From: Escherichia phage PP01
Sequence record: NC_054930.1
Length of the DNA: 64,000 nt
Direction: 5' to 3' (one strand)
A program made the translations under genes and the position numbers. The notes under the pieces are model-generated. The model was not told where the DNA came from and ran no database searches. It worked only from the letters and a program-made list of their open reading frames with translations. How positions within the stretch are numbered: the first letter of the stretch is position 1; each line of letters opens with the position of its first letter. This document shows, one piece after another, positions 1-64,000 of this stretch.

Positions 1-11
1 AATTTTCCTTA

Positions 12-2189
12 TTAGGCCGCAAGGGCCTTCATAGTTTTAGCGATTTGGGAAACTTCATCATCACTTAAAGAGTTGCGATAACCGATGAAGTCAGAAACAA
101 TACGGAATTTCTTGGTAAACTCAGCAACCATTTTATCACTGTTTTTTGAAGCATTATTTGATAATACATCAAAAAGATTAGTTACTGTCCAGATGTCATG
201 ACCGATGGTATCTTTTCCACCATTAAAATATACACCCTGTAATGAACTAACCATATTAGCGAGTCGTGTATATTCTTCAGAAACTTCATCTACACTGAAG
301 TACTTCATCATAAAATCTAATTCAGGATACTTGATAATTTTATCAATATATCGTTTAGCTGAACTTGAATAACCTACATACTTATCATAATCTACATCAT
401 CAAAAGCATCTACATATAAATCACGCAAAGCTTCAAAAATACATTGGCACTGACCGAGTTCTTTTACCTTTTTCTGTAAAAGCGGACGAATAACATAAAA
501 TTCATTAATGCCAATAAGATTAGCCATACGAATCAAAATATTCATAGATGGATGACAAAGAGATGTAGTACCATCCATAGAGAAAATATCAGAACGATGC
601 ATATACGCTACATAACCAGTAATTTCATCTGCTTCTGATGTGAGCGTAAATAATTCCTCTTTTTCCCACCGCCCGTCTTTAATTTCAAACTTAAATGCTG
701 TAGCAGCTTTAGGACAAGGAGCTTTACTTTTAACTACCTTTGGAATATAACTTTTTACTAAAGCTTCAATTTCTGACAAATAATGAATGTTAACTTCATC
801 ACTTTCAAACATCGCCATAATATCAGGAAGTAAATCAATCTGTGATTCTACTTCCGGATTAATAAACAGAAGACGCTCATTGTGATGAATATTTAAAGTG
901 TTATTAAATTCTTTATCATCTAACGCATGTGCTAATCCACGGACAATATTAACACGATTTTTAATATTATCAATAACGATATTAATTTTTGTTGTATTAA
1001 TACCAAACAGACGATAACTTGATGCAACGGCTGAAGTTTCATGACTTTGCTTAATGCGTTTCAGTCGAGGGTCAAGATTTACTTCATACACAACTCCTGC
1101 ATTGCATAACTTACTATCAGGTTCAAACATGCTTTGCATCTTCTTATATGACAGATTTTTAGTCGTAAATTTGACTGAATTACTAATCATATAATCTCGA
1201 GCAGAATACCCCATCTTCATCAATTCACGGTATGTGTGACGAGGAGATGTAGATTCTTTAAATCGTTTTACATCTTCATTAAATGCTTTCTCACTGAGTT
1301 CTTTAACTCGTTCAATAATATTTTTACGAGTACGATCATCCAGTGAAAGAGCCTCACGAGATGGAGCAATATCAAGTGAACCCATTGGAAACTTAATGTA
1401 ATTCACTTCATTGCGAATGCTTAGCCAGTTACGGTCTCTAATAACACCATCGATAGGATAAACAATACCGCCATAGATAGCATATAATCCACCACGATCA
1501 GGCCAGTATCTTTCTGGATTTACGCCATAATAATCATCAAAATCCGGAAAATAATCAATTTCGCGGTCAAGACCATTAATGATAGCCAAATCTTTGAACG
1601 GTCGCATGATATAAGAAACTTCATAAGCAAAGTTTCTAAAGTCTTTTTCTTCAACTGGAACTACGATTTCAATACCAGTTTTATCATCTGGACCCATTTC
1701 TTTTACGAATGTAGGTTTAATCTGTGGACCATCACCATCCATATAAGCTACATAACCACGAATTTCACCTTTATGGTATGAAGTAATACTAAACGTATCA
1801 GTATAACTAAATGGAGATTTAGAACCTAAACCAAATCCACCAATGAAATCGTTAGATTCAGCCTTAGATGAACTGAAGTATGAATTATACAGACCAGGAG
1901 AATTATCATCACCCTGAATATCAAAATCACTCATACCCGGACCAAAATCTCGACAAACAAATCGTGGATCTAAACGTCCAGGAACTTGTATGATAAATTT
2001 TTCAGGATTTCCATTGAGTGCATGGGCATCAATCATGTTAGTAATCAATTCACGGACTACTGCGCGAATTTTGTTTGTATACAAATCAGATGACAGAATT
2101 TTAAATACTTTAGGAGATGCTGTGATGCTAAATGCTTTTGATTTAGAACCATTACCAAGAATTGTTTCTTTTTCAGTGGTGATAATCAT
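12..2189 (-). CDS. rIIA: rIIA protein (lysis inhibition / rapid-lysis locus)
   Basis: 725-aa ORF; length, N-terminus and position at the window start match T4 rIIA. Confidence 0.93.
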
Positions 2190-2199
2190 AATTTCCTCA

Positions 2200-2403
2200 T
2201 TAATTCATATTGCGTTTAATAACTTCAGCAACTTCTAGTAGTTCATCTTTAGTTGCGGTGTCGGATTGAATTTTATCTCTAATATCTTTAAAGCGGTTTT
2301 TAAATTCTTCGGCTTCTCCCATATCGAAAAAGCGTTGAATGATTCTATATTCTCGATGAACTGCTTTATCAAAAAGTTCTAAATTTACTTTATATGATTT
2401 CAT
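2200..2403 (-). CDS. rIIA.1: rIIA.1-like small protein
   Basis: 67-aa ORF between rIIA and the topoisomerase gene; GAGGA Shine-Dalgarno upstream; early promoter at 2429-2458. Confidence 0.65.
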
Positions 2404-2428
2404 TTCAATATCCTCATTTGCCCAATTA

Positions 2429-2458
2429 ATTATACCACATCCTTGTGGTAAAGTAAAC
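2429..2458 (-). promoter_or_regulatory. T4-type early promoter (minus strand)
   Basis: Minus-strand GTTTAC, 18 bp, TATAAT preceded by GTGG; upstream of rIIA.1. Confidence 0.65.
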
Positions 2459-4278
2459 TACTGGCTCATCCATTCTTTGCGAAGGTCAGCATTATCTCCC
2501 ATGAGCATTTCAAAAAGCTCTTTCCAGTTCTCAGGAAGTTTAACAACATCATATACTGGATTTTGAATCATCTCACGATATTCAGATTTTTCCAAAGAGC
2601 CAAGTCCCTTAATATAACGGATGCTATGTTTAGGTAGAGCATCTTTGGCACTCTCATATTCAGCGACTGTATAAAACCATTCTTGTTTTTTACCGACTTG
2701 AGCGATGATTACAGGAGTTTTGACAAAGCGAATTCGTCCTTGCTCAAACAGTTCTGGCCAATTACTAAAAAATCCAAGAAGAGAAGGATAAATGCTTCCT
2801 AAACCATCATGGTCAGCATCGGTCATAATAGCAATATTATGATAATTCAAGTTTTCAGCTTTTTCACCAAGAACTAATCCAGTGATTGCGCAAATATCAA
2901 ATAGTTCTTTGTTTTTAAGCATATCAGCATATGACATACCCCAACTGTTGAGAACTTTACCGCGCAATGGATAACCACCGTGAAGTTCTTTATCACGAAC
3001 ATCAATAAGATATCCGATAGCAGAATCACCCTCAGTCAAGAAAAGAGTAGTGTCAGCATCTTTACCGCAAAGATTCGCTTTGATATGTTTATGAACCTTA
3101 GCTTTAGAAGCCTTTTTAGCTGCTTTAGTTTCTGCTGCTTTTTCTGCTGCCAATTTACGGGCCAAGGCAGCTTCAATAATTGGCATCAGAATTGCTTCAT
3201 TATTTAAAATAGCGCGTGAAATCTTTTTAGCATCAAGTTGAATATGACTACGAATTTCGCCAAATGGAGAAGTCAAACGCTCTTTAGTTTGAGAATCAAA
3301 TCGCATGTTTTTCATATCACGGACAAACATAACGATAGTCAAACATTCTTTGACACGTGCTTTAGTTACATCAATTTTGAACTTACGTTTGATTTGTGGA
3401 ATAAGGTCTTCACAAATATCATCCATAACACAGTCAATGTGATGGCCACCATTCTTAGTGTGAATGTTATTCACGTAAGTTAATTGACGAAATCCATCCG
3501 GTGAACGACCAACCGCAATAGAACAATTTTCTTGTTCTTGAACAATAGCATGTTCATCATATTGGCGTGCATATTTCTTAAAATTACCCTGAACCTTTTT
3601 ACCGTTAAAGGTAAATTGAATATCAGGATAAACTACTGCAAGTGTCTGGAGACGATCCAGTGTAATGTCAAGATAAACTTGAGATAGCTCATTAGTTTCA
3701 AATGACATAAAATCAGGAATGAAAGTAACGCGAGTTCCTTTCCATTTTCCAGGAATAGTTTCCCATGATTTATTTTCCATGCCATTTGAACAACGAACCA
3801 CAATATTATTTTGACCGTCGCCAGTTTCACCGACAAACATCACAGAAAAAATGTTAGTTAAACTAGAACCAACACCGTTCATACCGCCAGTGACGCGTTC
3901 TTTATCATCACCAAAGTTGCCGCCTGCTTTTGGAATAGTCCAGGCGGCAACAGGACCAGGAATTTCTTCACCAGTAGGTGTTTTAACCATCGCTTGTGGA
4001 ATACCGCGACCGTTATCTTCAACTGTTACTTGATTGTTTTTAATAGTAACATTAATTTTATTCGCGAATTTAAACTTAGTACGAATACCTTCATCTACTG
4101 AGTTATCGATAATTTCATCAATAAGCTTAACAAGACCAGGTACATACTGAACACTTTCCCATTTACCAAACAGAAAGCGCTCATGCATTTCATTAGCAGA
4201 AGAACCAATGTACATGCCGCTACGCTTTTTGATATGTTCAATATCGCTCAGAATTTTAATTTCATTCTTAATCATCAC
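2458..4278 (-). CDS. 39: DNA topoisomerase II large subunit (GyrB-like ATPase + Toprim), uninterrupted
   Basis: 606-aa continuous ORF; GHKL ATPase motifs (DNGRGIP), Toprim LTEGDSA; corresponds to T4 gp39 plus gp60 as one gene. Confidence 0.9.
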   Translation of the reverse strand: MMIKNEIKILSDIEHIKKRSGMYIGSSANEMHERFLFGKWESVQYVPGLVKLIDEIIDNSVDEGIRTKFKFANKINVTIKNNQVTVEDNGRGIPQAMVKTPTGEEIPGPVAAWTIPKAGGNFGDDKERVTGGMNGVGSSLTNIFSVMFVGETGDGQNNIVVRCSNGMENKSWETIPGKWKGTRVTFIPDFMSFETNELSQVYLDITLDRLQTLAVVYPDIQFTFNGKKVQGNFKKYARQYDEHAIVQEQENCSIAVGRSPDGFRQLTYVNNIHTKNGGHHIDCVMDDICEDLIPQIKRKFKIDVTKARVKECLTIVMFVRDMKNMRFDSQTKERLTSPFGEIRSHIQLDAKKISRAILNNEAILMPIIEAALARKLAAEKAAETKAAKKASKAKVHKHIKANLCGKDADTTLFLTEGDSAIGYLIDVRDKELHGGYPLRGKVLNSWGMSYADMLKNKELFDICAITGLVLGEKAENLNYHNIAIMTDADHDGLGSIYPSLLGFFSNWPELFEQGRIRFVKTPVIIAQVGKKQEWFYTVAEYESAKDALPKHSIRYIKGLGSLEKSEYREMIQNPVYDVVKLPENWKELFEMLMGDNADLRKEWMSQ

Positions 4279-4327
4279 TTATCCTCGTTTGGTTTCGGGA
4301 ATATTATACTCCGGTAATCATAAAGCT

Positions 4328-4345
4328 AAAGGCCCGAAGGCCTTT
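4328..4345. terminator. palindromic GC hairpin (AAAGGCC-CGAA-GGCCTTT)
   Basis: Perfect stem with CGAA loop between the lipoprotein gene and gene 39; the T-run is better on the plus strand. Confidence 0.4.
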
Positions 4346-4617
4346 TATTTAAAACGGATAGTCGAATCCTTGAAGAATAGACCAGAACATACTGTTCCTT
4401 CTACTTTCTGCCCGGTAGGTCCAATAGCACGAAATCCAGTATGCTGGAAATCATTTTCAGAGCAACCGAACCAGTTGTATCCAGTGATTTCAATATTAGT
4501 AAAACCGCTTGAAGACAAAATTTTGGTTGCATTATCAGCATCAGTACATCCTACTAAAGATACTGCTAATACTAATGCTGCGATAGAACGATTAACATAT
4601 TTCATAATTTCACTCAA
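4345..4617 (-). CDS. putative lipoprotein
   Basis: 90 aa; N-terminal signal peptide with lipobox LVGC. Confidence 0.5.
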   Translation of the reverse strand: MSEIMKYVNRSIAALVLAVSLVGCTDADNATKILSSSGFTNIEITGYNWFGCSENDFQHTGFRAIGPTGQKVEGTVCSGLFFKDSTIRFK

Positions 4618-4981
4618 ATTTAATGGCTTGAAGAAGACTAATAATTCTCAAGCGACTTCTTTCATCTTTAACTGTAAAAGAAAGAGGGTCGCCAGATTTC
4701 ATAGTGATAGTGCATTCAAAATCAAAATCTTCAGGAACTTCTTCGAAGAAGTCAAATTCTTCATCATAAATTAGAACATTACTCTGAAAACTGTGAAGAA
4801 TTTTTCCATCATTTCCAGATGCTGTACTAATCATTGTAACATTATGGCCTTTCATATCTTCAACGATAAATTCGCTTGTAGATATTACGGCATTAATAGA
4901 ACCATTCCTATAAATAGAAGAAAGCAGATATTTCTTTTCTTCACCTTCGCGAACACGATATTTCTTACCGATTTTAAACAT
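4610..4981 (-). CDS. hypothetical protein
   Basis: 123-aa ORF in the co-oriented early gene chain. Confidence 0.45.
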   Translation of the reverse strand: MFKIGKKYRVREGEEKKYLLSSIYRNGSINAVISTSEFIVEDMKGHNVTMISTASGNDGKILHSFQSNVLIYDEEFDFFEEVPEDFDFECTITMKSGDPLSFTVKDERSRLRIISLLQAIKFE

Positions 4982-4983
4982 AA

Positions 4984-5160
4984 TTACCCTTTAAGTAAGT
5001 CGTAAAAACCACCATTCACATGCTTAGGAGCAGAAGGCCGACGAGTAGACAAACGATGACATTTAGGGCAAACATCATTTTCTCGTTCAGAAATCTTTTT
5101 AATTTTTTCATATTCATGCCCGCAATCTTCGGATTGGCATTTATAATCATACATTGGCAT
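4984..5160 (-). CDS. small zinc-ribbon protein
   Basis: 58-codon ORF found by hand (below ORF-track cutoff); two CxxC pairs (CQSEDC ... CPKC); fills gap between flanking genes. Confidence 0.4.
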   Translation of the reverse strand: MPMYDYKCQSEDCGHEYEKIKKISERENDVCPKCHRLSTRRPSAPKHVNGGFYDLLKG

Positions 5161-5162
5161 AA

Positions 5163-5582
5163 TTATTCCTTAAAGTGTGCTTTCAACATCTGATACAAGG
5201 ACCATGCCTGTTCATTATTTTCAATAGTAACTTTCATGACAGGAAATTCTGTGAAATCTTCTATTTGTTCTTGCTCTTCCTGCTCTTGCTCTTCAGCTGC
5301 CTGATATGGATTTTCCACTTCATCAAAGAACTCAGCTTCGTTAGTAGAAAGCCAGATAAAGTTTTCATCAAGGATATCACCATGTTTTGCATATCCAATT
5401 GTGCCAGTAAATGACATAATTTTAGTAGGACGACCAAGATGGTCAGCATCTAAAATTTTAAAAGGATGCATACCTAAACGGCGTGCATAGATTCCGTTAT
5501 CAGTATGGTCTTTAATAAAAGCTTCTTGAGCCTGTTTATTTTTAAATTGATACCATTTATTAACTTCAAATCTAATAGCCAT
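5163..5582 (-). CDS. hypothetical protein with acidic [10 protein letters not shown] tract
   Basis: 139-aa ORF; strongly acidic stretch near C-terminus. Confidence 0.5.
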
Positions 5583-5797
5583 TAATAAATTTCCTTCCAG
5601 TAAGTTGTGCCATCTTCAGTAATTTCACGAAATACACCGTAAATTGGCTGTTTATCACCAACCTTTTCATACACATAAACCGAAGTCAAGTGAGTAAACT
5701 TAACAGTATGTTCCTTTTGAACCACTACCAAATCTGGATCGAATAATACATCTTCAAATTCGTCATTAGTGCATTTCTGAACAGTTTTACGTTTCAT
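5582..5797 (-). CDS. hypothetical protein (size and position compatible with T4 cef)
   Basis: 71-aa ORF; start overlaps upstream stop. Confidence 0.45.
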
Positions 5798-5810
5798 TAC
5801 AATTTCCTCA

Positions 5811-6080
5811 TTAATTGAACAGTGGAGCGATGCGTTTCAGAAGAGTGGCAGCACCTTTGGCGAATTTTACATCATGAAAAACAGTTTCTTCTTCCGTTAC
5901 AACACGAGCTTTAATGTTTTCACAATCCCAATTTTTACGAACAATCTTCAAAAGCTGCAGTAAATCTTTACATTCAGCAATATCGATAACACATCCATGA
6001 GAATCTTCCATTATCGCACGATAACCATAAGCCATACCATAATCGTTGAAAGACTGTTCGATGATAATTAAGTTTTCCAT
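5811..6080 (-). CDS. hypothetical protein
   Basis: ORF track gives 5811-6092 (MENKM start); the ATG at 6080 follows the GGAG Shine-Dalgarno of a repeated start cassette and is the likelier start. Confidence 0.45.
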   Translation of the reverse strand: MENLIIIEQSFNDYGMAYGYRAIMEDSHGCVIDIAECKDLLQLLKIVRKNWDCENIKARVVTEEETVFHDVKFAKGAATLLKRIAPLFN

Positions 6081-6187
6081 TTTATTCTCCAAGTTGTTTT
6101 CTGTATCAGTAGTTGATATTGATATAGTACCATAATCAACTACTGATGTATATAGTTTTATGAAAAAATTTTAAACTTTATGCAAAT

Positions 6188-6607
6188 TTATGCTAAAGCT
6201 GCTTCGCACCATTTTTTAATTTGGAATTCAGGAACTACCATGAACTGGCCTGCAAAAACAATATTGTAGAGCTTGACACCATCTTCTACCCAACGGTCCG
6301 AAATAAAACCAGCGACTTGATTCGTTGTCCATGGAGTTCCATCTGTTGCCGCCGCAATTGTGAATTTATGGTCTTTTACAACTAAAACTGAAGAACAAAG
6401 TTTCCATTTAAATGCGCTTTCTTCTGGCTCAATGAATTGGCTTGAGACATAACCAATGTTACCATCAGCGTCACGAACTTTAACCTCGTTACGACCAAAA
6501 ACTGGATCACTTACAGAAAGAACTTCAACCAGCTTTCCTGCAACTTTAGAACGAGAAGCAACGGATACATATACGTAATCACCAGTAGAGAGATTTACAA
6601 TATTCAT
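6188..6607 (-). CDS. MotB-like paralogue (KOW-like N-terminus)
   Basis: 139 aa; shares RSKxAGxLVEV and C-terminal WxEDGxxLYNxVFxGxF motifs with the next two ORFs. Confidence 0.5.
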   Translation of the reverse strand: MNIVNLSTGDYVYVSVASRSKVAGKLVEVLSVSDPVFGRNEVKVRDADGNIGYVSSQFIEPEESAFKWKLCSSVLVVKDHKFTIAAATDGTPWTTNQVAGFISDRWVEDGVKLYNIVFAGQFMVVPEFQIKKWCEAALA

Positions 6608-6616
6608 AATAATTCC

Positions 6617-7093
6617 TTAAGCTTTACGAGGAGAAGCATAACGAATGATTTCAGATTCTTCAACAACCCGGAAGTCACCTAAAAATACAATATTGTATAG
6701 CTTTTTACCATCTTCAATCCATTGGTCTGTAATGAAGCCACACATCCTATCAGTTTTACTTGGACCAGCGAAATCATCAATATAATCGAATTTTTCAGCA
6801 GTTACAAATTCAACGCCTTTGCACAACGGCCATTTAAATTGTGCATTAGACTTAGTGGATTCAACTTCTTTAACAGAAGCAAAATGAGCGCTAACATGAG
6901 TTTCCAGAAATTTAGGACTTACGTAAGCGTACTGAGTTTCAATTTTTCCAGAACTAGGAATGATTCGAACTTTAACTTCTTTAACACGACCAGTACCATT
7001 AGTACGAAGTCCTACCACTTCAACTAGACGACCTGCAGCTTTAGAACGGGATTTATCAGATACACGAGCAATTTCACCAATATTAATAATCAT
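6617..7093 (-). CDS. motB: MotB-like DNA-binding protein
   Basis: 158 aa, near T4 MotB size and position; KOW-like N-terminal motif; paralogous to neighbours. Confidence 0.45.
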   Translation of the reverse strand: MIINIGEIARVSDKSRSKAAGRLVEVVGLRTNGTGRVKEVKVRIIPSSGKIETQYAYVSPKFLETHVSAHFASVKEVESTKSNAQFKWPLCKGVEFVTAEKFDYIDDFAGPSKTDRMCGFITDQWIEDGKKLYNIVFLGDFRVVEESEIIRYASPRKA

Positions 7094-7137
7094 AGTTATC
7101 TCTCACTTGTTAAAAAGATTTTATACTCCGCGGGACC

Positions 7138-7167
7138 ATTATACTCTGGTCCCAAGAGTTTGTAAAC
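7138..7167 (-). promoter_or_regulatory. early promoter; -10 region embedded in an inverted repeat
   Basis: GTTTAC / TATAAT with 18-bp spacing; -10 lies in the loop of GGGACCA...TGGTCCC. Confidence 0.5.
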
Positions 7168-7169
7168 TA

Positions 7170-7712
7170 TTAATTTAAAATAGCTACCACAGCACTACGA
7201 GGTACTACACTAAAATCACCTGCATGAACAACGTTCAGAAGTTCAACACCATCTTCAACCCACTGGTCTGTTACCCAACCACAGACCGAAATAAATGGGG
7301 TCTTGATAGCTACAGCACGAGTTAGAAGGTCGGTAGGGTCTTGTTCTTCAACTTCTTGGAACAGGATGAACTCTGCTTCATAAACCAGGATTTTCTCCAT
7401 TTTGTTATTGTCTAAACGACGACCGTGGACAATATAAGATTTAGTAAACCATTTACTTTTTTCAAAGTCTTCAACGGTAAATTCGCCTTCGCCAAAAACA
7501 TCAGTCAAAGTTTTATGGCCGGAAATCAAGGCATTAGTTTTAATTTCAGGTTCAACCAGTTTGTAGGTTTTGCCGATTTCAATAGCAGTAGTCATAGTAG
7601 GTTCCTTAATTTCCAGTGGTTTAACAGGGCATACATAAGTGCTTACAACATCAAAATCAATCAGTTTAGCTACCGGATTTGGTGTGTATTCAGGATTATA
7701 ATTAAATTTCAT
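7170..7712 (-). CDS. MotB C-terminal-domain paralogue
   Basis: 180 aa; C-terminal QWVEDGVELLNVVHAGDFSVV matches the family motif. Confidence 0.45.
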   Translation of the reverse strand: MKFNYNPEYTPNPVAKLIDFDVVSTYVCPVKPLEIKEPTMTTAIEIGKTYKLVEPEIKTNALISGHKTLTDVFGEGEFTVEDFEKSKWFTKSYIVHGRRLDNNKMEKILVYEAEFILFQEVEEQDPTDLLTRAVAIKTPFISVCGWVTDQWVEDGVELLNVVHAGDFSVVPRSAVVAILN

Positions 7713-7714
7713 AT

Positions 7715-8218
7715 TTATCTCATTTCAATAAAATCTACGAGTTCAGCATGCGATTTACGGAACATTACTTGGTGTCCGCCAATTATAACTTCATCTTCAG
7801 GAACTTCGTATACAGCGAGATAAAATCCTTTGGAAGATAATTCTTCACGCTCTTCTCGAGTAAACCATCTCATCATATCATATTCACTAGCGAAAGCAAA
7901 ATGATAAAGAGCTATAAACCATCCTGGAATATAGTGATCTACGCCTACATATTCCTCTTTCTCAAATTTAGTATTAATTGCTATATTAGCATTTTTAACT
8001 AATAATTTGTCTTCGCGCGGAAGAGGAATTCTTTTGTTATCATTACTATGATGTGTAAAATTAGGTCTATCATAACCTACGTGTAATAACCACTCTTCGC
8101 TCCATGAATCTATTATACTCCTGTATGGCGTTATTTGAACACAAAGATTTCGACGTATTGTTATAGCATCTTCACAATTAAGAATACTAAACGATGATTC
8201 AACACGATAAATTTTCAT
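7715..8218 (-). CDS. hypothetical protein
   Basis: ORF track 7715-8257; start moved to the Met at 8218, which lies downstream of the early promoter at 8246-8275 and has a GAGGA Shine-Dalgarno. Confidence 0.4.
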   Translation of the reverse strand: MKIYRVESSFSILNCEDAITIRRNLCVQITPYRSIIDSWSEEWLLHVGYDRPNFTHHSNDNKRIPLPREDKLLVKNANIAINTKFEKEEYVGVDHYIPGWFIALYHFAFASEYDMMRWFTREEREELSSKGFYLAVYEVPEDEVIIGGHQVMFRKSHAELVDFIEMR

Positions 8219-8245
8219 TTTATTATCCTCAGTAGCTATGGTGTT

Positions 8246-8275
8246 ATAATACCACAACTAACCGAGGAAGTAAAC
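8246..8275 (-). promoter_or_regulatory. early promoter
   Basis: GTTTAC, 18 bp, TATTAT with GTGG extension. Confidence 0.5.
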
Positions 8276-8281
8276 AACTTT

Positions 8282-8965
8282 TTATCGTTTTGTTGGAAGA
8301 GAAAGAGGATCGCACTCTTCCTCTGACGGAGCATCTTCAAGACCCATAGCATATCGCAAAGCATACTTCATCATCAGGATGTCTTTCGCACAGTCATGAA
8401 TAGAATCATGTGCAACGAATCCATCTAAAGTTCCCTTTGGAAGAGGACACGTGGTCATATCACGAACAAGCAGAAGTGCTTCAATTCTGGTACGAATATC
8501 ACGTTGATTCCAGAATTTACATGGTTCTAACTTAAATGTGTCAAGTTCATTCTCAGAAACGCCGTTAAGACGCTGAATATCGCGAATGAGATCGACTAAA
8601 ATTGGAAAATCAAACGACATTCCACGGCACCAGCCTTGAGATTTCCAAGGATCGATGTTATGTGCATTGATGTAATCATTAAATTTTGCAATACCATCGA
8701 TAGTGCTTACATCTTCATCTGATGGTGCAATATTTTTTCGAGCTTCAGGAGACTGATTTTTCCACCATTCGATAGTGCTTTTAGTAAAAAGACGATGTCC
8801 TTTTTGGCTTTTTAAATCAAACTTGATTTTAATGCCGCGTGAAACTAATTCATCAAATGTTTCAACTACTTCTGGATTAGGGTCAAAGGCAATAACAGCC
8901 AAATCAATAACAGCTGCCTTTTCACCGCTTCCCATTGTTTCAAAATCTATAATAAAATCAAACAT
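8282..8965 (-). CDS. dexA: exonuclease A (DnaQ-like 3'-5' exonuclease)
   Basis: 227 aa as in T4 DexA; DEDD-type exo motif IIDFETMG. Confidence 0.85.
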   Translation of the reverse strand: MFDFIIDFETMGSGEKAAVIDLAVIAFDPNPEVVETFDELVSRGIKIKFDLKSQKGHRLFTKSTIEWWKNQSPEARKNIAPSDEDVSTIDGIAKFNDYINAHNIDPWKSQGWCRGMSFDFPILVDLIRDIQRLNGVSENELDTFKLEPCKFWNQRDIRTRIEALLLVRDMTTCPLPKGTLDGFVAHDSIHDCAKDILMMKYALRYAMGLEDAPSEEECDPLSLPTKR

Positions 8966-9240
8966 TAAATTTTCCTCGCTAAATCGCGAATTTGACCTAC
9001 AGTATAATCTTGGATATAAACTTTATTAATGGGCTCATCAATAAATTTTGCCATAGATTCAATATCTTTTTGTATCTCTTCAAGACTGTATACTATCTTT
9101 AAAGCTTTTTCGCGAATAGTAACATTATCAGGTCCTGAATTTTCTTGAATGACAGCTTTAACATTTGCCATAAGAGATTTAAACTGATGCAAACTTAATT
9201 CAATCATTAATAACCGCCTTATAAAGATGGCTAATTTCAC
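8965..9240 (-). CDS. small hypothetical protein (dexA.1 position)
   Basis: 91-aa ORF; C-terminus paralogous to the next ORF. Confidence 0.45.
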   Translation of the reverse strand: MKLAIFIRRLLMIELSLHQFKSLMANVKAVIQENSGPDNVTIREKALKIVYSLEEIQKDIESMAKFIDEPINKVYIQDYTVGQIRDLARKI

Positions 9241-9445
9241 CTAAAACATAATCACTGATTGTAACAGTTTTCACTTCACCGCAAAAGAATTCTAATGCAA
9301 TCAAATCTCGTTCAATTTCTTCCAATTGAAGCATTAACTTGCCCGATTCAATTTTCACGTTTTTGCGATTTTTACTATAAGCTATTTCATAAATTTCGCT
9401 CACTTTATCTTGAAGCAGATAAAACTGGTCTTTAGTTATTTCCAC
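9200..9445 (-). CDS. small hypothetical protein (dexA.2 position)
   Basis: 81-aa ORF; paralogous to 8965-9240. Confidence 0.45.
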   Translation of the reverse strand: MEITKDQFYLLQDKVSEIYEIAYSKNRKNVKIESGKLMLQLEEIERDLIALEFFCGEVKTVTISDYVLGEISHLYKAVIND

Positions 9446-9466
9446 GAATAGCTTCCTCGAATTTAA

Positions 9467-10786
9467 TCATACGTAAAACACATCATAACGACCACGAGTG
9501 ACACCAACATAAAGAAGCTGCTGAGCTAGTTCAGCATCTGCATAATGAATACAAGGCGTATAGATAAAAGCACGGTCTACAGACATGCCCTGAGCTTTAT
9601 GGAATGTTGATGCGGGAAGTGCTTTCACTTTACTAAACTGTGATTTAGCATCCCAAAAATCGCTCCACGGAGCTTTTCCACCTTTATTCCAATTTTTATA
9701 AGTTTCTGCCGTTTTACCTAAAAATAAGTTAAACTTATACAACTCTTCATCAGATGAAATTATTTTAATCTTTTCACGATAATATTCATCATCGCCGTAA
9801 GTTTCTACTGTTAAATCCCAATGACGAATTAGATATTCTCCAGAAACACCACGAGCTTTAACAAATGTTGATGTATACTCTGCTTCTATAATACGAACTA
9901 ATTGTCCGTTATTAAAAATAATTTCTGACACAGGCTTTCCATCAATTTTATATGTTTTAATTAATGGTTCCTGCATTACAATAATTTCACCAACGATAAA
10001 ATCTTTATCAGTTTCAAAAATCTTTTTGCGAATAATGCTATTTAACTTGTCAACGGATTTATTCGTAAATGCCATTACACGATTTTCAAACAAATCATCT
10101 AGCGATTTGACGATTGAAAAATAATTTACCATAAAATCGCGTAAAGCGGTATCACCAGTAAATCCACGTACTCCATGCCCGTCAACAATTTTATCATAAA
10201 TCCACTTACCATTACGAACATCAGTAGCTACATCAATAATAGGAGCATTACTACGTTTAACTTCAGTGAGTTCACACTGATAAAAATCTTTGTGTGTAAA
10301 GAATGGACTGATATAAGCAGTGTTTTCTCCTGGGTCAACAGGTCTAATTTGCTTATTATCGCCTATTCCAATTATAGTACACCATGGCGGGATAGTTGAA
10401 AGCAAAATTTTAGATAGCTTTCTATCATACATTGACACTTCGTCGCAGATTAATACCCTGCATTTAGCCAAATCCGGTACTTCTTTTTGCTCAAAAAGAA
10501 CGTTTTCTTCGTATGTTACTGGGTTAATTTTAAGAATACTGTGAATAGTACTCGCTTCTTTCCCTGACAGTTTTGAAAGAATCTTTTTAGCTGCATGAGT
10601 AGGAGCTGCTAAAATAATGCCAGTTTCGCCTGTAGATATTAAGGCTTCAATGATGAACTTAGTAAGAGTAGTCTTACCAGTACCAGCAGGTCCATTAATA
10701 GTTACATGATGTTTCTTTTCTTTAATAGCCCTCATAACGATGTTAAAGGCATTTTTCTGGCCTTCTGTCAAATCATCAAATGTCAT
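9467..10786 (-). CDS. dda: Dda DNA helicase (SF1)
   Basis: 439 aa as in T4 Dda; Walker A GPAGTGKT, Walker B LICDEVSM. Confidence 0.9.
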   Translation of the reverse strand: MTFDDLTEGQKNAFNIVMRAIKEKKHHVTINGPAGTGKTTLTKFIIEALISTGETGIILAAPTHAAKKILSKLSGKEASTIHSILKINPVTYEENVLFEQKEVPDLAKCRVLICDEVSMYDRKLSKILLSTIPPWCTIIGIGDNKQIRPVDPGENTAYISPFFTHKDFYQCELTEVKRSNAPIIDVATDVRNGKWIYDKIVDGHGVRGFTGDTALRDFMVNYFSIVKSLDDLFENRVMAFTNKSVDKLNSIIRKKIFETDKDFIVGEIIVMQEPLIKTYKIDGKPVSEIIFNNGQLVRIIEAEYTSTFVKARGVSGEYLIRHWDLTVETYGDDEYYREKIKIISSDEELYKFNLFLGKTAETYKNWNKGGKAPWSDFWDAKSQFSKVKALPASTFHKAQGMSVDRAFIYTPCIHYADAELAQQLLYVGVTRGRYDVFYV

Positions 10787-11094
10787 CGTAAATTCCCTGC
10801 AATTGGTATACTAACAATACGCCCAGTATCTAAAATTCGCCGATATAATCTTTGTGTGTCTACATCAGGCTTAACATGTTTAACTTCTATTTTATTAAAC
10901 CAAAACTTGCGTGGAGTCTCAACTAATCTCGGAATTCCCATACCTAAAGCTAGTCGATACTGCTCTTTAAGAGTTGTAAAAACTTTATCGGCAATCTCCC
11001 TTTCAAAAAATACAGCAGGACGATGTTCATCAAGAGGAACAGGCACCGCAAATCCATCTTTATCTCTATACACTATCGCATATACATAAAACAT
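10783..11094 (-). CDS. hypothetical protein (dda.1 position)
   Basis: 103-aa ORF overlapping dda start by 4 nt. Confidence 0.5.
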   Translation of the reverse strand: MFYVYAIVYRDKDGFAVPVPLDEHRPAVFFEREIADKVFTTLKEQYRLALGMGIPRLVETPRKFWFNKIEVKHVKPDVDTQRLYRRILDTGRIVSIPIAGNLR

Positions 11095-11095
11095 A

Positions 11096-11842
11096 TTATC
11101 CTCGGATAAGTTTAAAAATTGAACAATTTAGCGGGTATCCTCTTTTCAGTTTAAGTTTATCAATAAAAGACAAGTTTTGATACCGCTCTACACCTTGAAT
11201 AATTTTATCACACATATCATATTGCATTTCTGCTTCTGACAACTTTTTCACAGTTTTCCAATCCGAGCCTTTAAGAAGAACGTTCAATTTAACAACTTCA
11301 GCGCCTTCTGCTATACGAGAACCATCAATACGAGCTTTGAGTGCTATAATCGTTAGCTTAACGTCAGAAGTTTGTTTTGATTTAGAAAGCTGAGAAATGT
11401 GCTCAATTCGGTTTTCACGTTTTTTCTGTATAGCTTTAATTTGATTATAAGTCTTTTTGATTTTAGCCCATTTCTTTTCATCTAAATTTAGTTTATGAAC
11501 TTTTTTCGCAGATGAACGACCAATTCGCAAAGCAAATAAATCACGCTTTTCAATCAACTCTTCTAAAGTATAATCAGAACGAAATGTATTGTACTTTTTC
11601 TTTACTGCAATAACATTCCCTTTAATGTATCCAACGTTATTATCAAAACGTTCTAATGATAATTTCTCTCCTTCAATACGATTATCAAAAGGTTCTCCTG
11701 AGTAAGCGCAAACTTTCTGATCTAAAATGTTCTTAATGTAATTGAAGTCTAAGTTAAAATCTTTAGAACGTCTTTTGGCAGATGCCTGAGTATGCTCTAG
11801 ACGACGTTTAATTTTACGAATTTGATTATTAGACAGTTTCAT
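11096..11842 (-). CDS. srd: Srd-like protein
   Basis: 248 aa, basic; position between dda and modA as in T4. Confidence 0.5.
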   Translation of the reverse strand: MKLSNNQIRKIKRRLEHTQASAKRRSKDFNLDFNYIKNILDQKVCAYSGEPFDNRIEGEKLSLERFDNNVGYIKGNVIAVKKKYNTFRSDYTLEELIEKRDLFALRIGRSSAKKVHKLNLDEKKWAKIKKTYNQIKAIQKKRENRIEHISQLSKSKQTSDVKLTIIALKARIDGSRIAEGAEVVKLNVLLKGSDWKTVKKLSEAEMQYDMCDKIIQGVERYQNLSFIDKLKLKRGYPLNCSIFKLIRG

Positions 11843-11872
11843 ATTTTTCTCACGGACGGGTTAACTACTTAT

Positions 11873-11902
11873 ACTATAACATTTTTACTTCAGCTTGTAA
11901 AC
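11873..11902 (-). promoter_or_regulatory. early promoter upstream of srd
   Basis: GTTTAC, 18 bp, TATAGT. Confidence 0.5.
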
Positions 11903-11916
11903 AACTTTATGAAAAA

Positions 11917-11941
11917 TGCTTTAAAACTTTCATGGTATAAT
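11917..11941 (+). promoter_or_regulatory. plus-strand middle-promoter-like element (MotA box + extended -10)
   Basis: TGCTTTA then 12 nt then TGGTATAAT on the plus strand, between srd and modA. Confidence 0.35.
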
Positions 11942-11958
11942 GAATCTAAGTCCTTCCA

Positions 11959-12561
11959 TTATAGATTAAATCCTTCAAAATCAAGAGTATAGATAGTGTA
12001 TGTTGAATACTTTTTATACTCGTATCTATCCGCAATTCTAAATACACTTCCAGCTGGTATCATTACTTCCTGTTCATCTGAAACTAATTCCATATTACGA
12101 TAACGATGGCTATCCGGAAATTTAAAACTCGGACTATATTCTTTACAACGTAGAGCTTTTATAGCATACTCCTGAAAATTAAATACCATAGGAGCTTTAA
12201 ATTCAAAAATAACTTGTGTGTTATACTCTAAACCAGAAGCAAAATGTAGAGCTATATTTTTATCATATGAAGCTGATACTACTTTATCAAATGTAATAAT
12301 ATCAATTCCTTGATTTAACACTTGCTTAGTCTCAACTGGAACACCTCTCCAAAGAGGTTTATCGTTTGGAACCAAACGAGATTTGATTATTTCATTTAAC
12401 CAGGAATGATCGTCTGGCTTATTAGTAATACAATGAATTAAAAGTTCAATTTCAGATAAATTAAATCCTTCAGAAAGTAATTCTTCACGAATAGAAGCAC
12501 GCACCGATGCATCCATTGATTTGATTTTAAAATCTTTTAATTGCATTGCTGAATATTTCAT
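11959..12561 (-). CDS. modA: ADP-ribosyltransferase ModA
   Basis: 200 aa as in T4 ModA; R / S-x-S / E-Q-E ART triad pattern; paralogue of next gene. Confidence 0.75.
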   Translation of the reverse strand: MKYSAMQLKDFKIKSMDASVRASIREELLSEGFNLSEIELLIHCITNKPDDHSWLNEIIKSRLVPNDKPLWRGVPVETKQVLNQGIDIITFDKVVSASYDKNIALHFASGLEYNTQVIFEFKAPMVFNFQEYAIKALRCKEYSPSFKFPDSHRYRNMELVSDEQEVMIPAGSVFRIADRYEYKKYSTYTIYTLDFEGFNL

Positions 12562-13193
12562 TCAACTACCTCAATATCATACACTTTAAATGTTCCAAAT
12601 GAATCGTGTAATTTTTCTTTTGAAATAGAAGTTATTTTATACTTTCCAATTGGAATCATCCATTCTTGTTCATGTACAATCATCATTAAGTTATCAGTAC
12701 GTTCTGAATCTAATCCATCAGTATCTTCATATGTATACTTAAACTCAGTATTAGGAGAAGAAAGTATAATATCGCTGATATGGTCAGAGTAATTAAAAGC
12801 TTTATCCGTTTTTAAGCGAAGTACTATTTCAGTGAAATATTCAGCATAAGAAAAAGAACACGCTGTATGCAAACTAGTAGTAAATGAATCTACTCTGTTC
12901 GTTGAAAACACTTCTCCAACTTGTAAATCTTTAATGAGTTCTTTTGTCGATTTTGATATACCACGATATAGCTGATACGGCGATTTAGTTAAATGCTTTT
13001 TAACGATTTTATTCAACTGCCGATGAAGAGCTTCATTCTTTTTGGCTTCCATACATTGCCAAAGAACTGACTGCTCAAAGTCAGTAAATTTTTCACAGAC
13101 CTTTTTATACATGTCATATTGAAAATCGACACTTTCAGCTTTTATAGATAACTGTTCAACATCTGCGAGATTAATAATCATGATAGCCTCCAT
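12558..13193 (-). CDS. modB: ADP-ribosyltransferase ModB
   Basis: 211 aa; ART motifs (YRG, STN, EQEWMIP); tandem paralogue of modA. Confidence 0.7.
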   Translation of the reverse strand: MEAIMIINLADVEQLSIKAESVDFQYDMYKKVCEKFTDFEQSVLWQCMEAKKNEALHRQLNKIVKKHLTKSPYQLYRGISKSTKELIKDLQVGEVFSTNRVDSFTTSLHTACSFSYAEYFTEIVLRLKTDKAFNYSDHISDIILSSPNTEFKYTYEDTDGLDSERTDNLMMIVHEQEWMIPIGKYKITSISKEKLHDSFGTFKVYDIEVVE

Positions 13194-13207
13194 ATACTTC
13201 AGAAGCT

Positions 13208-13237
13208 ATCATATCATTGTTAGGAAGGAAAGTAAAC
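13208..13237 (-). promoter_or_regulatory. early promoter upstream of modB
   Basis: GTTTAC, 18 bp, TATGAT. Confidence 0.45.
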
Positions 13238-13248
13238 AACTTTTTGAA

Positions 13249-13431
13249 TTATTTTGCCCAGGGAGCCCAGGGCGGAGGGTCAAGATGGTATGAAGCTAGT
13301 TCTTCTAGAAGAGCATCTGGGGCTTCAATTCCATAATTCTGTAATACTATACGGTACTCTTTCTTATAATCACTAGAATCATTCTGGATATTCGTAGAAT
13401 GATTATCTTCTAACATCTCAAATAAATCCAT
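13249..13431 (-). CDS. small hypothetical protein
   Basis: 60-aa ORF; GC-rich 3' end. Confidence 0.4.
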   Translation of the reverse strand: MDLFEMLEDNHSTNIQNDSSDYKKEYRIVLQNYGIEAPDALLEELASYHLDPPPWAPWAK

Positions 13432-13439
13432 ATTAATTC

Positions 13440-13910
13440 CTAGCGATAAAAACCAAAATAACGATTAGTTTCAATAATCTTTCTTTCTTCTTCGGACATT
13501 CTCCAGCGTAGTCCAACATCAAAATGAGCCCAGACCATCTTAACAAATGCATTTATATCTTTAATATCTTCAATAATGAATGTTTTACTTTTAGAAGGTT
13601 GACTCGCTAATTTAACTTTATCGTCTTCAAACAGGTCAAAAAGACCATATTCATGAGCTCTTTTATAGCCTTTAATAGTTAAAGCTTCAGAAGAAGAAAA
13701 TGGTGAATCAGTATTCTGCAAAATATCTTCAGTATGCTTTATAATTAGAATAACATTTTCTGGATATTTTCTTTCTTTTATATCTTTAATTAAAATATCC
13801 GGATTTTCTGCTAAAGGAATAATTAATGAGCACTTTTTATCAAGTGTATTTACTGATTTACCTTCTTTGGACATAAATTCTATTGAATAATGTTTTGCTA
13901 CTTCAATCAT
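13440..13910 (-). CDS. hypothetical protein
   Basis: 156-aa ORF in early gene chain. Confidence 0.5.
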
Positions 13911-14063
13911 GTGATTTCCTCTTGCCTACTAATGGGCCGTCAGGAATTTTGTTTTCCTGGATATATTTCTCATTTTCTTCCATCATTTTACTGCCAATTT
14001 TAAGAAGCAAATCCAATGCTTCATTTGCTTTAGCCTTGGCCTCTTCTAGCGTCATATCTCTGT

Positions 14064-14267
14064 TCACGATTTATCCCCATAGATGTCTCTCATCAATTTA
14101 AGCGCTGAGCGTTCTAATTTCTTTTCTTTCTCAGCACTAATCATTGATTTCATCCATTCTTCTGATTCGTTCTGCATTTCTTTATTTGCTTGTTCAACCC
14201 AACCATCATCAATGTACATTGAGTTTGGTCTACTGAACCATTCAAGCATTTTCTTCAGAACTTTCAT
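14064..14267 (-). CDS. small hypothetical protein
   Basis: 67-aa ORF. Confidence 0.4.
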
Positions 14268-14739
14268 TTGTTTTACCTAAAACAACAGTAGGAGCATCAT
14301 CAAATTCATGAATTTTTAGCAAATTTGGATGTAAACTATTCCATACAGAAGAAATAAAGTATGATAAAGCATCTTCACTCACAATTATAAATTTATTTCC
14401 TTTATCTATTTTCCAGCTATATACTGAATCATACGAATAGAAAGATAAAGGTTTATCATTATATTGTTCTGCGCTAACATTAATGTATTCGGATTTAGTA
14501 AATGCTTCAATTGCTCTAAATGGAATATTTGGTACAGTTTCAATAATACCAATCTTTTTAAGTTTTATTTCAGCATCTTCTGGAACTGGCATTGAAACAA
14601 AATTTTCTACGAGATACATTGGGTCACAATAACCCTTATCAATCATTACTGCTACTGTAATTGGAACATCTTTAGCAAACGACATGCTATTACTGCTAAT
14701 ATACATTTCAAACAAAATCGCTTCCATAATTTTCCTCAA
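14242..14739 (-). CDS. hypothetical protein
   Basis: 165-aa ORF. Confidence 0.45.
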
Positions 14740-15077
14740 TCACAAGATGTAGATGAACAACTAGAATCGCAAGAACTTCCACACGAATCGCCCGTCCATA
14801 CATGAACAGGAACATTAGTGTCATATGAATCAGAACTAGACTGTGTATTCTGCGTATTAGATGATGTAGTAGGTGTTGACCAGCGCCAAGGATTTTTATA
14901 ATATTCTTGGGCTTCTTCATAAGTCATAGTAACTGCTTCTACTGTTCCATCTCCCATATAAACATACTCAACTACAGTTAAAGGGAGGTAGTCATTTGAA
15001 ATAGGAACTACACCTTCTCCGGGAGTTGTAGAGAAAAAATCCGTAAAGAAACTTTTAAACCAATTAAAGATAAACAT
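14736..15077 (-). CDS. hypothetical protein with Cys/Ser-rich C-terminal tail
   Basis: 113 aa; C-terminus [18 protein letters not shown]. Confidence 0.45.
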
Positions 15078-15283
15078 TACAAAAAGCCTCTCTTGAATTC
15101 GACTTGCTTTTCGCCATAATCATATCGAATCTCTGCATTAAATTCGACAGAACCATCTGCGTACATCATAAATGAGTGCACAACAACTTCTGTAGACCAT
15201 GGCTGCAGTTCATATTTCTTCATTACATGCCGTGAAATGATAATATCTAAATCTTCATTTGGTTTAATCCAACGATTTAACAT
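15077..15283 (-). CDS. small hypothetical protein
   Basis: 68-aa ORF downstream of early promoter at 15310-15339. Confidence 0.45.
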   Translation of the reverse strand: MLNRWIKPNEDLDIIISRHVMKKYELQPWSTEVVVHSFMMYADGSVEFNAEIRYDYGEKQVEFKRGFL

Positions 15284-15309
15284 AGTACTCTCCTCTATAA
15301 GATAATTCT

Positions 15310-15339
15310 ATTATACCATACTCATTTTGGAAAGTAAAC
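15310..15339 (-). promoter_or_regulatory. early promoter
   Basis: GTTTAC, 18 bp, TATAAT with TGG extension; just downstream of the soc terminator. Confidence 0.6.
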
Positions 15340-15349
15340 CAGTAAAATG

Positions 15350-15373
15350 AAAAAGGACTCCCGAAGGAGTCCT
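15350..15373 (-). terminator. rho-independent terminator after soc
   Basis: GGACTCC-CGAA-GGAGTCC stem followed by a T-run on the minus strand. Confidence 0.65.
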
Positions 15374-15378
15374 TGAAT

Positions 15379-15624
15379 TTATTCACCAGTTACTTTCCAC
15401 AAATCTTCGTTTGCAGTAATCCATTCAGTACGTTGATTTTCTTCATATACTGTAGAATATGCTGCTTTTTCTGAAGGGAATATCTGATAATGAGCGCCAG
15501 AAATTTTGTGAACGTCAGAATAAAGAGGGAAAGCTACAGAAATTTCCTTTCCTTCAATTTTCTTATTTCCATCTAATTTTTGCTCAAATGTTTTAATATT
15601 AACATAACCGCGAGTACTAGCCAT
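15379..15624 (-). CDS. soc: small outer capsid protein Soc
   Basis: Sequence MASTRGYVNIKTFEQKLDG... matches T4 Soc as recalled; late-promoter TATAAATA upstream; terminator downstream. Confidence 0.9.
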   Translation of the reverse strand: MASTRGYVNIKTFEQKLDGNKKIEGKEISVAFPLYSDVHKISGAHYQIFPSEKAAYSTVYEENQRTEWITANEDLWKVTGE

Positions 15625-15640
15625 GTAATTCTCCTTTTAT

Positions 15641-15850
15641 TTAAATTACATGACTATTTATAATAAATTCTTGCGGAACGTTAAAATACCCAATTTTAGT
15701 TAATATAACAACATCACCGTTAATAATTACCGGAGAATAATCGGCTGGAGCATTAAACTTCCAATGAGCTCTAATATTATATCCATCAGAACCAAATGCT
15801 CGACTAGCCGGTCTCCCGGCTTTTTGCCATGCATAAAAATCAAATTTCAT
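15641..15850 (-). CDS. small hypothetical protein
   Basis: 69-aa ORF; occupies the locus where T4 has segF. Confidence 0.4.
   Translation of the reverse strand: MKFDFYAWQKAGRPASRAFGSDGYNIRAHWKFNAPADYSPVIINGDVVILTKIGYFNVPQEFIINSHVI
15655..15662 (-). promoter_or_regulatory. late promoter upstream of soc
   Basis: Exact minus-strand TATAAATA about 31 nt upstream of the soc ATG. Confidence 0.6.
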
Positions 15851-16047
15851 TTTGAATGCTCTATAATTAATTTTAAGGCTTCTTCATGCACCTTACCTAA
15901 TTGTATATGTCCAGTTTTAATTGTGTAAGCTTTGTGGAGCTGATTAGATAAGAGCTCGTATGTGAGCTCCTTGTCATAATTTTTAAATAGCTGGTCAATA
16001 CGTTTCTTGTGGGCTTTCTTAAGCTGGCGTTTATTTAAACGAGCCAT
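15847..16047 (-). CDS. small basic hypothetical protein
   Basis: 66-aa ORF overlapping neighbours by 1-4 nt. Confidence 0.4.
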   Translation of the reverse strand: MARLNKRQLKKAHKKRIDQLFKNYDKELTYELLSNQLHKAYTIKTGHIQLGKVHEEALKLIIEHSK

Positions 16048-16565
16048 TAATAACCTCGGTCTTGACGAGCGAAGTTTTCAGCATTTTTCAGATAATAAAG
16101 TTTAAAGATTTCTTCAGCTGACATTCCAAGAGCAATGAATTTATTCATGAAAAAGTGAAATTGATCAATCAATTCAAATTTAATTTCAAGTTGATCTTCA
16201 GGAGATAAATCTTGAATTTTCTTGGATTGCATTTCAGAATAACGTTTCTTCCAAGGTTTCCATACAGCAGAAGCTTCTTTTTCGCCATTGCTCATACCAC
16301 CAAGAGAAGTATATAGCTCGCGAGTTTCGTCTGCGATATAATCGTCTTGGTTTCGCAGCCAAGCAAGAACTTCTCCCGCAGTTTCAAGCGAATCGGGGTG
16401 ACGATTCGTTTCTGGTTTATCATTAGCCAAACGAATCTGTAAATGCCGCTGCATATCAAGCATAACCTGCAGTGGGTCAATATTGTGCATAATATTCTCA
16501 GCATATGCACGATTTGCTTTATCAACACCTTCGATCAAATGAGCGCATTCATTAAAGTAAGCCAT
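16047..16565 (-). CDS. 56: dCTPase/dUTPase (MazG-like NTP pyrophosphatase)
   Basis: ORF track 16047-16658; internal Met at 16565 gives about 171 aa as in T4 gp56. Confidence 0.75.
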   Translation of the reverse strand: MAYFNECAHLIEGVDKANRAYAENIMHNIDPLQVMLDMQRHLQIRLANDKPETNRHPDSLETAGEVLAWLRNQDDYIADETRELYTSLGGMSNGEKEASAVWKPWKKRYSEMQSKKIQDLSPEDQLEIKFELIDQFHFFMNKFIALGMSAEEIFKLYYLKNAENFARQDRGY

Positions 16566-16636
16566 TATTTTTCCTTTCAATTCATGAGTTAGTAGATTAA
16601 TTATACAATAAATATATAAAGCAATAAGGAGGATAT

Positions 16637-16837
16637 ATGGTACAAAAATTAATGGCACTTGTTAATGCCATAAAAGGTAATAAAAAACGTATAGCTTTTA
16701 CTATTTCTGCTATGATAGGAATTTTACTCTGGAATTTTGTTTTATCGCCAATTGCTATTGCTCATGGTGTTAATATTCCAGTAATTACTCTTGATACATT
16801 CGTAGATTTAGCATTTGCTTTGGTTGGGTTAATTTAA
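16637..16837 (+). CDS. small hydrophobic membrane protein (plus strand)
   Basis: 66-aa ORF preceded by AAGGAGG 7 nt from ATG; lies between the divergent 56 and 61 ends; two hydrophobic segments. Confidence 0.5.
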   Translation: MVQKLMALVNAIKGNKKRIAFTISAMIGILLWNFVLSPIAIAHGVNIPVITLDTFVDLAFALVGLI

Positions 16838-17862
16838 ATCTTAGCATATTTAGATAGCCGCATTTTAGCCATCAACCCTTGAGCAATATTATTTTTCATA
16901 TATTCCATAATTTGTTCAGGGGTTGCACCTTCCTTTCTAATCATATCATTAACATCTTTTGATTTCCAGGGAGATTTGTCCCAAAACATAACCCTTTCTC
17001 CTGCATCAACTAATTTAGTCATTCGTTTAATAGTGTCAGGATGACGAGGTTCATTATCTAAAACCCACACACGTCTATCTTTAAATGGAACAATTTCTAG
17101 GTCTAATTGACCACCCGTAATAGCTATACCATTTTCAATAAAAAGCGAATCTATAGGTCCTTCTAGAACATATACATCGCCATCTTTAACCCGTTCAACT
17201 CCATAGATTTTTGTTGCCTCAGGATAAGCTTTGATGGTGATATATTTTTGAGGAGCATCTTTCTTTAACGCACGGCCTTGAAAAGACTCAGCTTTTCCAT
17301 TAGCATTATAAATTGGAATAACAAGACGAGGCTCAGGTATTTCCTTTTTGTATGTTCCTGGTGCTATGCTATTAACTAATTTAGGCCATTCGGTTGTAAA
17401 CCAAAGATATTTCCATTTATCCTTTGGAATACAGCGAGCTTTTACATATTTTATAATTGGATGGTCTTCCGCCAGTTTATCTAATCTAACGCATGACGGA
17501 AGAGATTTAATTATTTTCTTCTCAGGTTGTTTAGGAAGTTCTTTAGGTTTTTCTACTGGACGACTTTTACCTTTTTCTTTTCTTATTTCAAAGATATACT
17601 CACGATATAAATCGGGTTCAAACTCCTTTAAATATATTCCGATTGGTGCATGATAGTTGCAGTTATAACAATGAATATTTCCTTCATTATTATCGCCATA
17701 ATACCATCCACGGGCTTTATTTTGGTCGGTTTTTGAATCTCCACAAACAGGGCATCTAAACCGCAATTTAAAAGTTGAACTATTATTTACTTGTGTGAAT
17801 TTAGGTAAATGAGCCAATGCACGGTATGCAAACTCATTATCAATCCAAGGTATTGATGACAT
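16834..17862 (-). CDS. 61: DNA primase
   Basis: 342 aa as in T4 gp61; zinc ribbon CPVCGDS...CYNC; Toprim region. Confidence 0.9.
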   Translation of the reverse strand: MSSIPWIDNEFAYRALAHLPKFTQVNNSSTFKLRFRCPVCGDSKTDQNKARGWYYGDNNEGNIHCYNCNYHAPIGIYLKEFEPDLYREYIFEIRKEKGKSRPVEKPKELPKQPEKKIIKSLPSCVRLDKLAEDHPIIKYVKARCIPKDKWKYLWFTTEWPKLVNSIAPGTYKKEIPEPRLVIPIYNANGKAESFQGRALKKDAPQKYITIKAYPEATKIYGVERVKDGDVYVLEGPIDSLFIENGIAITGGQLDLEIVPFKDRRVWVLDNEPRHPDTIKRMTKLVDAGERVMFWDKSPWKSKDVNDMIRKEGATPEQIMEYMKNNIAQGLMAKMRLSKYAKI

Positions 17863-17864
17863 TT

Positions 17865-18029
17865 TTACTCTTCTTTTTCTTTAGATTCCTCTTTTTTCTT
17901 TTTAGGAATCTGTTCAGGACCTTTATTTACTGCAGCGCCTGACGTTGTTCCAGTGGAGATATTTTCAGGATTACCACCCGAATCTCCAGCTACCATATCT
18001 TCTTTGATAAATTCTTTATATGTTTTCAT
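17865..18029 (-). CDS. small hypothetical protein (61.1 position)
   Basis: 54-codon ORF found by hand (MKTYKEFIKEDMVAGDSGGN...); fills gap between 61 and the next gene. Confidence 0.35.
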   Translation of the reverse strand: MKTYKEFIKEDMVAGDSGGNPENISTGTTSGAAVNKGPEQIPKKKKEESKEKEE

Positions 18030-18030
18030 A

Positions 18031-18387
18031 TTAACCTCTATTCATAAAAGCATTAAAAATTTGGTCATCAATCGATGGAATAGCAACCTTTTCGGCATCA
18101 TTTAGCAAATCATTAATTTCATCAGATAGCATAACGCATGTACCTTTATTTCCTGTAATTGTTACTGCACAATTACGAACGTTTTCTTTATCAAATTTTA
18201 GGTTAATATTTTCGTAGTGAAAATCCTTTAATGCCGAATATATTTTTAAAATGAAATTGTCTTTTACTACAATAAACCCAACCTCACTATTAAAACGTGG
18301 TTCATGGAAACTGTAATAAACCTTTTCATCTATAAAATCGTATGAAATTTTTTCCATTTTTAAATATGAAAATTCAGAACTATACAT
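18031..18387 (-). CDS. hypothetical protein (61.2 position)
   Basis: 118-aa ORF. Confidence 0.45.
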   Translation of the reverse strand: MYSSEFSYLKMEKISYDFIDEKVYYSFHEPRFNSEVGFIVVKDNFILKIYSALKDFHYENINLKFDKENVRNCAVTITGNKGTCVMLSDEINDLLNDAEKVAIPSIDDQIFNAFMNRG

Positions 18388-18399
18388 ACTAACCTCTAA

Positions 18400-18693
18400 T
18401 TACTCACCTACCACTTCAGCGATGATATTTTTATTATTGAAGTTTTTATCACAATACAGAACGTAATTATACTGCATTACACCACCAGACTTAAGTTGTT
18501 TTTGCACTTCAGCTTTCATTTCAGGACGATCACGCTCAACGATATTCATAATATCCGCTTCAATTTGAGTTTCAACTTCAGTCTGATCTGCAGTCATAGA
18601 CCACTCACACAAATCTTTGTCATAACCCGCCATAGCAGGCTGAGCAGCGCAAGAAGATAAAGCAAAAATTGCAGCAAAGATAAATTTTTTCAT
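18400..18693 (-). CDS. sp: Spackle periplasmic protein
   Basis: 97 aa with cleavable signal peptide MKKFIFAAIFALSSCAAQPAMA; size/position as T4 Sp. Confidence 0.65.
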   Translation of the reverse strand: MKKFIFAAIFALSSCAAQPAMAGYDKDLCEWSMTADQTEVETQIEADIMNIVERDRPEMKAEVQKQLKSGGVMQYNYVLYCDKNFNNKNIIAEVVGE

Positions 18694-18719
18694 GATAATC
18701 TCCTCAGTAGTTTATGTTT

Positions 18720-18749
18720 ATAGTATCTCAATTTTCAACAAAAGTAAAC
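18720..18749 (-). promoter_or_regulatory. early promoter upstream of sp
   Basis: GTTTAC, 18 bp, TACTAT. Confidence 0.45.
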
Positions 18750-18796
18750 ACTAGTAGAAGCAAACAGACAAATTGCAATAATTGGTGATTTCAGTT

Positions 18797-18982
18797 TCAT
18801 TCTCCTCCTCCTCCTTCATGTTGATGAACATATTCTTTTTCAAGTCTAGAGCACAAGTTTTCATATTCAACTAATAAAAATGAATCAAGTGCGTTATTTC
18901 TATGCTGACACCGTTCTTGTAAAGAATCCATCTCTGAACGTTGTTCTTGTGTTAATAATTGATAACCTGATACTTTAGACAT
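18797..18982 (-). CDS. small hypothetical protein
   Basis: ORF track 18797-18994 (MENKM); second Met is the likelier start. Confidence 0.4.
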   Translation of the reverse strand: MSKVSGYQLLTQEQRSEMDSLQERCQHRNNALDSFLLVEYENLCSRLEKEYVHQHEGGGGE

Positions 18983-19046
18983 TTTGTTCTCCATTTACTC
19001 GTTTGTTTTGATAGGTCTATAATAACATGTTTAAAATAAAAGTAAA

Positions 19047-19301
19047 CTATTTTATTTCCTCAAGTTCGTTAATCAATAAAAGTTCTCTGACGCTAAAAAC
19101 AAAGAAAAATGTGTTCCCATCAACCAGAGCATGACCGCTAATAGAACACCCTCTGCGGAATTTAGAAACTTCACAATCTAGAACTGTAAAGGGTTTTAAT
19201 CCTATGACTTTAGCTGTGCGTCTATTCAGTTCACAACCACTCGCGAATTTTTCCAAATCTTCTTCTGATTTAAACTGATATTCTCTATTAACTAGCATCA
19301 T
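19047..19301 (-). CDS. small hypothetical protein (61.4 region)
   Basis: 84-aa ORF downstream of early promoter at 19333-19362. Confidence 0.45.
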   Translation of the reverse strand: MMLVNREYQFKSEEDLEKFASGCELNRRTAKVIGLKPFTVLDCEVSKFRRGCSISGHALVDGNTFFFVFSVRELLLINELEEIK

Positions 19302-19332
19302 TTTCTTTTCTCCGCGATTAGCTGATAGAATT

Positions 19333-19362
19333 ACTATAACACAACTCTATCAGCTTGTAAAC
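19333..19362 (-). promoter_or_regulatory. early promoter
   Basis: GTTTAC, 18 bp, TATAGT. Confidence 0.5.
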
Positions 19363-19364
19363 TA

Positions 19365-19607
19365 CTATTTTACTAGCATCAATAACTGTTTCTCTAACTT
19401 GACGATTTTACGAAAGTATCTTTTGCATTGGCGAATCTGCCGCTTCGTAGGGCGCACAGCAAACTTAATAAATTCCACTCGACCAAATGGAGGACTTTCT
19501 TCTGCTGGAATATCTAACACCAATTCCCACGTATCTGCAACAAGTGCTTTGAATTGAGTATTTTTCCTGACATTATACGGAGTAGGTTTAAATAAAACAA
19601 TATGCAT
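19365..19607 (-). CDS. small basic hypothetical protein
   Basis: ORF track 19365-19649; the Met at 19607 directly abuts the dmd stop. Confidence 0.4.
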   Translation of the reverse strand: MHIVLFKPTPYNVRKNTQFKALVADTWELVLDIPAEESPPFGRVEFIKFAVRPTKRQIRQCKRYFRKIVKLEKQLLMLVK

Positions 19608-19608
19608 A

Positions 19609-19791
19609 TTATCCTCGACAATCAACTTCACATACTTTCTTGTCATCAATGAAAGCTTTAATTAATGCTTTATTAACTTCAGCATATTGAGTAGTAGCCC
19701 ATTGAACGTCATCTTTCATCATTGTGATTTCTTTAGTAAACATGCTTTCATTCTTAAACCGCCCCATAAAAACTACCTTTACCAATTCCAT
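19609..19791 (-). CDS. dmd: Dmd-like antitoxin (inhibitor of RnlA/LsoA)
   Basis: 60 aa; position next to gene 41 and size match T4 Dmd. Confidence 0.6.
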   Translation of the reverse strand: MELVKVVFMGRFKNESMFTKEITMMKDDVQWATTQYAEVNKALIKAFIDDKKVCEVDCRG

Positions 19792-19820
19792 AACAATCTC
19801 CCCATTTAACCAACAAGACT

Positions 19821-19850
19821 ACTATACCATAGTCTTGTCAGCTTGTAAAC
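19821..19850 (-). promoter_or_regulatory. early promoter upstream of dmd
   Basis: GTTTAC, 18 bp, TATAGT with TGG; overlaps the gene 41 stop. Confidence 0.5.
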
Positions 19851-21277
19851 TAAAATTTTAATTCATTTGCCAAAGCATCTAACTGAGCTCGAGCCGATTC
19901 ATTTCTTTGATAGCGATTCTGCTCAGCTTGAATCTGCTGTGAACCTGCCACTTCGTTCACTTCAGTTGGAGTAGAATCTTGTTCAATTTCTACCCATTTC
20001 TGATTTCCTTTTTGAACACCCATCAAAAACTTATTCCATTTATTCTTATCACCATATCGTGATTTGATTTGCTTAATTAGTTGTTGTTCAGCAGCTGCTA
20101 ACTCCTCGGTTTCAATGACCGCAAGCATAAAATCGGCTGTTGCTGGAAGACCGGCAGATTCTGCAATATCGCTCATGTTAACATCAGAAGAATCCCAAGC
20201 TTGTTTACCAACCTGTGCTGCGGTCCAAAGAACAGTTTCGGTTTCAACAGCCAGAGCACGCAATTCTTCTGCGATGGCTTTAACAGTTGTGTAACTATTT
20301 TCTGAGTAAACTCTGATGCGGCAAGATTTACAAATACCTAGATAGTCGACAATAATGATTGTTGGAACAAAATTCTTCTTGAGCTTTAATTCATTTAAAA
20401 GCGACCGAAATGTATTAGCGTCTGCTCCACCAGTAGGATACTGTTTAACGATTAAACGTCCAAGAGTAGATTTCTCACGCCATTTTTCCATTTTTCCTTT
20501 ATATTCAGCGTAAGAAATATGCCCATCATCAATGTCATCAAGAGAAACGTCAAGCATATTAGCATCAATACGTTTAGCACAGACTTCTTCTGCCATTTCC
20601 ATGGAAATGTAAAGAACATTATGTCCGAGCTGCAAATAATCTGCTGCCAATGAACACAGACCTAATGACTTACCAACGTTAACACCAGCCATTAAAACGT
20701 TCAGTGTTCCAGTTTCAGCTCCGCCTTTAGTAATTTTATTTAGAATTTTGAGTTTAAATGGAACCTTACGAGCTTTATTCATATAAGATAGCCAACGTGC
20801 TTCGTAGTCATCCATCCAATCATGACCAACGTAGCTATCAAATGAAATTGATAATGCTTGGCGCATGATGTCAGGAATAGCACCTACATCTGGCATTTTC
20901 TTATTTCGTTTTTCCGGAGGAAGCTCAGCATTAGTTTGAATTTCAATTATTTTAGATGTGGCGTTAAACATCGCCCTTTGCTGAACATATTTTTCTGTTT
21001 CTTTTACTAACCAGCTATGGTCTTCCGGAGAATCGGCCAGTTTTGAAATAAGTGTTTTTACACCAGAATATTCTGTTTCAGTAAATGAACTATTTTCTAA
21101 CGCAACATTTAACGCATTAATAGATGGAACGCTATGATACTCGTTAACATGAGATTTAATTAATTTGAATGTATTTTTAGCTGGACCACTTTCAAAATAT
21201 TCTGAATCCATATATGGCCAAACTTTTGAAAAATAAGCTTGATCAAATATGAGATGAGAAAGAATAATTTCTACCAC
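19850..21277 (-). CDS. 41: replicative DNA helicase (DnaB-like)
   Basis: 475 aa as in T4 gp41; Walker A GVNVGKS. Confidence 0.9.
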   Translation of the reverse strand: MVEIILSHLIFDQAYFSKVWPYMDSEYFESGPAKNTFKLIKSHVNEYHSVPSINALNVALENSSFTETEYSGVKTLISKLADSPEDHSWLVKETEKYVQQRAMFNATSKIIEIQTNAELPPEKRNKKMPDVGAIPDIMRQALSISFDSYVGHDWMDDYEARWLSYMNKARKVPFKLKILNKITKGGAETGTLNVLMAGVNVGKSLGLCSLAADYLQLGHNVLYISMEMAEEVCAKRIDANMLDVSLDDIDDGHISYAEYKGKMEKWREKSTLGRLIVKQYPTGGADANTFRSLLNELKLKKNFVPTIIIVDYLGICKSCRIRVYSENSYTTVKAIAEELRALAVETETVLWTAAQVGKQAWDSSDVNMSDIAESAGLPATADFMLAVIETEELAAAEQQLIKQIKSRYGDKNKWNKFLMGVQKGNQKWVEIEQDSTPTEVNEVAGSQQIQAEQNRYQRNESARAQLDALANELKF

Positions 21278-21286
21278 ACTTACTCC

Positions 21287-21649
21287 TTAAAAGAATTTAA
21301 ATTTTTTCTTTGACCTTTTATTAAATGCATCTTGTAGTTGCATTGTAATACATTTTTCTACATGAGGAGCTAACTCAGCTTTTCTTTCTTGGTCAAGAAC
21401 AGCAAAGTCCATTACGACTTTTCCATCAACCCAATCTAATTTTGTCACATACACAATGTGTGTAGAACCGTCTTCTAGTTTAATGACAATCTCCTGGATA
21501 ACATTTTCCATGGCAGATTTAATTATCTTAAGAGATTCATTAAAAAGACGTTCTTTTCTTTCTTCTTCCCCCTCCGAAGAGGGGGATTCGTCGATAATTT
21601 CTAGATCTAAATCCAAATCATCTTTATTCATTAAATTCTTCCATATCAC
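21287..21649 (-). CDS. 40: gp40-like head assembly protein
   Basis: 120-aa acidic ORF between 41 and uvsX as in T4. Confidence 0.5.
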   Translation of the reverse strand: MIWKNLMNKDDLDLDLEIIDESPSSEGEEERKERLFNESLKIIKSAMENVIQEIVIKLEDGSTHIVYVTKLDWVDGKVVMDFAVLDQERKAELAPHVEKCITMQLQDAFNKRSKKKFKFF

Positions 21650-22805
21650 TTAACTGATCTAGGTCAGTTTCTAAATCAGCTGCTGATTTACTTTTACTTT
21701 CTGGAGATTTAAATTTTTCAACCTTTGAGTTAATCAATTCATCAACTTCAGCTTCAACAATTTCATTACTATCAATAGCACCTAACTGATAAGCGCGTTT
21801 AATAGCATCTCGGAATGGTTGATGCTTAAATAAAGGACCCCAGAATGTAGTACAGTTGGTATCTTTTGCACGCCAAGATTTTTCTTCGCGAATCATCTCG
21901 CCTGTTTCTTCATCAAGAAATTCACGAGCATACCAGCCATTTTTAGGTTTTACTACAAATCCTAATTCAAGAGCCATATCTAACAATCCAGAATAAGGAT
22001 CGATACCACCGTCAAATTTAACATCAATAAAGAATTTACTTTTTTCTTTAACGGTACGAGATTTTTCTACATTTAGAACAAATTGATACCCCTGAAGATC
22101 AGAACCATCTTTAATCTGACGCTTACCGATAATGAATACAGTATCAGCCGAATACATTACGCCTGTACCACCTGTCATCACGGTTTTACTAAACATTTCA
22201 ATTGTTTCAATTGTGTGGTTAACCGCAACACATGGAATGTTTTTAATACTAAAATAAGGAGTAACAATACGGAATAATGACTTCAGTGATTTAGCACGAG
22301 TCATATCTGCCACAGATTTTTCATTTAAGGCATCTTCCGTTTCTTTCTTGGAAGCCATATTACCAATTGAGTCGATGAATACAATAACCTTTTCACCACG
22401 CTCAATAGCTTCAAGCTGATTCACCATATCAATTTTCAGCTGTTCAACTGACTGAATCGGCGTATGAATTACTCGTTCCGGGTCAACTCCCATGGATCGC
22501 AAATAAGCTGGAGTAATACCAAATTCGCTATCATAGAATAGACAAACCGCGTCAGGATATTTGTTCAAATATGCCGCAACCATAGTCAAAGACATATTTG
22601 ATTTAAAGTGTTTAGAAGGACCCGCGAAAATAGTTAAACCAGACTGCATACCACCATCAATCGCGCCAGAAATAGCGATATTGAGCATTGGAATTTTTGT
22701 ACGGATTACATCCTTTTCATTAAAGAATTTAGATGTAGTCAGTTCAGCAGTCATTTTAGAAGTGGAAGCTTTAATCAAACGGGATTTTAAATCTGCAATA
22801 GACAT
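21624..22805 (-). CDS. uvsX: UvsX recombinase (RecA-like)
   Basis: 393 aa; matches T4 UvsX as recalled; RecA fold P-loop GPSKHFKS. Confidence 0.92.
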   Translation of the reverse strand: MSIADLKSRLIKASTSKMTAELTTSKFFNEKDVIRTKIPMLNIAISGAIDGGMQSGLTIFAGPSKHFKSNMSLTMVAAYLNKYPDAVCLFYDSEFGITPAYLRSMGVDPERVIHTPIQSVEQLKIDMVNQLEAIERGEKVIVFIDSIGNMASKKETEDALNEKSVADMTRAKSLKSLFRIVTPYFSIKNIPCVAVNHTIETIEMFSKTVMTGGTGVMYSADTVFIIGKRQIKDGSDLQGYQFVLNVEKSRTVKEKSKFFIDVKFDGGIDPYSGLLDMALELGFVVKPKNGWYAREFLDEETGEMIREEKSWRAKDTNCTTFWGPLFKHQPFRDAIKRAYQLGAIDSNEIVEAEVDELINSKVEKFKSPESKSKSAADLETDLDQLSDMEEFNE

Positions 22806-22882
22806 TCATTTTTTCCATAGGCATCATTATATTTTCCTCACTGGTTAAAGATAGAGTAATTATAACACAATAAATTTAGGCA

Positions 22883-23731
22883 TTAATCGACTGCTATTGG
22901 ATGAATAGCATTAAACTTATGAAACGCTTCTGATTTTTCTTTGCGCGAAACACACATGCGAAGAACCTTTAATGGCTCGTCTTCTTCACCTAATGATTTT
23001 CGTTTTTCAATATTAGAAGTTTTCCAACGAGCTTGCTCTGGAAACTCTTTATTGATTTGCTCAAGAGCTCTATTATGTTTTGAATTACTACGAATTGAAC
23101 TACATCCGCCTGGAGCTTGTGCTTTTCCAGACACAACCAGATATTTGAACAAAGCCAAATGCGGATAACCCTGATTAATTAAATTGAGAAATGCATACAT
23201 ATCTTCGCATAAATCAATTTTTCCATACCCAATTTGTTCTGTAGTAAGTTTTCCGAGGTCATACCATGTATTCGTGAATCCATATGAATTTTCACGATAA
23301 TTACCCCAAGATGAAGTAATTTTAAAAATAGGTAGACGAGCATGACCGTGATAATACCCGCAATCCATGGCATCTTCAACGTATTGAATCAATTCATAGA
23401 ACTGTTCACGAGTTAATTGATTAATTTTATCTACGCAGCGACGATCATCTTTCTTTCGCATTGAACTCATACGAATAGTAGTATCATCATCAATCATCCA
23501 AATTCGTTGACCTGCATACATATCAGTAATTGCTTTACGAGTTCCAGCAATTCCATTAACATCATCAGGAATAGTTATAATTTTAGCCCTAGACCCGTAA
23601 GCGTCATAATAAGCTTTTTCTTCATGTTCACGTACTACAATATGAGGTTCATAATCAGTCGGAAACATATCAAGGGCAGAAACTGCCCCTACGCGTTGAT
23701 AGCTTGGAATTACGAATTGAATCATTTCCAC
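22883..23731 (-). CDS. glycosyltransferase, GT-A fold (candidate beta-glucosyl-HMC alpha-glucosyltransferase)
   Basis: 282 aa; DxD motif WMIDDDTTI; occupies the beta-gt locus between uvsX and gene 42 but is unlike T4 beta-gt (351 aa). Confidence 0.5.
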   Translation of the reverse strand: MEMIQFVIPSYQRVGAVSALDMFPTDYEPHIVVREHEEKAYYDAYGSRAKIITIPDDVNGIAGTRKAITDMYAGQRIWMIDDDTTIRMSSMRKKDDRRCVDKINQLTREQFYELIQYVEDAMDCGYYHGHARLPIFKITSSWGNYRENSYGFTNTWYDLGKLTTEQIGYGKIDLCEDMYAFLNLINQGYPHLALFKYLVVSGKAQAPGGCSSIRSNSKHNRALEQINKEFPEQARWKTSNIEKRKSLGEEDEPLKVLRMCVSRKEKSEAFHKFNAIHPIAVD

Positions 23732-24462
23732 TCACCGTTATAATCTTTTTTCGCAATATGAGTTTCGCCAGTTTTCCACCAATGGTCAACCAAATAAAAA
23801 TGACGGGAATACACATGAAGGCTCCCGACATTCCATATAATGGAACCTGCTTTATACTGACGAGTTGAATCACCTGCATTCAAATCAGATACTAATTTAT
23901 CTAGTACATATTTTTGCCATGCATAATCATTACGGAATCCGAAGACCACGTCATTTGAACGCATGTTAACCACTGCATTAATTTTCTTATCACGAATCAG
24001 GTACTGTACTGTATTAGTACACATGAAATCCGACATGCCATCTTTATTGTAGTCAAACTGCATGGATGGACGAGTATAAATCATGATACCGCGTCGAGAA
24101 TCAGGATTTTGACCAAGTTCAGCTAAACACATATCATACTGGGCATAGTTATCTTCTGACCAGATGGCCCAACCATAATTCGAGTTAATTTCGCCTTTAG
24201 AAGATGCTACCTGCTGCCAAATCTTCGGCGTTTCACCTGGAATATCTTTAACAAACAAACTTTGAGACTTATACCATTCAAGTTCACGCTGAATGTATTC
24301 ATCATTAAGAGCGCCAAAAATAAAAGGTTCATCTGCTACAAATGATGCACCAATAATTTCAATAGTTTTAACACCGGTTTTATCAATTACGAAATCTTTT
24401 TCCTTTAATGCAAGACCCAAATCAAGACGGATTTCTTCAACTGTCATATAATCGTTAATCAT
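23722..24462 (-). CDS. 42: dCMP hydroxymethylase
   Basis: 246 aa as in T4 gp42; thymidylate-synthase-like fold. Confidence 0.9.
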   Translation of the reverse strand: MINDYMTVEEIRLDLGLALKEKDFVIDKTGVKTIEIIGASFVADEPFIFGALNDEYIQRELEWYKSQSLFVKDIPGETPKIWQQVASSKGEINSNYGWAIWSEDNYAQYDMCLAELGQNPDSRRGIMIYTRPSMQFDYNKDGMSDFMCTNTVQYLIRDKKINAVVNMRSNDVVFGFRNDYAWQKYVLDKLVSDLNAGDSTRQYKAGSIIWNVGSLHVYSRHFYLVDHWWKTGETHIAKKDYNGEWK

Positions 24463-24469
24463 TTAAACC

Positions 24470-24619
24470 TCAATTGATGCATTCATATTTAATTTGTAAC
24501 AGTAATAAACTCCAACCTATAATAAGTGGCGGAATCATAAGAGGAACTGTTACGCTATAGTATATACTTATTATAATCATCAAGATTAAAAGCAATACTG
24601 CTAAAATTTTGCTTTTCAT
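24470..24619 (-). CDS. small hydrophobic peptide
   Basis: 49-codon ORF found by hand (MKSKILAVLLLILMIIISIYY...); ATGA overlap with imm stop. Confidence 0.35.
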   Translation of the reverse strand: MKSKILAVLLLILMIIISIYYSVTVPLMIPPLIIGWSLLLLQIKYECIN

Positions 24620-24867
24620 TCCTTCTCTCTGATGATAATTACTTGATTTTGCTGTACAGATTTTTTAGTTTCACCCGCAATTGACCAAATAAATGTAATA
24701 AACCAACCAATGATTGACCAGTTAAACAGTAAAGATGTGAAAAAGATTCCTACTGTCGATTTTGACCCACGCATCAAGGCGATGAACCATGGAAGCATGT
24801 ATATAATAATAGCCAACACGCCTGAAACTAAAACCATAAAAATTGAACCTGCTACTAAAGTTTCCAT
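24616..24867 (-). CDS. imm: Imm superinfection immunity membrane protein
   Basis: 83 aa as in T4 Imm; two TM helices. Confidence 0.78.
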   Translation of the reverse strand: METLVAGSIFMVLVSGVLAIIIYMLPWFIALMRGSKSTVGIFFTSLLFNWSIIGWFITFIWSIAGETKKSVQQNQVIIIREKE

Positions 24868-24874
24868 ATTTTCC

Positions 24875-25255
24875 TCACTTAGTCAAATTTTTTACGCATG
24901 AATTATAAGAATTCACTACATACTCCATCGGAGCATTTTTACCTGTACGCCATTGGTAATTATTAGCCCAATTAGCCCAAAGCTCAGCGCAGTAGTTTTC
25001 AATTTTTTCTTCGCGTGTAATTACATCTGAATTACGATATGCTTGAGCAGATTCATCTGGGCGAATAGCTTCGTCAAAATTCGCCTGCATCTGTTCTACT
25101 GTCTGTTTTGGAGCTTCTTTATAACACTTGACGTTAGGATTATAAAATTTGCTTGAACAGTTTACAATTTTTCCTACATCAGACTGATTTACTACCGGTC
25201 CTTGAGCTACACATCCAGTAAGACCCAATACAATAACCAAAATAGCGATTTTCAT
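24875..25255 (-). CDS. putative lipoprotein
   Basis: 126 aa; signal peptide with lipobox LTGC. Confidence 0.55.
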   Translation of the reverse strand: MKIAILVIVLGLTGCVAQGPVVNQSDVGKIVNCSSKFYNPNVKCYKEAPKQTVEQMQANFDEAIRPDESAQAYRNSDVITREEKIENYCAELWANWANNYQWRTGKNAPMEYVVNSYNSCVKNLTK

Positions 25256-25265
25256 AATAATTTCC

Positions 25266-25502
25266 TCAAATACAAGTAGTAATTACTCCAGTAGTGCTTA
25301 TGCAGGTATTACCCATTTGCACACCTAAAGATCCATTTGTATTCACATGAAGATTATCATCAATTTTAACTGATATTTTACCATTAGTGTGAATAACGGT
25401 GCTAGATTTAATCACAGGTTGAGTATCATTTTCAACACTAACAAATGGAACTGCTACTAATGCAACTAAACAAACTGCTAAGCATCCCATAACAATTTTC
25501 AT
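25266..25502 (-). CDS. small secreted/membrane protein
   Basis: ORF track 25266-25514 (MENKM); hydrophobic N-terminus. Confidence 0.45.
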   Translation of the reverse strand: MKIVMGCLAVCLVALVAVPFVSVENDTQPVIKSSTVIHTNGKISVKIDDNLHVNTNGSLGVQMGNTCISTTGVITTCI

Positions 25503-25539
25503 TTTATTCTCCAAATCTGTATCAGTAGTTGATAGTTGT

Positions 25540-25569
25540 ATAGTACCACAGAAGAACAGTCTTGTAAAC
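25540..25569 (-). promoter_or_regulatory. early promoter (repeat cassette)
   Basis: GTTTAC, 18 bp, TACTAT preceded by GTGG; about 45 nt near-identical to 52368-52407. Confidence 0.5.
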
Positions 25570-25650
25570 AGTTTTGTGAAAATTTTTTAGGGAATTCTAA
25601 AGGTCCAGAATCATCTGTTTTTCATAAGTATAGATTTATATTACTTGTAT

Positions 25651-25672
25651 GAAAAAGGGACCCGGAGGTCCC
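25651..25672 (-). terminator. rho-independent terminator after gene 43
   Basis: GGGACC-CGGA-GGTCCC stem plus minus-strand T-run. Confidence 0.6.
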
Positions 25673-25685
25673 TAGATTTATTCTA

Positions 25686-28382
25686 TCAGCCAAACAGGAA
25701 GTCTAACGAAGCTTTTTCTTCATAGTCCATACCAGCCGATTCACACATGCCTGCAAGCGGTTTAACAAACGATTTTTGGAACAAAGTTGAGTAGTCAATC
25801 CAAGATAGTACGTCAGAACGAATTTCTTTTGGAAGTTCCGTACCCGATGGCCAAGCAATGCACTTGTCACCAAATGGATTTCCTTCACGTAATGGAAGAA
25901 CCATTACCTTATTTCCATCCAAAATTGGAGCTACACCTAAACCACTAACAGCTCGACGATAAGTTAACACACCACGAATATGGAACGGGCATTTAAATCC
26001 TGGCCAACCTTTATCGTCATATTTCGCTATATCGTTCGCGGTTTTTACTTCAGCAATAACTTTATAGTCAAGTTGACGATATTCTTTCTCAAAGTTCTTG
26101 TAGTATTCTTGGACAGACTCTTCGCCTTCCTGAAGAATACGACGAATACTTTCTTCGAGAGCTTCTTGTACTGCTTTTGGTGTTGAACTCTGCTGAGTTT
26201 CCATACCCATGATTTTTAGATGTGGTTCAGCAAATCGCTTATCTTCCATATCATAAACGTTCAGAGCATAACGCTTTTTCGCTTTCCAAAATCCACCAAC
26301 ACCCTTTGAACCAAGTGGAGGGCAAGAAATAGCTTCACGGTCCATATGCATCAGATGCTCGCGGTTATTCATATAATCACATAACTCACGATATGCAACA
26401 TCAATCATAGGTTCCATCTTTTTCTTACCGAACTGATTCATGAATTCAACTAAATCGTTCTGCTCTTTGAATCGGTCAAGACCTACTTTTTCAATTACTT
26501 TATCTACACAAACATATACCGAATCAGTATCACCTGCTGCGATGAAATCTTCGCCATTAGTTCCGCATACTTTATTCAGATACTCATTAATTTTACGAGC
26601 AATCCACTGAATACCAACTTGGCCGAAAATTGTGATAGCAGTAGCATTTCGCAAATCATAGTAACGGAAATGAATATTACCAAGAGCACCATAAAGACTG
26701 TTAATAAGAATTTTACGGTTCAGCTGATTTGTGTTAGCAAGTGTAGCTGCTTTTTCACATTCTTCGATCAGACTATTAAGAACAGATTCAGTATAATTCG
26801 ATAGTTCATTTAAGAAATCATCACTGAACTTAACATATCGTTCAACTTCAGGTTTAGTTGAACAAGACCCTGCGCCTTTCATAATAATCTTTTTAATAGC
26901 TTCGGCATTCATTTCTTCAGCGAACATTTTCTTTTTCCAATCTTTACGCTGGAAAAATACTTTAGCGATTTCCTTTGGAATGATACCTTCTTGATGCTTA
27001 TCGTACATCCATCCATTCGGAGAACAAGAATATTCATCACTTGGCTTAGGAGCTGTTCCTGCGATATATTCATGAATTGGATGAACTTTAAACTGCCCAC
27101 GAATAGTCTCAGGACTAATGTTAACCTGACGAATAATGCTAGGATACAGAGACGTCAAGTCAAAACTCATAATGTATCGACGAGCAATCGGTTTAGGTTC
27201 AAACACAAATGCACCTGGAAAACTCTGTTTAACGTGCGAACCTTGTTGAGGAATAACCTTATGTTCACCTTTCAGTGAGTTAAAAATAATAGCATCCCAA
27301 GTTTTAATAGGACTCATTACACCAGAAAAAGGCATTTTAGCATAATAAGACATACTTAAAACTAGATCGATAAACCCACGAATTTTATCAATTGCTTGAA
27401 CTGATTCTACGTCAATGATGTTATAACTAATGTATCGTTGATGATTAGTCTCACGAAGTTTATTAATAGGACCATCGTACGGCAATTTACCTTTTTTGGT
27501 TTCGTGCTGAGCAACTGATTCCAAAGAGAATGATGGCAAATTAGTAAATGCGAATTTTTTGTACAAATCTAAATAATCAAGAATAGATACGCCATCAATC
27601 GAATAAATTTCTTTGCTACCGTACATATTTTGAATTAGTTTAGATTTTACTCGACCGATTGGAGAGAAACGTTTCATACTGCGTTCACCTAGAATCATTT
27701 TAACACGATTCATGATATACGGAACGTCAAACCCCTCAATATTCCAACCAGTAAAAATAGCAGGTCGTTTCTGTTCCCAGAGATTGATATATTCCATGAG
27801 CATATCACGCTCATTATCGAATGGCATATAAATTACTCGGTCAAGAATTTCTTGAGGAACTTCATCACCACCTTCACAGTCAAGCTTAGCAGCTAACTTT
27901 GCATCCCATTTTGATACTGAACCGTACATTGAATTCAAAAGGTCGAAAACATAAAAACGATCGTCAATTGAATCGTAATGAGTGATAGCATCAATTTCAT
28001 ATTCTGCTTTCATTGGGTCAGGAAATTTATCACCAGTAACCTCAATGTCACAATTAGCTACACGAACAAATTTTCGGTCATAAACAATTTCTGAACCATA
28101 TGTATCACTAATATAAGCGAGTTTAAAATCGTTCATACCGAGAGCTTCGAGACCGATGTCTTCCATTCGCTTCATCCAATCTCGAGCATCTTTCATTGAT
28201 GGAAATTTTTGAGGAGCGCAGTTTTTACCATAGATGTCTTTGTATTTTGACTCTTCCTTACAATGCCTAAACATAGTTGGAAGATATTCTACTTCACGGG
28301 TACGTTCCTTTCCATTTTCATCAATATAACGTTCAACAATGTTATTTCCGACTGTTTCAATAGAGATATAAAATTCTTTCAT
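25686..28382 (-). CDS. 43: DNA polymerase (family B)
   Basis: 898 aa as in T4 gp43; exo and pol motifs (DIE, YGDTDS). Confidence 0.95.
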   Translation of the reverse strand: MKEFYISIETVGNNIVERYIDENGKERTREVEYLPTMFRHCKEESKYKDIYGKNCAPQKFPSMKDARDWMKRMEDIGLEALGMNDFKLAYISDTYGSEIVYDRKFVRVANCDIEVTGDKFPDPMKAEYEIDAITHYDSIDDRFYVFDLLNSMYGSVSKWDAKLAAKLDCEGGDEVPQEILDRVIYMPFDNERDMLMEYINLWEQKRPAIFTGWNIEGFDVPYIMNRVKMILGERSMKRFSPIGRVKSKLIQNMYGSKEIYSIDGVSILDYLDLYKKFAFTNLPSFSLESVAQHETKKGKLPYDGPINKLRETNHQRYISYNIIDVESVQAIDKIRGFIDLVLSMSYYAKMPFSGVMSPIKTWDAIIFNSLKGEHKVIPQQGSHVKQSFPGAFVFEPKPIARRYIMSFDLTSLYPSIIRQVNISPETIRGQFKVHPIHEYIAGTAPKPSDEYSCSPNGWMYDKHQEGIIPKEIAKVFFQRKDWKKKMFAEEMNAEAIKKIIMKGAGSCSTKPEVERYVKFSDDFLNELSNYTESVLNSLIEECEKAATLANTNQLNRKILINSLYGALGNIHFRYYDLRNATAITIFGQVGIQWIARKINEYLNKVCGTNGEDFIAAGDTDSVYVCVDKVIEKVGLDRFKEQNDLVEFMNQFGKKKMEPMIDVAYRELCDYMNNREHLMHMDREAISCPPLGSKGVGGFWKAKKRYALNVYDMEDKRFAEPHLKIMGMETQQSSTPKAVQEALEESIRRILQEGEESVQEYYKNFEKEYRQLDYKVIAEVKTANDIAKYDDKGWPGFKCPFHIRGVLTYRRAVSGLGVAPILDGNKVMVLPLREGNPFGDKCIAWPSGTELPKEIRSDVLSWIDYSTLFQKSFVKPLAGMCESAGMDYEEKASLDFLFG

Positions 28383-28394
28383 AGATATTCCTTA

Positions 28395-28425
28395 GTTTAT
28401 AGCCCGAGTTATTAGGCTCTTGATA
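28395..28425 (-). promoter_or_regulatory. gene 43 translational operator hairpin
   Basis: Minus-strand AGCCUAAUAACUCGGGCU stem-loop just 5' of the gene 43 Shine-Dalgarno; matches the T4 gp43 autoregulation operator as recalled. Confidence 0.5.
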
Positions 28426-28437
28426 TATTATACTCCA

Positions 28438-28458
28438 AATAAGGGGCCGAAGCCCCCT
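28438..28458 (-). terminator. terminator hairpin after regA
   Basis: GGGGC-CGAA-GCCCC stem with TTATTT on the minus strand. Confidence 0.5.
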
Positions 28459-28460
28459 GC

Positions 28461-28829
28461 TTAATTACCAATCGTATATTTAGGAACGAGTTTCCATTCA
28501 TGTTTTTGTTTAAAAGAAATAACTCGGAAGTTATTAGTTAAATCTTTCATAAAAGTTCTTTGACCAGGAACGATTTCAATCAGTCCCCAATCTTCTAATA
28601 GCCATGCAATCGAATCACGACGAACTTCATCTTCTTCTGTCATTTCAACTTGACGACCATCCATACGAAGCATTTCTTTAAAATGAACGATATAGTATAG
28701 TCCTTTTTTCTGAAGAATATGACAGGACTGATACAGAACTTTATCTTTATTATTAGCAATTCCCATACGAGTCAAAGTTTCTTTTACTTTCAGAAAATCT
28801 TCAGGTTTTTTAAGAGTAATTTCAATCAT
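28461..28829 (-). CDS. regA: translational repressor RegA
   Basis: 122 aa as in T4 RegA; position upstream of 43. Confidence 0.85.
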   Translation of the reverse strand: MIEITLKKPEDFLKVKETLTRMGIANNKDKVLYQSCHILQKKGLYYIVHFKEMLRMDGRQVEMTEEDEVRRDSIAWLLEDWGLIEIVPGQRTFMKDLTNNFRVISFKQKHEWKLVPKYTIGN

Positions 28830-28830
28830 T

Positions 28831-29394
28831 TTACCATTCCAATGCTAGTTTTTTGAGTTGTTTCTGTTCTTTTACATTCTTAGTCACTTCTTTTAAAAAA
28901 TCATCCGTGACTAAACCTTTTAGTTCTTTTAATACTAAAGGAAGTTTTCCATTTTTAGTAAGAATTGATTTATAGTTAATTGCATCATTTGTATTAACTT
29001 GATACCGCTTAGCAAGTAACTTAATAATCAATACTTCAGTAGAATCTTCGACCAGTTTTGCCCATTTACCACATCTTTTACCCCGAGGAACAGCAGCCAT
29101 CAGGTAATTAAAATGGGCTTCATCGCTTAAACCTGATCCAATTAAATTCATAGCATATACAGCTGGCATGCATTCAGGAAATTGTGATAATGCATTCTCA
29201 ACCATGTATTTTGAATAATCTTTTTGAGCAATAGAGCATTTAGTTTTATTATTAATAGCTCCAATTATTTCAAAAAACTCATTTTCAGCTTTTTCTTTAA
29301 AAGAATCAGCAGCAGATTGGACAGCTGTCCAATCTTTTGAATACCAAGCAACTTGATGCTCGTTTAATTGAATATCATCTTCAAATAAGCTCAT
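28831..29394 (-). CDS. 62: clamp loader small subunit
   Basis: 187 aa as in T4 gp62. Confidence 0.85.
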
Positions 29395-29395
29395 A

Positions 29396-30355
29396 TCACT
29401 TCCACTGCATTTCGCATGCCAATTGAATGAAAAGATATGCTAAATGTAATTCCGTATTAGCCGCAATTCCGTGATACTGGTTATTTTCACCAACAATTTC
29501 ATACATACGAATAATACTTTGTGGAGTTACGCGTGTATAGATTTCTTCGGCAAGTTTACCTACGAACCACGAATAATCAGCTGCATATTTTGGTGCTAAA
29601 GCTCTGAGCTGTTTAACATCTTTATTTTTGAGAGATTCAAGAACATCATCAATAGCACCACGATCGTTAGTAACCAGTGATAAAATACCAGCATCCAAAA
29701 CACCTTTAGACGAATAACTATCGAGCTCGCCAATAGTTTTACGAAAATCAGGAAAATTCTTTTTAACCAAAGCTGCTACAACTTTCATATCAGCTATAGC
29801 AATTCCTTCATGCTTACAGATTTCAGTCAATCGGCGAATCATCTGCTTCATCATTTCAATTTTATCTTCATCGGTTGGTTGACCGAACGTAATAACTCGG
29901 CAGCGTGACTGAAGCGGTTTAATAATACCATCAATATTGTTAGCAGTAATAATAATACTACAGTTTGAACTATAAGCTTCCATAAAGGAACGAAGATGTC
30001 GCTGAGACTCTGCTAACCCTGAACGGTCAAATTCATCAATAACGATTACTTTTTGACGACCATCAAATGAAGCTGCACTAGCAAAATTAGTTAAAGGACC
30101 ACGAACGAAATCAATTTTACAATCTGACCCATTCACAAACATCATATCAGCATTTACATCATGACACAATGCTTTTGCTACAGTTGTTTTACCTGTTCCT
30201 GGAGAAGGAGAATGAAGAATAATATGTGGAATCTTACCTTTACTTGTAATAGATTTAAAGGTTTCTTTATCAAAGGCGGGAAGAATACATTCATCGATAG
30301 TAGATGGACGATATTTCTGTTCAAGAATGTGTTCTTTTTCATTTACAGTAATCAT
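29396..30355 (-). CDS. 44: clamp loader ATPase subunit (AAA+)
   Basis: ORF track 29396-30370; Met at 30355 gives 319 aa as in T4 gp44; Walker A GTGKTT. Confidence 0.9.
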
Positions 30356-30384
30356 AATTTCCTCATTCAAGTTTTAGTGTAAAT

Positions 30385-30403
30385 TATAAAGGGCCGAAGC
30401 CCT
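30385..30403 (-). terminator. terminator hairpin after gene 45
   Basis: GGGC-CGAA-GCCC stem followed by TTTATAATTT on the minus strand. Confidence 0.5.
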
Positions 30404-30406
30404 CTA

Positions 30407-31093
30407 TTAAAAATCGTGGGTAGAATCAGCTTCAAGAGCTACTACATAATTCGCATGTTCACCTTCAAATTTAGCAGCGCCTTGTTTACCTTTTGCCCAG
30501 AGAAGAAGTTTATAATTTCCTGGTTGCATTTTCATATTTGCCATATTGATAATGAAATTAAATGTATTTTCACCATCATAATCACCAAGAGTCAAAGAAT
30601 ATTTAACACGGGTCAAAGCAGAATCTTCTACTTTGTTAAAACCGTTAATTACAATTTTACCTTCTTTTACTGTGATAGCAATTGTATCAATCTGCAGACC
30701 GCGAGATACACGCAACAGCTGTTGAAGGTCTTCAGCTTTAATTTCAGTAACAACAGATGCTACCGGGAATGGAATTGGTTTATTAGGAGCAACTACTGTA
30801 CTCGGATCAGCTGCTGGCCAAAAAATTGTTGAACGGGCATCAGCAATTTTAATATTACCATCTTCTGACTGGGAAATTTCTGCATCATCATTAACGAGAG
30901 ACAGAATACCAAGAAAACCGTTCAAATCGTAAATCGCTACATCAAAATCAATAGTGTCAGAAATATTTGCTTCTGCATAAGTTGTACCATTAACCGCGCG
31001 AGTCATAATAAATTGACCGGATTTAAGCATAATACCAGAGTTAATAGTAGCGAAATTTTTGAGCAGAGCAGTAGTATCTTTAGACAGTTTCAT
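30407..31093 (-). CDS. 45: sliding clamp
   Basis: 228 aa as in T4 gp45. Confidence 0.9.
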   Translation of the reverse strand: MKLSKDTTALLKNFATINSGIMLKSGQFIMTRAVNGTTYAEANISDTIDFDVAIYDLNGFLGILSLVNDDAEISQSEDGNIKIADARSTIFWPAADPSTVVAPNKPIPFPVASVVTEIKAEDLQQLLRVSRGLQIDTIAITVKEGKIVINGFNKVEDSALTRVKYSLTLGDYDGENTFNFIINMANMKMQPGNYKLLLWAKGKQGAAKFEGEHANYVVALEADSTHDF

Positions 31094-31148
31094 GTAATTT
31101 CCTTCAATTCAAATGAGATTTAATTTTATAACTAATTTAATAAAGCAA

Positions 31149-31538
31149 TTAACGATTAAAATCAGCAGCAATTGTTTCCGCAACAATTTGAGCAGCAACA
31201 ATTAGACGTTCATCTGCATTACCACAATAACCATCTTCAAGACGTTCACCACATGAAGTCATAATAAATTTAGCACCAGCATTTAGAGATTCTGCCGTAT
31301 GTTTGCGCATCAGTTCAATCCATTTATCACTCACTTCACGATCGATAGCTTCATAATACGCATGACGAGCAGGTGCAGATTTAATTTTGTTCTGAATAAC
31401 TTCCATTGCGTTATCAGAAAGAGACAAAACCCATGCTCGACGAATTTTATTTTGGTTTTGTGGATTTGAATCAGAACGCACGTGTTTTGGTTGAATATCT
31501 TTTACATCAACAGTATAATTCACAGTAATTTTAGTCAT
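31149..31538 (-). CDS. rpbA: RNA polymerase-binding protein RpbA
   Basis: 129 aa; position downstream of 45. Confidence 0.65.
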
Positions 31539-31547
31539 AATACACCT

Positions 31548-31736
31548 TTAGTCATAATAATCAGTAACAGTCCAAGCTTCATTTCTGTTGGACATTATTT
31601 TCGTATATTCTGATTTAAATGCATTCTTAAGCATAGATTCAGTAACTATATGCTCTTCATTAGAAAAATTATTTCTCAGAATATATCGTTTTATTTCAGG
31701 AATAGTTAATAGATGCTGTCCAGTTGAATATTCCAT
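31548..31736 (-). CDS. small hypothetical protein
   Basis: 62-aa ORF. Confidence 0.45.
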   Translation of the reverse strand: MEYSTGQHLLTIPEIKRYILRNNFSNEEHIVTESMLKNAFKSEYTKIMSNRNEAWTVTDYYD

Positions 31737-31749
31737 GTTTTTCCTCCAT

Positions 31750-31785
31750 AGAGATTATACTCTAATAAATTAAAGTATAATCTCT
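31750..31785. promoter_or_regulatory. perfect 11-bp inverted repeat carrying TATAAT in both orientations
   Basis: AGAGATTATAC ... GTATAATCTCT separated by 14 nt, between gene 46 and the 45.2-rpbA-45 block. Confidence 0.4.
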
Positions 31786-31791
31786 TATAAA

Positions 31792-33474
31792 TTAAACCAT
31801 TACAGTAAATCGACCAACTTTCTTCATTTGAAGATGCTGACCATATGCTTGCGGGTCATGGTCTCTGTGTGAAATAACAAAAACATTAGTATTTTTTAAA
31901 CTATCTAAAATAGTTGAAATAGCTTTTACACCTTCAACATCGGTTGCTGAATCAAAAACTTCATCAAGAATTAATGTGTTTATTTTAACACCTGAAACTT
32001 TTTCAGCAATATCACGCCAAGTAAATAAAAGAGCAATATCAATTCGTGCTTTTTCACCTTGACTAAATGAAGCATAACTAAAATCTTCACGACCACGGGA
32101 TTTAATTGTCTCATTAAATTCTTCATCTAATGTAAACACATAATCCGCTTCCATTATTTTAAGATAATGGTTAATCTGCTTATTAAATAATGGAATGTAC
32201 TTTTTAATAATAGCACCTTTAATACCAGAATCTTTGAGCATATCAGTCAAAATTCCTCGGTGGTATTTTTCCATTACTAAATTAGTTTTTGTCTTAACAA
32301 TTTTATCAAGTTCTTCTTGAAGCAGTGCTATTTCATCAGCATGGTCAATAAACTCAGAAGATGCTTTTTCTATAGCCGCTTTAACCTTTTTAGCTTTATC
32401 TACCGTCGTGATTAGAGATTGCTTTTTATTGCGAATATCATTTGCCAACGACTGTTGGGTTTTAATATTATCTCGGTATTCATCAACAAGAACTTTTAAA
32501 TTATCACGATGTGTTGAAAGCTGTTCAAACGAATGCGTACATTCAGAAACTTTATCTTTAATTTTAGAAACAACTTTATCACCGGAACTTAATTGTGACA
32601 AACAGGTTGGACATAATCCACCTTCGTGATACATATTAATGACTTTATTATACGAGTCAATTTTTGATTTAATTAAAACTGCTTCTTGACCGATTTTATT
32701 AAATGCATCAGTAGGGTCTTCATCTAAAACAATATTAACTAATCTTTCGTTAGCTTCTTCTATTTCCGATTTTAGCGTTCTAGCTTCTTTTGCCAAATCA
32801 TCATACATATTTTGCAGACGAGTAAGGTTGTCACCCGTTAATTTTTTCTGGCGTTCAACGTTATCATTATATATTTTAATTTGTTGGATAATACTATCTT
32901 TTTTAACATCAAGCACTTGGTTCTGCGAATTTAATTCACGTATTAGTGCTTTATTAAGCTTATCCATTTCAGCTAATGTTCCTACCTCAAGCAAGTCTTC
33001 CACAAGCTTTCTTCGTGCAGGGGTCGACAAACCCATGAAAGGGGTATACCCTGCTGTACCAAGAACAACAATCTGCTTGAAACTGGCATATGACATTCCG
33101 ATAAGCTGTTCAAATTCTGCTTGGAAATCTTTACTGCTGGCAGATTCATTAAGACGTGTACCGTTAACGGTGATTTCGAAAACGTTTGGTTTTTGTCCTC
33201 TTTTGATATAGTACTTTTTCTCATCATATTCCATCCACAGTTCAACTAAAAGTTCTTTCTTATTTGTGCTGTTTATTAATTGACCTTTCTTTACATCACG
33301 AAATGGCTTGCCAAAAAGCCCAAATGTGATGGCTTCTAGCATAGTAGACTTACCACCGCCATTTCGCCCAGTAATAAGAGTTTTTTGAACCTTATCTAAT
33401 TGAATGTCAACTCCATTTTGACCAACTGACATTATATTTTTATATTTTACTCTATTAAGTTTAAATGATTTCAT
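31792..33474 (-). CDS. 46: recombination endonuclease subunit (Rad50/SbcC-like)
   Basis: 560 aa as in T4 gp46; Walker A GRNGGGKST, coiled coil, CPTC zinc hook. Confidence 0.9.
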   Translation of the reverse strand: MKSFKLNRVKYKNIMSVGQNGVDIQLDKVQKTLITGRNGGGKSTMLEAITFGLFGKPFRDVKKGQLINSTNKKELLVELWMEYDEKKYYIKRGQKPNVFEITVNGTRLNESASSKDFQAEFEQLIGMSYASFKQIVVLGTAGYTPFMGLSTPARRKLVEDLLEVGTLAEMDKLNKALIRELNSQNQVLDVKKDSIIQQIKIYNDNVERQKKLTGDNLTRLQNMYDDLAKEARTLKSEIEEANERLVNIVLDEDPTDAFNKIGQEAVLIKSKIDSYNKVINMYHEGGLCPTCLSQLSSGDKVVSKIKDKVSECTHSFEQLSTHRDNLKVLVDEYRDNIKTQQSLANDIRNKKQSLITTVDKAKKVKAAIEKASSEFIDHADEIALLQEELDKIVKTKTNLVMEKYHRGILTDMLKDSGIKGAIIKKYIPLFNKQINHYLKIMEADYVFTLDEEFNETIKSRGREDFSYASFSQGEKARIDIALLFTWRDIAEKVSGVKINTLILDEVFDSATDVEGVKAISTILDSLKNTNVFVISHRDHDPQAYGQHLQMKKVGRFTVMV

Positions 33475-33489
33475 TTTGTATCCAATTGT

Positions 33490-34344
33490 TCACAATGAAG
33501 AAAATTCTTTAACTAAAGCCTGTAATGAAGCCTCTATTGGATATCCATTCTTAACTAACATTTTCCTAAACATTACATGTTTAGGACGATTATATGATAT
33601 CCACAATTCATACAATTTATCTTTATTATCCCAATGATAGCCTTTTCGTCGAGATGCTATATGAGCTTTTCTAATCTCCGGATTTTTCCAACTAGCAGCT
33701 ACTGAATTTGATATAGCTATTTTATATTCAGGTTTTGATAAAGCAGCACGAACAGCCTTTTGGTGTTTAATTTTATTTTCTTCGTTATTAAACCATTCCC
33801 TTGAAGCCATTGAAATTTTTTGTTTTGTTTTAAAATTATTTAATCTTTCTTTATTATCTTTCCTATTTTTTGCTACTGAAAAATATTTTAATGCCCTTTC
33901 TCTAGCAGCATTTCTATTTTGCGGATTTGAATAATACTGTTGAAGCCTTTTTGATATTGTGTCACTTACATCTTGTTTTATAAAACTATATTCAGCAGCT
34001 ATTAAATCAACTTCGGCTAAAGATAAATTTTTATATGTTTTTCCTGACATCATTCTATTTAAAGCATTTAACATTTTTCCATTTTTACCTTTTGCTAATA
34101 AGAAGTGTGCTTTAAAATGATTAAAATGACTTAAATTAACTAAATTCCATGTAGATTTTAAATATTCAGGAAATATTGATTTAGGAAGCACGTGGTGTGC
34201 TTCCGTTTTACCTGGAGTTTTAACAGTTGAATTCACAGAAATAAAATTAATGTAAGACTTGGCGTCTTCTTCACTCAACGCTAATTTTTCAACTAATTCC
34301 TTTATTAAAAATTCATCATTAATGTCAAGTTTAAAATTCTTCAC
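33490..34344 (-). CDS. free-standing HNH homing endonuclease
   Basis: 284 aa; HNH motif EAHHVLPKS...NLVNLSHFNHFKAH; basic repeat-rich C-terminus; GTG start. Confidence 0.7.
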   Translation of the reverse strand: MKNFKLDINDEFLIKELVEKLALSEEDAKSYINFISVNSTVKTPGKTEAHHVLPKSIFPEYLKSTWNLVNLSHFNHFKAHFLLAKGKNGKMLNALNRMMSGKTYKNLSLAEVDLIAAEYSFIKQDVSDTISKRLQQYYSNPQNRNAARERALKYFSVAKNRKDNKERLNNFKTKQKISMASREWFNNEENKIKHQKAVRAALSKPEYKIAISNSVAASWKNPEIRKAHIASRRKGYHWDNKDKLYELWISYNRPKHVMFRKMLVKNGYPIEASLQALVKEFSSL

Positions 34345-34604
34345 AAAAGATTCCTTTTAATGTATCTTTTAGACCATTCTATCATATCATCATAATCTAA
34401 AAAGTATTCATCAAATTCAGCCATGCAAACAACACCTTGTGCTGTTTTTGATGTAATATAAATTATTCCAACATATCTAGAATCTTCTTCGGTATAATCA
34501 ATGTTTGCTATGAATTCATCATTAATGTCAAATGTCGAAAACTTCACAGTATGCATCCTTAATACAAGATACAGCCATATCTCGCAATGATTTAGGTGTG
34601 TCAT
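34341..34604 (-). CDS. small hypothetical protein (46.1/46.2-like)
   Basis: 87-aa ORF; contains FDINDEFI duplicated from the HNH gene N-terminus. Confidence 0.4.
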   Translation of the reverse strand: MTHLNHCEIWLYLVLRMHTVKFSTFDINDEFIANIDYTEEDSRYVGIIYITSKTAQGVVCMAEFDEYFLDYDDMIEWSKRYIKRNLL

Positions 34605-34791
34605 TATCTAAAATGTTGAAGTTAAAAGATACAGCCCAGTCAGTGCAGACCGTAACCTTTTTAATACAATTATCTTCAACCTCTAGCGGTTCAAACCAAT
34701 ATTCAATAATTTCTTTATGCCCAATATCATCTTTTACTTCGCATTCAAAATGCTGACTCATCATAACATTTTTAAATTCATCAAAAGTCAT
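34528..34791 (-). CDS. small hypothetical protein
   Basis: 87-aa ORF overlapping the gene 47 stop and the previous ORF. Confidence 0.4.
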   Translation of the reverse strand: MTFDEFKNVMMSQHFECEVKDDIGHKEIIEYWFEPLEVEDNCIKKVTVCTDWAVSFNFNILDNDTPKSLRDMAVSCIKDAYCEVFDI

Positions 34792-35807
34792 TGTGTTGCC
34801 TCTACATATAACTGATTTGCATATTGAATAAGTGCTTCGCGGTCAGAATCAGTGATGTCTGGAATTGCATTAATATATTCTTCCATCAACGTTTGAAGAG
34901 ATTGAACTTCAACTTCTTCACTATCATCTGACTCGACAGAGTTATCAATCTTTGACACAACTCGTAATGAATGCACAACTTTTTCTAGTTCAGATTCGAA
35001 CTTCGTTAGATTTTTGTCTACTTCAGTTACTATAACACGTACTGATAGATTTGTAAAATCTTTATAGTCAATTTTTCCTTTAAATGGATAATGAATTCTA
35101 CGATGCCAGGTAGTATTGTTTGGAATAAATTCCATTCGTTCTGTTTCTGTATCAAACATCCAGAACCCGCGAGGGTCATTCTCGTCACCTGCAGTTAGTG
35201 TCCATGGTGTCCCAATATATCTGACGTTTGCAGCCTCAGAAATAGTATGGAAGTGACCAGACCACACTTCTTTATAAGTCTTAAGGAAATCAGGTTCAAG
35301 ACCGTGAGATTTCATTCCTTTATAAAAATAAAATCCATTCAGTTCCCAGTGACCAACACAAAAAGAAGCAGATGAAGTTTTGATGTGTTCAAGAATTTCA
35401 CCAGTATTTTCTTCGCACATCCAAGGAATTAAATCAATCAAACATCCGTCAAAATCTACTGTAGTAGGCTTATCATATACTTTAACATTAGGATATTTAG
35501 CCAAAAGCTCAGTAGAAGCATTTGGAGTTAAAGTATTTTTAAAGTGCATATCATGGTTTCCTACAACAGTATGTAGGGTAATACCAGCATCATCAAGCAT
35601 TTGAACTATTTCACGAGCGAACTCCATAGTTTTATGCGTGATTGCTTTTCGCACATCAAAAATATCGCCGTATTGAATCCATGTAGTAATTCCGTTTTTC
35701 TTAGAATATTCTATTGCTTGTTTAATTCCATCCAACTGAATGGATTGAACCCACTCATCATCGGCTTTAACACCTAAATGCCAATCACCTAAATTTAAAA
35801 TTTTCAT
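34788..35807 (-). CDS. 47: recombination nuclease subunit (Mre11/SbcD-like phosphoesterase)
   Basis: 339 aa as in T4 gp47; metallophosphoesterase motifs GDWH, GNHD. Confidence 0.9.
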   Translation of the reverse strand: MKILNLGDWHLGVKADDEWVQSIQLDGIKQAIEYSKKNGITTWIQYGDIFDVRKAITHKTMEFAREIVQMLDDAGITLHTVVGNHDMHFKNTLTPNASTELLAKYPNVKVYDKPTTVDFDGCLIDLIPWMCEENTGEILEHIKTSSASFCVGHWELNGFYFYKGMKSHGLEPDFLKTYKEVWSGHFHTISEAANVRYIGTPWTLTAGDENDPRGFWMFDTETERMEFIPNNTTWHRRIHYPFKGKIDYKDFTNLSVRVIVTEVDKNLTKFESELEKVVHSLRVVSKIDNSVESDDSEEVEVQSLQTLMEEYINAIPDITDSDREALIQYANQLYVEATQ

Positions 35808-35966
35808 ATATCAAGAACCGTCATTGAAATGCAAAATAAAATTATTGAAATAAATCCATCTGGAGTACTAAAGAACCCAATCCAACATGCTCTGGTGAAT
35901 AGATAAAACGCTAGAAAAAGTATCACATATCCAAGAAATATCATTATATCAAACTCCGTATAAAGC

Positions 35967-35984
35967 TAAAGGGCCGAAGCCCTT
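35967..35984. terminator. palindromic GC hairpin between alpha-gt and gene 47
   Basis: AAAGGGC-CGAA-GCCCTTT; same architecture as 4328-4345. Confidence 0.45.
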
Positions 35985-37186
35985 TATTTTGTAATAATGT
36001 CAAACTGTTCTTTAAAGCAGAAGCTTGAATCTTGATGCTGATACAAAAATTCATAAGCTTTTTCGCGTTCACGGTCATAAAGAGCTCGGTCAGATGACAG
36101 TTCTTTAATACGCTCAAATGTTGATTCCATGTCATTTTCATCAAACCAAACGATACCGCTATCATGAGAAATTAACGGAGTATTATCAACACGGAATTTT
36201 AAATTTTCGCCAGTAGATTTCCAAAATACCGGAATTGTTCCACACGCACCAAGCTCGAGATGAGTATATTCTAAAGAACGCTGTAGATATTTTTTATCTA
36301 ATTTACTCAGCTGATAACCAAATCCGGATTTACTCATGCGTTCAAGCATTTCGCTATTTACATAACGGTCGAGAATTTGCGTTGGCAAATTAGGAGCAAT
36401 TTTAATTTGGTCTACTTGATGAAGACGATAATACTCGTATGGAATTCCTTTTTCTTTAATAGGAATGAACGCTGGAGAACGTTCCAGACCTTCCATAACA
36501 GTACTTAGTCCTGCAGGTTTAAGATGTTTTTCGTGAAAATCAAACATCTGATAAAAGCCTTTCCATGTAGTAGTACGACCAATCCAACGGTTGATATTCA
36601 TGTTAATTTCAGAAACATCTTTCCAGTAAGTTGATCGAACCTTCGCAATATCCATAGGAGGCTGAAAGTTATATACGGTCGGTGCTTCTTCAATATCATC
36701 AAACAAAGAAACTGTTTCTGGATACCATTCTTTCATTAAAACTTTATTAAAATCACCATTATCAGAATGGCTAAAAATAACATCAGCTCGACGAACAGTT
36801 TCTTCTAATCCCAAATTTCGGCGCAAAGAAAGAGAAGAATGGTCATGTTGATAAACTACAACACGAACCGAAGGTTTAATGTTATCAATAATTTTTTTAT
36901 AGTTATTAATCGTGTCTTCTTCAACTGAAGTAGCAGGAACTGAATTGATAATTAGAATATCACAATCATTTACCAACTTAAGTGTTTTATCGTATTCTTT
37001 TGCCAATAAAACCGGAATTGAAAATGACTTATAATCATGTGCGCAATTACGAGTAAATGATTTATCTTTAGCATAAACCAAAGTTACTTCATGACCATTT
37101 TTAATAAACCAATCACGTTGCTCAAGAGAAAATTTAGTTACACCACAACCTTCAAGACCTCGAGCCATAAAAATGCATACTTTCAT
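35984..37186 (-). CDS. a-gt: alpha-glucosyltransferase
   Basis: 400 aa as in T4 alpha-gt; position after gene 47. Confidence 0.85.
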   Translation of the reverse strand: MKVCIFMARGLEGCGVTKFSLEQRDWFIKNGHEVTLVYAKDKSFTRNCAHDYKSFSIPVLLAKEYDKTLKLVNDCDILIINSVPATSVEEDTINNYKKIIDNIKPSVRVVVYQHDHSSLSLRRNLGLEETVRRADVIFSHSDNGDFNKVLMKEWYPETVSLFDDIEEAPTVYNFQPPMDIAKVRSTYWKDVSEINMNINRWIGRTTTWKGFYQMFDFHEKHLKPAGLSTVMEGLERSPAFIPIKEKGIPYEYYRLHQVDQIKIAPNLPTQILDRYVNSEMLERMSKSGFGYQLSKLDKKYLQRSLEYTHLELGACGTIPVFWKSTGENLKFRVDNTPLISHDSGIVWFDENDMESTFERIKELSSDRALYDREREKAYEFLYQHQDSSFCFKEQFDIITK

Positions 37187-37238
37187 TTAATATCCTCATT
37201 GTTTTGGTTTATTTTACCAAAAATTTATAAAGCAATAT

Positions 37239-37254
37239 AGGAGCCGAAGCTCCT
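37239..37254 (-). terminator. terminator-like hairpin
   Basis: AGGAGC-CGAA-GCTCCT. Confidence 0.4.
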
Positions 37255-37426
37255 ATCCACATAATACACCATACAGAGGCTCATTAGAGCTTCTAAATTT
37301 TATGCGCTTATATGTTATAGTTCCTTCTGCTTTAGCTTTATCATGAGACTCTTTAAAGCGTCTCATCATTTCTACTTTAGAGGAACGAATTTTATTATAA
37401 TCTATTTCAGAAGTCTGGGCGTTCAT
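37253..37426 (-). CDS. small hypothetical protein
   Basis: 57-codon ORF found by hand; starts 5 nt after the upstream stop; ends in a terminator hairpin. Confidence 0.35.
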   Translation of the reverse strand: MNAQTSEIDYNKIRSSKVEMMRRFKESHDKAKAEGTITYKRIKFRSSNEPLYGVLCG

Positions 37427-37429
37427 CTT

Positions 37430-37636
37430 TCACAGTTGCCACCATTTTTTGACTTGATAAGAATCAACCCACACTTTCATATTAGGGTCTGCTCTTACAA
37501 TAGGAGGATTAACTTCTTTGATTGAACTATCATGGTATTCTTTTTCAGAAATTTTCACGCAAAGATGACCATTCAAAGATTCAGTAAATCCTGCATTAAT
37601 TTTAAGACGCTTGAATTTTACGTGTGTAAGCATCAA
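37430..37636 (-). CDS. small hypothetical protein
   Basis: 68-aa ORF. Confidence 0.4.
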   Translation of the reverse strand: MMLTHVKFKRLKINAGFTESLNGHLCVKISEKEYHDSSIKEVNPPIVRADPNMKVWVDSYQVKKWWQL

Positions 37637-37919
37637 TCATATCCTCAATCTGCGATCTAGTAGTCTTCCAAAGAATACTAATAAGTTCATCGTTATATGG
37701 CTGTTTTAGAATATCCCGACTTTTCTTGATAGCATATTCGTATTGAGCAAAATTATTGTTTTCAGCTGCAATCTGAGCGTGCTTGTAAAGACGGTTCAGT
37801 TCGCGTTTGTTTTTAGACAATAACTTATTTGCTTTTCTTTCTGCTTCAAGACGGTTCTTTTCTTCAATAGAAGAAATAAGCTTTTCCACTTCATCATTAA
37901 TTTCGGGTTTATCAGTCAT
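37602..37919 (-). CDS. hypothetical coiled-coil protein
   Basis: 105-aa ORF. Confidence 0.45.
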   Translation of the reverse strand: MTDKPEINDEVEKLISSIEEKNRLEAERKANKLLSKNKRELNRLYKHAQIAAENNNFAQYEYAIKKSRDILKQPYNDELISILWKTTRSQIEDMIDAYTRKIQAS

Positions 37920-37920
37920 A

Positions 37921-38139
37921 TTATTTCTCTAATATAAAATAAAAATCATCATCTGTTAAATGATACCGATAGTTTAATTCTACACCATTAGATTTAAAAG
38001 CGGTATCATACGGATTTTCTGGATCAATATCAATGTCAAGAGCTAAAACTTCCCTGAGATACATTTTAAGTAAATAGGGAATAGCTTCAACTTCAGGTAT
38101 TTCTTCCAAGAATCCGGAGAGGTTAATCGTTAGCCTCAT
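37921..38139 (-). CDS. small acidic hypothetical protein
   Basis: 72-aa ORF. Confidence 0.45.
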
Positions 38140-38680
38140 ATAAAAAATCCAAACTAGGAGAATCGTCTACAACACTTTTCTTTTCAGCCCCTGGTGTTCT
38201 ATAGGTTGATTCTTCGTAATGCGTCATTTTATCGTAGATGTCTTGAATAAAAGTTTCATCTACTAACGCAACCATATCGTCGTCACGACTGTCATAGACA
38301 TTGTGAACGAAGTAACTATATTTCTTTGCAACTTCCTTACGTTCTTTTTTAATACGTTGGACGAATGCATTAAAACAAGCTTGAGTTATATATGCATGTG
38401 GGTTTTTATATTTCGTTTCATCAAAATTATGAAGCCCCTTAATAGAAGCTTCTATACCATCTGCAATCATTTCTTGTTTCCAAGACTGGGTGTATCCTGA
38501 AAAGTTGAAACGTTTAGATAAGCCTTCTGCAATAAGCATAATGGCTAATCCGATGGTATCATTCTGACGAACTACTTTATTTGGGTCTTTATTATTTGCT
38601 AATTCTGTTTTCCAATCAATAATAGCTTGTAAAAGCTCTTTATTGTTTACGTAATTATATTTAGGCTTAGTTTCTGACAT
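38123..38680 (-). CDS. 55: late-transcription sigma factor
   Basis: ORF track 38123-38686; Met at 38680 gives 185 aa as in T4 gp55 ([17 protein letters not shown]...). Confidence 0.88.
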
Positions 38681-38758
38681 TTTCACCTCTTAGCTCAATT
38701 CATAGATCTATTATATCATAATATTTGAAGATCTATCTTAAAGCATAGAGGATATCAG

Positions 38759-39028
38759 TTATCTAAGTAAACAGTATGCTTGGAATACTTTCTCCATCAT
38801 CTTTTTAAATTCATGAATATCTATATAATGACTAGTTAGATCAGCATGATATAAAAAGTCTAAAAACTTTTCATGTGTACTAACATATTCACTTTCATTT
38901 AATTCAGAAACATGGCTTTCCCAATATCCAACACCAGTCTTATTTGGGAAAAATGAAATTTTCATGTATTGGTCAACATAGAAAATGCCATAATTTTCAA
39001 TAGTAATAGAAATATTAATAAATTTCAT
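38759..39028 (-). CDS. hypothetical protein
   Basis: 89-aa ORF. Confidence 0.45.
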   Translation of the reverse strand: MKFINISITIENYGIFYVDQYMKISFFPNKTGVGYWESHVSELNESEYVSTHEKFLDFLYHADLTSHYIDIHEFKKMMEKVFQAYCLLR

Positions 39029-39240
39029 ACATTCATCAACTTAGCCGCTTCGAGAGCTGCATCTAGTGAATCAAATTGATCGACATATTCAATCAGTTTG
39101 CCGTAATTAGCGTATAACCACCATTGGCTAAATTCATACTCAAGGATAAATCCATTTCCTTCAATTTGAGTTAAACCAATGCCATTTGTATTTACTTCAT
39201 ACCCAGCAAGACGTAAATCGTTAATAAGAGCTTCGTTCAT
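39025..39240 (-). CDS. small hypothetical protein
   Basis: 71-aa ORF overlapping neighbour by 4 nt. Confidence 0.45.
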   Translation of the reverse strand: MNEALINDLRLAGYEVNTNGIGLTQIEGNGFILEYEFSQWWLYANYGKLIEYVDQFDSLDAALEAAKLMNV

Positions 39241-39242
39241 AA

Positions 39243-39569
39243 TTATACCTTAGTAATTTTCAGGTCTGCAAATTTTTTCTTGCGTTGATTTTTCATACGA
39301 CGAATAGTTTTATCGGAAATTTCATGCTTTTGATAAGCTTTAGATTCTACACCAAAAGCTTTAACATCAAATTCTGACAAGATATATTGAACCAACAATT
39401 CACGGACAGTATTTCGTCCAATTTTCTGATCATTCTGTTTCATCGTCTGATGAAGCTCTTTTTCCCATTTATCCAAAATTTGAGGAGTTACAATATCGCC
39501 TTTTTCTAGCAAAGAAACTACTTTATCATATGCGTAAGAATTGATGGCGTTTTTAATTTGAATAGTCAT
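39243..39569 (-). CDS. hypothetical protein
   Basis: 108-aa ORF. Confidence 0.45.
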   Translation of the reverse strand: MTIQIKNAINSYAYDKVVSLLEKGDIVTPQILDKWEKELHQTMKQNDQKIGRNTVRELLVQYILSEFDVKAFGVESKAYQKHEISDKTIRRMKNQRKKKFADLKITKV

Positions 39570-39604
39570 ACATTATCCTCAATTACGTTAAAATTTTATT
39601 ATCC

Positions 39605-39621
39605 AAAAAGGGCCGAAGCCC
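39605..39621 (-). terminator. rho-independent terminator
   Basis: GGGC-CGAA-GCCC stem followed by TTTTT on the minus strand. Confidence 0.6.
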
Positions 39622-39822
39622 TTAGCTAAACTGTTTGGCACCCTTCCAGCCTTCGTACATCATTGCGACTGACAATGACAAAGCTCCTTCGCATGCTGCA
39701 TACTTATTATTCCAGAACCAATTTAGAAAAACTTCATCCTCAATACCATTGTGTTTCATGTTCTGGAAAAATTTGGCGCGTTCTTCACGAAGCTTTTGCG
39801 ATAACATAGATTCAGGATTCAT
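39622..39822 (-). CDS. small hypothetical protein
   Basis: 66-aa ORF followed by terminator. Confidence 0.45.
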   Translation of the reverse strand: MNPESMLSQKLREERAKFFQNMKHNGIEDEVFLNWFWNNKYAACEGALSLSVAMMYEGWKGAKQFS

Positions 39823-39961
39823 TTAAATTTTCCAGTTACCGTTTTCATCAATAAATTTAATCCAGTCATTTACTGACCACTTAGTTGTATCGCCTTTTGG
39901 AGTAACATTTAAAGTATATAGCCCTTGCTTAAAAAGCATTCGTTTGATATTCATATTTTCC

Positions 39962-40294
39962 TCAGCTGTAACGATAGCACTCGTTTGATTTACGCTTAGC
40001 AACTAGTTGAGAAGTATTATAATCAAAATCATCGTCAATGTAAACTGATTTTTTCAACTTTCTTACTTCACCACGTAATTGGCGATTTAGCTCATCTTTA
40101 ACTTCTGAATCAATACCTTTCATTCTACGCCATTTATCTGAGCGAAAAATGTTTTCAACCATATCTTTATGACTTACACCGTCTGGAGCTTTACGCTTTC
40201 CAAAATAGTCATAATCACGCACTTTTAAGTCTTTACGACGATACGTTTTACCCATGGAGTTTAATTTCCTTAGCAACTGAACTAAATGCAGCAC
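39962..40294 (-). CDS. basic hypothetical protein
   Basis: 110-aa ORF (likely start at internal Met 40255). Confidence 0.4.
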   Translation of the reverse strand: MLHLVQLLRKLNSMGKTYRRKDLKVRDYDYFGKRKAPDGVSHKDMVENIFRSDKWRRMKGIDSEVKDELNRQLRGEVRKLKKSVYIDDDFDYNTSQLVAKRKSNECYRYS

Positions 40295-40430
40295 GATCGC
40301 AAATCATGCGTTTATGTAACTTGAGTATAATATAGCAAACTTCAAAACTATTTACATGAGTAACACGAACAGCATTACCATTAATGAGATAATACTGTCC
40401 CTTTTTAATTTCTTTATCAACCACAACCAT
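40248..40430 (-). CDS. small hypothetical protein
   Basis: 60-aa ORF downstream of early promoter at 40461-40490. Confidence 0.35.
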   Translation of the reverse strand: MVVVDKEIKKGQYYLINGNAVRVTHVNSFEVCYIILKLHKRMICDRAAFSSVAKEIKLHG

Positions 40431-40460
40431 ATCAAATCCTCAAAGGCAATTCATATGTTA

Positions 40461-40490
40461 ATAATACCACGGTTTGAACTTGTTGTAAAC
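40461..40490 (-). promoter_or_regulatory. early promoter
   Basis: GTTTAC, 18 bp, TATTAT with GTGG. Confidence 0.5.
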
Positions 40491-40569
40491 AACTTTGTGA
40501 AAAATATTTTAGGGAATGACAAGAAGGGAACGATAGCTTAGAATGGTAATATACAGAATGCGAGAAAGA

Positions 40570-40586
40570 AAGGCCCAGAGGGCCCG
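40570..40586 (-). terminator. terminator-like hairpin after nrdH
   Basis: GGCCC-AGA-GGGCC stem with T-rich minus-strand tail. Confidence 0.45.
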
Positions 40587-40588
40587 TC

Positions 40589-40912
40589 TTAATCTTCTAT
40601 GATATCTCTATCATATCCAAGTGAAATGAGAGTTTCTTTGAAGTGTTTAATGTTCTTTTGTCTAGAATCATTAATGAAAATGACTGGATAACGAATGTTA
40701 AGAGATGTGAATCCAGCGCGTTTAGCAAGAGATACAATCAGCGGACGATCATACTCAATCTTACCATTATTTGTAAGAACTTTATAGAAAGTAAAAGGAG
40801 CATTGAGCTCCTTTAGAAGTTTTGTAACTGATTGACATCCAGGACAACGACCTACTTCATCTGGAATTCCATAGACTTCAATCTTATTCTTTAAGTTCGA
40901 GTTTTGTTCCAC
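40589..40912 (-). CDS. nrdH: NrdH-like glutaredoxin
   Basis: CPGC redox motif; ORF track reports 40589-41041 but probable GTG start at 40912 with AGGA upstream (about 107 aa). Confidence 0.55.
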   Translation of the reverse strand: MEQNSNLKNKIEVYGIPDEVGRCPGCQSVTKLLKELNAPFTFYKVLTNNGKIEYDRPLIVSLAKRAGFTSLNIRYPVIFINDSRQKNIKHFKETLISLGYDRDIIED

Positions 40913-41195
40913 GAGAAATAATTCCTTGGTAAGCCCAATAAGGAGGATTAACAGAATCCTCACCAGAGTTTTCTTCAGGAAAATAAACCTGGATAACGAA
41001 GCCGGATTCATCAAAGGTAAAATAAACCGTAGGCAGTTCACCTAACAAATCGGCACGAGCGTTGATTTCTTCGAGGTCTTGTTCACGTCCAGCCCAGAAG
41101 CTTGGGTTCAGACTACATTCATAGAAATAATAGTCATTACCGAACATATCAAAACCATTCCAACTCTCTACTACATACCGCTCAAAACTAATCAT
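40884..41195 (-). CDS. hypothetical protein
   Basis: 103-aa ORF. Confidence 0.45.
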   Translation of the reverse strand: MISFERYVVESWNGFDMFGNDYYFYECSLNPSFWAGREQDLEEINARADLLGELPTVYFTFDESGFVIQVYFPEENSGEDSVNPPYWAYQGIISRGTKLELKE

Positions 41196-41197
41196 AA

Positions 41198-41413
41198 TTA
41201 AGCCTTTTTATCAAGAACAGCATTCAGCTTATTAGTAATTTTATCCAGACGCTCATTGAACTCACTAGAAGATAGTCCTTTTTCTGGAGAAATCAAACTA
41301 ATCACGAAAAATATAGCAATAAAAGGAATAAGGAAAATAGCTCCAACTGCCATAAACAAAAAGAATGTTACGGTTGTAAGAAAATCAGCTAAACCTTTAC
41401 GAAATTTATACAT
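41198..41413 (-). CDS. small membrane protein
   Basis: 71 aa with hydrophobic helix. Confidence 0.45.
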   Translation of the reverse strand: MYKFRKGLADFLTTVTFFLFMAVGAIFLIPFIAIFFVISLISPEKGLSSSEFNERLDKITNKLNAVLDKKA

Positions 41414-41528
41414 ATTTTACCCTTAATTAATTAACCAAGCATTGATAAGCACTAAACTATATTGGGAATAAAATTCTGGACCAAAATGAAAAATCATATC
41501 ATTTATAGTATCCATAATGTAATTCAAT

Positions 41529-41999
41529 TTAATCATGTTTCCACACCCCATCGGTATTTGACCAAAGTCGCTGATTATCTGATCCTCGCCACAGCTTTTT
41601 GGTCGGAAGATTTTTCTCATACTTCCCATCAATAATAACATCAACATATTTAAGCATTTCTAGTTGTTTAATATCTTCAAACTTATATCCTGTCCACAAC
41701 CAAATGCTTTTATTTGGATAAAGATTTTTTACTGTTTGAACAATGCAATGAACAACATCTCGGTTATCAGGATAGAGAGGGTCTCCTCCAGTTATAGTTA
41801 ATCCTTCTATATAATCATTATTCAAACATTCAATTAATTGTTCCAGCGTTTCACCAGTGAATGGAATGCCATTTCTAGCATTCCATGTTGATTTATTATA
41901 ACACCCTTCACATTTATGCAAACAACCTGTAACGAAAAGAACGACCCTGCAACCAGGGCCATTCACAAAGCAGCACGGGTATATTCTGTCATAATTCAT
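41529..41999 (-). CDS. nrdG: anaerobic ribonucleotide reductase activating protein (radical SAM)
   Basis: CxxxCxxC radical SAM cluster motif (CLHKCEGC); start at Met 41999 (about 156 aa). Confidence 0.85.
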   Translation of the reverse strand: MNYDRIYPCCFVNGPGCRVVLFVTGCLHKCEGCYNKSTWNARNGIPFTGETLEQLIECLNNDYIEGLTITGGDPLYPDNRDVVHCIVQTVKNLYPNKSIWLWTGYKFEDIKQLEMLKYVDVIIDGKYEKNLPTKKLWRGSDNQRLWSNTDGVWKHD

Positions 42000-42826
42000 A
42001 ATAATATCCAATTTTTCCAAGCTTCATCAGTAGAATTACAGCGTTTTAGTATAAGATGTCTAGAAACTTTTATGGCATTTGAGCACTTTTTAATTGAATC
42101 ATATTTAATACCGTCAACTGAAACGGTTTTGCTAGTTGGAGAAATTTTTCCATACATTGGATTTTTTGAACCAACTTGAAGTCCTTTTAAAGCTTTTGAA
42201 AGCTTTTGTCTAGATTCCAATGACATGGGAGAATTCTTTTTACCTTCAATAATTCGCTTGCGATGAAGTTCGCGTTCTTCTTCACTCAAAGAATTGTAAT
42301 ATTTTTTAACACCGTTTGATATAGATAATTTATCTTTCTCAGACCGCTCTCCAGCTAATTTACTTCTAACATCTTTTCGCTTCATAGCTATGCTTACGGC
42401 TTTATTTAAATTTGCTTGATGCTCTGGCGTACGTTTATATTTCTTTAAAGCACGTGAAATAGCTATTTTAGTTTCTTCTGTTCTCTTTTTACCTTTATTT
42501 GCTAAACTATTTTTGCGGCGATGTTCAAGTGTCTGTTCATAGGCAGTTCCACCTTTTCCACCAGGTTTAATATTATATGTATTTTCTTTTAGACAATACT
42601 CTTCGGTTACAAGTTCAGCTTCTTTATCATACATTTGTTTTTCATTATCAAAAACATGTAAAATTTCTTTATTAAAATTTTTTCTACCATATTTTAATAA
42701 AGCGGCACGAATCAATGTTCCTGACCCCATATAACCGTCATTTATGTTATCGGTGCTATGCGCACCGATATATTCCTTTGAATTAATTATATTTGTTATT
42801 TTATAAATTATATAATACCTATGCAT
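41996..42826 (-). CDS. free-standing GIY-YIG homing endonuclease (Seg-like)
   Basis: 276 aa; GIY-YIG motif YIIYKITN...KEYIGAHS; basic C-terminal DNA-binding repeats; inserted between nrdG and nrdD. Confidence 0.7.
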   Translation of the reverse strand: MHRYYIIYKITNIINSKEYIGAHSTDNINDGYMGSGTLIRAALLKYGRKNFNKEILHVFDNEKQMYDKEAELVTEEYCLKENTYNIKPGGKGGTAYEQTLEHRRKNSLANKGKKRTEETKIAISRALKKYKRTPEHQANLNKAVSIAMKRKDVRSKLAGERSEKDKLSISNGVKKYYNSLSEEERELHRKRIIEGKKNSPMSLESRQKLSKALKGLQVGSKNPMYGKISPTSKTVSVDGIKYDSIKKCSNAIKVSRHLILKRCNSTDEAWKNWILL

Positions 42827-44636
42827 GTTTTACTCGTTTTACCATTTCTTTCATTTTACCTAAATTCCATGGAACAACGCTAGGAGTTCCAAGATAACCG
42901 CATGTTCTTCTTATGGTGTTCATCTTTTTAGGATCAGTTTCTCCACAAATAGAACAAACAAATCCGTTTTCAGTAGGAGTCATTTCATGGGTACTTCCAC
43001 ACGTAAAACATTTATCTACCGGCATGTTAACACCAAAATAATCTAAATGTTGTGCAGCATAATCCCATACGGCCTCAAGACCCTTTAAGTTATTTTTCAT
43101 ATCAGGAAGTTCAACATAAGAAATGTGACCGCCTGTCGCAATGAAATGATATGGCGCTTCACGAGAAATCTTTTCAAACGGAGTAATATTTTCTTCTACT
43201 GAAACATGGAAACTGTTAGTGTACCAGCCTTTATCGGTAACATCTTTTACGCTTCCATATTTTTCTGTATCGAGTTTACAGAAGCGATAACAAAGGTTTT
43301 CAGCAGGAGTAGAATACAAGCTAAAAGCAAAACCGGTTCTTTCAGTCCACTGCTTAAGACGAGCATTCATTTTAGTCAAAATTTCCTGTCCAATATCACG
43401 ACCGACAAGAATATTCAATTCGTGAATACCAATGTATCCTAGGGACACTGAACTTCTACCGTTTTTAAATAACTCAATTATGTCGTCATCAGGTTTAAGA
43501 CGAACCCCGAATGCACCTTCTTGGTAAAGAATAGGAGCAACAGTCGCTTTAACTCCTTTTAAGGAACTAATTCTACACATCAAAGCTTCAAAACACAAAT
43601 CCATACGTTCATTGAATAATTCAACAAATTTCTGTTCATTGAACTGTGTTCCAATATAAGAATCTAACGCGATGCGAGGAAGATTCAGTGTTACAACACC
43701 AAGATTATTACGTCCATCAAGAATTTCATTACCAGTCGAATCTTTCCATACGCTCAAGAAACTACGGCAACCCATTGGAGAAACAGGAACAGATGAACCA
43801 GTGATAGCTTTATTGTTCTTAGCTGAAATAATATCAGGATACATCCTTTTGCTTGCACACTCTAGAGCAAGCTGCTTAATATCATAGTTCGGATCGTCTT
43901 TATAAAGATTAACACCTTCTTCAACGAACATAACAAGTTTAGGGAAAATAGGAGTTATCCCATCACGACCAAGACCTTTAATACGATTTTTCAGAATTGC
44001 TTTCTGAATCATTCGTTCAGTCCAGTCAGTTCCCGTACCAAATGTAATTGTTACAAAAGGCGTTTGTCCGTTTGAACTAAAGAGAGTATTTACTTCATAT
44101 TCATAAGCTTGGAACGCATCGTATACGTCTTTTTCTGTTTTAGATTGGGCATAATTCAACGCGTCAGCGATTTGCCATTTTTCTGCATCCTCAATATGTT
44201 TTGCATAGGTGCGTTTAACATAAGGAGAAAGGACTTTATCTACATTCGCAAAAGTCGTTCCACCGTATTGATGGGAAGCAACCTGTGCAGTAATTTGTGC
44301 CATAATTGCAGTAGCAACACCGATTGATTTAGGAGTTTCAATCTGTGCATTACCGAGCTTAAATCCGTTCTCAAGCATTCCTTTTAAATCTACTAAACAG
44401 CAATTAGTAAATGGAAGAGCAGGGGAATAATCAATATCATGGAAATGAATAATTCCGCTTTCATGCGCTTTCATAATAAAAGACGGGACCATATTTTTGG
44501 CAATGTGTTTAGACACAATACCAGCCATAAGGTCCCGTTGAGTTGGAAAAACACGAGAATCTTTATTAGCATTCTCGTTTAAAAGGTCTTTATTAGTTTT
44601 ATGAATCAATCCTTCAATTTCTTTTTCAATTGTCAT
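42819..44636 (-). CDS. nrdD: anaerobic ribonucleoside-triphosphate reductase (glycyl radical enzyme), intron-less
   Basis: 605 aa continuous ORF; C-terminal glycyl radical motif RTCGYLG; Zn ribbon CFTCGS...CSICG. Confidence 0.92.
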   Translation of the reverse strand: MTIEKEIEGLIHKTNKDLLNENANKDSRVFPTQRDLMAGIVSKHIAKNMVPSFIMKAHESGIIHFHDIDYSPALPFTNCCLVDLKGMLENGFKLGNAQIETPKSIGVATAIMAQITAQVASHQYGGTTFANVDKVLSPYVKRTYAKHIEDAEKWQIADALNYAQSKTEKDVYDAFQAYEYEVNTLFSSNGQTPFVTITFGTGTDWTERMIQKAILKNRIKGLGRDGITPIFPKLVMFVEEGVNLYKDDPNYDIKQLALECASKRMYPDIISAKNNKAITGSSVPVSPMGCRSFLSVWKDSTGNEILDGRNNLGVVTLNLPRIALDSYIGTQFNEQKFVELFNERMDLCFEALMCRISSLKGVKATVAPILYQEGAFGVRLKPDDDIIELFKNGRSSVSLGYIGIHELNILVGRDIGQEILTKMNARLKQWTERTGFAFSLYSTPAENLCYRFCKLDTEKYGSVKDVTDKGWYTNSFHVSVEENITPFEKISREAPYHFIATGGHISYVELPDMKNNLKGLEAVWDYAAQHLDYFGVNMPVDKCFTCGSTHEMTPTENGFVCSICGETDPKKMNTIRRTCGYLGTPSVVPWNLGKMKEMVKRVKHA

Positions 44637-45106
44637 TTTAAACTCTTTCTAAGCTGCTTCTTAAATGAAGCTATTAATTGTGTTTTAGTGTCAGATTCAT
44701 TATATTCAAATCCTCTTTGAAGCATCTCAGCCATCATTTCCTCTTTTCCTAAACGAGAAAATTCCTTTGATTTATCTCCAACGAAGTTAGGGTGAATATT
44801 ATTTTGGGTGTAATCGGATTTTAAATAAGTAAGTAAATTTTCTAGCCATTCAAGATAATCAACACCTTGTCCCTTTAAGCCAGAACGATTGAATTTATGC
44901 TTCATTTGACCTTCTGCAGCATTACAGAGATTACATAGCAACCCACGTACCTTTCCTGCTTTTGGTCCATTTAATTCATGGTCATGGTCAAGGTGATTAG
45001 CTTGAACATCAGGATTTAGTTCTCGTTGGCAAATTAAGCATTTACCGTTTTGTGCATCATAAAATTTCTGTTTTTCTTCTTTGTATAATTTGCCAGTCAA
45101 TAACAT
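44633..45106 (-). CDS. 49: endonuclease VII (Holliday junction resolvase)
   Basis: 157 aa as in T4 gp49; Cys-rich Zn site and HNH-like core. Confidence 0.88.
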   Translation of the reverse strand: MLLTGKLYKEEKQKFYDAQNGKCLICQRELNPDVQANHLDHDHELNGPKAGKVRGLLCNLCNAAEGQMKHKFNRSGLKGQGVDYLEWLENLLTYLKSDYTQNNIHPNFVGDKSKEFSRLGKEEMMAEMLQRGFEYNESDTKTQLIASFKKQLRKSLK

Positions 45107-45145
45107 AATAAAACCCTTACCTTGAATAGATAAGGGTATTTATTA
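45107..45145 (-). promoter_or_regulatory. hairpin abutting the gene 49 translation start
   Basis: CCCTTA...TAAGGG stem immediately 5' of the gene 49 ATG; T4 gene 49 is known to be controlled by RBS sequestration on the early transcript. Confidence 0.45.
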
Positions 45146-45148
45146 TTT

Positions 45149-45325
45149 TCAAGTATTGTAAAACATTCGATGCAATCGCTTATATTGTCGAATCATCTTT
45201 TTAGTAGGACGAGAATAAGTTCCTATACAAGTGGTCATATTAGGGTCAGTAGGACTTCCTTTAATAAAAAGTTTCCAAACCTTACCGCCATTTAACTTTT
45301 CAGTATAAATTAATTCGGTTTTCAT
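45149..45325 (-). CDS. small hypothetical protein
   Basis: 58-codon ORF found by hand; TAATG overlap with upstream stop; followed by hairpin. Confidence 0.35.
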   Translation of the reverse strand: MKTELIYTEKLNGGKVWKLFIKGSPTDPNMTTCIGTYSRPTKKMIRQYKRLHRMFYNT

Positions 45326-45789
45326 TAAAACGCTCGGTCAGAAAAAGAAATTTGAGTTTCAAGCCATTCAATATATTCTGCCGCAGCTTGCATCAAATTT
45401 CCTTCATAACCATCGTTATTTTCTTGTGCAGCTAATTTAGCTAATGCATATGAAATGCGTTCACCTTGAAAAGCGGCTTTAGGTTTATGAATAACTTGAT
45501 CAACTCGTTCTACGACCTCTTCAATTTCGCCATTTTCTGTGGATTCAGTATTCCACAAGCACCAATACGTAATTGGCTTATCATAGATGTTAATAATCTT
45601 TCCATCAGAAAGTTCAATTTCAATAATTCCAGTATCAGGTTCTATATCATCTTCGCATTCTTTTGCAAGTTCACGAACTTTAAAGACAGTACCTGCACTA
45701 AGTTCCGGCCAGTAATTACACAGCCCTTTATCAGCACGATTAATTCTAAACCACTTATCTACTGTAATCATGTCCCATCTCCATATCAA
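45325..45789 (-). CDS. hypothetical protein (pin-region)
   Basis: 154-aa ORF (probable start at Met 45771). Confidence 0.45.
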   Translation of the reverse strand: MIWRWDMITVDKWFRINRADKGLCNYWPELSAGTVFKVRELAKECEDDIEPDTGIIEIELSDGKIINIYDKPITYWCLWNTESTENGEIEEVVERVDQVIHKPKAAFQGERISYALAKLAAQENNDGYEGNLMQAAAEYIEWLETQISFSDRAF

Positions 45790-45894
45790 TTAAGTCATTT
45801 ATCGTTGGTTCATTATATACTGTTTCTTCATCAGTGTAAACCGGTTCTTCCGGCTCTGGCTCTACAGTTTCCCATCTAGCCGCCCACCAGGGTT

Positions 45895-46215
45895 TTATAG
45901 CGTAATCCATTCTCGTATTGTCTGAGTTACTACGCGTTCACGAGGCTCGACTAGTTCAACAGTTGGAACTGCATAATACCAGTCAGAATGGTAAGAACCT
46001 GAGCGAGATTCATTTACGGAAACATGTACATTATGTTTCGGACTAAAATAAACGCACTGCCGATATTGGCATTTGCCATCTTGTACCCAATCTTCTATTT
46101 CGACAGGTTTAAGATAATCCGAAAAATCGAAATCATAATTTTCTGAAAATGCATCATGGTCTTCGATGATTTCACTCAGAACTGCATCAACATCTAATTT
46201 ATTTTCAATAGTCAT
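45895..46215 (-). CDS. hypothetical protein
   Basis: 106-aa ORF. Confidence 0.45.
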   Translation of the reverse strand: MTIENKLDVDAVLSEIIEDHDAFSENYDFDFSDYLKPVEIEDWVQDGKCQYRQCVYFSPKHNVHVSVNESRSGSYHSDWYYAVPTVELVEPRERVVTQTIREWITL

Positions 46216-46226
46216 TTGTCACCACT

Positions 46227-46436
46227 TTAATTTCGCAATTTATTAAGTTCTTCATAATCAATCCAGGATTCTAATCCTGATGGCAAATCAGATTCAATTT
46301 CCCAAAGAAGCTCTTCAATTTTCTGAAGACGATCTAATTCTTCGGCAGGAATAGTAACCATTGACGGAGTTCTTGATACACTAATATCGTAAATCATATT
46401 TACCCCAGTTTGACCATGCAATCGCCATATTTCCAT
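46227..46436 (-). CDS. small hypothetical protein
   Basis: 69-aa ORF. Confidence 0.4.
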   Translation of the reverse strand: MEIWRLHGQTGVNMIYDISVSRTPSMVTIPAEELDRLQKIEELLWEIESDLPSGLESWIDYEELNKLRN

Positions 46437-46615
46437 TTAGAAATAGACTTTTCACCGTTAGAATAATAAACTTCGAGTTTAGCACGATTATTTTTAATTT
46501 GAATAACCTTTGCTGTCATCAAAGTTCCATACCCGTAATAAACTGCAACCTCATCACCTACATATACCGCGCTTCCGCGGTAGTCATGGATATAATCAGT
46601 TCCTTCGAGCATCAT
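46400..46615 (-). CDS. small hypothetical protein
   Basis: 71-aa ORF overlapping the nrdC stop. Confidence 0.4.
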   Translation of the reverse strand: MMLEGTDYIHDYRGSAVYVGDEVAVYYGYGTLMTAKVIQIKNNRAKLEVYYSNGEKSISKWKYGDCMVKLG

Positions 46616-46875
46616 TTAAAGTATTCCCGCAATTGGTCAAATCCACCAATATGACTTCCATCAGGAGCAAATACTTGTGGCATTGTCAACCCAATTTGAG
46701 TATCACGACCTAGTTTCGTCAGAAGCTCAGCGATTTTCTCATCATCAAAAACACCTTTTTCCGGCATAATGTTGATAAATTCAAATGGCTGTTTCTTCAC
46801 AGTCAAGAGACGTTTTGCATTATCGCAATACACACATTTATGGATGCTGCTATCATAACCATATACTTTAAACAT
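46612..46875 (-). CDS. nrdC: thioredoxin/glutaredoxin NrdC
   Basis: 87 aa as in T4 NrdC; CVYC active site. Confidence 0.88.
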   Translation of the reverse strand: MFKVYGYDSSIHKCVYCDNAKRLLTVKKQPFEFINIMPEKGVFDDEKIAELLTKLGRDTQIGLTMPQVFAPDGSHIGGFDQLREYFK

Positions 46876-46876
46876 A

Positions 46877-47119
46877 TTATTCCTTAATTCCTAGTACTTG
46901 TTTAAAAGTCTCGTCGTAATCAAGACTTTGACCTGTTTGTTCTTTATGTTTGTATATAATATCACTTACTTCTGATAGCATATTTTTATATGAACGAGTT
47001 AAAGCAGATTTAAGCACGCTATATCTATCAGGAAATTTACCGTGTTCATTATAATACGCTATTGCTAATTCACGGACTGCCTTTTCAGCAGTCTCCATAT
47101 ATTCTTTACGCTTTGTCAT
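46877..47119 (-). CDS. small hypothetical protein (nrdC.1 position)
   Basis: 80-aa ORF. Confidence 0.45.
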
Positions 47120-47402
47120 TTTCTTCTCGGTTAAATCGGTGTTTGCAATGACGGCATTTATAACGAAGATTACTAGTCTGCCAATGAACTAATTGTACCT
47201 GTTCGGTACCACATTCAGGACAATTAGGAACGTTTTTAGAAGCCCTTTCGCGACGTTCAACCATAGCCATAATGGCATCCCAAGCTGGAGGTTTAAAATC
47301 TAAATCGTCAGTAACTAGCAGTCCTTTATCAAACCCAGCGCATGGAGTCCATTCAGGAAAATCTGAAGCTTCGGCAATATCTTCTAATAAACGCTTTTTC
47401 AT
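47106..47402 (-). CDS. zinc-ribbon protein
   Basis: 98 aa; CPECGTEQ...CRHCKH. Confidence 0.45.
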
Positions 47403-48325
47403 TTCAGTACCTCAATAGCATCACGTAAACCATTTGCTTTGGCGGTTAAAGCCTTAATAACTTTAGTATGCTCTTCAATCTGTTTTTCAACTTCAATCAA
47501 ACGAGCACTGAGATATTCGCGTTCTTCTTTCATAGTATCATTCCCATGATTAGGCTTTGGCGTAGGTTTAAATTTACTAGGGTCCTTTAACTTAATAACA
47601 ACTTTAGTTTCAAACAGTGAAAGACCATAATTCGTATTATCATCAAAGGATTCAACTACGTCCATTTTAGACAATAACGTGCGAAGATTATAAGTCAAAG
47701 AACGAATCGTTTTATTATGTTTATTAGCTTCACATGGTTTCATATATGGAAGATTTTTATATATTTCATGTGGAGCACAAACAATAATTGACAATTCAAA
47801 TGGTCCATTCTGTGATGATGGAATGAATTTAGCCGTAACCCAATCTTTTACATTTACATTAATAGTACGGTCATCGCCATGACAAAACAGTCTACGAGAA
47901 TGCTTAAAAAGCATATTCACATTATTATTAAATTCATGTGAAAACTCACTAGCAAATTTTTCTTTACTATTTTTAGAAAACCATTCTTCTAAATAAGTTC
48001 TTTTCACGTCATTAATAATATTAAATGTAACAACATTAGCATTTGATACATTAGTCTCAATGTAGCTTGGATACATAAATTTTTTAACATTATTAACAGC
48101 TATCACAGAAGATAGTAATCGGGAACGTTTGAACCACTCTAGCAAAGAACCAAGAGAATGTGAATACGCATTTTGTGTATCTTTACAAATATGGTTTTCC
48201 CATCCAATATAGTCTAAAAAATCACGAAGAATATTATTGATTACTGCTCTATGTCCTATCTGATAATTACGATGTTTAGTAATAAGACTGTCAAAATAAT
48301 CAATATAATGTTTACGAGTTTTCAT
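47399..48325 (-). CDS. hypothetical protein with C-terminal coiled coil
   Basis: 308-aa ORF; last about 40 aa heptad-like. Confidence 0.5.
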   Translation of the reverse strand: MKTRKHYIDYFDSLITKHRNYQIGHRAVINNILRDFLDYIGWENHICKDTQNAYSHSLGSLLEWFKRSRLLSSVIAVNNVKKFMYPSYIETNVSNANVVTFNIINDVKRTYLEEWFSKNSKEKFASEFSHEFNNNVNMLFKHSRRLFCHGDDRTINVNVKDWVTAKFIPSSQNGPFELSIIVCAPHEIYKNLPYMKPCEANKHNKTIRSLTYNLRTLLSKMDVVESFDDNTNYGLSLFETKVVIKLKDPSKFKPTPKPNHGNDTMKEEREYLSARLIEVEKQIEEHTKVIKALTAKANGLRDAIEVLK

Positions 48326-48377
48326 GTTCTTCTCACTTGGTTAATGATTTATACTCCGAGCCATCCTTGGCTTTAAA

Positions 48378-49379
48378 TTACTTAATTAACTGTAAAGCTT
48401 GTTCCAAACGATCAAGGCGATTAACAGATTCTTCCCAAATCCTTTTAGCCTTCTCATATTCTTTCTGCGCTTTATTAGAAATTTCTAGAACTTCTTTATA
48501 AGCTTTTTCTAGTGCAATAACTTCTGGACGAATTTCTATCGGTTCAGGCGAATCGTCAAGACATTCCATTAGTTCTTCAAGGGTAGTTTCTTCTTTAGGA
48601 GTATTCACAATTTCATCACATTTTTGTTGGTAAATTTCTTTATCAGTCGGTGAGTACGTACGTTTCACTTCACGAAGGCTAATTATAATTTTATATCCTT
48701 CCCAACCACACATATTTTTGAAAGGATATGTATGAATACTTTTTACGGTTTCCATACAGCCCAAAGCCGCCTCTAATTGATAAGTTATAGTGCTAGCAAT
48801 TGAGAAAAATTTATTAATATTCTTTTGGTTAGCGTTTGGTGTAAAAAATCCATAATTCACAAAAATAGCTACTTTATTTTTATCAAGCTCATATTCTTTT
48901 ACGATAATCATATCAGAAGCCAAAGGATGAATTTGACGATAATCGCCATAACATAATTTAGAAGCTGATTTTAGAATCTGTCCTTTGAAAAGCCTGAAAT
49001 TACTAATCCAACGACGAGTAAAAATATTCTCAGGGTCTTCTTTATTATTAAGATGATAAGAATTAACATCACCGAACCAATTATATCCTACTACATCTTT
49101 AGTTCGTTTAATTTCTTTCCCAAATTTACCAAGAATATCTCTGTTGACTAAGTATGAAAGAAGACGAGACCCTTTAAAGGTTTTCTTAATGTCATCTTTA
49201 TCTGTACGACTAGAAATTTCACGAACTTCGTGAATAAATCTGCTGGAAGAAACAATGCTTACATCAATATTATTGAGCCATTGATTGATAATAGAAAGAA
49301 CACTATTCTGACTAGACATAGGTTTAACTTTATCATCAATAACGCTATTGAATGATTTGATATATTCGTTACGAGTCAT
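48378..49379 (-). CDS. hypothetical protein with C-terminal coiled coil
   Basis: ORF track 48378-49430; start moved to Met 49379 (GAGGAG Shine-Dalgarno, downstream of promoter 49408-49437). Confidence 0.5.
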   Translation of the reverse strand: MTRNEYIKSFNSVIDDKVKPMSSQNSVLSIINQWLNNIDVSIVSSSRFIHEVREISSRTDKDDIKKTFKGSRLLSYLVNRDILGKFGKEIKRTKDVVGYNWFGDVNSYHLNNKEDPENIFTRRWISNFRLFKGQILKSASKLCYGDYRQIHPLASDMIIVKEYELDKNKVAIFVNYGFFTPNANQKNINKFFSIASTITYQLEAALGCMETVKSIHTYPFKNMCGWEGYKIIISLREVKRTYSPTDKEIYQQKCDEIVNTPKEETTLEELMECLDDSPEPIEIRPEVIALEKAYKEVLEISNKAQKEYEKAKRIWEESVNRLDRLEQALQLIK

Positions 49380-49407
49380 ATTAATCTCCTCAGTAGAAAG
49401 TAAGAAC

Positions 49408-49437
49408 ATTATACCACATCCTTGTGGCAAAGTAAAC
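49408..49437 (-). promoter_or_regulatory. early promoter
   Basis: GTTTAC, 18 bp, TATAAT with GTGG; near-identical to the 2429-2458 promoter. Confidence 0.6.
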
Positions 49438-50327
49438 TAGTTTAGTGCATTTAGTGCATTGTTCAGTTTAGAACGTTGCTTCGTGAGATTTTTGACTTTT
49501 TCTTGAGCTTTTTCTAGCATCTTTTCAGCTTCTAGCACTTCATTAGTTGCTTTAACGAGTTCATCATCTACTGCCTTGATAGACTTCTCAATCGCATCGG
49601 CATGCCATTTTTCAACAGGTTTAAGACTCGGATTTTCAACAGGAAGAAAATTCACTTTATTGAATTTCCATGCATCCTTATTACCTGAACTATACATCCA
49701 AAATTTAGGATCGTTTGATGAGTAATTGGATAAATTTAAATTTAAGTTATCTTGCACTTCTTGCTTTTTCTCTTGCGTGACTTCGTCCTTTCTCAAAAAT
49801 TCATATTTAAATGAAACGATCATATCAAGTTCATATGTTGTTGTGTCTAATTTAAATCGTTCGAAATGTTGTGAAATCTTAGACTGAACAGCAGCAACAA
49901 CATCCATATACTTAAATGCTTCTGTCAACTGCGATTTAAGACATTCGCAAATTGAAAGAGAATTTTTTGTATTAGGTTTAAAGCTAATTCGTGCAGTTCT
50001 GTTATTTTCTTTTAATGGTCTTACTTCCATCTGAAGAGTATAACCGTCAAATTTCAGGTTCTTTAAGTTAATGTCAGAACCTTTTAATCGACTAGCCGTC
50101 GACAAAATTTGCTTTAATTGTCTACGGAACAGAGCAATAAATCTCCATTCAATACGATAATGATTTGGATTGAAAAATCCAGATGATAAATCGACCTTAC
50201 TTTGACCAACGCCTTGAACAAATAGAGGATTTTTATAATCAATAGTTTTACAGAAATCGGTGAGTTGCTCACGAGCAGTCATTTGTGTAATATACCCCCG
50301 CTTTACTAAAATGACGTAACCATTCAC
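49437..50327 (-). CDS. hypothetical protein with C-terminal coiled coil
   Basis: 296-aa ORF. Confidence 0.5.
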   Translation of the reverse strand: MNGYVILVKRGYITQMTAREQLTDFCKTIDYKNPLFVQGVGQSKVDLSSGFFNPNHYRIEWRFIALFRRQLKQILSTASRLKGSDINLKNLKFDGYTLQMEVRPLKENNRTARISFKPNTKNSLSICECLKSQLTEAFKYMDVVAAVQSKISQHFERFKLDTTTYELDMIVSFKYEFLRKDEVTQEKKQEVQDNLNLNLSNYSSNDPKFWMYSSGNKDAWKFNKVNFLPVENPSLKPVEKWHADAIEKSIKAVDDELVKATNEVLEAEKMLEKAQEKVKNLTKQRSKLNNALNALN

Positions 50328-50463
50328 TGCTATTCATATATTTAAAGTGAATATCACGATTAACTTTATCAGGGTCTAAATTATTTTGGCACAAAAATGT
50401 CATAACATCACGAGTATAGCTGGCATTACGAACCATATCTTCAATTTGAGAACGAGTTTTCAT
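50269..50463 (-). CDS. small hypothetical protein
   Basis: 64-aa ORF. Confidence 0.4.
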   Translation of the reverse strand: MKTRSQIEDMVRNASYTRDVMTFLCQNNLDPDKVNRDIHFKYMNSSEWLRHFSKAGVYYTNDCS

Positions 50464-50471
50464 GGTGTTCC

Positions 50472-51305
50472 TTAAGATTTAAGTAAATCAACAATTTTAA
50501 TTAACTTTTCACGCTCAGATTTAGCTTTACTACTCAATCCAGATAGTCTGAAAATTTCATCGTCATATTGTTGAATAGAAATATTCAGCTCTTCAATCTG
50601 CTTATTAAAATAATCAATTTGTTCAGAATGTTTTTCGTTACTACGAACTGGTACAGGTTTTGTAGGCAATTTAGTTGAACTGGATTCATCCGGGCGATAA
50701 ATTAAAATACAACTTGAACCAATAGGGCATTTTGCACCAGATGAATATTCTAATGTTCCAGCTTCTTTTAAAACTTCAAAAGCTAAACAGAGATGATGCC
50801 CCATATTAACATAATCTGTAGAGTGAGCTCTGATGTAATAATCATCGCCACGAATACTAAATTTAAAGCATTTAAGGTCTTCTGTATTATTGGTCTTAAA
50901 AATCATTTGTTTATCTAGACCTTTAGCTAATCGAGCGCCTAATGCTAATAATCGGCGTTGATTTTCCCACAAATCCGCAATCATTTGATCGAATGATAAT
51001 TTTGGCATCAGTCGACCATAAAGGTCATATCCTTTATTATAATTACGAAGAATTTCACTCGCATTAATACGAGACAACGCTCCAATTTTATTAAGGGCTT
51101 TCATAATACGATTAGATAAACTCATTCCAGACCCGTTTGTTCGCTGTAAATGTTTTTCTAATCCAAATCCAATATCAACTTTAAACTTATCTAAAATTTC
51201 TGCATGAACATCTCTGTCGATAACATTCAAATCCAAAGTTGAGTTAAATCTATGAAAAAATTTATCTGGCTCTGCACTGCGAAATACAGTCCATTCATTC
51301 ATCAT
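50472..51305 (-). CDS. hypothetical protein with C-terminal coiled coil
   Basis: 277-aa ORF. Confidence 0.5.
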   Translation of the reverse strand: MMNEWTVFRSAEPDKFFHRFNSTLDLNVIDRDVHAEILDKFKVDIGFGLEKHLQRTNGSGMSLSNRIMKALNKIGALSRINASEILRNYNKGYDLYGRLMPKLSFDQMIADLWENQRRLLALGARLAKGLDKQMIFKTNNTEDLKCFKFSIRGDDYYIRAHSTDYVNMGHHLCLAFEVLKEAGTLEYSSGAKCPIGSSCILIYRPDESSSTKLPTKPVPVRSNEKHSEQIDYFNKQIEELNISIQQYDDEIFRLSGLSSKAKSEREKLIKIVDLLKS

Positions 51306-51368
51306 TTTTTATTAACTAAAGATTTAATTACTGCATTGACATTATTAATTACTACTGACATATTTTCC

Positions 51369-51776
51369 TCACTCAATTTCAATTTTACTAAATACACAGA
51401 ATATGATTGAACAGACTACATAAGCACCACACACAGATTGAACTAATACCATCCCAAAGAACCAAACAATATTATCAAACAATGTTTGTTTTACGTCGAA
51501 AGGACGTAAACTTACAGTAATATTATCACCTTTTTCTATTGAAGAATACATCTCTGGGGAAATATATTCACTAAATCTATAACCGTCTTTGAGTTCATAT
51601 ACGGCAATAAACGATAAACTAGACCCTTTTCCTTGTGTTCCTGTAATGGTATTAACTACAGTAACATCATAATCTTTATAATGCATATAATCATTAATTG
51701 CGTAATAACCGTATGCAACTACTACACATAAACAACATATCAATAAATTCAATCTTTTAATTATCAACTGTTTCAT
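51369..51776 (-). CDS. membrane protein
   Basis: 135 aa; N-terminal and C-terminal hydrophobic helices. Confidence 0.5.
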   Translation of the reverse strand: MKQLIIKRLNLLICCLCVVVAYGYYAINDYMHYKDYDVTVVNTITGTQGKGSSLSFIAVYELKDGYRFSEYISPEMYSSIEKGDNITVSLRPFDVKQTLFDNIVWFFGMVLVQSVCGAYVVCSIIFCVFSKIEIE

Positions 51777-51831
51777 AATAATCTCAATTAAAAGGGCTTA
51801 GAACCATTATACCATCCTTGGTATAAAGCGG

Positions 51832-52359
51832 TTATGCGAGTGCCGTCTTTAACCGTTCTTCAAACTTCCGAAGAGTATTTTGGCGTTCAGCTCTTTGCTT
51901 TTTGTAAGTTTCAATACGCTCTGAAATGAGAGTGTATCGTTCATTTACTGATTCTTTCATAAAATCAGGAATTTCACGAGAAGCTTTAATCTCGTCAAAT
52001 TTATCAATAACAGCTTGCTCTTCAGCAATTAAGTTATCATACATTAAAATATCTTTCTTGATGAACTCAATATCTTCTTGAGTTACACGAGATAATTTAG
52101 ATGCTTTATCCTTTTTGTACTGTTCGTTAGTATCACGAGACCAATGTAATGTACGATTTTTATTCGTATTCTTGTAAATTTCTACAATACCAATCTCATC
52201 AATAATAACGATCCAATTCCAGCGGGATTTGTAAATTTGTCCTCCATCAACAGCGATTTCACCTCCGATTGAGATGTCGTTAAAGAACTTGCTTTGTGCT
52301 TCAGATTTAAATTTACCATCGTTGTAATTTACTAAGTTGAAAATATCTTTAGCGTTCAT
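51832..52359 (-). CDS. hypothetical protein with C-terminal coiled coil
   Basis: 175-aa ORF downstream of promoter 52378-52407. Confidence 0.5.
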   Translation of the reverse strand: MNAKDIFNLVNYNDGKFKSEAQSKFFNDISIGGEIAVDGGQIYKSRWNWIVIIDEIGIVEIYKNTNKNRTLHWSRDTNEQYKKDKASKLSRVTQEDIEFIKKDILMYDNLIAEEQAVIDKFDEIKASREIPDFMKESVNERYTLISERIETYKKQRAERQNTLRKFEERLKTALA

Positions 52360-52377
52360 TTTCTGTTCCTCCGTAGT

Positions 52378-52407
52378 TGATAGTTGTATAGTACCACAGA
52401 GGAACAG
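52378..52407 (-). promoter_or_regulatory. early promoter (repeat cassette)
   Basis: GTTTAC, 18 bp, TACTAT. Confidence 0.5.
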
Positions 52408-52419
52408 TCTTGTAAACCA

Positions 52420-52734
52420 CTAAAAGAAACTTCTTTCACAATTTTTTCCACTGAACCATGCGCTCACTGCTTTCTTAGTCTCAGGAGCAGTGTTATCCAT
52501 AAACCATTCAAAGGCAGCCTTTTTATGATTCTGGAGGGCTTCTCGGGCTTTAATCTGCTCACGGTCTATTAACACTAACATGTGAGCCTTTCTTGTCACC
52601 ATGGGCTTCTTATGATTTTTTGAATACTCCCAGTCATTTGTCCATCGCATTGTTGTTGCGAACTGAAATACTGCTTCTTTAATTTTAGTTTCGTAAATTT
52701 CATGAGCCTTTGAGTATAACATCACTACCTCCAT
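52420..52734 (-). CDS. hypothetical protein
   Basis: 104-aa ORF. Confidence 0.45.
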   Translation of the reverse strand: MEVVMLYSKAHEIYETKIKEAVFQFATTMRWTNDWEYSKNHKKPMVTRKAHMLVLIDREQIKAREALQNHKKAAFEWFMDNTAPETKKAVSAWFSGKNCERSFF

Positions 52735-52823
52735 TCACCAGTTTAATTCTAGTCATCTTTTTAATGGCAGTCCATATAATCTATTTCTGAACTGCCTTTT
52801 TGTCATAGAAGTCCTCTTATGAA

Positions 52824-53792
52824 TTATTTCAGAAGAGTAACCTCAGCAATTTCTTCCCAACCGTTTTTGTCGGTCATAATAAAGTCAGCAAGATAAAGAG
52901 CAGTACGCAGTGAAACATTGCGTAAACGATTAACATTAACTTTCATCCATGATAATGCTTTATAAGTTTCTTCATCAGAAAGACCGCGCTTTTGCATCAT
53001 GTCAGTTGAAAGAATAACATCTTCAACCCTGACCATAATTTCTTCATTAGTGTGAACACCCAAATCTAAATAAACCGAGCGGGACACTAATGCTTGTAAG
53101 TGTGGAGCAAGTTTAGTACCACGGTCTAATTCGCGGTCAATGTCAACGTTTGTGATAAAAACAATCGTTCCTTTAAATTCAAACTCACGGTCAATGCCTT
53201 TTTCTTCTAAGTAAGAAGATGCAGTGCTCCAGCAGACTTTACGGGTCTCTCCAGTGTCCAGAGCGGCTTTTAGAAGATTAAGAATGTCCATATCAGAGAA
53301 AACATCCACATCATCAATCAAAAGGACAGAATTCTCTTCACGATTATTCCAAAGCTGCTCATAAAGACCAATACCAGAGATTTTACCATTAATGCTTTTA
53401 TATTCAATGTATCCGTTATCATTTGCTTTATTTAAAGCTTTATCTAAAGAATACGTTTTACCAATACCTGCTGCGCCAGAGATAATTAATGAACGAATAT
53501 TTCCATTAATAATACCATTCGTCATCATTCCCATAACATTAAATCTTTTATTAATGCGGGTTTTCATATCTTCATACGATTCTTTAACTTCTTCAACTTT
53601 TACACCATCATATGAAATATCTGATTTGTAAACCCAAACACCGCGACGTTTACCGTCAATTTCAACAAAAACTTTACCATCTCCTTGTGCATCTACCGGA
53701 GCATTATCTGGGAACCATTCGCCTAAGAGCTCAAAAGTTCCAGAGATTTCTTTACCGAAGTAGATACCCTTATTGATAGTTACAGTTTTCAT
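52824..53792 (-). CDS. P-loop NTPase (AAA-like)
   Basis: ORF track 52824-53804 (MENKM); Walker A GAAGIGKTYS, Walker B VLLIDDVD. Confidence 0.6.
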   Translation of the reverse strand: MKTVTINKGIYFGKEISGTFELLGEWFPDNAPVDAQGDGKVFVEIDGKRRGVWVYKSDISYDGVKVEEVKESYEDMKTRINKRFNVMGMMTNGIINGNIRSLIISGAAGIGKTYSLDKALNKANDNGYIEYKSINGKISGIGLYEQLWNNREENSVLLIDDVDVFSDMDILNLLKAALDTGETRKVCWSTASSYLEEKGIDREFEFKGTIVFITNVDIDRELDRGTKLAPHLQALVSRSVYLDLGVHTNEEIMVRVEDVILSTDMMQKRGLSDEETYKALSWMKVNVNRLRNVSLRTALYLADFIMTDKNGWEEIAEVTLLK

Positions 53793-53826
53793 TTTATTCT
53801 CCAAATCTGTATCAGTTGATAGTTGT

Positions 53827-53856
53827 ATAGTACCATAAAGCTTTATGCTTGTAAAC
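53827..53856 (-). promoter_or_regulatory. early promoter (repeat cassette)
   Basis: GTTTAC, 18 bp, TACTAT; follows terminator 53881-53903. Confidence 0.5.
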
Positions 53857-53880
53857 CGTTTTGTGAAAAATTTTTGAAAT

Positions 53881-53903
53881 AAAAAGGGAGCCCGAAGGCT
53901 CCC
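53881..53903 (-). terminator. rho-independent terminator
   Basis: GGGAGCC-CGAA-GGCTCCC stem followed by TTTTT on the minus strand. Confidence 0.7.
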
Positions 53904-53906
53904 TTA

Positions 53907-54920
53907 TCATTTATAATAACTTCGGTGGTTTTCAAGATAAACCCTCTCAAGGAAGTCATCCCAGAAACTCATGTCTACTTTTTGCTGCATACCGTTCTTA
54001 GAAGCTTCAATGGATGCTGCTTCTACTTGATCGACCACATCTTCCAAAAACTCTTGAACAGTTTTAAATGGATGCTTACCCAACTTCACGTCGAGAATAA
54101 ATGAAGCATCTTGGAGTGGATAAACCAAGTCACCAGTTTTGTAAATTTCCAATAGTTGGAGTCCACCACGACAAGCATGGCTCAAAGCTTTCCAGTCAAT
54201 GCCCTCATTCGCTTCAGCTTTACGAGCGCGTTCACCGTATTCGGCATCAAGTTTATTCAATGACTGCTTGAGCTCTGTAATTGATAACGTTGTTTGGTAC
54301 TTACGTCCAAGAACAGTATAGAACGTTTGCGGGCCTGTTTTCTCATGATTATGGAACACCCATTCACAGAACTCGTTTTCAGGGAGTCTGTGTTTGATAT
54401 CTTCTACTTTAGTACGACGAAGTCTATCAGGGATTCCTTCTTGATAATCAACCCACTGGTCAGGGATTTGATTAACTACTTTCAATACATCACGTAATGC
54501 GGCCAAACGAGAACCCTTGACACCGTATTTAGAAGCTTGCTTGCGGACATATCCTAAATAGGATTTCATGTTAGTTGTATAAAACCGTGAACGATTGTCT
54601 TGGATAAATTTCCATACATCAGGCAAATCAGATTTAACCACTAGTTCAGGCGGAGTGTGAAGCATATCCAATGCTACAGTTTCACCATCTGCTGCTAATT
54701 TAAAGAAATACTTAAGACTGTATAGTTCATGGTCAATATCATCTTTAGTGTTTTTAGATGATGTGTTGTTAGTGTTTTTACTCATATGCTCTTTAACATT
54801 TCCGATAAGAATATCGCGAGCACGAGGAACAAAGATTTCTTTAAAATCTACATCAGATTCTGGAGTAGAAGTTCCATAAAGATGACTACCAAAATAGCTT
54901 TTCATTACTGTTTTCATCAT
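53907..54920 (-). CDS. nucleotidyltransferase-fold protein (Pol-beta superfamily)
   Basis: 337 aa; N-terminal GS-x9-DVD motif (GSHLYGTSTPESDVDF) typical of minimal NTases. Confidence 0.55.
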   Translation of the reverse strand: MMKTVMKSYFGSHLYGTSTPESDVDFKEIFVPRARDILIGNVKEHMSKNTNNTSSKNTKDDIDHELYSLKYFFKLAADGETVALDMLHTPPELVVKSDLPDVWKFIQDNRSRFYTTNMKSYLGYVRKQASKYGVKGSRLAALRDVLKVVNQIPDQWVDYQEGIPDRLRRTKVEDIKHRLPENEFCEWVFHNHEKTGPQTFYTVLGRKYQTTLSITELKQSLNKLDAEYGERARKAEANEGIDWKALSHACRGGLQLLEIYKTGDLVYPLQDASFILDVKLGKHPFKTVQEFLEDVVDQVEAASIEASKNGMQQKVDMSFWDDFLERVYLENHRSYYK

Positions 54921-55378
54921 TCAGCCTTATATTCAATAACAGGACATACTTTAGCTTTACGCGCTTTTAAAAATTCGACGATAATAGATTTCTTGGGTTG
55001 AATAGGAGGTAAGCCTTTATACGCCCTATCAATATTTTCTACATGTAAAGCATAATCCTTTTTCCATTTATAATCTTTATATTTTTCATGCAGTTGTGCA
55101 GGAATAACAAATGAACCGATAATAAGTAAAACAACCAAAAGCGCAAGTATAAATGCTGATGGAAGAAGAGTCCATAAACTACCGAAAATAAGCCAACGTT
55201 GTAGGCTTTCTGCACAAATAATTGTTAGCCCTACGAGTATAGTACACCCAAAAATAGAAACGAAAAATGTAGGAATGGCAATAGACCAAAAATATGCGCA
55301 TAGTGTCTTAGGTCGTTGCCATTCATCGTTAAACAATTTGAATAATTTATAGTGCCAAGAGTTTTCATTAATAATCAT
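54917..55378 (-). CDS. membrane protein
   Basis: 153 aa; 3 predicted TM helices. Confidence 0.5.
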   Translation of the reverse strand: MIINENSWHYKLFKLFNDEWQRPKTLCAYFWSIAIPTFFVSIFGCTILVGLTIICAESLQRWLIFGSLWTLLPSAFILALLVVLLIIGSFVIPAQLHEKYKDYKWKKDYALHVENIDRAYKGLPPIQPKKSIIVEFLKARKAKVCPVIEYKAE

Positions 55379-55380
55379 AA

Positions 55381-55902
55381 TTATCCTTTCATTGAAGGCG
55401 TAACGGTTGTTAAATACTTAATCATCGCTTCAGCTTCTGATTTTGATAATGAAATTTCTCCATTGTTTTGACGAATAGAAATAAAATCCGGATGACGGTC
55501 ACCACCAGCTTTTAAAACACACATATAAGTATCAGTTTCATCTTCAATATTTGAAATGATTGAAGCAGTTCCGCATGAATGCGGTTTTTGATAAATCAAT
55601 ACAGCTTTTCTTCCGCCATTTGACTGTTCATAAACTTTTAATACATCAAACAAATCACTTCTTTTATCAATAGCTAAAATGTTATTTTCATCTTCAATGT
55701 TAAATCCTTCGGATACTTCATAAAGTGTTACCCATAAATCACCGATGTCAATAACAGCATTTACTTTTCCACGGCTTTCAAGAGTATGACAAATTTTCTT
55801 GATTTCGTCATAACTCATTTTAATAATATCATCTCCTTGACTAAGAAAGATGTCATTTTTAAATTCAACACGAATTAAACCGCTTTCACTTGAAATAAAC
55901 AT
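55381..55902 (-). CDS. hypothetical protein (paralogue pair A)
   Basis: 173 aa; C-terminus similar to next ORF. Confidence 0.45.
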   Translation of the reverse strand: MFISSESGLIRVEFKNDIFLSQGDDIIKMSYDEIKKICHTLESRGKVNAVIDIGDLWVTLYEVSEGFNIEDENNILAIDKRSDLFDVLKVYEQSNGGRKAVLIYQKPHSCGTASIISNIEDETDTYMCVLKAGGDRHPDFISIRQNNGEISLSKSEAEAMIKYLTTVTPSMKG

Positions 55903-55908
55903 ATTTCC

Positions 55909-56451
55909 TCACTTTGAAATCATAGTTGGAATAACAGAATCAAGATAAGTCTTTAGTGCAATAGCTTCGTCTTTGGTAAATGTGACAATATGCGATCGAA
56001 AATCATCAATTTGACGAATAGTTAAGACATCTCCATCTTCATAACATTTTGATACGTTTAAAACAGTTTCATCATTCTGATTGCAAGCGTTAGTAATAAT
56101 AGCATTGCAATTTTTAAACCATTTTAAACTATGTTTTCTTTCATTAGAATAATAAAAATATTTAATCTTAGTTATAAAATTATCCCAATTATTAATTGAT
56201 AAGCATATTGACTCGCTTTCAATATTAAATCCTGGGCATAAAGAATAGAAATGAATTTTATGCTCATCATTAATGCTTACAATTTTATCAGTATAAGAAT
56301 TTTCAATTTGGGTTAAACGAACAATTTCGTTAGGCGTAAAATATAGCATATCGTCTTCTTGTGTCAAACGATACATATTATTTACTTTTTCTATAGCCAA
56401 TTCACCAAAAAGTGAACTAACTTCTAATACTAATCGTTTCGCCTCACTCAT
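55909..56451 (-). CDS. hypothetical protein (paralogue pair B)
   Basis: ORF track 55909-56454 with GTG; ATG at 56451 has GAGGAG Shine-Dalgarno. Confidence 0.45.
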   Translation of the reverse strand: MSEAKRLVLEVSSLFGELAIEKVNNMYRLTQEDDMLYFTPNEIVRLTQIENSYTDKIVSINDEHKIHFYSLCPGFNIESESICLSINNWDNFITKIKYFYYSNERKHSLKWFKNCNAIITNACNQNDETVLNVSKCYEDGDVLTIRQIDDFRSHIVTFTKDEAIALKTYLDSVIPTMISK

Positions 56452-56585
56452 CACTGTATACTCCTCTGAATCATATCAATAATGTTGTTCACCAGATTAT
56501 AAGTAAACATTGGGTAATTATATTGAATCATCACATACACAACAAACAAAATTTTCATTCTCTTCTCCTTGACAGTTGACAAGAT

Positions 56586-56615
56586 TACTATACCATAACC
56601 TTGCCAACTTGTAAA
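56586..56615 (-). promoter_or_regulatory. early promoter
   Basis: GTTTAC, 18 bp, TATAGT. Confidence 0.45.
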
Positions 56616-56781
56616 CCATTAAATGACGTTTTCAATAAAATTCTGAAGCTTTGTGTGAGCATCAACCATGATTTTCATTTCTTCTTTTGCGAAAGCTGTA
56701 CCTCTTTCCCGAGCAGAATACTCATAGTCAGAAACTGCATTAGCATATTCTTCAATTAGTTTCATTAAAAACATCTGCTTT

Positions 56782-56976
56782 TCAGTTTTCATTATTCCAC
56801 CTAATCATTTCAAGATATTGAACTAACTTAGCTTTAGATTTATCCAAATCCTTTTTAGCTGCTTCTATACCGTCGTATGAATATCCTTCACAATGCTCAA
56901 CTGCTAATTGATATGAATCTATTTCAATATCACGTGCTAATTTAATGATTTTTTCAAACTGTTCGCGTGTTAGCAT
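56782..56976 (-). CDS. small hypothetical protein
   Basis: 64-aa ORF. Confidence 0.4.
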   Translation of the reverse strand: MLTREQFEKIIKLARDIEIDSYQLAVEHCEGYSYDGIEAAKKDLDKSKAKLVQYLEMIRWNNEN

Positions 56977-56978
56977 AC

Positions 56979-57218
56979 TTAAACTCTCGTATTATGATCG
57001 ATAATTTCATCAAGAAACATATCTAACGCTTCTAAAGCATTATCAACTTTAGCTTCAAGTTCATCAATACCTTTATTTGCAATGCCTGACGAAAACCAAG
57101 CAAAGTCACTAAGTTCCTCATCTGCTTTACGAATTAAAGCTACCAATTCTTTAATCTTATCCGCTTGTTCGATACTAATCATTATTCCACCACATATGAA
57201 AGAGAGAATATTGCACAC
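56979..57218 (-). CDS. small hypothetical protein
   Basis: 79-aa ORF. Confidence 0.4.
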
Positions 57219-57370
57219 GCCATGTGAGTTGCAACTTCATCACACATATTATAACGTTTCTTAAGAAGTTCTACAAGTTCTTCACTAGTAACTTCATCCA
57301 TGTCGACGAAAAAATCACCATTAATGATGACGTAGATATTTCCTTCTTGATTAAGTGCTTCAATTTTCAT
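57182..57370 (-). CDS. small acidic hypothetical protein
   Basis: ORF track 57182-57415; start moved to Met 57370 (GAGGAG Shine-Dalgarno, downstream of promoter 57399-57428). Confidence 0.4.
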
Positions 57371-57398
57371 GATGTTCTCCTCTTTATCCGATGGTTGT

Positions 57399-57428
57399 AT
57401 AGTACCACGGCTCAAACGAAAAGTAAAC
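57399..57428 (-). promoter_or_regulatory. early promoter
   Basis: GTTTAC, 18 bp, TACTAT; follows terminator 57438-57460. Confidence 0.5.
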
Positions 57429-57437
57429 CGGTAAAAT

Positions 57438-57460
57438 GAAAAAAGTCTCCCGAAGGAGAC
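57438..57460 (-). terminator. rho-independent terminator
   Basis: GTCTCC-CGAA-GGAGAC stem followed by TTTTTTC on the minus strand. Confidence 0.7.
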
Positions 57461-57465
57461 TAATG

Positions 57466-57852
57466 TTATTCGAGGGAAAGAAGATACTTACTCTGGTAAA
57501 ACATCCCAGTAATATCATCTATCGTGCTTTGAATGGCTGGAGGCATTTCTTTATAAATGCTATTAGATTGGTCTAGTATGCGATCAATCATTTTAATTGT
57601 GTCGGTAGGAAGTTTACTGGCATCTGGAATTAAAGGTGTGTATTTTCTACCAGAATACCCCAAATATTGCTCACCAAATTTATCAATCAAATCTGGCAAC
57701 TCGGAGAAAATAAAATCGTATGCTTTGTGTCTAGCATAACTTTTAGTTTCAAAATGCGCAGAATGAAAATAAGCTTGTGCAGCCATTAATAAACCTAAGT
57801 ATTCATCTGCCTTTGAAGGTTTTCCACTTTGTGAAAAGTCGCTGAATTTCAT
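57466..57852 (-). CDS. hypothetical protein (rI.-1 position)
   Basis: 128-aa ORF followed by strong terminator. Confidence 0.5.
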
Positions 57853-58142
57853 TCAGTCTCCAATTTAATGTTCATAATTCTAGCGTATGATTGTGCCATC
57901 TCCGCGCCTCGTTCTATACATTCAAAATCAGAAGAGCACGGGTCATTTTTATAGGTCGTTCTCATAAAACTATAGAACTGTTCAGATGATTCTACGCTTT
58001 TATTTTCAAAAAGCATATAAACATGTCTAATACCAGATTCCATAAATTTATCAAAATGAGGATCGACATTCGCTTCAATCGATGGAGATAAAACAAATGA
58101 CAATCCTAGCATGGCAAATAGTGCCGTTGCTTTTAAGGCCAT
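57849..58142 (-). CDS. rI: lysis inhibition regulator RI (periplasmic, signal-anchor)
   Basis: 97 aa; N-terminus MALKATALFAMLGLSFVLSPSIEA matches T4 RI as recalled. Confidence 0.75.
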   Translation of the reverse strand: MALKATALFAMLGLSFVLSPSIEANVDPHFDKFMESGIRHVYMLFENKSVESSEQFYSFMRTTYKNDPCSSDFECIERGAEMAQSYARIMNIKLETE

Positions 58143-58154
58143 AAAGGCCTCCTA

Positions 58155-58367
58155 TCATTTTTGTCCTGTATTTACTTTATGCCGATGCACGGCCTTAACT
58201 TTATCAAGGTATTTTTCAAAATTTCGCAATCTAGTATAGTCTGCCGGAGATTGGTTGAGTGATACTTCTCGACGCAAAGCTGAAATGATATTTCCAACTT
58301 CCCTACGAATTTCATCTAATTGAAGCACAGTAAGATTGCGAAGTTGCTTTTCAGTTAATTGTAGCAT
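58155..58367 (-). CDS. small hypothetical protein (rI.1 position)
   Basis: 70-aa ORF. Confidence 0.45.
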
Positions 58368-58409
58368 ATATACCCCTTTAGTTAGATAAACCTATTTATA
58401 ACTTTTGCA

Positions 58410-58991
58410 CTAACCGAGCTTTTTAGTTAATTCATTCCAATGTTTTCTACACAAAGAAACATAAATTTCATCACCTATACAGATTTGATTACCTTCTTTA
58501 ACTGGTGTTCCATCTTCCATTAATCGAGCTGTCATGATCGCTTTTTTGCCGCAATGACAAACTGCCTTTAGTTCAATAAGTTTATCTGCAATCGCTAAAA
58601 GTTCTTTAGAACCTTCAAATAATTTTCCAGCGAAATCAGTCCTTAATCCATAAGCCATAACAGGAACATTATATGTATCAACAATTCGGCTCAATTGATG
58701 TACTTGTTCAGTTTTTAAAAACTGAGCTTCATCTACAAATACGCAATGAATATCTTTTTGTGCTTCAGCCCATTTATAGAATTCGAAAATGTCCATATCA
58801 TCTGTAATAATATTCGCTTCCTGCTTAATTCCAATGCGAGAAACGACTTCACAGACAGAATCGCGAGTATCAATAGCAGGCTTAAGAACTAATACACTCA
58901 TTCCACGTTCTTTATAATTATGTGCAGCAGTCAAAAGAGAAGCAGATTTTCCAGCATTCATTGCTGCATAAGTAAAAATTAAACTCGCCAT
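58410..58991 (-). CDS. tk: thymidine kinase
   Basis: 193 aa as in T4 Tk; P-loop AAMNAGKS; Zn-binding CHCGKK. Confidence 0.9.
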   Translation of the reverse strand: MASLIFTYAAMNAGKSASLLTAAHNYKERGMSVLVLKPAIDTRDSVCEVVSRIGIKQEANIITDDMDIFEFYKWAEAQKDIHCVFVDEAQFLKTEQVHQLSRIVDTYNVPVMAYGLRTDFAGKLFEGSKELLAIADKLIELKAVCHCGKKAIMTARLMEDGTPVKEGNQICIGDEIYVSLCRKHWNELTKKLG

Positions 58992-59000
58992 ATCACCTTC

Positions 59001-59186
59001 TTAAAGCGTATTCACATAAGCTATTAATTCGTTTTCTTTCTTATCAAACCGGTCAGCAAATTCTTCTTGTTGTTCGGGAGATAGCGGGCCGTATTCATCA
59101 TAAAAGGTGTTTGCTTCTGCATGCTCATCTAGAAGTTCATGGATAAGCTCAAACAATTTATCTTTTTGTTCTTTACTCAGACTCAT
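59001..59186 (-). CDS. small acidic hypothetical protein (tk.1 position)
   Basis: 61-aa ORF. Confidence 0.45.
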   Translation of the reverse strand: MSLSKEQKDKLFELIHELLDEHAEANTFYDEYGPLSPEQQEEFADRFDKKENELIAYVNTL

Positions 59187-59352
59187 ATATTAATTTCCAG
59201 GAGTTTTAAAATAATTCGCTTTTGCTTAAATATTTCCGTAGTTAAATGGTCAGTATCTTTTTGACCGATTCCAATGGCAAAACCTTTATTAACAGCGAGT
59301 TCAATTAAATTATCAAGCTCACGTAACACTTCATATTGTAACTCAAAATTAT

Positions 59353-59580
59353 TCATTTTGGTTTACCTTCTTTAACGAAATCAGGATAAGGATAAAATCC
59401 TGAATAAAATCCTTCACCTTTATGATTGATGCATCCTTTATTAGAACAATAGCACCAATAATCGAAATCACAAGCCATTTCATCATTACATAAAGCAAAA
59501 ACAACTGGCCATTCACACTTTTCGCAGTGGGCATTTTTAAGAATACTAGTTTGGCTCATAACCATGTAACCTTTAAACAA
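59353..59580 (-). CDS. Cys-rich small protein (putative zinc binding)
   Basis: 75 aa; HCEKCEW...CNDEMACDFDYWCYCSNKGCINH. Confidence 0.45.
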   Translation of the reverse strand: MFKGYMVMSQTSILKNAHCEKCEWPVVFALCNDEMACDFDYWCYCSNKGCINHKGEGFYSGFYPYPDFVKEGKPK

Positions 59581-59768
59581 TATTCTTCTACGTGCTGTTT
59601 ACGACCTTTCTTATCAATAAAGGTATATTCAACGAATGTTCCAATATAGTCTTTATCTACATCATGAGGACTATTAATTGGGCATTTAGTACGGCAAATG
59701 CGTTCCCATTGACGAATAATTTCCACTTTGTTTTTAGGATCAAACGGATGCGGGTAATGTACTTTCAT
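59556..59768 (-). CDS. small hypothetical protein
   Basis: 70-aa ORF. Confidence 0.4.
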   Translation of the reverse strand: MKVHYPHPFDPKNKVEIIRQWERICRTKCPINSPHDVDKDYIGTFVEYTFIDKKGRKQHVEEYCLKVTWL

Positions 59769-60219
59769 AATCCACCACTATTAAATCAATATCAGGAGTA
59801 AACATGTCGATTAATTTAGAAACCTTATCCCAATCACCGCCAGCAATACCACAACCTATGCGTGGAATGTAAATTACTGGTTTAAACAAAAGGGTCTCTG
59901 CCTGTAGATTTAATTCTATCATGCAGTTTACTAAAGCACCATAATCAAGATTAGGACCCGGTTCGTATTGCGTATACAGGTTATAGCACATACTAAATCC
60001 TGTAGGATTATGTTTAAAAACAATAGACATATCGCCTAATTTATCACGAGAACCGTACTCGGTAGTAGTTTTATCTATTTCTAAAATTTTGGGATAGGCT
60101 CTTGCTAATTGACCCGCTACACCAGAGCCCATTGTGTGGAAGCAGTTGCATCCGTGCGCAATAATATTACCTTGAAGAAATAGGGCGACAATATCGCCCT
60201 TGATATATTTTACAATCAT
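59740..60219 (-). CDS. macro-domain-like protein (putative ADP-ribose binding/hydrolase)
   Basis: 159 aa; GDI...IAHGCNCFHTMGSGVAGQLA resembles the macro-domain nucleotide-binding core. Confidence 0.45.
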   Translation of the reverse strand: MIVKYIKGDIVALFLQGNIIAHGCNCFHTMGSGVAGQLARAYPKILEIDKTTTEYGSRDKLGDMSIVFKHNPTGFSMCYNLYTQYEPGPNLDYGALVNCMIELNLQAETLLFKPVIYIPRIGCGIAGGDWDKVSKLIDMFTPDIDLIVVDYESTLPASV

Positions 60220-60557
60220 CTAGTACTCAATCCTCGATTATAAGAATCTACCAAACGGTCAACCATTGAATGACAAGCGGCTTTATCTTTCTCCTCCGCA
60301 ACTGAACATTCTAAGGTATTCCACTTTTTAGCATATCGTTTTAACAATGTATCATTTTTATATCTGCTTGATTTATCTCTTTCTCCGTCTTTATATGCAT
60401 ATATTAATTTCTGCGCAAATTCAGCTTGGCATGCTTTATTTTTCCCACAATAATCCGCGGCAGTACGGTTTACATACTCTCTAATTTCAGTATATGATGT
60501 ATCTGCTAACGCAGAAAATGAAATTAATCCTATACATAAAACCAAAATTTTAGTCAT
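60216..60557 (-). CDS. secreted small protein
   Basis: 113 aa; cleavable signal peptide MTKILVLCIGLISFSALA; four Cys. Confidence 0.5.
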   Translation of the reverse strand: MTKILVLCIGLISFSALADTSYTEIREYVNRTAADYCGKNKACQAEFAQKLIYAYKDGERDKSSRYKNDTLLKRYAKKWNTLECSVAEEKDKAACHSMVDRLVDSYNRGLSTR

Positions 60558-61095
60558 TTACTATTTCCAAAAGTTTATTATTTTTAAGGTAATTAGCCTT
60601 TTCTAGGACTTCAGAAGCATATTTAGAACCTGCTTTAACATTCCATCCCGAATTATAAGAGGATATCGCCTTTCTTATATCGCCCTTATGTATATTTAAC
60701 CAATAAGAAAGTTCAATGTACGCCCAGGAAGCTGAATTGGACCGTTTATTCAACATTCTTTTTATTTCAGCATCGGTCATATTATAACCAAGTTCCTTAA
60801 CTCTTGCTCGCATAGTCGGCAAATAATTTTGGAACATTCCATAGGCATGATGCTTTGGTTTAGATTTTAAATTAACTCCGGCAGAGCTTTCTTGCCATAA
60901 AATAGCAGCCATTATATGACCTAATCCGCTCTTATGGATATTTTTGTGTGTTTTATATTTTCCATCCTTAGAAAATTGTTCCCCGAATTGATACGCGTAA
61001 CGCATGTTATCGAGTTGGACATTACTGAAAGTATGCTCGGAGCTATGTGCCATCATAGAAATGGCCAATAGACCAGCGAGTAGTGCTTTTCTCAT
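60550..61095 (-). CDS. secreted lytic transglycosylase-like protein (SLT domain)
   Basis: 181 aa; signal peptide; catalytic E-S motif LWQESS...YGMFQ. Confidence 0.5.
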   Translation of the reverse strand: MRKALLAGLLAISMMAHSSEHTFSNVQLDNMRYAYQFGEQFSKDGKYKTHKNIHKSGLGHIMAAILWQESSAGVNLKSKPKHHAYGMFQNYLPTMRARVKELGYNMTDAEIKRMLNKRSNSASWAYIELSYWLNIHKGDIRKAISSYNSGWNVKAGSKYASEVLEKANYLKNNKLLEIVND

Positions 61096-61102
61096 GCTTA
61101 CC

Positions 61103-61564
61103 TCATTGAGTTTTAATTACTGCTTTAGAAGCCTTTCCTGGTAAACGACGACTGTTAATAATTGCCATCCTGCATTGAAGCGACGGGTCTTTGAACTTCG
61201 CATTAGGTTTACAAACTGTAAATCCAAGCCAAAGATTTCCATCTGTGATTTCTAAACGCCCAGGACGATATTCAACCCCATCAATAAAATCCTCGTCAAT
61301 GTCAGGACGCGGAGGCATACTCAGGAATTCATTAACTTCTAAAACATGGTCTTTTATTTTATGGAATAATTCAAAAACATATGTCTCATCAATCTCCCGT
61401 TGAATTGCACGATCAAGAAGATGTTGAGAATATTTTAGATGAAACGATGAGACCCCTGCTGCTTTTGATGCCTCACGAATCTCATTGTTAATTTGACGAA
61501 ACTCCGACTCAAAGTGACGACGGAGCTTATTTCGACGGATAAAAACTTCTATGTTGATAGTCAT
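61103..61564 (-). CDS. regB: RegB endoribonuclease
   Basis: 153 aa as in T4 RegB; basic; early promoter at 61592-61621. Confidence 0.65.
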   Translation of the reverse strand: MTINIEVFIRRNKLRRHFESEFRQINNEIREASKAAGVSSFHLKYSQHLLDRAIQREIDETYVFELFHKIKDHVLEVNEFLSMPPRPDIDEDFIDGVEYRPGRLEITDGNLWLGFTVCKPNAKFKDPSLQCRMAIINSRRLPGKASKAVIKTQ

Positions 61565-61591
61565 GTTATTCTCCTCTTAACTGATAGAAAA

Positions 61592-61621
61592 ATTATACCA
61601 CAGTCAAGAGGAAAAGTAAAC
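61592..61621 (-). promoter_or_regulatory. early promoter upstream of regB
   Basis: GTTTAC, 18 bp, TATAAT with TGG. Confidence 0.6.
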
Positions 61622-61623
61622 AG

Positions 61624-61944
61624 TTATTCTTTAAATCTAATCAATTTATTCATAGACTTTGAAACTTCTGCACGAACCTCATGTAGGTTTTTAAGCTGTT
61701 CAAGACGCTGCTCATAGTAAGCAATTTCATCTTCTTCGAGACAGTCCTGCGAATCTTCTTTAAGATAACGTGCATAGTCCTGGAAAGCTTTACGGACTAC
61801 TTCCTGGAAGTCATCAAGACTTTGAATTTTCTTAGGAGCAACAGATACACGACGAGGGGCAGTATAATATTCATAACCAAACCCTGCGCTTAATTGAGCC
61901 ATTAATATTTTTCCTCTGGTTGGAACACAGCACGACAAGCCCAC
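61624..61944 (-). CDS. hypothetical protein (vs.3 position)
   Basis: 106-aa ORF (likely start at internal Met). Confidence 0.4.
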
Positions 61945-62168
61945 ATACTGGCTTCTTTGAGTTTCGTTTTAGCAATAGTTAACTGATCGAGGCTTTCAGC
62001 ATAATTCTTTGCGAATTCACAGTCTTCACAATTATCTAGTGCTTCCCAGAATTCATCATACAAAGCATCAAAGATAAGTCCTAAACGAACTTCAGCATCT
62101 TTGATAGCATTCACTTTACCGATTTTCTCTTCAGTGTGCGGCTTATAACCTTTAATGTCTTCAATCAT
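61902..62168 (-). CDS. small helical protein (vs.4 position; candidate Acb2-like nucleotide sponge)
   Basis: 88-aa ORF; position counted from regB; identity inferred only from size and synteny. Confidence 0.4.
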
Positions 62169-62382
62169 ATTTTACTTCCTCGCCAGTACATAAATCATAT
62201 TCAACTAAACGAATAGGTTCATGAATGCCATATCCCTGAACAGAAATTTCTGTCGTAGGATAAATTCCACTAATATCACCCATGTTCCATGCTTCATTAA
62301 ATTGCTGTTCGCCTGAATTACTAAACCACTCGGCGAAAGCATTTAGCACATCTTTAGAACCTTCAATAATTATCTTTGCCAT
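62161..62382 (-). CDS. small hypothetical protein
   Basis: 73-aa ORF. Confidence 0.4.
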   Translation of the reverse strand: MAKIIIEGSKDVLNAFAEWFSNSGEQQFNEAWNMGDISGIYPTTEISVQGYGIHEPIRLVEYDLCTGEEVKYD

Positions 62383-62756
62383 TACAAGCTCTCAGTAAAG
62401 GTACGAGCGATAACGTCGCGCTGCTGTTCCGGAGTCAGAGAGTTAAAGCGAACTGCATAACCTGATACACGGATGGTCAGCTGCGGATATTTTTCCGGAT
62501 GCTTAACTGCATCTTCCAGAGTTTCACGACGCAGAACGTTAACATTCAGGTGTTGACCACCTTCAATTTTAACCGTAGGCTGTGGTTCAATTTCAATTTC
62601 ACGGGCATGCAAACCGTAGAAAATTTCCGGGTCTACAAAAGAGTCCTCTTTAAAGGTTTTAGAGACAATAATTCGTGCTTGAATACCATCTTCAAAATAA
62701 ATAGTACCTTTATGCGTGCCTTCAAGAATTTGATATGCTTTCATATAACCTCTCAA
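62382..62756 (-). CDS. autonomous glycyl radical cofactor (GrcA/YfiD-like)
   Basis: 124 aa; C-terminal 70 aa match the E. coli GrcA/PflB glycyl radical domain as recalled (RVSGYAVRF); locally GC-rich host-like codons. Confidence 0.8.
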
Positions 62757-63133
62757 TTAGAAAATAAATTTATCCAAGATTGCTCTTTAATTAAAAATGG
62801 CTCAGAATCATATGCCATTAAACTTTGGGTAATTAGTCCTTTAAAAGGCCCATCAATAAATTCCATGGTAAAATATGGAATTTTATTCATTAATCTTGCA
62901 TTAGGAGCCGTGCACAAAACTCTGCATCCTTTGAATACACCTTTTTGTAATTTGTATTGCTTAGGATAAAATTCGCTCAAGACGTTGTTATTTGCCAAAA
63001 TTTCAAAATGATTCACCAATTTATTTTTAATAGTTTTTGGCGAAAAATAAAGATATTCGAAAAGTTGCGTATCTGTCATCATTGCATTCCAATTACGAAA
63101 AACTGCGGACGAGTAATACCACCAATGCAACAT
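62753..63133 (-). CDS. hypothetical protein
   Basis: 126-aa ORF. Confidence 0.4.
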
Positions 63134-63618
63134 TTACTATTGCAACAGTAATGCACAGTTTCAATATGAATATCGTAAATTTTATCCATATCAGGAGCTT
63201 TAACAGGCTCATCAATTATATACAAAATTCGTGAAAGCGATAAACCTCTGAACTTACTTCCTTTATTGCCAATAAAACTACGCACAGAATCAGTAAATAA
63301 ACGAAAACGTATATCATCATTAGAATAACGCGAAAATTCCTTTTTAATGTTATTTGCAGAAATTTTAGCGTAAGCTGAAGTGTTAGAAAGAACAATAACT
63401 GTTCCACCATCATACAGCCAATTAGCAGCAAAGTTAGTCACAGCAGTTGATTTACCAGATTGACGTCCACCATCTAGTCGAAGTGTGCAATACTGTTTGA
63501 GTAAGTCTTCAAATGGTGGGATATAATCGTTTTTACAAATTTCTTCTACTCTAGCATCAGAATGGTGTGTAAAAGCATTCATCAGGGATAGATAAGGACC
63601 AGTTAAAAATGTTCTCAT
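63079..63618 (-). CDS. small P-loop NTPase
   Basis: 179 aa; Walker A GRQSGKST, Walker B LYIIDEP. Confidence 0.5.
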   Translation of the reverse strand: MRTFLTGPYLSLMNAFTHHSDARVEEICKNDYIPPFEDLLKQYCTLRLDGGRQSGKSTAVTNFAANWLYDGGTVIVLSNTSAYAKISANNIKKEFSRYSNDDIRFRLFTDSVRSFIGNKGSKFRGLSLSRILYIIDEPVKAPDMDKIYDIHIETVHYCCNSKCCIGGITRPQFFVIGMQ

Positions 63619-63770
63619 TTCTTCTCTCTAAATTTGGGCCATTCCGTGGCGCATGAATTGTCCATTTCTGTATTTACCCATTACCGCACTTGGGCTCGAC
63701 CTTATTACAGGTTGGCGGGAATCCCTCACAGAACCATGAGGTCCAGCTTGTTCCCATATTTCTTATTTGC

Positions 63771-64000
63771 TTATTTGAACGATTTAACGTACTGAATAGA
63801 ACCTTTACTATTCACAAAGGCAATTTTACCATTTTTGTTATACATGGTAGCAGTACGTTGATAGCCATAAGTTTGTTTACCAGATTGATAACCAACTAAT
63901 GCAAAATTATCTTCACCCATTTTATTCTGTTTAGCGCGAATGCGTTCATGACCATGTGCCATAAGAACCTTAGCATCACCAGTTGCAATGGATCGACGAG
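63771..64000 (-). CDS. hypothetical protein, 5'-truncated by window end
   Basis: Reading frame is open to the window edge; C-terminal 63 aa seen. Confidence 0.4.
   Translation of the reverse strand, partial: RRSIATGDAKVLMAHGHERIRAKQNKMGEDNFALVGYQSGKQTYGYQRTATMYNKNGKIAFVNSKGSIQYVKSFK

Follow-up and report, generated by a model that had tools for sequence, protein, structure and literature searches.

In the 64-kb stretch of the Escherichia phage PP01 genome analysed here (64,000 nt of NC_054930.1, hereafter the window), a homing endonuclease gene of the T4 Mob type appears to have entered the essential gene 46 on an 870-bp cassette. The cassette would have been inserted after codon 6, taking over the resident translation start for the endonuclease and bringing a replacement start for gene 46, and a 19-nt repeat shared with the neighbouring gene 46.1 would be a separate matter. 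We give this reading a probability of about 0.7. The locus comprises the following elements:

33457..34326, minus strand: 870-bp cassette, delimited against empty-site genomes by alignments with T4, AR1 and T2 and with the exact empty site BCH953P2
33490..34344, minus strand: endonuclease ORF, 284 aa, intact, GTG start and TGA stop (ORF listing, PHROG 655, tblastn)
34327..34344, minus strand: captured leader GTGAAGAATTTTAAACTT (MKNFKL), gene 46's original start and first six codons, now those of the endonuclease
34327..34335, minus strand: left copy of TTTAAACTT, the 9-bp direct repeat, falling on codons 4-6 of the captured leader
33457..33465, minus strand: right copy of TTTAAACTT, falling on codons 4-6 of gene 46 in its present form
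33466..33489, minus strand: substitute start of gene 46, a 15-nt spacer ACAATTGGATACAAA plus ATGAAATCA, delivered by the cassette
31792..33474, minus strand: complete gene 46 of 560 aa, encoding the Rad50/SbcC-like subunit of the recombination nuclease (ORF listing, annotation of relatives)
34341..34547, minus strand: gene 46.1 (DUF5487), 68 aa, GTG start (Pfam PF17589, E 4.5e-50; T4 RefSeq)
34528..34791, minus strand: gene 46.2 (PF25721; context and Pfam)
34788..35807, minus strand: gene 47 (Mre11/SbcD-like subunit; context, ORF listing and relatives)

The cassette is present in some phages and absent from others with identical flanks. About 70 of the 561 matching Tequatrovirus records carry it (roughly one in eight), and where the query spans 2201 nt, records lacking the cassette have 1331 nt. 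BCH953P2 represents an exact empty site, being identical to the window on both sides and devoid of the cassette. T4 lacks it as well, and T4 and AR1 read ...TTTTGTGAAGAATTTTAAACT(T/A)|AA... at this point. Alignment with these three genomes places the insertion after codon 6 of gene 46; the flanking 9-bp repeat allows its boundaries to shift by as much as 9 nt. The first-pass annotation had suspected an insertion here; comparison with cassette-free T-even genomes revealed the indel polymorphism with sharp boundaries, and since the relatives differ in this way, the suspicion stands. The cassette itself is 97-100% identical between phages of differing flanking alleles, and broken copies occur in T2, SV76, RB68, G2133 and P8; both observations were read as signs of the element's life cycle. 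At a resolution of 200 nt no extended cassette-linked haplotype was found, the genomes being mosaics of 96-100% identity, and no donor genome with the cassette in a simpler context was detected among phage records, IMG/VR or metagenomes.

Two other kinds of mobile element were considered and rejected. An endonuclease encoded in an intron or intein does not fit, as the ORF ends with TGA and gene 46 then begins anew at an ATG behind the 15-nt spacer; in addition, an Rfam scan of positions 33200-34900 returned no intron or other RNA family. A transposon-type insertion was discarded because the two copies of the 18-nt duplication differ at five positions and come from different gene 46 lineages. 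The ends of the cassette showed no terminal inverted repeats, and the endonuclease ORF, which fills 855 of the 870 nt, is the only ORF in the cassette (no transposase).

The duplicated flank consists of the first six codons of gene 46, which read GTGAAGAATTTTAAACTT before the endonuclease and ATGAAATCATTTAAACTT before gene 46. The two copies share 13 of 18 nt, with the exact part limited to 9 bp. The captured leader is identical in 18 of 18 nt to the gene 46 start of T4 and BCH953P2, and it is absent from homologous endonucleases of other genera. The GTG of the endonuclease overlaps the stop of 46.1 (GTGA), with the former Shine-Dalgarno sequence of gene 46 retained; in T4 RefSeq gene 46 begins at the corresponding GTG, overlapping the 46.1 stop. 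Directly after the leader the endonuclease's own sequence sets in; INDEFLIK aligns with IDAETILK of MIDAETILK, the N-terminus of the Gelderlandvirus homologue. At the 3' end of the cassette lies a Shine-Dalgarno-like site and the new gene 46 start ATG AAA TCA TTT AAA CTT (MKSFKL). Because the cassette supplies this start, gene 46 stays whole and its first six codons are present twice. From annotation and sequence, which form the basis for both start codons, we infer translation to begin at GTG 34344 for the endonuclease and at ATG 33474 for gene 46. Between database records, gene 46 starts and the endonuclease ORF are annotated inconsistently.

Judged by its sequence, the substitute start belongs to a type seen in RB69 and in other genera and not to the Tequatrovirus type. 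The segment ATACAAAATGAAATCATTTAAA resembles the end of 46.1 and start of gene 46 in RB69, ATACATATGAAATCATTTAAA, with a local score reached by 1 of 5000 shuffles. Exactly 70 records cover the part of the query with the spacer and ATGAAATCA, which equals the number with the cassette, and among the matches listed every empty-site Tequatrovirus aligns only from TTTAAACTT onward.

The 284-aa HNH endonuclease ORF, which had been placed between genes 46 and 47, was confirmed and lies more exactly between 46.1 and 46. Its translation opens MKNFKLDINDEFLI. On sequence grounds it is a Mob-type (HNH motif) homing endonuclease gene like those of T4, free-standing and with predicted nuclease activity. 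The PHROG 655 family ('homing endonuclease') matches residues 1-282 with an E-value of 7.8e-45, and tblastn gave 30% identity to T4 MobD (residues 47-281, or 83% of the query; E 2e-11 to 3e-11) and 36% identity to MobC of Yersinia phage PST. A putative catalytic core could be delimited from conserved residues and predicted structure:

34096..34203, minus strand: putative HNH (beta-beta-alpha-metal) core, E48 to L83, EAHHVLPKSIFPEY...WNLVNLSHFNHFKAHFLL

In an alignment of 25 homologues at 18-35% identity, H50, H51, H76 and H80 are invariant and N67 is nearly so. The AlphaFold model predicts strands at residues 47-51 and 68-72 and a helix at 73-84, with a mean pLDDT of 90-93 across residues 31-80. 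The conserved His and Asn residues and the modelled beta-hairpin-plus-helix are thus what would be expected of an HNH nuclease. Several homologues additionally carry NUMOD3. Among curated profiles, Pfam yielded only a sub-threshold putAbiC match and NCBIfam none, and a PDB sequence search gave no match; nor did any solved nuclease structure match. A word-indexed protein search returned few relatives, together with a cluster of 85 members built on the identical 284-aa protein. No close relatives were found in IMG/VR, and a metagenome search recovered only distant HNH-motif relatives with 29-61% identity along short stretches. The enzyme is an uncharacterised member of a well-known class, with a predicted cleavage activity and target site.

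Homologues of the endonuclease occupy the same locus in two other genera. In Mosigvirus and Gelderlandvirus they share 42-44% amino acid identity over the full length and are located immediately upstream of gene 46. Mosigvirus pEK20 has the order 47 - 46.2 - endonuclease - 46, with the endonuclease replacing 46.1; the gene is patchy in this genus (10 of 156 records, pEK20 and nine others) and shares the first seven codons of 46.1, MTKTDYE, in 23 of 24 nt. In Gelderlandvirus (UoN_LG358_1) the order is 47 - endonuclease - 46. The three arrangements differ in how the endonuclease is started: the Mosigvirus enzyme uses the first codons of 46.1 and the Gelderlandvirus enzyme an ATG of its own that overlaps the gene 47 stop, whereas the enzyme in the window borrows the GTG of gene 46. 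Moreover, the 3' end of the endonuclease gene overlaps the gene 46 start in both other genera, while the cassette in the window delivers a new start behind a spacer.

Concerning expression, no late-promoter box was present in the cassette or the neighbouring genes, and sigma-70-like matches did not exceed the shuffled expectation. No hairpin masking the start of the endonuclease or of gene 46 was found, and the search for a terminator in the cassette gave only an internal hairpin without a U tract. A promoter-less cassette would be transcribed along with the 47-46.2-46.1-46 unit, and the endonuclease may be translated by coupling to 46.1. In a mixed infection, gene 46 alleles without the cassette would be nicked or cut by the enzyme close to the 5' end, and recombinational repair from cassette-bearing genomes would copy in the cassette together with adjacent gene 46 codons. 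A cassette-bearing allele would be immune because its site is split or altered. A stretch next to the junction may mark the region concerned:

33409..33456, minus strand: dimorphic patch, gene 46 codons 7-22, from allele comparison

In this patch of about 47 nt, T4-type and AR1-type alleles diverge by about 30% at the nucleotide level, while their flanks are about 98% identical. Both types recur elsewhere, YKNIMSVGQN in Mosigvirus pEK20 (with cassette) and YQNIMSVGGNP in RB69 (without). These patterns are suggestive only, and on them we regard codons 7-22 as a possible co-conversion region and candidate target region. The start ATGAAATCA is also of a non-Tequatrovirus type but lies inside the 870 bp itself. 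Outside the cassette, only codons 21-22 of gene 46 depart from T4, and BCH953P2 shares even those.

The first-pass annotation had further described a 19-nt direct repeat about 210 bp apart. The exact repeat is real and the spacing amounts to 203 bp. Its sequence is TTGACATTAATGATGAATT, the reverse complement of the string given originally, with exactly two copies in the 64-kb window:

34310-34328, minus strand: endonuclease copy, peptide DINDEF, from the last 2 nt of codon 6 to the second base of codon 12
34513-34531, minus strand: 46.1 copy at the same codon positions, also present in T4, AR1 and BCH953P2

With two mismatches allowed, the expected count is 0.01 and none of 100 shuffles gave two matches, so that a chance origin was rejected. 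The similarity around the repeat extends to 45 nt at 78% identity (34301-34345 versus 34504-34548). It had correctly been noted that the first codons of the endonuclease recur in the neighbouring small ORF, which contains VKFSTFDINDEFIA. An 87-aa ATG form of this ORF, reaching to 34604, is probably not the real gene; residues 1-66 of the 68-aa GTG form match the full 66-position profile of PF17589 (DUF5487), and T4 RefSeq annotates 46.1 at 207 nt. Gene 46.1 occurs both with and without the cassette. Both genes open with GTGAAG, and the peptides specified by their codons 7-12 are similar. Most likely, judging from these sequences, the repeat is a short recombination or gene-conversion tract, in either direction, between similar 5' ends of neighbouring genes. 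Deep homology between 46.1 and the endonuclease was rejected with an hhalign probability of 0.2%; BLASTP among the window proteins gave 14 of 39 identities at E 3e-4, a weak lead driven by the 12 shared residues.

A possible but unlikely alternative reverses the polarity of events. The cassette layout would then be old in Tequatrovirus, T4-type empty sites would be deletions between the TTTAAACTT repeats, and the 5' end of T4-type 46.1 would have been overwritten from the adjacent endonuclease start. A deletion across the 9-bp repeat would restore precisely the sequence of BCH953P2 and T4; some empty sites may thus have lost the cassette and not be targets that were never invaded. Many cassette copies are, moreover, decaying. 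In line with an overwritten 46.1, a variant of this gene ('var2', AATCTTGAC, NLD) is nearer to the RB69 outgroup than T4-type GACATTAAT, and the first 36 nt of T4-type 46.1 match the endonuclease at 29 positions versus 24 for var2 46.1. However, this history requires nearly all of the approximately 490 cassette-free Tequatrovirus records to be descended from carriers, and the very low diversity of the cassette (97-100% identity) fits recent spread better than ancient residence. MKNFKL is moreover native to gene 46: gp46 begins MK(S/T/N)FKL in all genera examined, and GTGAAGAAT is therefore an ordinary gene 46 start and not a relic of the endonuclease.

Doubtful to a greater degree is an older fusion, in which the cassette took the place of the 46.1 body and became joined to the first 12 codons of 46.1 (46.2 - [46.1 leader::endonuclease] - 46). 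Later, the broken gene 46 end of a cassette-free phage would have primed in register on this leader, giving the tandem layout with 46.1 restored. Mosigvirus has exactly such a layout, and a deletion between the two 19-nt copies of the window would yield it too; the leaders of gene 46 and 46.1, identical at 12 of 18 positions and both ending in TT, could explain the in-register junction. Against this, neither 50,697 phage records nor, by exact pattern, IMG/VR contained a Tequatrovirus arranged in this way, and among the phage records all full-length matches to a synthetic junction consisted of two pieces 203 bp apart. The fusion points in 46.1 coordinates also differ between the two genera. Furthermore, INDEF aligns with IDAET and TDYET of homologous endonucleases, so that the peptide looks native to the enzyme and not borrowed.

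It is very improbable that the ORF has lost, or never had, the role of a mobile nuclease and is instead a domesticated DNA-binding or regulatory protein kept for the benefit of the phage, with a polymorphism that reflects ordinary mosaic recombination. Most carriers do have an intact ORF with hardly any variation, and neither a curated HNH model nor a solved nuclease structure matched it; yet its catalytic-type His and Asn residues are invariant across the 25 distant homologues, frameshifts that arose independently in several lineages speak against a required function, and homing would be expected to produce just such a patchy occurrence, at one site in three genera and with foreign codons alongside.

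Least probable of all is the proposal that the 19-nt repeat, real and non-random and at codons 6-12 of two GTGAAG-starting ORFs, is a copy of the endonuclease target site or a recent local duplication that created the start: it lies 203 bp from the junction, which comparison with T4, AR1 and BCH953P2 puts at codon 6/7 of gene 46 and not in 46.1; the 46.1 copy is unchanged in phages without the insert; the endonuclease start and first six codons derive from gene 46 (18 of 18 nt); and a tandem duplication of about 203 bp is rejected, as the similarity comprises only the 5' 45 nt and the body of 46.1 has no second copy. From the original idea of an insertion footprint with a copied target there remain a homing-type gene, a sharp indel and a partly duplicated flank at the start of the endonuclease ORF, whereas the duplicate is the six codons of gene 46 and not the 46.1 segment. 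The suggested creation of the endonuclease start by duplication has to be abandoned, since INDEF has its counterpart in the native N-terminus of the homologous enzymes from other genera and the DINDEF region did not create the start.

Returning to a cassette insertion that captures the resident start, we tentatively extend it, as a rather unlikely generalisation, to a recurrent landing pad at the 5' end of gene 46. Promoter-less cassettes would repeatedly capture its translation start and first six or so codons and leave a spare start, with the T4 orphan gene 46.1 as the fossil of an earlier round and the endonuclease as the latest; the process, and with it the transfer of gene 46 5' ends between genera, would be driven by breaks that this endonuclease family makes there. 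In var2 phages, the 46.1 start ATGAAGACTTTT... matches their own gene 46 start GTGAAGACTTTT....

Among known systems, the closest likeness is to the T4 Mob endonucleases (MobA-E), with which the ORF shares its sequence family (30% to MobD, 36% to MobC), its free-standing and promoter-less state, co-orientation with its neighbours, a start overlapping the upstream gene and the position beside an essential DNA-metabolism gene. The characterised MobE, located at nrdA/nrdB, targets the adjacent nrdB in its 5' region, and polymorphisms in the flanks are inherited along with the gene (Wilson and Edgell, 2009, PMC2790892; Edgell et al., 2010, PMC2988022). The endonuclease of the window sits at 46.1/46 and its activity is predicted. 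In contrast to the Mob genes, its cassette lies inside the first codons of the target gene, uses that gene's start and carries a replacement; mobE has an internal terminator, whereas only a hairpin without a U tract is found here.

In Aeromonas phage Aeh1, mobE is inserted in nrdA ('genes in pieces', Crona et al., 2010, PMC3045599). There too, a Mob-type gene lies within the coding sequence of an essential gene and sequences born of the insertion keep the host gene working. Aeh1 nrdA is split into two polypeptides that are reassembled through new tails, whereas gene 46 remains a single complete ORF because the insert leaves just six codons on its upstream side and these are duplicated. A free-standing endonuclease gene beside an essential gene is likewise involved in the intronless homing of SegF (genes 56/69) and SegG (genes 32/59) in T4 (Belle, 2002; Liu, 2003; as listed in PMC2993671). 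There, as proposed here, relatives without the cassette are cleaved in the adjacent essential gene, with co-conversion of nearby polymorphisms and local exclusion of the rival allele. SegF and SegG are GIY-YIG enzymes with mapped cleavage sites, while the gene in the window is of the HNH type with a site proposed from the dimorphic patch. Free-standing homing endonucleases shape which markers survive co-infection by related phages. To our knowledge, neither SegF nor SegG has a duplicated start.

The gp46/47 nuclease processes the breaks on which homing depends in T4 recombination, and the element therefore depends on the very gene it invades. The layout offers a simple and harmless entry into an essential coding sequence for a cassette without a promoter or ribosome site of its own. 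It is useful for phage genome annotation and for designing insertions into T4-like phages, and overturns nothing known. Our literature search found no paper on this particular gene, only a tally (PMC2993671), in which a single putative endonuclease gene of the class 'other HNH' was tabulated for T2 in 2010. This T2 gene is probably the present cassette.

The interval is 98.5-99.2% identical to Tequatroviruses such as RB51, RB68, PhiZZ23 and T2, and all of its genes are encoded on the minus strand:

34788-35807, minus strand, gene 47
34528-34791, minus strand, gene 46.2 (PF25721)
34341-34547, minus strand, gene 46.1 (68 aa, GTG start, DUF5487)
33490-34344, minus strand, endonuclease ORF (284 aa)
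33409-33456, minus strand, codons 7-22 of gene 46 (candidate target and co-conversion region)
31792-33474, minus strand, gene 46

The 284-aa ORF and both peptides described in the first-pass annotation agree with the ORF listing and the window sequence. For gene 46.1, the 68-aa form starting at GTG 34547 appears the better reading than the 87-aa form from ATG 34604, because the Pfam model spans the shorter form end to end and 46.1 of the T4 RefSeq comprises 207 nt. Matches to window 33000-35200 were obtained from 561 phage records. The whole 2201 nt were held by 70 of them, whereas nearly all others, including T4, RB59, RB3, AR1 and wV7, contained 1331 nt in two pieces, which gives a size of 870 bp for the insert with the endonuclease ORF (33457-34326), termed the cassette. 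Endonuclease copies of at least 90% identity were found in 70 records by tblastn. The copies of T2, SV76, RB68, G2133 and P8 are frameshifted or truncated; the window copy is intact, and its protein is the same as that of a cluster with 85 members. The cassette is a clean insertion/deletion polymorphism. In the RB51 GenBank record (FJ839693; L008 4476-5340) the endonuclease interval carries no annotation. The start of gene 46 is annotated inconsistently, at an internal ATG (Met15, 1641 nt) in many cassette-free records (noted for L014, L016 and L017) versus the GTG (1683 nt) in the T4 RefSeq.

The 284-aa ORF had no matches in Pfam, NCBIfam and PDB sequences and matched PHROG 655 'homing endonuclease' (E 7.8e-45). 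In tblastn searches T4 MobD showed 30% identity to it over 83% of the query (E 2e-11) and MobC of phage PST 36% identity, and many sequences annotated 'Mob-like HNH' were matched as well. In an alignment of 25 homologues (18-35% identity) H50, H51, H76 and H80 are invariant and E48, L53, P54, E60, N67, L71 and L83 nearly so. In the AlphaFold model built on this alignment (mean pLDDT 73.5; mean 90-93 over residues 31-80) the conserved residues map to strand 47-51, strand 68-72 and helix 73-84, a predicted core arrangement which is the beta-beta-alpha fold of HNH nucleases. Several homologues carry a NUMOD3 DNA-binding motif. By sequence, the ORF belongs to the Mob class of free-standing homing endonucleases, as a so far uncharacterised member with putative nuclease activity. 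A tally of 2010 lists a single putative endonuclease gene for T2, of the class 'other HNH', and one in that class for RB51 (PMC2993671); the gene counted there is probably the endonuclease of the cassette, for which no published description was found in the literature. The minus-strand mRNA contains an 8-bp perfect hairpin, GGAAGCAC-ACCAC-GUGCUUCC (34184-34204; -13.6 kcal/mol, z = -4.7, equally good folding in 0 of 200 shuffles), lying exactly over the catalytic E-A-H-H-V-L-P codons and absent from the homologues in Mosigvirus and Gelderlandvirus. It lacks a subsequent U tract on the sense strand, in which it differs from the internal terminator of T4 mobE (PMC2790892).

The first-pass annotation had placed the endonuclease gene between genes 46 and 47 and proposed that sequence repeated in the neighbouring small ORF (here 46.1), with a 19-nt direct repeat, reflects its insertion or a duplication. 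This was partly right, as the gene is an insertion/deletion polymorphism; the main correction concerns its site, which lies between codons 6 and 7 of gene 46 according to the empty-site alignments. The empty site, i.e., the locus without the insert, reads ...AAAAGGAATCTTTTGTGAAGAATTTTAAACT(T/A) AA... in T4 and AR1, and in the T4 RefSeq gene 46 starts at a GTG overlapping the 46.1 stop (GTGA), with a protein beginning MKNFKLNRV. The window shares the common sequence through AAACTT and then continues with GACATTAATGATGAA..., which is endonuclease; the 3' end of the insert is ...TCTTCATTGTGA ACAATTGGATACAAA ATGAAATCATTTAAACTT, after which the gene 46 sequence proceeds with AATAGAGTAAAATAT. Tequatrovirus BCH953P2 represents the exact empty site, with both flanks identical to the window and the 870 bp absent. 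Since the alignments of T4, AR1 and BCH953P2 place the junction there, the cassette is located after codon 6 of gene 46.

Judged from these junctions, the endonuclease has taken over the ribosome site, the start codon and the six-codon leader of gene 46 as well as the coupling to 46.1, and the new gene 46 start (MKSFKL) is apparently supplied by the cassette. The two leader copies have 13 of 18 nt in common, and TTTAAACTT forms an exact 9-bp direct repeat with one copy per junction. The ATGAAATCA start is present in exactly 70 records, the number carrying the cassette, and in every empty-site Tequatrovirus among the matches listed the match begins only at TTTAAACTT. A ATGAAATCA-type gene 46 start also occurs in RB69, Klebsiella phages and one Proteus phage, and the few bases ahead of the new start resemble the RB69 junction of 46.1 end and 46 start (score reached by 1 of 5000 shuffles); therefore, the cassette seems to originate from a lineage with an RB69-like kind of gene 46 start. 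Cassette loss may account for some of the empty sites, because deletion between the two TTTAAACTT copies would restore the empty-site sequence precisely. As far as we found, this tidy entry into the coding start of an essential gene has no earlier description in the literature.

The closest paralogues of the endonuclease (42-44% identity) occupy the same locus. In Mosigvirus pEK20 the order is 47 - 46.2 - endonuclease - 46 and 46.1 is absent; 10 of the 156 Mosigvirus records contain the endonuclease and the others 46.1 in its place. Genes 47 and 46 of Gelderlandvirus UoN_LG358_1 are separated only by the homologue, which has its own ATG, overlapping the gene 47 stop, and the N-terminus MIDAETILKAAFPQWEG. 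A three-way alignment sets I8-N9-D10-E11-F12 of the window opposite IDAET and TDYET and leaves the MKNFKL leader without counterpart, and gp46 begins with MK(S/T/N)FKLNRV in every genus examined. On the basis of these comparisons the leader is assigned to gene 46, and the residues from about position 8 onwards (INDEF...) appear to be the enzyme's own. The Mosigvirus endonuclease and RB69 46.1 have their first seven codons (MTKTDYE) in common; RB69 46.1 (L007 545-784) and the pEK20 endonuclease (L004 1444-1470) appear as two alternative cassettes with one leader.

The 19-mer TTGACATTAATGATGAATT is real and occurs in exactly two copies within the 64 kb (34310-34328 and 34513-34531; expected count 0.01 even allowing 2 mismatches), with a spacing of 203 bp and a similarity reaching 45 nt at 78% identity. 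Its interpretation as an insertion footprint was not borne out: the 46.1 copy also exists in T4, AR1 and BCH953P2, so the repeat was not made by the insertion and does not lie at its boundary. Homology between 46.1 and the endonuclease was not found in a family-level comparison. Both genes start with GTGAAG, and within the 46.1 family the related peptide at the repeat is FDINDEF (T4-type), FNLDDEF ('var2', metagenome phages) or FSIGDGY (RB69). The repeat is most simply explained as a short tract of recombination or gene conversion between two adjacent 5' ends which encoded similar residues before the exchange. As T4-type and var2 46.1 differ almost only in the first 27 nt, where RB69 is nearer to var2, and over the first 36 nt the T4-type matches the endonuclease at 29/36 and var2 46.1 at 24/36, we lean towards a transfer from the endonuclease to 46.1, in which case the cassette would have resided in the genus for a long time. 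Alternatively, an older fusion of a 46.1 leader to the endonuclease in a Mosigvirus-like layout could have been followed by an in-register priming event; this is attractive as a mechanism, but no Tequatrovirus with the layout was found in 50,697 phage records or, by exact pattern, in IMG/VR. The identity of the copies of the presumed conversion tract is not being maintained, since the endonuclease copy of T2 reads GAT instead of GAC and the 46.1 copy carries a change in P8 and SHFML-11.

In the metagenome contigs L021, L022 and L024 (positions 2501-2720) var2 46.1 starts with ATGAAGACTTTTGAATTT (MKTFEFNLDDEF) and the gene 46 beside it with GTGAAGACTTTTAAGCTT (MKTFKLK). Because these starts have an in-register 11-mer in common (score reached by 35 of 5000 shuffles), 46.1 itself may go back to a previous round of gene 46 start capture and represent an older cassette, a modest suggestion from the sequence. 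Relative to var2, RB69 46.1 contains an 18-nt insertion (DYEIHR).

No late-promoter box was detected within the cassette or the neighboring genes, sigma-70-like matches in the cassette region were not above shuffled expectation, and no structure masks the endonuclease or gene 46 start; for these reasons the cassette would be transcribed via the 47-46 transcripts, and translation would occur via coupling to 46.1. Several mob and seg genes of T4 have been suggested to depend on their neighbors in this way (PMC2988022). MobE introduces nicks into the 5' region of the adjacent nrdB, and polymorphisms flanking mobE are inherited along with it (PMC2790892). By analogy, the endonuclease would be expected to cleave or nick gene 46 near the 5' end in alleles without the cassette, and repair of the cut allele would copy the cassette in. 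Codons 7-22 of gene 46 are one candidate for the target and co-conversion region: T4-type and AR1-type alleles differ there by ~30% in ~47 nt, with flanks ~98% identical. The YKNIMSVGQN type is found in the window and pEK20, the one cassette-bearing genome examined per genus, and the YQNIMSVGGNP type in RB69, which lacks the cassette; the same two types cross the Tequatrovirus/Mosigvirus border. Over a 109-nt match that spans the first 110 nt of gene 46, cassette-free Mosigvirus genomes share only 85-88% identity with pEK20, compared with ~95% overall.

Further dimorphic patches were observed nearby. Window 31801-32084 (3' end of gene 46) and 31737-31791 are 77-84% identical to RB51, PhiZZ30, SHFML-11, T4, PYPS2T and AR1 and 98-100% to T2, G2133, P8 and FL33. 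At this place, between 45.2 and 46, the opposite strand of RB51 and PhiZZ30 encodes a mobB-like endonuclease; in its stead the window has a spacer of just 55 nt. The 5' part of gene 47 (window 35478-35877) shows 87-92% identity to T2, SHFML-11, T4, PYPS2T and PhiZZ30 and 96-100% to RB51, G2133, P8, AR1 and FL33. In the alpha-glucosyltransferase gene (36278-36477) T4 is 72% identical and all other compared phages 96-100%; the a-gt allele of the window is the common non-T4 type.

Follow-up and report, generated by a model that had tools for sequence, protein, structure and literature searches.

That cassettes of free-standing homing endonucleases carry replacement gene ends along and so make mosaic boundaries in phage genomes is an established concept, treated by Edgell et al. 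2010 in review (PMC2988022) and in 'Nuclease genes occupy boundaries of genetic exchange between bacteriophages' (2023; PMC10448857). The described system closest to the locus considered here is SegH of phages RB3, LZ2 and T6, whose DNA is 99.8-99.9% identical to the present gene, with the same position between nrdD and nrdG and the same overlaps with its neighbors; there is no difference of substance between them, the nrdD and nrdG alleles that flank the present gene being about 2% diverged from those of any database phage. More distantly, SegH has its modular plan in common with I-TevI from the td intron of T4 (structures 1MK0, 1LN0 and 1I3J), which provides its top fold matches and in which the two Tyr, the Glu and the Asn of the active site can be aligned. 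I-TevI is intron-encoded, whereas SegH is free-standing, has a DxYxGSG loop in place of the I-TevI helix alpha-1 segment (R27, H31), and is built with a linker of NUMOD3 repeats, unlike I-TevI; sequence identity is only 22-25%. T4 mobC resembles segH in being free-standing, promoter-poor and overlapped with its neighbors, in the same slot and orientation, but it encodes an HNH enzyme of unrelated fold, is inserted inside the first nrdG codons, and is accompanied by some 300 nt in which nrdG has diverged strongly, whereas segH is linked to a recoded nrdD tail. The other T4 Seg endonucleases share the GIY-YIG subfamily (many SegH homologues carry PF19835) and the intron-less lifestyle of homing and marker exclusion (PMC2988022); their loci and targets differ from those of SegH.

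In the window (the whole stretch of 64,000 nucleotides from Escherichia phage PP01 that was analyzed), the minus strand carries, in this order, gp49, nrdD, an ORF of 276 codons, and nrdG, with the following features:

41529-41999, minus strand: nrdG, the activase (Pfam Fer4_12 and Radical_SAM; junction letters inspected)
41970-41988, minus strand: recoded nrdG head, coding nt 12-30 (comparison with T2)
41996-42826, minus strand: segH, free-standing GIY-YIG homing endonuclease gene (276 codons plus stop; ORF list)
42008-42151, minus strand: predicted C-terminal I-TevI-type DNA-binding domain of SegH, residues 226-273 (Pfam, Foldseek)
42137-42529, minus strand: helical linker of SegH with NUMOD3 repeats, residues ~100-230 (Pfam, predicted model)
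42542-42826, minus strand: GIY-YIG catalytic domain of SegH, residues ~1-95 (family profile, Foldseek)
42819-42893, minus strand: recoded nrdD tail, coding nt 1744-1818 (comparison with T2)
42819-44636, minus strand: nrdD, large subunit of the anaerobic ribonucleotide reductase, intron-less (605 codons; Pfam)
44070-44125, minus strand: empty group I intron site of T2-type sequence (exon junction mapped against T4)

The neighbors are readily assigned (Pfam NRDD, E=6.5e-172, plus Gly_radical for the nrdD protein; Fer4_12, E=2e-48, for the nrdG protein). The ORF starts with an 8-nt overlap of its ATG with the nrdD stop (ATGCATAG) and ends in an ATGA, in which its stop TGA (41998-41996) overlaps the nrdG ATG (41999-41997); coordinates and junction letters thus confirm the first-pass annotation, made from the sequence alone, in its placement of a GIY-YIG ORF between nrdG and nrdD with a 4-nt overlap of the nrdG start. 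The product has a database match of 100% identity (E=1.4e-174), and all 276 of its 276 residues are identical to RB3 SegH (GenBank ABI48949.1), with five residue differences from T6 SegH and a match to PHROG 314, 'homing endonuclease' (2.4e-60); it is therefore no chance reading frame, and what had been called a Seg-like free-standing GIY-YIG endonuclease receives a specific name. We regard it as almost certain that the ORF is segH, in a junction slot left vacant by most T4-like phages and filled in T4 by the HNH gene mobC; T2 and REP4 show the empty slot as a direct nrdD/nrdG ATGA junction, and empty junctions dominate the sampled ranking of 813 records. The presence of segH at nrdD/nrdG is already known, having been published in 2005, and the finding is correct but ordinary: GenBank AY262138.2 and AY262139.2 annotate segH between nrdD and nrdG, as does the T6 record, and the title of Sandegren, Nord & Sjoberg 2005 (NAR 33:6203) speaks of segH replacing mobC. 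Several RB-phage genome records call the gene 'segD', a name derived from similarity that does not refer to the T4 segD locus.

DNA of segH occupies the same slot in 71 phage records, T6, RB3 and LZ2 among them, and near-identical copies occur in mosaic backgrounds. In 53 of the 71 the identity is at least 99% and the flanks are more diverged than segH itself, which fits recent horizontal spread. Decayed copies are seen in PD112, where a remnant of 28% of the gene is left, and in phage sutha, where the ORF is split.

The architecture of SegH is predicted to be I-TevI-like, with an N-terminal GIY-YIG nuclease, a helical linker of NUMOD3 type, and a C-terminal DNA-binding domain. For the nuclease, the general Pfam GIY-YIG model (PF01541) gives no significant match to SegH (E=2.9), SegE_GIY-YIG (PF19835; 18.6 bits against a cut-off of 25) and TIGR01453 match it below their curated cut-offs, and a single-sequence phmmer search of the PDB yields chance hits only; a family profile was needed to reach the I-TevI structures, and it aligns to the catalytic domains 1MK0 and 1LN0. 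The AlphaFold2 model, with a pLDDT of 93-98 over residues 1-90, contains the alpha/beta GIY-YIG fold according to Foldseek, which returns 1MK0 as the top match (probability 1.00, TM 0.67 on the target). NUMOD3 is found in the linker at 33.8 bits (cut-off 20.4) and in three stretches at a relaxed threshold, the linker being all-helical in the predicted model. The Pfam model I-TevI_DNA-bd matches the C-terminal part with E=3e-4 and 21.1 bits, under its cut-off of 27, and Foldseek matches the model to 1I3J with probability 1.00.

Column conservation marks Y8, Y19, G21, E69, Y84, and N85 as invariant in the family. Y8 and Y19 are present in 39/39 homologues and align to Y6 and Y17 of I-TevI; in the HMM alignment, Y84-N85 lie opposite I-TevI Y89-N90, and E69 falls within one residue of E75. 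For I-TevI Arg27, the alignment of the 39 homologues offers no alignable counterpart: nine I-TevI residues, R27 among them, form an insertion relative to the SegH family, and an invariant D30-x-Y32-x-G34-S35-G36 loop replaces the helix that carries R27 and H31. The nearest conserved candidates for the role are H23 (38/39) and K/R40 (33/39). This absence characterizes the whole subfamily, not the window copy alone, and the chemistry of the active site may thus differ in detail. Of the catalytic residues on which the first-pass annotation had made its reading depend, the GIY Tyr, the YIG Tyr, the Glu, and the Asn therefore stand, as invariant positions, while the Arg27 position is unmatched.

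What the present analysis adds, from comparison of sequences, is that a recoded nrdD tail and a recoded nrdG head appear to travel with segH. The statistics come from nrdD and nrdG coding sequences of equal length compared without gaps, MAFFT on whole loci with large indels having given misleading identities at the junctions (for example '1.00' for T2 at the nrdG head). Relative to T2, the nrdD tail differs at 31 of 75 nt and the rest of nrdD at 38 of 1743 (Fisher p=1.7e-27), with 11 substitutions in residues 584-605; the recoded block begins directly past the glycyl-radical motif RRTCGYLG, with the breakpoint at codon 583/584. In the 19 nt of the nrdG head there are 8 differences from T2, compared with 10 over the other 452 nt of the gene (Fisher p=4.7e-8), and the protein is changed by F6I and D10C. 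The recoded tail is found in 79 phage records and is identical to the window in T6 and PD112; the head is identical in T6, EC128, and GADU22. Tail and head together accompany segH in T6 and EC128, and the PD112 remnant keeps the tail; in SHFML-11, the recoded tail occurs with mobC and is hence not strictly tied to segH. The start of segH and the nrdD tail of T2 type have a 9-nt sequence in common, ATGCATAGG, which lies in another frame with respect to nrdD; it was considered as a mark of the original insertion point, or it may be only the microhomology used in the SHFML-11 hybrid.

Neither a T4 late promoter (TATAAATA) nor a MotA-box middle promoter occurs on the coding strand in 41400-45300, and a sigma-70-type scan gives fewer promoter-like sites than shuffled sequence and none upstream of segH. 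The gene would be transcribed along with nrdD, with coupling or re-initiation giving a low level of translation. When a segH-less phage infects the same cell, SegH would cut both DNA strands of that phage in its nrdD/nrdG junction region; recombinational repair from a segH-carrying genome would then transfer segH, together with the flanking sequence, to the cut genome, with homing and localized marker exclusion as the outcome. SegH is reportedly known from the 2005 study to cleave site-specifically close to its own locus and to home in mixed infections; it is also said to cut the DNA of its own phage, in which case the recoded flanks are no simple immunity device.

As judged from the sequence comparisons, the recognition or cleavage site probably lies in the 3' end of nrdD, near the glycyl-radical motif, which is exactly where the recoding begins. 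In FL18 an independent nrdD deletion, which leaves a fusion ORF ending in '...KTPSVVPWNLGKMKEMVKRVKHA', stops at the same codon; furthermore, two SegH relatives in distant phages (P0004 and P0003), 47-48% identical, are likewise encoded immediately after nrdD, and nrdG lies over 2 kb from them. An active SegH that targets the 5' end of nrdG instead seems rather improbable to us, even though the nrdG head is recoded in linkage with the cassette, mobC and the GADU22-type HNH gene are clearly inserted inside the first nrdG codons (mobC starts MNYDRIY and the GADU22 gene MNYDRFYPCDFVN, both copies of the NrdG N-terminus), and nrdD and nrdG are both described as targets in review (PMC2988022). It is nrdD that holds the FL18 breakpoint and the larger of the two recoded blocks, the distant relatives stay beside the nrdD 3' end in the absence of a nearby nrdG, and GADU22 has the recoded nrdG head without segH, so that this head may stem from an HNH cassette which segH displaced.

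Two further readings deserve less credence. That segH is an inactive or domesticated remnant, which no longer cleaves DNA and is kept only through the coupled translation of nrdG, we consider highly improbable: the Arg27 equivalent is absent, the ATGA coupling could make deletion costly, and copies have decayed elsewhere (PD112, sutha), but the ORF is unbroken, its product matches the SegH named in 2005 residue for residue, the Arg is missing family-wide, and 39 diverse homologues show no change at Y8, Y19, E69, and N85, which points to purifying selection on the active site; the 53 records in which segH DNA of at least 99% identity lies between more diverged flanks likewise speak against a remnant. 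The other reading follows from the first-pass annotation, which had set the endonuclease next to an nrdD that is intron-less, unlike that of T4. As a description this holds: nrdD is a single ORF, colinear in alignment with spliced T4 NrdD, and an Rfam search finds no group I intron in 41300-45300, the same search returning RF00028 at 105 bits from the T4 nrdD locus as positive control; nor is segH intron-encoded, as it lies between two intact genes with no group I intron in the Rfam search. In the comparison with the T4 exon junction and the mobC region, proposed at the same time, T4 has the intron and mobC, and the window has neither, with segH in the slot of mobC. As a framing, however, it carries no weight. 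The T4 nrdD intron is found in 27 phage records, against ~800-975 with the region, and an intron-less nrdD is thus the default with or without segH; phage EC128 has segH together with an nrdD intron containing I-TevII, and in six more records the match is split by ~1 kb, a signature as in EC128. The intron position, between nrdD coding nt 538 and 539 (window 44099/44098), is ~1.27 kb from segH, and over coding nt 541-600 T2, REP4, and T6 each have 0 mismatches to the window, where T4 has 6 in nt 541-570 and 2 in nt 571-600. A tie of segH to the absence of the intron, for example through targeting of the insertion site or exclusion of the I-TevII intron, is supported by the co-occurrence in the window and by nothing else; EC128 and the six split records, the rarity of the intron, and the distant site, at which the window is identical to the segH-less T2, leave it practically no chance, and it was rejected.

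A broader reading of the junction, as a small arena in which endonuclease genes of at least four unrelated kinds supplant each other, each cassette with its own recoded gene end, is tentative and in our estimate on the doubtful side. Its members may be segH, mobC, the GADU22-type HNH gene, and the FL18-type GIY-YIG gene, and the gene ends they carry may be recoded either at the NrdD C-terminus, directly past the glycyl-radical loop, or at the NrdG N-terminus. Such ends may serve as target-site immunity modules; since NrdD and NrdG interact, they might also represent a matched pair of NrdD tail and NrdG head. If the arena reading is true, the hybrid cassettes of SHFML-11 and GADU22 are natural swap experiments.

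For the locus itself, the result has little significance beyond correct annotation, in that the gene should be named segH in place of the 'segD' or 'hypothetical protein' of several records. Beyond this, the recoded flanks yield a specific prediction of where SegH would cut, and the locus provides an example, at base resolution, of how free-standing homing endonuclease cassettes would bring replacement gene ends with them and thereby make mosaic boundaries.

The window spans the leftmost 64 kb of a T4-like phage genome (Tequatrovirus), and the region in question carries four genes, listed here in their minus-strand order:

44633-45106, minus strand: gp49, endonuclease VII
42819-44636, minus strand: nrdD, 605 codons
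41996-42826, minus strand: segH ORF, 276 codons
41999-41529, minus strand: nrdG

The segH ATG lies within the final nrdD codons (…AAACATGCATAG; overlap 8 nt), and its stop codon TGA shares an ATGA with the nrdG start. All coordinates of the first-pass annotation are correct, including those of an ORF between nrdD and nrdG with a 4-nt ATGA overlap, and the nrdD that it had described as single is an uninterrupted ORF. Between nrdH and 55.8, a segment of about 324 bp that is missing from T4 contains a 103-aa ORF (MISFERYVVESW…; 40884-41195, minus strand), which overlaps the upstream part of the nrdH reading frame and is also present in REP4.

The ORF is the already published SegH, which the title of Sandegren, Nord & Sjoberg (2005, NAR 33:6203) describes as replacing mobC: its protein is identical to RB3 SegH (ABI48949.1) at 276 of 276 residues and differs from T6 SegH at 5. 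The locus is 97-98% identical over 3.8 kb, with the same gene order, to many coliphages, including T6, RB3, EC121 and ACG-C40; the ORF is labeled 'homing endonuclease', 'segH' or, wrongly, 'segD' in these relatives (the last in the RB3-group genome records KM606994-KM606999 and NC_025419), and nrdD-segH-nrdG is annotated in the short GenBank entries AY262138.2 (RB3) and AY262139.2 (LZ2). The T6 record AP018814.1 gives this region product names that do not suit the genes there (RNA ligase, tail sheath, head completion); its annotation looks shifted.

In SegH, Pfam finds NUMOD3 above threshold, and an I-TevI-type DNA-binding domain and a SegE-type GIY-YIG domain below it; TIGR01453 ('group I intron endonuclease') matches the whole length at 3e-13, under its cut-off, and PHROG 314 ('homing endonuclease') matches at 2e-60. 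The best four PDB matches of the AlphaFold2 model (39 homologues; mean pLDDT 86.8, 93-98 over the first 90 residues) are all to I-TevI, the T4 td intron endonuclease: to its catalytic domain (1MK0 and 1LN0, probability 1.00, TM 0.62-0.67 on target) and to its DNA-binding domain (1I3J, probability 1.00). Y8, Y19, G21, E69, Y84 and N85 are invariant in the 39 homologues (32-91% identity); aligned with the SegH family profile, they correspond to I-TevI Y6, Y17, G19, E75 (with a one-residue offset in the HMM alignment) and Y89-N90. In contrast, I-TevI Arg27 has no alignable counterpart in the family (profile alignment, 39 homologues): nine I-TevI residues including Arg27 are an insertion relative to the SegH family, which has an invariant D30-x-Y32-x-G-S-G loop in their place, and the conserved candidates nearest to this position are H23 (38/39) and K/R40 (33/39). 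This absence is a trait of the whole SegE-like subfamily and no defect of this copy. Since Y8, Y19, E69 and N85 are invariant and the Arg27 gap is subfamily-wide, the endonuclease reading, which the first-pass annotation had tied to the GIY-YIG catalytic residues, stands unrefuted, with one canonical residue missing.

A query of the nrdG 5' part joined to the nrdD 3' part returns 813 records; in a list evenly sampled from these, the match is mostly one continuous stretch of about 920 bp, and the nrdD/nrdG junction therefore empty. The junction of T2 and REP4 is a bare ATGA, in which the nrdD stop codon overlaps the nrdG start. The slot is occupied by segH DNA in 71 phage records (at least 99% identity in 53 of them), by DNA of mobC, the T4 HNH endonuclease gene, in 32, and by a third gene, for a 279-aa HNH protein, in GADU22 (L007 1888-2727, in that locus's own coordinates, as for the other loci below). 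The N-termini of the mobC product (T4 locus, L002 2907-3539) and of the GADU22 HNH protein repeat that of NrdG (MNYDRIY… and MNYDRFYPCDFVN…), and the ends of both re-create the nrdG start (…WKY(K/I)(D/N)EL*, overlapping ATGAATTATGA); the two genes are therefore inserted within the first nrdG codons, mobC sitting in the same slot as segH, a comparison that the first-pass annotation had pointed to. Both therefore carry a replacement nrdG start. T4 nrdG (L002 2447-2917) is 76.9% identical to window nrdG (109/471 mismatches). The divergence is confined to the mobC-proximal ~300 nt at the start of the gene, and its final 170 nt are nearly identical; this looks like a long foreign tract linked to mobC.

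Compared ungapped over equal-length coding sequences, window and T2 nrdD show 38 differences in nt 1-1743 versus 31 in the final 75 nt (42893-42819; Fisher p=1.7e-27), and nrdG shows 8 in the 19 nt from nt 12 to 30 (41988-41970) versus 10 in the remaining 452 (p=4.7e-8). In the nrdD tail the window sequence is shared without a mismatch by T6 and PD112, and over nt 1-30 of nrdG by T6 and EC128. The recoded tail starts right after the glycyl-radical motif RRTCGYLG and amounts to 11 changes in the last 22 NrdD residues (…GYLG-TPSVVPWNLGKMKEMVKRVKHA vs …GYLG-NPNERGFNLGKNKEIMHRVKHQ); it occurs in 79 records, slightly more than have segH, the surplus including hybrids. Immediately after the recoded head, the nrdG coding sequence contains a terminator-like GC-rich hairpin with a T-run (codons 12-22; 41939-41964, minus strand; GAATGGCCCTGGTTGCAGGGTCGTTC TTTTCG) and, downstream of it, a good sigma-70-like promoter (41895-41922, minus strand; TTTGCA, 16 nt, TG, TATAAT; 10/12).

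One such hybrid is the Shigella phage SHFML-11 (L012 856-1587), where a segH-type tail passes, at the shared 9-mer ATGCATAGG, into the end of a T4-type tail followed by mobC; its record annotates nrdG as shortened. GADU22 combines a T2-type tail with a segH-type nrdG head. In the Mosigvirus FL18 (L013 978-2469), nrdD is absent and a 222-aa GIY-YIG-like ORF, other than segH, continues in frame into exactly the final 21 codons of a segH-type tail, followed by intact segH and nrdG; this would leave nrdG without a partner nrdD at this locus. PD112 (L004 2412-2722 and 4530-5218) has a decayed segH (28% of the gene remaining), an nrdG annotated as truncated, and another homing endonuclease gene between gp49 and nrdD; the adjoining ~240 nt at the start of nrdD show strong divergence (55-78% identity).

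SegH probably cuts at the nrdD 3' end, because three independent lines point there: the start of the recoded block, at codon 582-584; the end point of the FL18 rearrangement, which falls on the same codon; and two SegH relatives (47-48% identity; one on a 175-kb phage contig, the other on a metagenomic contig), which lie directly downstream of an nrdD ending …RRTCGYLG…RVKHN. The nrdG head, the other recoded flank, is an unlikely target in its stead; in these two contigs nrdG follows more than 2 kb further on. As for the nrdD 3' end, homing endonucleases typically target conserved, functionally critical sequence (a general statement; Edgell et al., 2010, PMC2988022), and by analogy the glycyl-radical motif would be of the kind that they typically use.

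No T4 late or MotA-type middle promoter is found on the coding strand in 41400-45300, and no sigma-70-like site upstream of segH. The segH ATG, which lies in the 8-nt nrdD overlap, is preceded by no more than a weak GAG some 7 nt away, so that translational coupling or re-initiation, with a low yield, is the likeliest mode of SegH synthesis; translation of nrdG would in turn depend on coupling to the end of segH. Similar arrangements are described for other T4 endonuclease genes that lack a promoter (PMC2988022).

T4 nrdD has a group I intron and that of the window has not, as the first-pass annotation had it: Rfam detects no group I intron in 41300-45300, but in the positive control, the T4 locus, it scores RF00028 at 105 bits. 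The T4 exons, spliced in silico, give a protein colinear with window NrdD, and the intron site is equivalent to window position 44099/44098. Around it the window matches T2, a phage with neither segH nor the intron, at every position; T4 carries, relative to the window, T2, T6 and REP4, 6 substitutions in the 30 nt directly 3' of the site and 2 in the next 30 (T4 exon 2 start; 44096-44037 in the window, where the site is of the T2-type intron-less form), a pattern that fits an I-TevII intron co-conversion tract. Only 27 phage records carry this intron, and EC128 has segH and the intron with I-TevII together; in the locus-match table, the match is split by about 1 kb in six further records. The intron-less nrdD, which had been framed as relevant to segH, is unrelated to it: a link between segH and intron absence is contradicted by the co-occurrence in EC128, the rarity of the intron and the T2-like site.

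The initial observation is confirmed, and its interpretation as a Seg-type endonuclease supported. SegH is reported to have cleaved site-specifically close to its own locus, to have cut DNA with and without segH, and to have homed when infections were mixed. Added here are a base-resolution account of the recoded flanks, a prediction of the cleavage site, and the hybrid and decayed cassettes in other phages.

Follow-up and report, generated by a model that had tools for sequence, protein, structure and literature searches.

A probable array of diverged nrdC.3 to nrdC.6 paralogs with C-terminal heptad tails in a T4-like phage, and its proposed role against host immunity

Introduction

Why several neighbouring phage proteins with seemingly dissimilar bodies should all end in a charged, amphipathic tail is the question raised by a block of five ORFs in the window, the whole stretch of 64,000 nucleotides analysed here, which derives from a Tequatrovirus (T4-like) genome. 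A first-pass annotation had interpreted these ORFs as unrelated heads provided with one common tail module. The five ORFs, all on the minus strand together with their tails, were found at the coordinates it gave and are the orthologs of T4 nrdC.3, nrdC.4, nrdC.5, nrdC.6 and nrdC.8. They sit in the accessory arm that extends from endonuclease VII to nrdC.11, in which several genes are proven to act against host defences.

It is correct, as had been remarked, that the T4 record labels these genes as hypothetical only, and the literature has since gone further. It was shown genetically that T4 nrdC.5 overcomes Dsr1, as the T4 allele restores plating on dsr1+ cells (PMC9391042; Srikant et al., 2022, eLife); this paper is silent on the structure, the tail and the paralogs of the protein. 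The nrdC.8 ortholog bas37_0203 is likewise reported, on genetic evidence, to inhibit Druantia III (preprint 10.1101/2025.11.20.689424), and the neighbour gp49.2 acts against OLD (PMC13096335). Another neighbour, nrdC.1, is a reported anti-defence gene directed against Septu. Public records wrongly carry a propagated "thioredoxin" label for all of these genes. Pfam (PF26897 for the nrdC.4 type, PF26899 for the nrdC.6 type) and PHROGs (1435, 2351, 2257, and 2274) keep the individual proteins in separate families without assigned function, with nrdC.3 and nrdC.4 merged by phrog_1435 only.

Results

The tails were evaluated with a home-made heptad scorer using a 28-residue window, by which the five ORFs rank 2, 4, 5, 6, and 9 among the 74 ATG-ORFs of at least 100 aa in the window, with the best heptad stretch at the extreme C-terminus in every one of them; when only the last 40 residues are considered the ranks become 1, 2, 3, 4, and 6 of 74. 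The highest score belongs to a 560-aa ORF at the gp46 position that served as presumed positive control (its identity being presumed), and high scores were likewise obtained for ORFs adjoining annotated gp47 or recombination-endonuclease genes of other phages. Heptad periodicity above background extends over at least 28 residues in tails that are Pro-free and almost Gly-free. Shuffling of the tails alone gave p values of 0.003–0.025 for four of them and 0.14 for that of nrdC.6, the helix of which is kinked. AF2 models display a long helix in nrdC.4 (uninterrupted) and nrdC.6 (one kink), each preceded by a low-confidence linker, and these helices together with the heptad ranking confirm that C-terminal heptad tails are real in all five ORFs.

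Whether the tail is shared is a different matter. The tails of nrdC.3, nrdC.4, and nrdC.5 follow the same heptad register when counted from the C-terminus, and over five heptads most of their a/d residues are hydrophobic, with conservation at a/d slightly exceeding that of the remaining positions. Similarity beyond composition was evident for the nrdC.5 tail, with z values of 5.3–5.8 to the nrdC.3 tail and 4.5 to the nrdC.4 tail. Conversely, a tail-only HMM built from these three families misses the nrdC.6 and nrdC.8 tails, so that a shared tail can be upheld among nrdC.3, nrdC.4, and nrdC.5 but not for the other two; the sub-threshold tail matches were generic coiled-coil segments only. Across genera the tail is better conserved than the head in nrdC.3, nrdC.4, and nrdC.6.

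The bodies tell against the claim that they are dissimilar. The nrdC.3 ortholog (47399–48325, 308 aa, 96% identity to T4 nrdC.3) and the nrdC.4 ortholog (48378–49379, 333 aa, 90% identity to T4 nrdC.4) both match phrog_1435 over the full length (E 1.6e-100, residues 2–308 vs profile positions 1–334, and E 4e-165, respectively). In hhalign comparisons the nrdC.3 and nrdC.4 families are linked with a probability of 97.9% (E 4e-13 for the bodies), nrdC.3 and nrdC.5 with 90.6%, and nrdC.4 and nrdC.5 with 85%, the alignments extending over both bodies and tails. Body homology among these three is also indicated by a blastp match between AY_d337 and T4 nrdC.3 (E 4e-6). The 45-aa tail of nrdC.3 (47402–47536; heptad score 11.3, tail-shuffle p 0.0045) follows the Pro-rich linker KPTPKPNHGND, its a/d residues read LVIHILALIL, and identity to the Mosigvirus ortholog is 67% in the tail and 53% in the body. 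The AF2 model of nrdC.4 (pLDDT 84) comprises a helical N-domain (residues 3–84), an alpha/beta domain (88–235), a disordered linker (about 250–284) and a single helix (285–332), which corresponds to the 48-aa heptad tail at 48381–48524 (shuffle p 0.025); tail identity across genera is 64–80% and body identity 39–48%. Phages T2 and G8 carry nrdC.4 fragments of 155–158 aa.

The gene nrdC.5 is split in this genome. The ORF at 49437–50327, as listed by the first-pass annotation, is only its 3' part, in which Pfam DUF7235 (PF23882) was detected at positions 54–307 (E 6e-103, 344.9 bits) and from which a product of 281 aa is likely to be initiated at an internal ATG at 50282. The 5' part is a 64-aa ORF at 50269–50463 on the minus strand that carries DUF7235 positions 1–58 (E 4e-15, 56.5 bits) and positions 1–56 of phrog_2351; both pieces score above the whole-protein gathering threshold of 30 bits. 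They are severed by a +1 nt frameshift at about codon 56, in a homopolymer at 50295–50299 (C5 on the plus strand, G5 in the gene), where the window reads GCGGGGGT vs GC-AGGGT in T4 and GT. None of 318 phage records shares this change, the best matches being 98.9% identical with one gap. Removing one G restores a frame of 341 aa with 94% identity to T4 nrdC.5. The two pieces represent the ortholog of T4 NrdC.5, a 340-aa protein that is intact in T4 and has no intact equivalent frame here, and to which nrdC.3 and nrdC.4 are remotely paralogous. The 45-aa tail of nrdC.5 (49440–49574; score 12.7, shuffle p 0.0035), which has the highest C-terminal heptad score in the window, includes the sequence that had been cited as an example of these tails.

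A comparable lesion affects nrdC.6 (50472–51305; phrog_2257, E 1e-142). Its 277-aa ORF begins at an internal ATG, relatives having 296 aa, and the native start is gone through an A7 to A6 homopolymer change (vs GT and T4 DNA and the 296-aa relative P0065), which leaves a severed mini-ORF of 19 codons, MSVVINNVNAVIKSLVNKK, at 51302–51361 on the minus strand that ends in an ATGA stop/start overlap. The single-nucleotide homopolymer frameshifts in nrdC.5 and nrdC.6 are either assembly errors or evidence that both genes are damaged in the phage.

At the sequence level nrdC.6 is only weakly linked to its neighbours (hhalign 13.6% to nrdC.3 and 8% to nrdC.5), and the HMMER profile falls short. Its AF2 model (pLDDT 74) arranges the secondary-structure elements in the order seen for nrdC.4, forming a compact version of the fold with C-terminal helices at residues 224–253 and 259–276. 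In Foldseek searches of BFVD the nrdC.4 model matched the Sf25 homolog of nrdC.6 with probability 1.00, and the nrdC.4 and nrdC.6 models had seven common matches (IME523, PM2, fHyAci03, Mineola, Acj61, Acj9, and fHe-Yen9-01), likewise at probability 1.00, TM-scores of these reciprocal matches between predicted structures being only 0.37–0.47. A 332-aa Karamvirus homolog matches the nrdC.6 profile (89%, E 2e-6), and the BFVD counterpart of this type of protein matches the nrdC.4 model at E 5e-8. The predicted models, bridged by this homolog, suggest that nrdC.6 shares the nrdC.4 fold. The tail of nrdC.6 (54 aa, 50475–50636) is a two-segment helix with a DDEIFRL motif, invariant at D248, D249, E250, I251, F252, R253, and L254, and an LSGL kink. 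Its identity is 58–70% vs 20–37% in the body (five comparisons involving Tequatrovirus or Mosigvirus), and it is conserved on every face (0.69 at a/d vs 0.67 at other positions); being kinked and conserved all round, it resembles a dedicated binding surface more than a simple coiled coil.

In five of six distant T4-like genera one relative of about 330 aa (approximately 325–335 aa) with the same kind of tail was detected. These relatives, from Moonvirus, Jiaodavirus, Karamvirus, Gelderlandvirus, and an Acinetobacter phage, are encoded near nrdC, show a strong heptad signal close to the C-terminus and match the nrdC.4, nrdC.5, or nrdC.6 families with hhalign probabilities of 38–89%, mostly 38–55%. 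Since these single-copy relatives in five distant genera of the Straboviridae possess the tail, it appears to be ancestral, inherited and not shuffled. The superfamily that links nrdC.3, nrdC.4, nrdC.5, and nrdC.6 with the distant Straboviridae proteins is proposed here and is absent from PHROGs and Pfam.

The gene nrdC.8 (51832–52359) encodes an unrelated small protein of 175 aa, 172 of which are identical to bas37_0203. In Bas37 the latter is flanked, by locus tag, by orthologs of nrdC.7 and nrdC.9, so that orthology is supported by sequence and position, and anti-Druantia III activity can be predicted for the protein of the window, which differs by 3 substitutions. The preprint, in which the name nrdC.8 is not used, lists neither known domains nor structural relatives for it. 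The protein falls outside the NrdC.3–6 superfamily, with hhalign values below 1% to all four families and a length of 175 vs 277–341 aa. Its 45-aa tail (51835–51969; score 11.4, shuffle p 0.003) is not recognised by the nrdC.3/4/5 or nrdC.6 tail HMMs, and judged by sequence its likeness to the other tails is one of generic heptad character only.

These genes behave as accessory genes of high turnover. Their copy number varies between genera, and frameshifted, hybrid, internally duplicated or truncated versions are present in various phages; the T4 reference nrdC.6 itself has a frameshift in the tail. In the hybrid, P0225, the middle of nrdC.5 is joined to the C-terminal half of nrdC.3, evidencing that recombination between these genes occurs. 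The highest dN/dS values of the arm are those of nrdC.3 and nrdC.4 (0.18–0.33 in all but one pair), and values of at most 0.09 were obtained for endoVII, nrdC, nrdC.1, nrdC.2, nrdC.10, and nrdC.11. Every dN/dS value stays below 1, and positive selection thus has no direct signature here.

Discussion

The best explanation of these observations is that nrdC.3 to nrdC.6 are ancient copies of one family that have diverged heavily, a family known so far from Straboviridae only. As two of the five genes have close relatives known to switch off immune systems, the block is in part a known anti-immunity cluster. The earlier guess of an inhibitor family is thereby sustained for nrdC.5 (against Dsr1) and bas37_0203 (against Druantia III), with gp49.2 and nrdC.1 as anti-defence neighbours; for nrdC.3, nrdC.4, and nrdC.6 we infer such a role from homology and context. 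On balance, we favour the view that the block consists of four diverged paralogs in tandem, an early and diversifying array, and of the unrelated nrdC.8, each protein neutralising a different host immune system. The members of the family would start with a helical domain, followed by an alpha/beta domain, a flexible Pro-rich linker and an amphipathic C-terminal helix of 35–50 residues. The fast-diverging globular head may bind the immune protein, and the better-conserved tail may assemble the inhibitor into dimers or trimers through a coiled coil; flexibly linked heads could then engage oligomeric defence complexes with avidity. The tail may, on the other hand, itself be a conserved docking element.

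This last possibility, in which the heads diversify and the tails, instead of self-associating, dock onto one shared partner of host or phage origin (or fold back on the head), is unlikely. The tails outdo the heads in conservation, that of nrdC.6 is conserved on all helix faces with an invariant DDEIFRL and a kink, and sub-threshold matches retrieved only generic coiled-coil segments. However, in nrdC.3, nrdC.4, and nrdC.5 it is the mostly hydrophobic a/d positions of five heptads that are better conserved, the strong divergence of tail sequences from one paralog family to another speaks against a single shared partner, and in the nrdC.4 and nrdC.6 models a disordered linker sets the helix apart from the head. 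The original proposal, that a portable coiled-coil tail was recombined onto unrelated effector heads, is now very improbable. It could draw on nrdC.8, with its unrelated body and analogous tail, and on P0225, but the latter fuses two paralogs and not unrelated heads, the bodies of nrdC.3 to nrdC.5 are homologous and that of nrdC.6 probably shares their fold, the tail is already present in single-copy distant relatives, and tail-only profiles leave nrdC.6 and nrdC.8 unconnected to the other three.

It is also improbable that the anti-defence function is confined to nrdC.5 and nrdC.8, the other paralogs being decaying duplicates or acting early in a different process such as host takeover or nucleotide or DNA metabolism. 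All these genes are dispensable in the laboratory, the region can be deleted in evolved T4, and disruptions are frequent (the T4 nrdC.6 tail, nrdC.5 and nrdC.6 in the window, nrdC.4 in T2 and G8). Conversely, purifying selection acts on all of them (dN/dS 0.07–0.33), they are kept in four genera with conserved tails and are surrounded by at least four proven anti-defence genes, and no match to an enzyme or nucleic-acid-binding family was obtained in Pfam, NCBIfam, PADLOC, or PDB sequences. Highly speculative, and the least probable of the readings weighed here, is that the alpha/beta head is a derived copy of a tail-terminator-type structural fold, phage tail-terminator or tail-completion proteins (lambda gpU fold) being the system for comparison; the proteins would then be early, multivalent, coiled-coil-linked decoys that occupy the fold-recognising sensors of bacterial immune receptors (Avs- or Dsr-type TPR sensors) before the late structural proteins do, with one paralog per sensor.

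Among known systems DSAD1 is a possible functional analogue of NrdC.5, being a phage-encoded antagonist of a sirtuin-type NADase used in defence; it acts on DSR2, and the likeness would be one of function only (PMC10981675; PMC11087589). Dsr1 recognises the major capsid protein through a different sensor, of the TPR type (PMC12803255). For an end segment common to anti-defence proteins with diversified bodies, the arrangement envisaged by the first-pass annotation, the one precedent in T4 is N-terminal and short, whereas the element described here is a long C-terminal helix inherited in a paralog family, with no hint of capsid targeting.

If the frameshifts in nrdC.5 and nrdC.6 are real, the phage is predicted to be sensitive to hosts carrying Dsr1. 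The orphans nrdC.3, nrdC.4, and nrdC.6 would be prime candidates for inhibitors of other defence systems, should they indeed be distantly paralogous to NrdC.5, the antagonist of Dsr1. A common design, that of multivalent inhibitors, is suggested by the flexible linker together with the conserved tail. The superfamily may also provide a family-level handle on relatives in therapy phages of Klebsiella, Acinetobacter, Citrobacter, and Salmonella.

Gene Layout of the nrdC Arm

The 4.96-kb block shows 98% identity to Shigella phage vb_GEC_SH_GT (GT) and 90-99% to hundreds of genomes in the genus Tequatrovirus. Five ORFs on the minus strand were assigned from the T4 reference annotation as nrdC.3 (47399-48325), nrdC.4 (48378-49379), nrdC.5 (49437-50327, with a detached 5' piece at 50269-50463), nrdC.6 (50472-51305) and nrdC.8 (51832-52359), with nrdC.7, a predicted membrane protein, located between nrdC.6 and nrdC.8. 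Full-length HMMs detected no additional paralogs in the rest of the window. The five genes are listed as hypotheticals in the T4 record, as the first-pass annotation had pointed out. In many GenBank records the label "thioredoxin" has been propagated onto all nrdC.x genes, and nrdC.8 was taken as a nucleotide reductase in a study on DRT1 (PMC13275509). Since no thioredoxin or reductase match was obtained for any of these nrdC.x proteins, such labels represent name propagation, and the reductase assignment of nrdC.8 is a naming artefact.

Other features were observed in the same arm. The nrdC.2 product (47106-47402) contains a CPEC...CRHC pattern with 17 intervening residues that resembles a small zinc ribbon. 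Two small ORFs (69 and 71 aa; 46227-46615) lie between gene 49.2 and nrdC, as in GT, and occupy the place of T4 gene 49.3; one of them is an "antitoxin" in the GT annotation. NrdC.10 (52824-53804) gave weak, below-threshold Pfam matches to AAA/STAND-type NTPases, and NrdC.11 (53907-54920) matched the RlaP nucleotidyltransferase family (43 bits vs a cut-off of 23); most other T4-like genera examined have annotated ORFs of comparable size in the equivalent places. Between these two genes (53884-53905) there is a perfect 9-bp GC-rich hairpin, AAGGGAGCC-CGAA-GGCTCCCTT, with a terminator score on both strands and two flanking 1-nt indels relative to related phages. The promoter/terminator scan gave counts not above shuffles, and the sites it placed upstream of nrdC.4, nrdC.8 and nrdC.10 were given no weight.

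C-Terminal Heptad Tails

Heptad periodicity was scored in every 28-residue window and all seven registers, rewarding hydrophobic residues at a/d and polar residues elsewhere and penalising Pro and Gly, against a background of the 74 ATG-initiated ORFs in the window that encode 100 aa or more. By overall score, the five ORFs ranked 2, 4, 5, 6 and 9 of 74, the best stretch being the extreme C-terminus in every case, and 1, 2, 3, 4 and 6 when only the last 40 residues were considered. The highest overall score corresponded to a 560-aa ORF in the T4 gp46 position, presumably the Rad50-like gp46, which would be a sensible positive control. One heptad register spans the last 35 residues of each tail, with a/d residues LVIHILALIL (NrdC.3), SAYAWSLLLI (NrdC.4), VALAVLRLLL (NrdC.5), IYILSARLVL (NrdC.6) and YIIYRRLFLA (NrdC.8), and the tails of NrdC.3 to NrdC.6 are preceded by Pro-rich linkers. 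Shuffling of the tail residues gave p values of 0.0045 (NrdC.3), 0.025 (NrdC.4), 0.0035 (NrdC.5), 0.003 (NrdC.8) and 0.14 (NrdC.6).

The AlphaFold2 model of NrdC.4 (pLDDT 84) contains a helical N-domain (3-84) and an alpha/beta domain (88-235), which a low-confidence linker (~250-284) joins to a single 48-residue helix (285-332). In the NrdC.6 model (pLDDT 74) a disordered linker is followed by two terminal helices (224-253 and 259-276) with an LSGL kink between them. Based on the heptad ranks, the registers and both models, the heptad-like amphipathic C-terminal helices noticed on the five ORFs in the first-pass annotation are upheld.

Relatedness of the Heads and Origin of the Tail

The bodies carrying these tails had been described as unrelated-looking, which does not hold for four of the five. 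Full-length matches to phrog_1435 were obtained for both NrdC.3 and NrdC.4, and blastp aligns their bodies with one another, down to E 4e-6 for proteins of different genera. With hhalign profiles constructed from the collected homologs and four further genera, NrdC.3 was linked to NrdC.4 (97.9%, E 4e-13, residues 1-219 vs 2-231), and NrdC.5 to both NrdC.3 (90.6%, E 1e-6) and NrdC.4 (85%, E 6e-6) in alignments spanning body and tail. NrdC.6 showed no convincing sequence link to the other families (13.6% to NrdC.3); a relationship is suggested by the predicted fold. A BFVD search with the NrdC.4 model matched the NrdC.6 homolog of phage Sf25 at probability 1.00, seven matches at this probability, from phages of Enterobacter, Pectobacterium, Acinetobacter, Klebsiella and Yersinia, were common to the NrdC.4 and NrdC.6 models, and the order of secondary-structure elements is identical in the two. 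Dissimilarity of the heads stands for NrdC.8, which showed no relationship to the other four families (hhalign <1%).

The sequence family of NrdC.3 and NrdC.4 is tiny, with 9 cluster representatives among 1.84 billion in an exhaustive HMMER profile search that provided no bridge to NrdC.5 or NrdC.6. Searches of Pfam, NCBIfam, PADLOC and PDB sequences gave nothing informative beyond DUFs, and the tails produced only sub-threshold matches to coiled-coil segments of unrelated proteins.

Whether the tail is a common module attached to different heads or was inherited with the body can be assessed from the tails themselves. Tail-to-tail similarity exceeded composition-preserving shuffles only among NrdC.3, NrdC.4 and NrdC.5 (z 5.3-5.8, 4.5 and 2.8), which also have in common the heptad register relative to the C-terminus. 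Against all six-frame ORFs of the window, a tail-only HMM of these three proteins matched nothing beyond them, and the NrdC.6 and NrdC.8 tail HMMs each matched only itself. A common tail module was therefore rejected, as neither single-sequence comparisons nor tail HMMs tie the NrdC.6 and NrdC.8 tails to the others; the likeness of the NrdC.8 tail is generic only. The confinement of detectable similarity to NrdC.3, NrdC.4 and NrdC.5 indicates, at the sequence level, that the shared tail was inherited along with the body within one paralog family.

Distribution and Conservation

Sampling of the nrdC neighbourhood in six distant genera revealed one gene, of ~325-335 aa and with a product that scores strongly for heptads close to its C-terminus, in each of Moonvirus, Jiaodavirus, Karamvirus, Gelderlandvirus and an Acinetobacter phage, and no family member near nrdC in Krischvirus GEC-3S. 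By hhalign, the KaAlpha relative was linked to NrdC.6 (89%, E 2e-6), that of VMC04 to NrdC.4 (51%, bodies), and those of AbTZA1 (55%, bodies), Merlin (44%) and Melville (38%) to NrdC.5. Genes of ~260-285 aa beside the relatives in Merlin, VMC04, KaAlpha and Melville were discarded as family members because they have neither tail nor profile match. Tequatrovirus encodes four copies, Mosigvirus three (nrdC.3,.5 and.6) and Dhakavirus and Gaprivervirus three (nrdC.4,.5 and.6). The architecture looks ancestral, with an expansion in the T4 group.

Across genera, tail identity exceeds head identity in NrdC.3 (67% vs 53%), NrdC.4 (64-80% vs 39-48%) and, in all comparisons that include Tequatrovirus or Mosigvirus, NrdC.6 (58-70% vs 20-37%), the tail of which contains an invariant DDEIFRL motif and shows conservation all around the helix. 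In NrdC.8 the tail is barely better conserved than the head, and in NrdC.5 both are poorly conserved. In Tequatrovirus, every gene shows purifying selection; dN/dS peaks within the arm at nrdC.3 and nrdC.4 (0.18-0.33 in all but one pair), compared with values of 0.09 or less for endoVII, nrdC, nrdC.1, nrdC.2, nrdC.10 and nrdC.11, and substitutions were too few for a useful body-vs-tail dN contrast. The Bas37 allele of nrdC.3 (8971-9900 of the Bas37 sequence, compared with 47399-48325) is very divergent (dN 0.27, dS 0.81) between flanking genes >90% identical, which looks like local mosaicism.

Gene Disruption

Disruptions are frequent among these genes in different phages. In PP01, nrdC.5 is split by one additional nucleotide in a run of five G (50295-50299; five C on the plus strand), which is absent from 318 of 318 related phage records and reflects a sequencing error or else a loss-of-function mutation private to this phage. 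In nrdC.6, shortening of a homopolymer from seven to six A (~51306-51311) removes the native RBS-proximal start codon, and the cut-off start (51302-51361) forms a 19-codon mini-ORF whose end overlaps the internal start as ATGA. These are the only uncompensated (frame-disrupting) coding indels relative to the closest relative in ~11.5 kb. The T4 reference nrdC.6 (NC_000866, 9067-9894) has a 1-nt deletion (GAGCTG-ATATTT), and its protein consequently bears an unrelated end in place of the conserved tail; the full-length nrdC.6 query matched OL964735, a further T4 record, in one piece. A 299-aa homolog (P0225) is a hybrid in which sequence from the middle of NrdC.5 continues into the C-terminal half of NrdC.3, with the junction at a short NKVN/NNVN match, implying deletion of nrdC.4, and the NrdC.6 of Shigella phage Sf25 (P0064, 378 aa) has an internal tandem duplication of ~100 residues (IRAHSTDY...QIEEL repeated). 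Half-length NrdC.4 entries in BFVD from phages G8 (A0A482N302, 158 aa) and T2 (A0A2Z5WKJ2, 155 aa), with 88-90% identity, suggest that nrdC.4 is truncated or split in these two phages.

Antagonism of Host Defence

An evolved T4 deletion clone was blocked by dsr1 of ECOR17, and plating was restored by plasmid-borne T4 nrdC.5 (Srikant et al., PMC9391042). According to the Bas37 record, bas37_0203, reported as a Druantia III inhibitor, is the ortholog of nrdC.8 (172/175 residues identical to the PP01 protein), and T6 gp49.2, encoded a few genes away, inhibits OLD (PMC13096335). Altogether, this evidence identifies the arm as an anti-defence island in which genetic antagonism of defence has been shown for two members, the NrdC.8 ortholog of Bas37 and T4 NrdC.5, and the paralogs of the latter probably act as inhibitors too. 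The literature search retrieved no mention of nrdC.3 or nrdC.6, nor of these genes as one family. The earlier proposal of a modular effector or inhibitor family is supported as regards inhibition but not modular shuffling, given that the heads of NrdC.3 to NrdC.6 look related and their tail accompanies the body.

With regard to mechanism, the variable head would bind the immune target directly, and the conserved tail would provide oligomerisation (avidity) or a docking surface. A decoy mode, in which the alpha/beta heads of NrdC.3 to NrdC.6 mimic tail-terminator-type folds and occupy the sensors, is suggested by the fact that bacterial sensors recognise such folds and that Dsr1 senses a phage structural protein; this protein is reportedly the major capsid protein (PMC12803255) and not the tail terminator, which weakens the idea for NrdC.5 specifically, and the proposal is speculative and very improbable. 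The finding extends the known phage anti-defence proteins.

Follow-up and report, generated by a model that had tools for sequence, protein, structure and literature searches.

The open reading frame (ORF) that fills exactly positions 59740..60219 (-) of the window, by which we mean the whole 64,000-nucleotide stretch of Escherichia phage PP01 (NC_054930.1) that was analyzed, starts with ATG and, stop codon included, encodes a stand-alone macrodomain protein of 159 amino acids. Its translation opens with MIVKYIKGDIVALFLQGNIIAHGCNCFHTMGSGVAGQLA, and the protein is acidic (pI 5.0). The window is a segment of a Tequatrovirus (T4-like) genome, and the gene was identified as the homolog of T4 tk.4 (adfM) from the ORF itself, the Pfam Macro and PHROG 335 profiles, homology to T4 Tk.4, an AlphaFold2 (AF2) model, and fold matches. 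Upstream lies vs (valyl-tRNA synthetase modifier; 60216..60557 (-)), 97.4% identical to T4 Vs, and its TGA stop, as read from the sequence, overlaps the tk.4 ATG (ATGA); downstream lies a homolog of tk.3 (59556..59768 (-); Pfam DUF7202), 92.9% identical to T4 Tk.3, whose start overlaps the final 29 nt of tk.4. These genes belong to a tightly packed or overlapping run on one strand, in the order regB, vs.1, vs, tk.4, tk.3, three small ORFs, and tk. With vs and tk.3 as the neighbors of tk.4, no adjacent darT gene was found. No promoter is claimed for tk.4; sigma-70-like sites were fewer than in shuffled sequence (10 versus 15.5). Within codons 7 to 13, an 8-bp GC-rich hairpin followed by a T-rich run (60182..60200 (-)) gives a terminator-like match. 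This hairpin is kept in 12 T-even sequences, in which it is 100% paired with one compensated change; the covariation test is weak at this single change, and 47 of 500 shuffles equalled it.

The T4 gene at the equivalent slot between vs and tk.3 is tk.4, described in RefSeq as "phosphatase; contains A1pp phosphatase motif." Its product (NP_049723) is 155 aa long, versus 159 aa here, has an identical N-terminus, and is 58% identical to the PP01 protein over 155 aa (E 8e-71); all family-invariant residues are common to both. By position and full-length homology, the PP01 ORF is taken to be an orthologous allele of T4 tk.4 (adfM). In 21 T-even-like viral loci the gene likewise lies within the regB-tk cluster, flanked by vs and tk.3, and phages such as BW-1 and Sf21 share the surrounding 2.2 kb at ~98% identity. 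Flanking genes stay close to T4 (identities of 99.5% for tk, 92.9% for tk.3, 97.4% for vs, 99.4% for vs.1, and 98.7% for regB); at the nucleotide level, identity to T4 is 93 to 100% until the tk.4 start, falls to 52 to 66% through the tk.4 body, and returns to 92% in tk.3. About 311 phage records contain the PP01 allele at ≥90% identity, and four ~170-kb T-even-like contigs from IMG/VR, the flanks of which are just 44 to 72% identical to T4, contain it at 90 to 94% protein identity. Because identity drops so sharply at tk.4 and the allele recurs in contigs with diverged flanks, tk.4 behaves as an exchangeable cassette among T-even lineages.

Macrodomain class and active-site residues

The first-pass annotation, made from the letters of the sequence, had called this ORF macro-domain-like, and both profile and fold comparisons bear this out. 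Pfam Macro (PF01661) matched with 33.8 bits against a gathering score of 22 (E 3.7e-8), the alignment spanning model positions 2 to 117 of 118 (116/118 covered), and PHROG 335, a family labeled "phosphatase," matched with an E value of 4e-71. When a profile of the tk.4 homolog was aligned by hhalign to the Thermus DarG macrodomain, the probability was 97.6%. An AlphaFold2 model, for which the input was a 97-sequence alignment of relatives, had a mean pLDDT of 94.5 and a pTM of 0.89, and Foldseek against the PDB returned TARG1, Poa1p, DarG (Thermus and M. tuberculosis), and Bt_1257 with a probability of 1.00 and TM scores of ~0.72 to 0.76. Profile and predicted fold thus agree in confirming the tk.4 homolog as a macrodomain, and the resemblance is far beyond chance. 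The closest neighbors in structure and sequence are TARG1, DarG, Poa1p, and SCO6735/Bt_1257, not the other macrodomain types listed; the homolog therefore falls in the ALC1/TARG1-like class. The residues quoted in the first-pass annotation as a macrodomain motif are present, but they take the form of this class and not the MacroD-type form (NAAN...GGGVA) to which they had been likened.

ADP-ribose binding is predicted from the conserved GD motif, N25, and two glycine-rich loops. The GD motif, G8-D9 (60193..60198 (-)), aligns to the GD of TARG1 and Bt_1257; in other macrodomains its Asp touches adenine, and of 82 family members, 60 have D at position 9 and 21 have N. The segment H22-G-C-N25-C (60142..60156 (-)) was placed by alignments with DarG, SCO6735, and Poa1p, in which N25 matches DarG N22 and SCO6735 N27, and H22 matches SCO6735 H24 and Poa1p H23; the residue roles are taken from published work (PMC13309987 and PMC9411070) and, for Poa1p, from PDB entry titles only. 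This segment is invariant in the 97-sequence alignment, and N25 is kept in 81 of 82 further sequences. Glycine-rich loop 1, M30-G-S-G-V-A-G36 (60112..60132 (-)), which presumably binds the diphosphate, aligns to the MGxG(I/V)A loop common to TARG1, DarG, PhiKZ gp104, and Adpp, with G33 and A35 invariant. Glycine-rich loop 2, P119-R-I-G-C-G-I-A-G-G-D-W130 (59830..59865 (-)), was likewise located by alignment; here it has the family consensus, IGCGIAGGDW, where T4 Tk.4 has IGAGIGKGNW, and it carries A126 at the place of D125, the second catalytic residue of TARG1.

The position of the catalytic Lys is occupied by Gln. The segment N80-L-Y-T-Q84 (59968..59982 (-)) was placed by HMMER profile, hhalign, and MAFFT alignments: Q84 takes the place of the TARG1 catalytic Lys (K84) in the HMMER profile alignment and of catalytic Lys80 of Thermus DarG in the hhalign alignment, and in MAFFT with SCO6735 and Bt_1257 the trio Q84, N25, and H22 aligns with SCO6735 Q85, N27, and H24. 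We prefer this register because it is common to the two profile alignments, MAFFT with the closer relatives, and the secondary structure (strands and helices) of the model; a seven-sequence MAFFT alignment in which the catalytic Lys faced Y82 instead was rejected, since it works only with a gap of two residues that offsets the shift. N80, Y82, and Q84 are invariant in 82/82 sequences from loci gathered with search patterns that did not contain N80, Y82, Q84, or D49, and H22, N25, G33, A35, and D49 are invariant or near-invariant across the family. Directly after Q84 comes an 8-residue loop, Y85-D92 (YEPGPNLD; 59944..59967 (-)), which holds no Lys or Arg and occupies the position of the SCO6735 "mobile loop"; its length equals that of TARG1 (ungapped profile alignment) and DarG (hhalign).

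Among characterized macrodomains, the H-x-x-N motif and Gln that mark the SCO6735/Bt_1257 Gln-type subclass are both present in the tk.4 homolog, which is 27 to 29% identical to these cellular Gln-type ALC1-like proteins. SCO6735, a Streptomyces coelicolor protein closely related to Bt_1257, cleaves thymidine-linked ADP-ribose, works faster than DarG on DarT-modified DNA, and holds DNA with a long basic loop, and its hydrolysis of DarT-modified DNA is abolished by Q85A and nearly abolished by N27S (PMC9411070). By analogy, Gln at the catalytic-Lys position should not mean an inactive site, and we do not read the Lys-less site of Tk.4 as inactive because SCO6735 has Gln85 there and hydrolyzes DarT-modified DNA. 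The two proteins differ in that the SCO6735 subclass has an extended basic "mobile loop" (K89), five residues longer than that of DarG/TARG1, which is absent in Tk.4. TARG1 and Poa1p have class and fold in common with Tk.4; human TARG1 uses the dyad K84/D125 where Tk.4 has Q84/A126, and Poa1p is eukaryotic (yeast) and bigger, at about 170 to 180 aa.

Two libraries gave DarG as the top match, through its macro part only, NCBIfam at an E value of 6.5e-7 and PADLOC at 3.4e-7; the NCBIfam DarG model NF048014, which has a cut-off of 250 bits, scored 28.9 bits, at model positions 2 to 142 of 338. We rejected DarG as the identity of the tk.4 homolog: its scores are about one-tenth of the cut-off, the catalytic Lys of the DarG T-K motif (Lys80) is absent, with Gln in its stead, and the DarT-binding C-terminal domain of DarG has no counterpart in the 159 aa. 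Identity to the DarG macrodomain (Thermus aquaticus, 5M31/5M3E; M. tuberculosis, 5M3I) is ~20%, and BLASTP against DarG gave 26 to 42 bits. A second phage protein also called AdfM, gp104 of PhiKZ, is a chimallivirus DarG2-like stand-alone macrodomain that counters DarTG2 and was biochemically shown to strip DarT2-made ADP-ribose off DNA (PMC13309987). Although gp104 and Tk.4 are both phage-encoded stand-alone macrodomains sharing this gene name, gp104 carries Lys78 in an FPTK motif and aligns with M. tuberculosis DarG at an E value of 9e-25, whereas the tk.4 homolog matches gp104 with 21 to 23 bits in two short segments; on these figures, a single AdfM family was rejected. The name AdfM now stands on two unrelated macrodomain subfamilies, which annotators should separate.

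Relationship to the Adpp phosphatase

Adpp of Vibrio phage Gary, purified as an ADPR-1''-phosphate phosphatase, functions within an Adps-Adpp-Namat operon that rebuilds NAD+ and lets this NAD+ reconstitution pathway, NARP1, beat the aRES defense (bioRxiv 10.64898/2026.01.28.702374). The Gary Adpp gene is KNV71_gp137, between Adps and Namat, and its product is 39% identical to the tk.4 homolog (E 1e-26, 85 bits). BLASTP of the tk.4 homolog against Adpp-type proteins gave 77 to 85 bits, which places them nearer than DarG or PhiKZ AdfM, and the motifs HxCNCF, MGxGIA, D49, KLG, NxYxQ, and IGCGLAGGDW are common to Adpp and the tk.4 homolog. When both proteins were used as tblastn queries among 50,697 phage records, the tk.4 homolog matched 2,766 records and Adpp 2,707, and the two sets break down almost identically by organism and host. 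Some of the matches adjoin genes annotated as "ribose-phosphate pyrophosphokinase" and "nicotinamide phosphoribosyl transferase," that is, Adps and Namat, and records of Vibrio and Acinetobacter phages show such NAD+-salvage neighbors. Adps-like plus Namat-like genes occur together in three of 79 viral loci, and six more have a Namat/Nampt-like gene within 5 kb. The Tk.4 family also provides the enzyme that dephosphorylates ADPR-1''-P in operons that rebuild NAD+.

The loop after the Gln differs between the two settings. It is 11 to 15 residues long with one to three K/R in all ten Adps/Namat-adjacent members, Gary Adpp included, and eight residues long and uncharged in 22 of the 23 members with T-even synteny. 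Tentatively, Tk.4/AdfM and Adpp may be one phage family with an invariant active site (H-x-C-N-C ... D ... N-x-Y-T-Q), whose same C1''-cleaving chemistry would serve both anti-DarTG2 and anti-aRES functions, with the substrate largely set by the loop after Gln; on this somewhat speculative proposal Tk.4 might be bifunctional, and the sharply bounded replacement in PP01, by an allele 58% identical to that of T4, would be the outcome of selection for specificity toward a substrate or a toxin.

Probable counter-defense function and alternative explanations

Both tk.4 and its role against DarTG2 are already known from the literature. T4 without adfA and adfN stays DarTG2 resistant, and a further factor had been predicted (PMC11257639); tk.4 was then reported as the single significant match of a transposon screen on a DarTG2 host, its clean knock-out made T4 DarTG2 sensitive, the gene was renamed adfM (anti-DarT factor Macrodomain), and a likeness to M. 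tuberculosis DarG was noted (bioRxiv 10.1101/2025.11.20.689424). One proposal of the first-pass annotation, that the protein could reverse modification by DarT-like host toxins, fits these published genetics of the T4 ortholog (bioRxiv 10.1101/2025.11.20.689424). The phenotype was observed in genetic work on the T4 allele, reported as a preprint, whereas the PP01 allele is only 58% identical; likewise, de-ADP-ribosylation of DNA is proven biochemically for gp104, whereas the evidence for Tk.4 is the genetics of the T4 allele. We infer both the DarTG2 function of the PP01 allele and direct DNA de-ADP-ribosylation as its mechanism.

We consider it probable that PP01 Tk.4 is a stand-alone Gln-type ALC1/TARG1-like ADP-ribosyl hydrolase, an allele of T4 tk.4 (adfM), that counters DarTG2. 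In the mechanism we propose, the host toxin DarT2 adds ADP-ribose to thymidines of phage single-stranded DNA and so blocks replication; Tk.4 would grip the ADP-ribose with its GD motif, N25, and both glycine-rich loops and cut at ribose C1'' by hydrolysis, so that free ADP-ribose leaves and the DNA is clean again. The Lys of DarG and TARG1, being absent, would not be used in catalysis. The route would instead be the Gln-type one of SCO6735, in which N25 holds Q84, Q84 positions the distal ribose, and the chemistry itself is done by a water molecule. The top matches to DarG in NCBIfam and PADLOC, the alignment of Q84, N25, and H22 with the SCO6735 residues, the invariant residues common to the PP01 and T4 alleles, and the TARG1/DarG length of the loop after Q84 in T-even members would count for this counter-DarTG2 reading; the greater sequence proximity to Adpp than to DarG or PhiKZ AdfM would count against it, as would the lack of a DarG-type Lys and of a long basic loop and the acidic pI of 5.0. 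Read in this way, tk.4 is part of a layered T-even anti-DarTG kit, with AdfA and AdfN directed against DarTG1 and Tk.4/AdfM against DarTG2, and helps account for T-even resistance to a widespread DNA-ADP-ribosylating defense. To this the PP01 window adds the cassette exchange, a Gln-type site rather than the DarG Lys type, and the kinship with Adpp, and the remaining interest lies in Lys-less AdfM biochemistry, that kinship, and allele mosaicism.

The main activity could alternatively be that of an ADPR-1''-phosphate phosphatase like Adpp and Poa1p, which would return the product of a RES-type NAD+ phosphorylase (aRES) to ADP-ribose. The A1pp annotation of T4 Tk.4, the "phosphatase" label of PHROG 335, the homology to Gary Adpp (39% identity, E 1e-26) with its common invariant residues, the matching tblastn record sets (2,766 against 2,707), and the presence of Poa1p among the best fold matches all point that way. 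We nevertheless think it unlikely that this is the main activity. Neither Adps nor Namat was found by tblastn within the 64-kb window, and without them the product would not be recyclable; to our knowledge, the two are not known from T4. The T-even loop, with eight residues and no K/R, also departs from the 11 to 15 residues with K/R of the ten of ten Adps/Namat-adjacent members, and the sole known tk.4 phenotype concerns DarTG2. A phosphatase would be compatible with a DarTG2 role, as one C1''-cleaving site could do both. There is also a small chance that protection from DarT2 involves no catalysis, the protein binding or blocking the toxin or acting as an ADP-ribose binder. DarT is inhibited in vitro even by catalytically dead SCO6735 (Q85A), DarG (K80A), and TARG1 (K84A), most strongly by SCO6735 (PMC9411070), and Tk.4 lacks the catalytic residues of DarG and TARG1. 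Against this, the SCO6735-type Q, N, and H are invariant over at least 82 members, as expected of a conserved active site and not of a surface for binding; Adpp, a homolog, has enzymatic activity; and Tk.4 has no DarT-binding C-terminal domain of the DarG kind. Protection by Tk.4 still need not be purely enzymatic, because dead SCO6735 inhibits DarT by binding.

The proposed hydrolysis of DarT2-modified DNA by Tk.4 has also to be set against two further proposals, each close to a suggestion of the first-pass annotation. According to one, Tk.4 undoes or modulates ADP-ribosylation carried out by the phage itself through Alt, ModA, or ModB, or RNAylation by ModB. The annotation had correctly placed ModA and ModB in the same window: ORF 11959-12561 has 97.5% identity to T4 ModA and ORF 12558-13193 has 96.6% identity to T4 ModB, although the ModB start equivalent to that of T4 is at 13181 and not at 13193; a Pfam search of ModA, ModB, and vs gave no matches, and their identities were set by comparison with T4. 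SCO6735 and TARG1 do strip Glu/Asp-linked ADP-ribose from proteins. Arg-linked ADP-ribose, however, is removed by ARH/DraG-type enzymes and not by macrodomains. It is Arg that the T4 enzymes modify: ModA acts on Arg265 of RNA polymerase alpha and Alt on Arg84 of MazF (PMC8120803). Beyond this, the loci lie 47 kb apart, a corresponding phenotype is unreported, and the family also occurs in Vibrio and Acinetobacter phages of other lineages beside NAD+-salvage genes; the supposed functional link therefore comes down to mere co-occurrence, and we give this explanation hardly any credence. According to the other proposal, Tk.4 degrades immune signals, such as the cyclic ADP-ribose isomers of Thoeris, or O-acetyl-ADP-ribose, which we regard as very improbable. 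A survey argued that phage Macro domains chiefly target low-molecular-weight ADP-ribose derivatives (PMC9503650), and NCBIfam gave a weak O-acetyl-ADP-ribose deacetylase match; its 16.5 bits, however, are far under the cut-off of 291, and the characterized close relatives act on C1''-linked thymidine, Glu/Asp, and phosphate. The immune-signal branch is thus unsupported for tk.4, whereas its homolog Adpp does process a small derivative, ADPR-1''-phosphate.

An exchanged tk.4 allele

Comparison of the window with phage T4 across 59740-60206 revealed a nucleotide identity of 93-100% on the vs side, 52-66% within tk.4, the macrodomain gene, and 92% in tk.3; the tk.4 allele has been replaced relative to that of T4, with sharp boundaries. 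The allele found in PP01 is also carried by four T-even-like contigs of ~170 kb (L007-L010), with a protein identity of 90-94% and a nucleotide identity of ~78-81%, and the genes flanking tk.4 in these contigs are just 44-72% identical to those of T4.

A GC-rich hairpin with an 8-bp stem lies within tk.4 codons 7-13 (60182-60200, minus strand), reading AGGGCGAT-ATT-GTCGCCCT with a T-rich run behind it; its predicted energy is ~ -13 kcal/mol and it was scored as terminator-like. It is retained in T4 and in all 11 of the T-even-like loci that have the KGDIVAL-coding stretch, and its loop codon is variable among T-even-like loci. One locus (L019) carries a synonymous double change in the hairpin, which is compensated; the covariation test was weak, being equalled by 47 of 500 shuffles. 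The hairpin could act as an attenuator downstream of vs or as an RNA stability element, or it could be a by-product of the palindrome formed by the G-D/V-A codons.

Relatives beside NARP1 genes and the name AdfM

Macrodomain homologs were found between or beside two genes of the NAD+-rebuilding pathway NARP1, Adps and Namat, in Vibrio phage Pontus (L003), Acinetobacter phage Rocket (L004), Vibrio phage Gary (L006), and three further viral loci (L072, L079, and L083). In these Adps/Namat-adjacent homologs of tk.4, the loop after the invariant Gln (Q84 in the window protein) is longer and basic. The association of a macrodomain with the Adps/Namat operon has already been published, the protein being named Adpp, and the parts of that preprint that we read do not mention how the loops differ (bioRxiv 10.64898/2026.01.28.702374). 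The literature has given the name AdfM to two distinct macrodomain subfamilies: T4 Tk.4 is Gln-type and lies near Bt_1257 and Adpp, whereas PhiKZ gp104 is Lys-type and lies near DarG; proteins of the T4 Tk.4 type and PhiKZ gp104 have only 21-23 bits in common.

Neighboring and related genes

T4 61.2, which encodes AdfA, a factor against DarT1, corresponds in the window to an ORF of 118 aa at 18031-18387 (minus strand), versus 208 aa in T4. A tblastn match with 32% identity over 144 columns extends ~60 nt upstream of the first start codon of this ORF. Since this counterpart is short and divergent, PP01 shows high variability at a second anti-DarT locus as well.

In place of the T4 tk.1/tk.2 stretch, the window has different content at 59001-59580 (minus strand): a 61-aa DUF7438 ORF with 54% identity to T4 Tk.2, a 57-aa ORF with no family assigned, and an ORF of 75 aa with a "Phage zinc binding domain" (PF23895). 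T4 Tk.1 has no homolog here. vs.1 (60550-61095, minus strand) encodes a protein with a hydrophobic N terminus, in which Pfam also recognizes an SLT lytic transglycosylase domain (23.4 bits; cut-off, 21.3); its label in some GenBank records, "endoribonuclease RegB domain-containing protein," looks like annotation carry-over. The mechanically called modB ORF (12558-13193, minus strand) has 211 aa and starts at 13193; its true start is probably the second ATG, because the match to T4 ModB begins at 13181, giving 207 aa.
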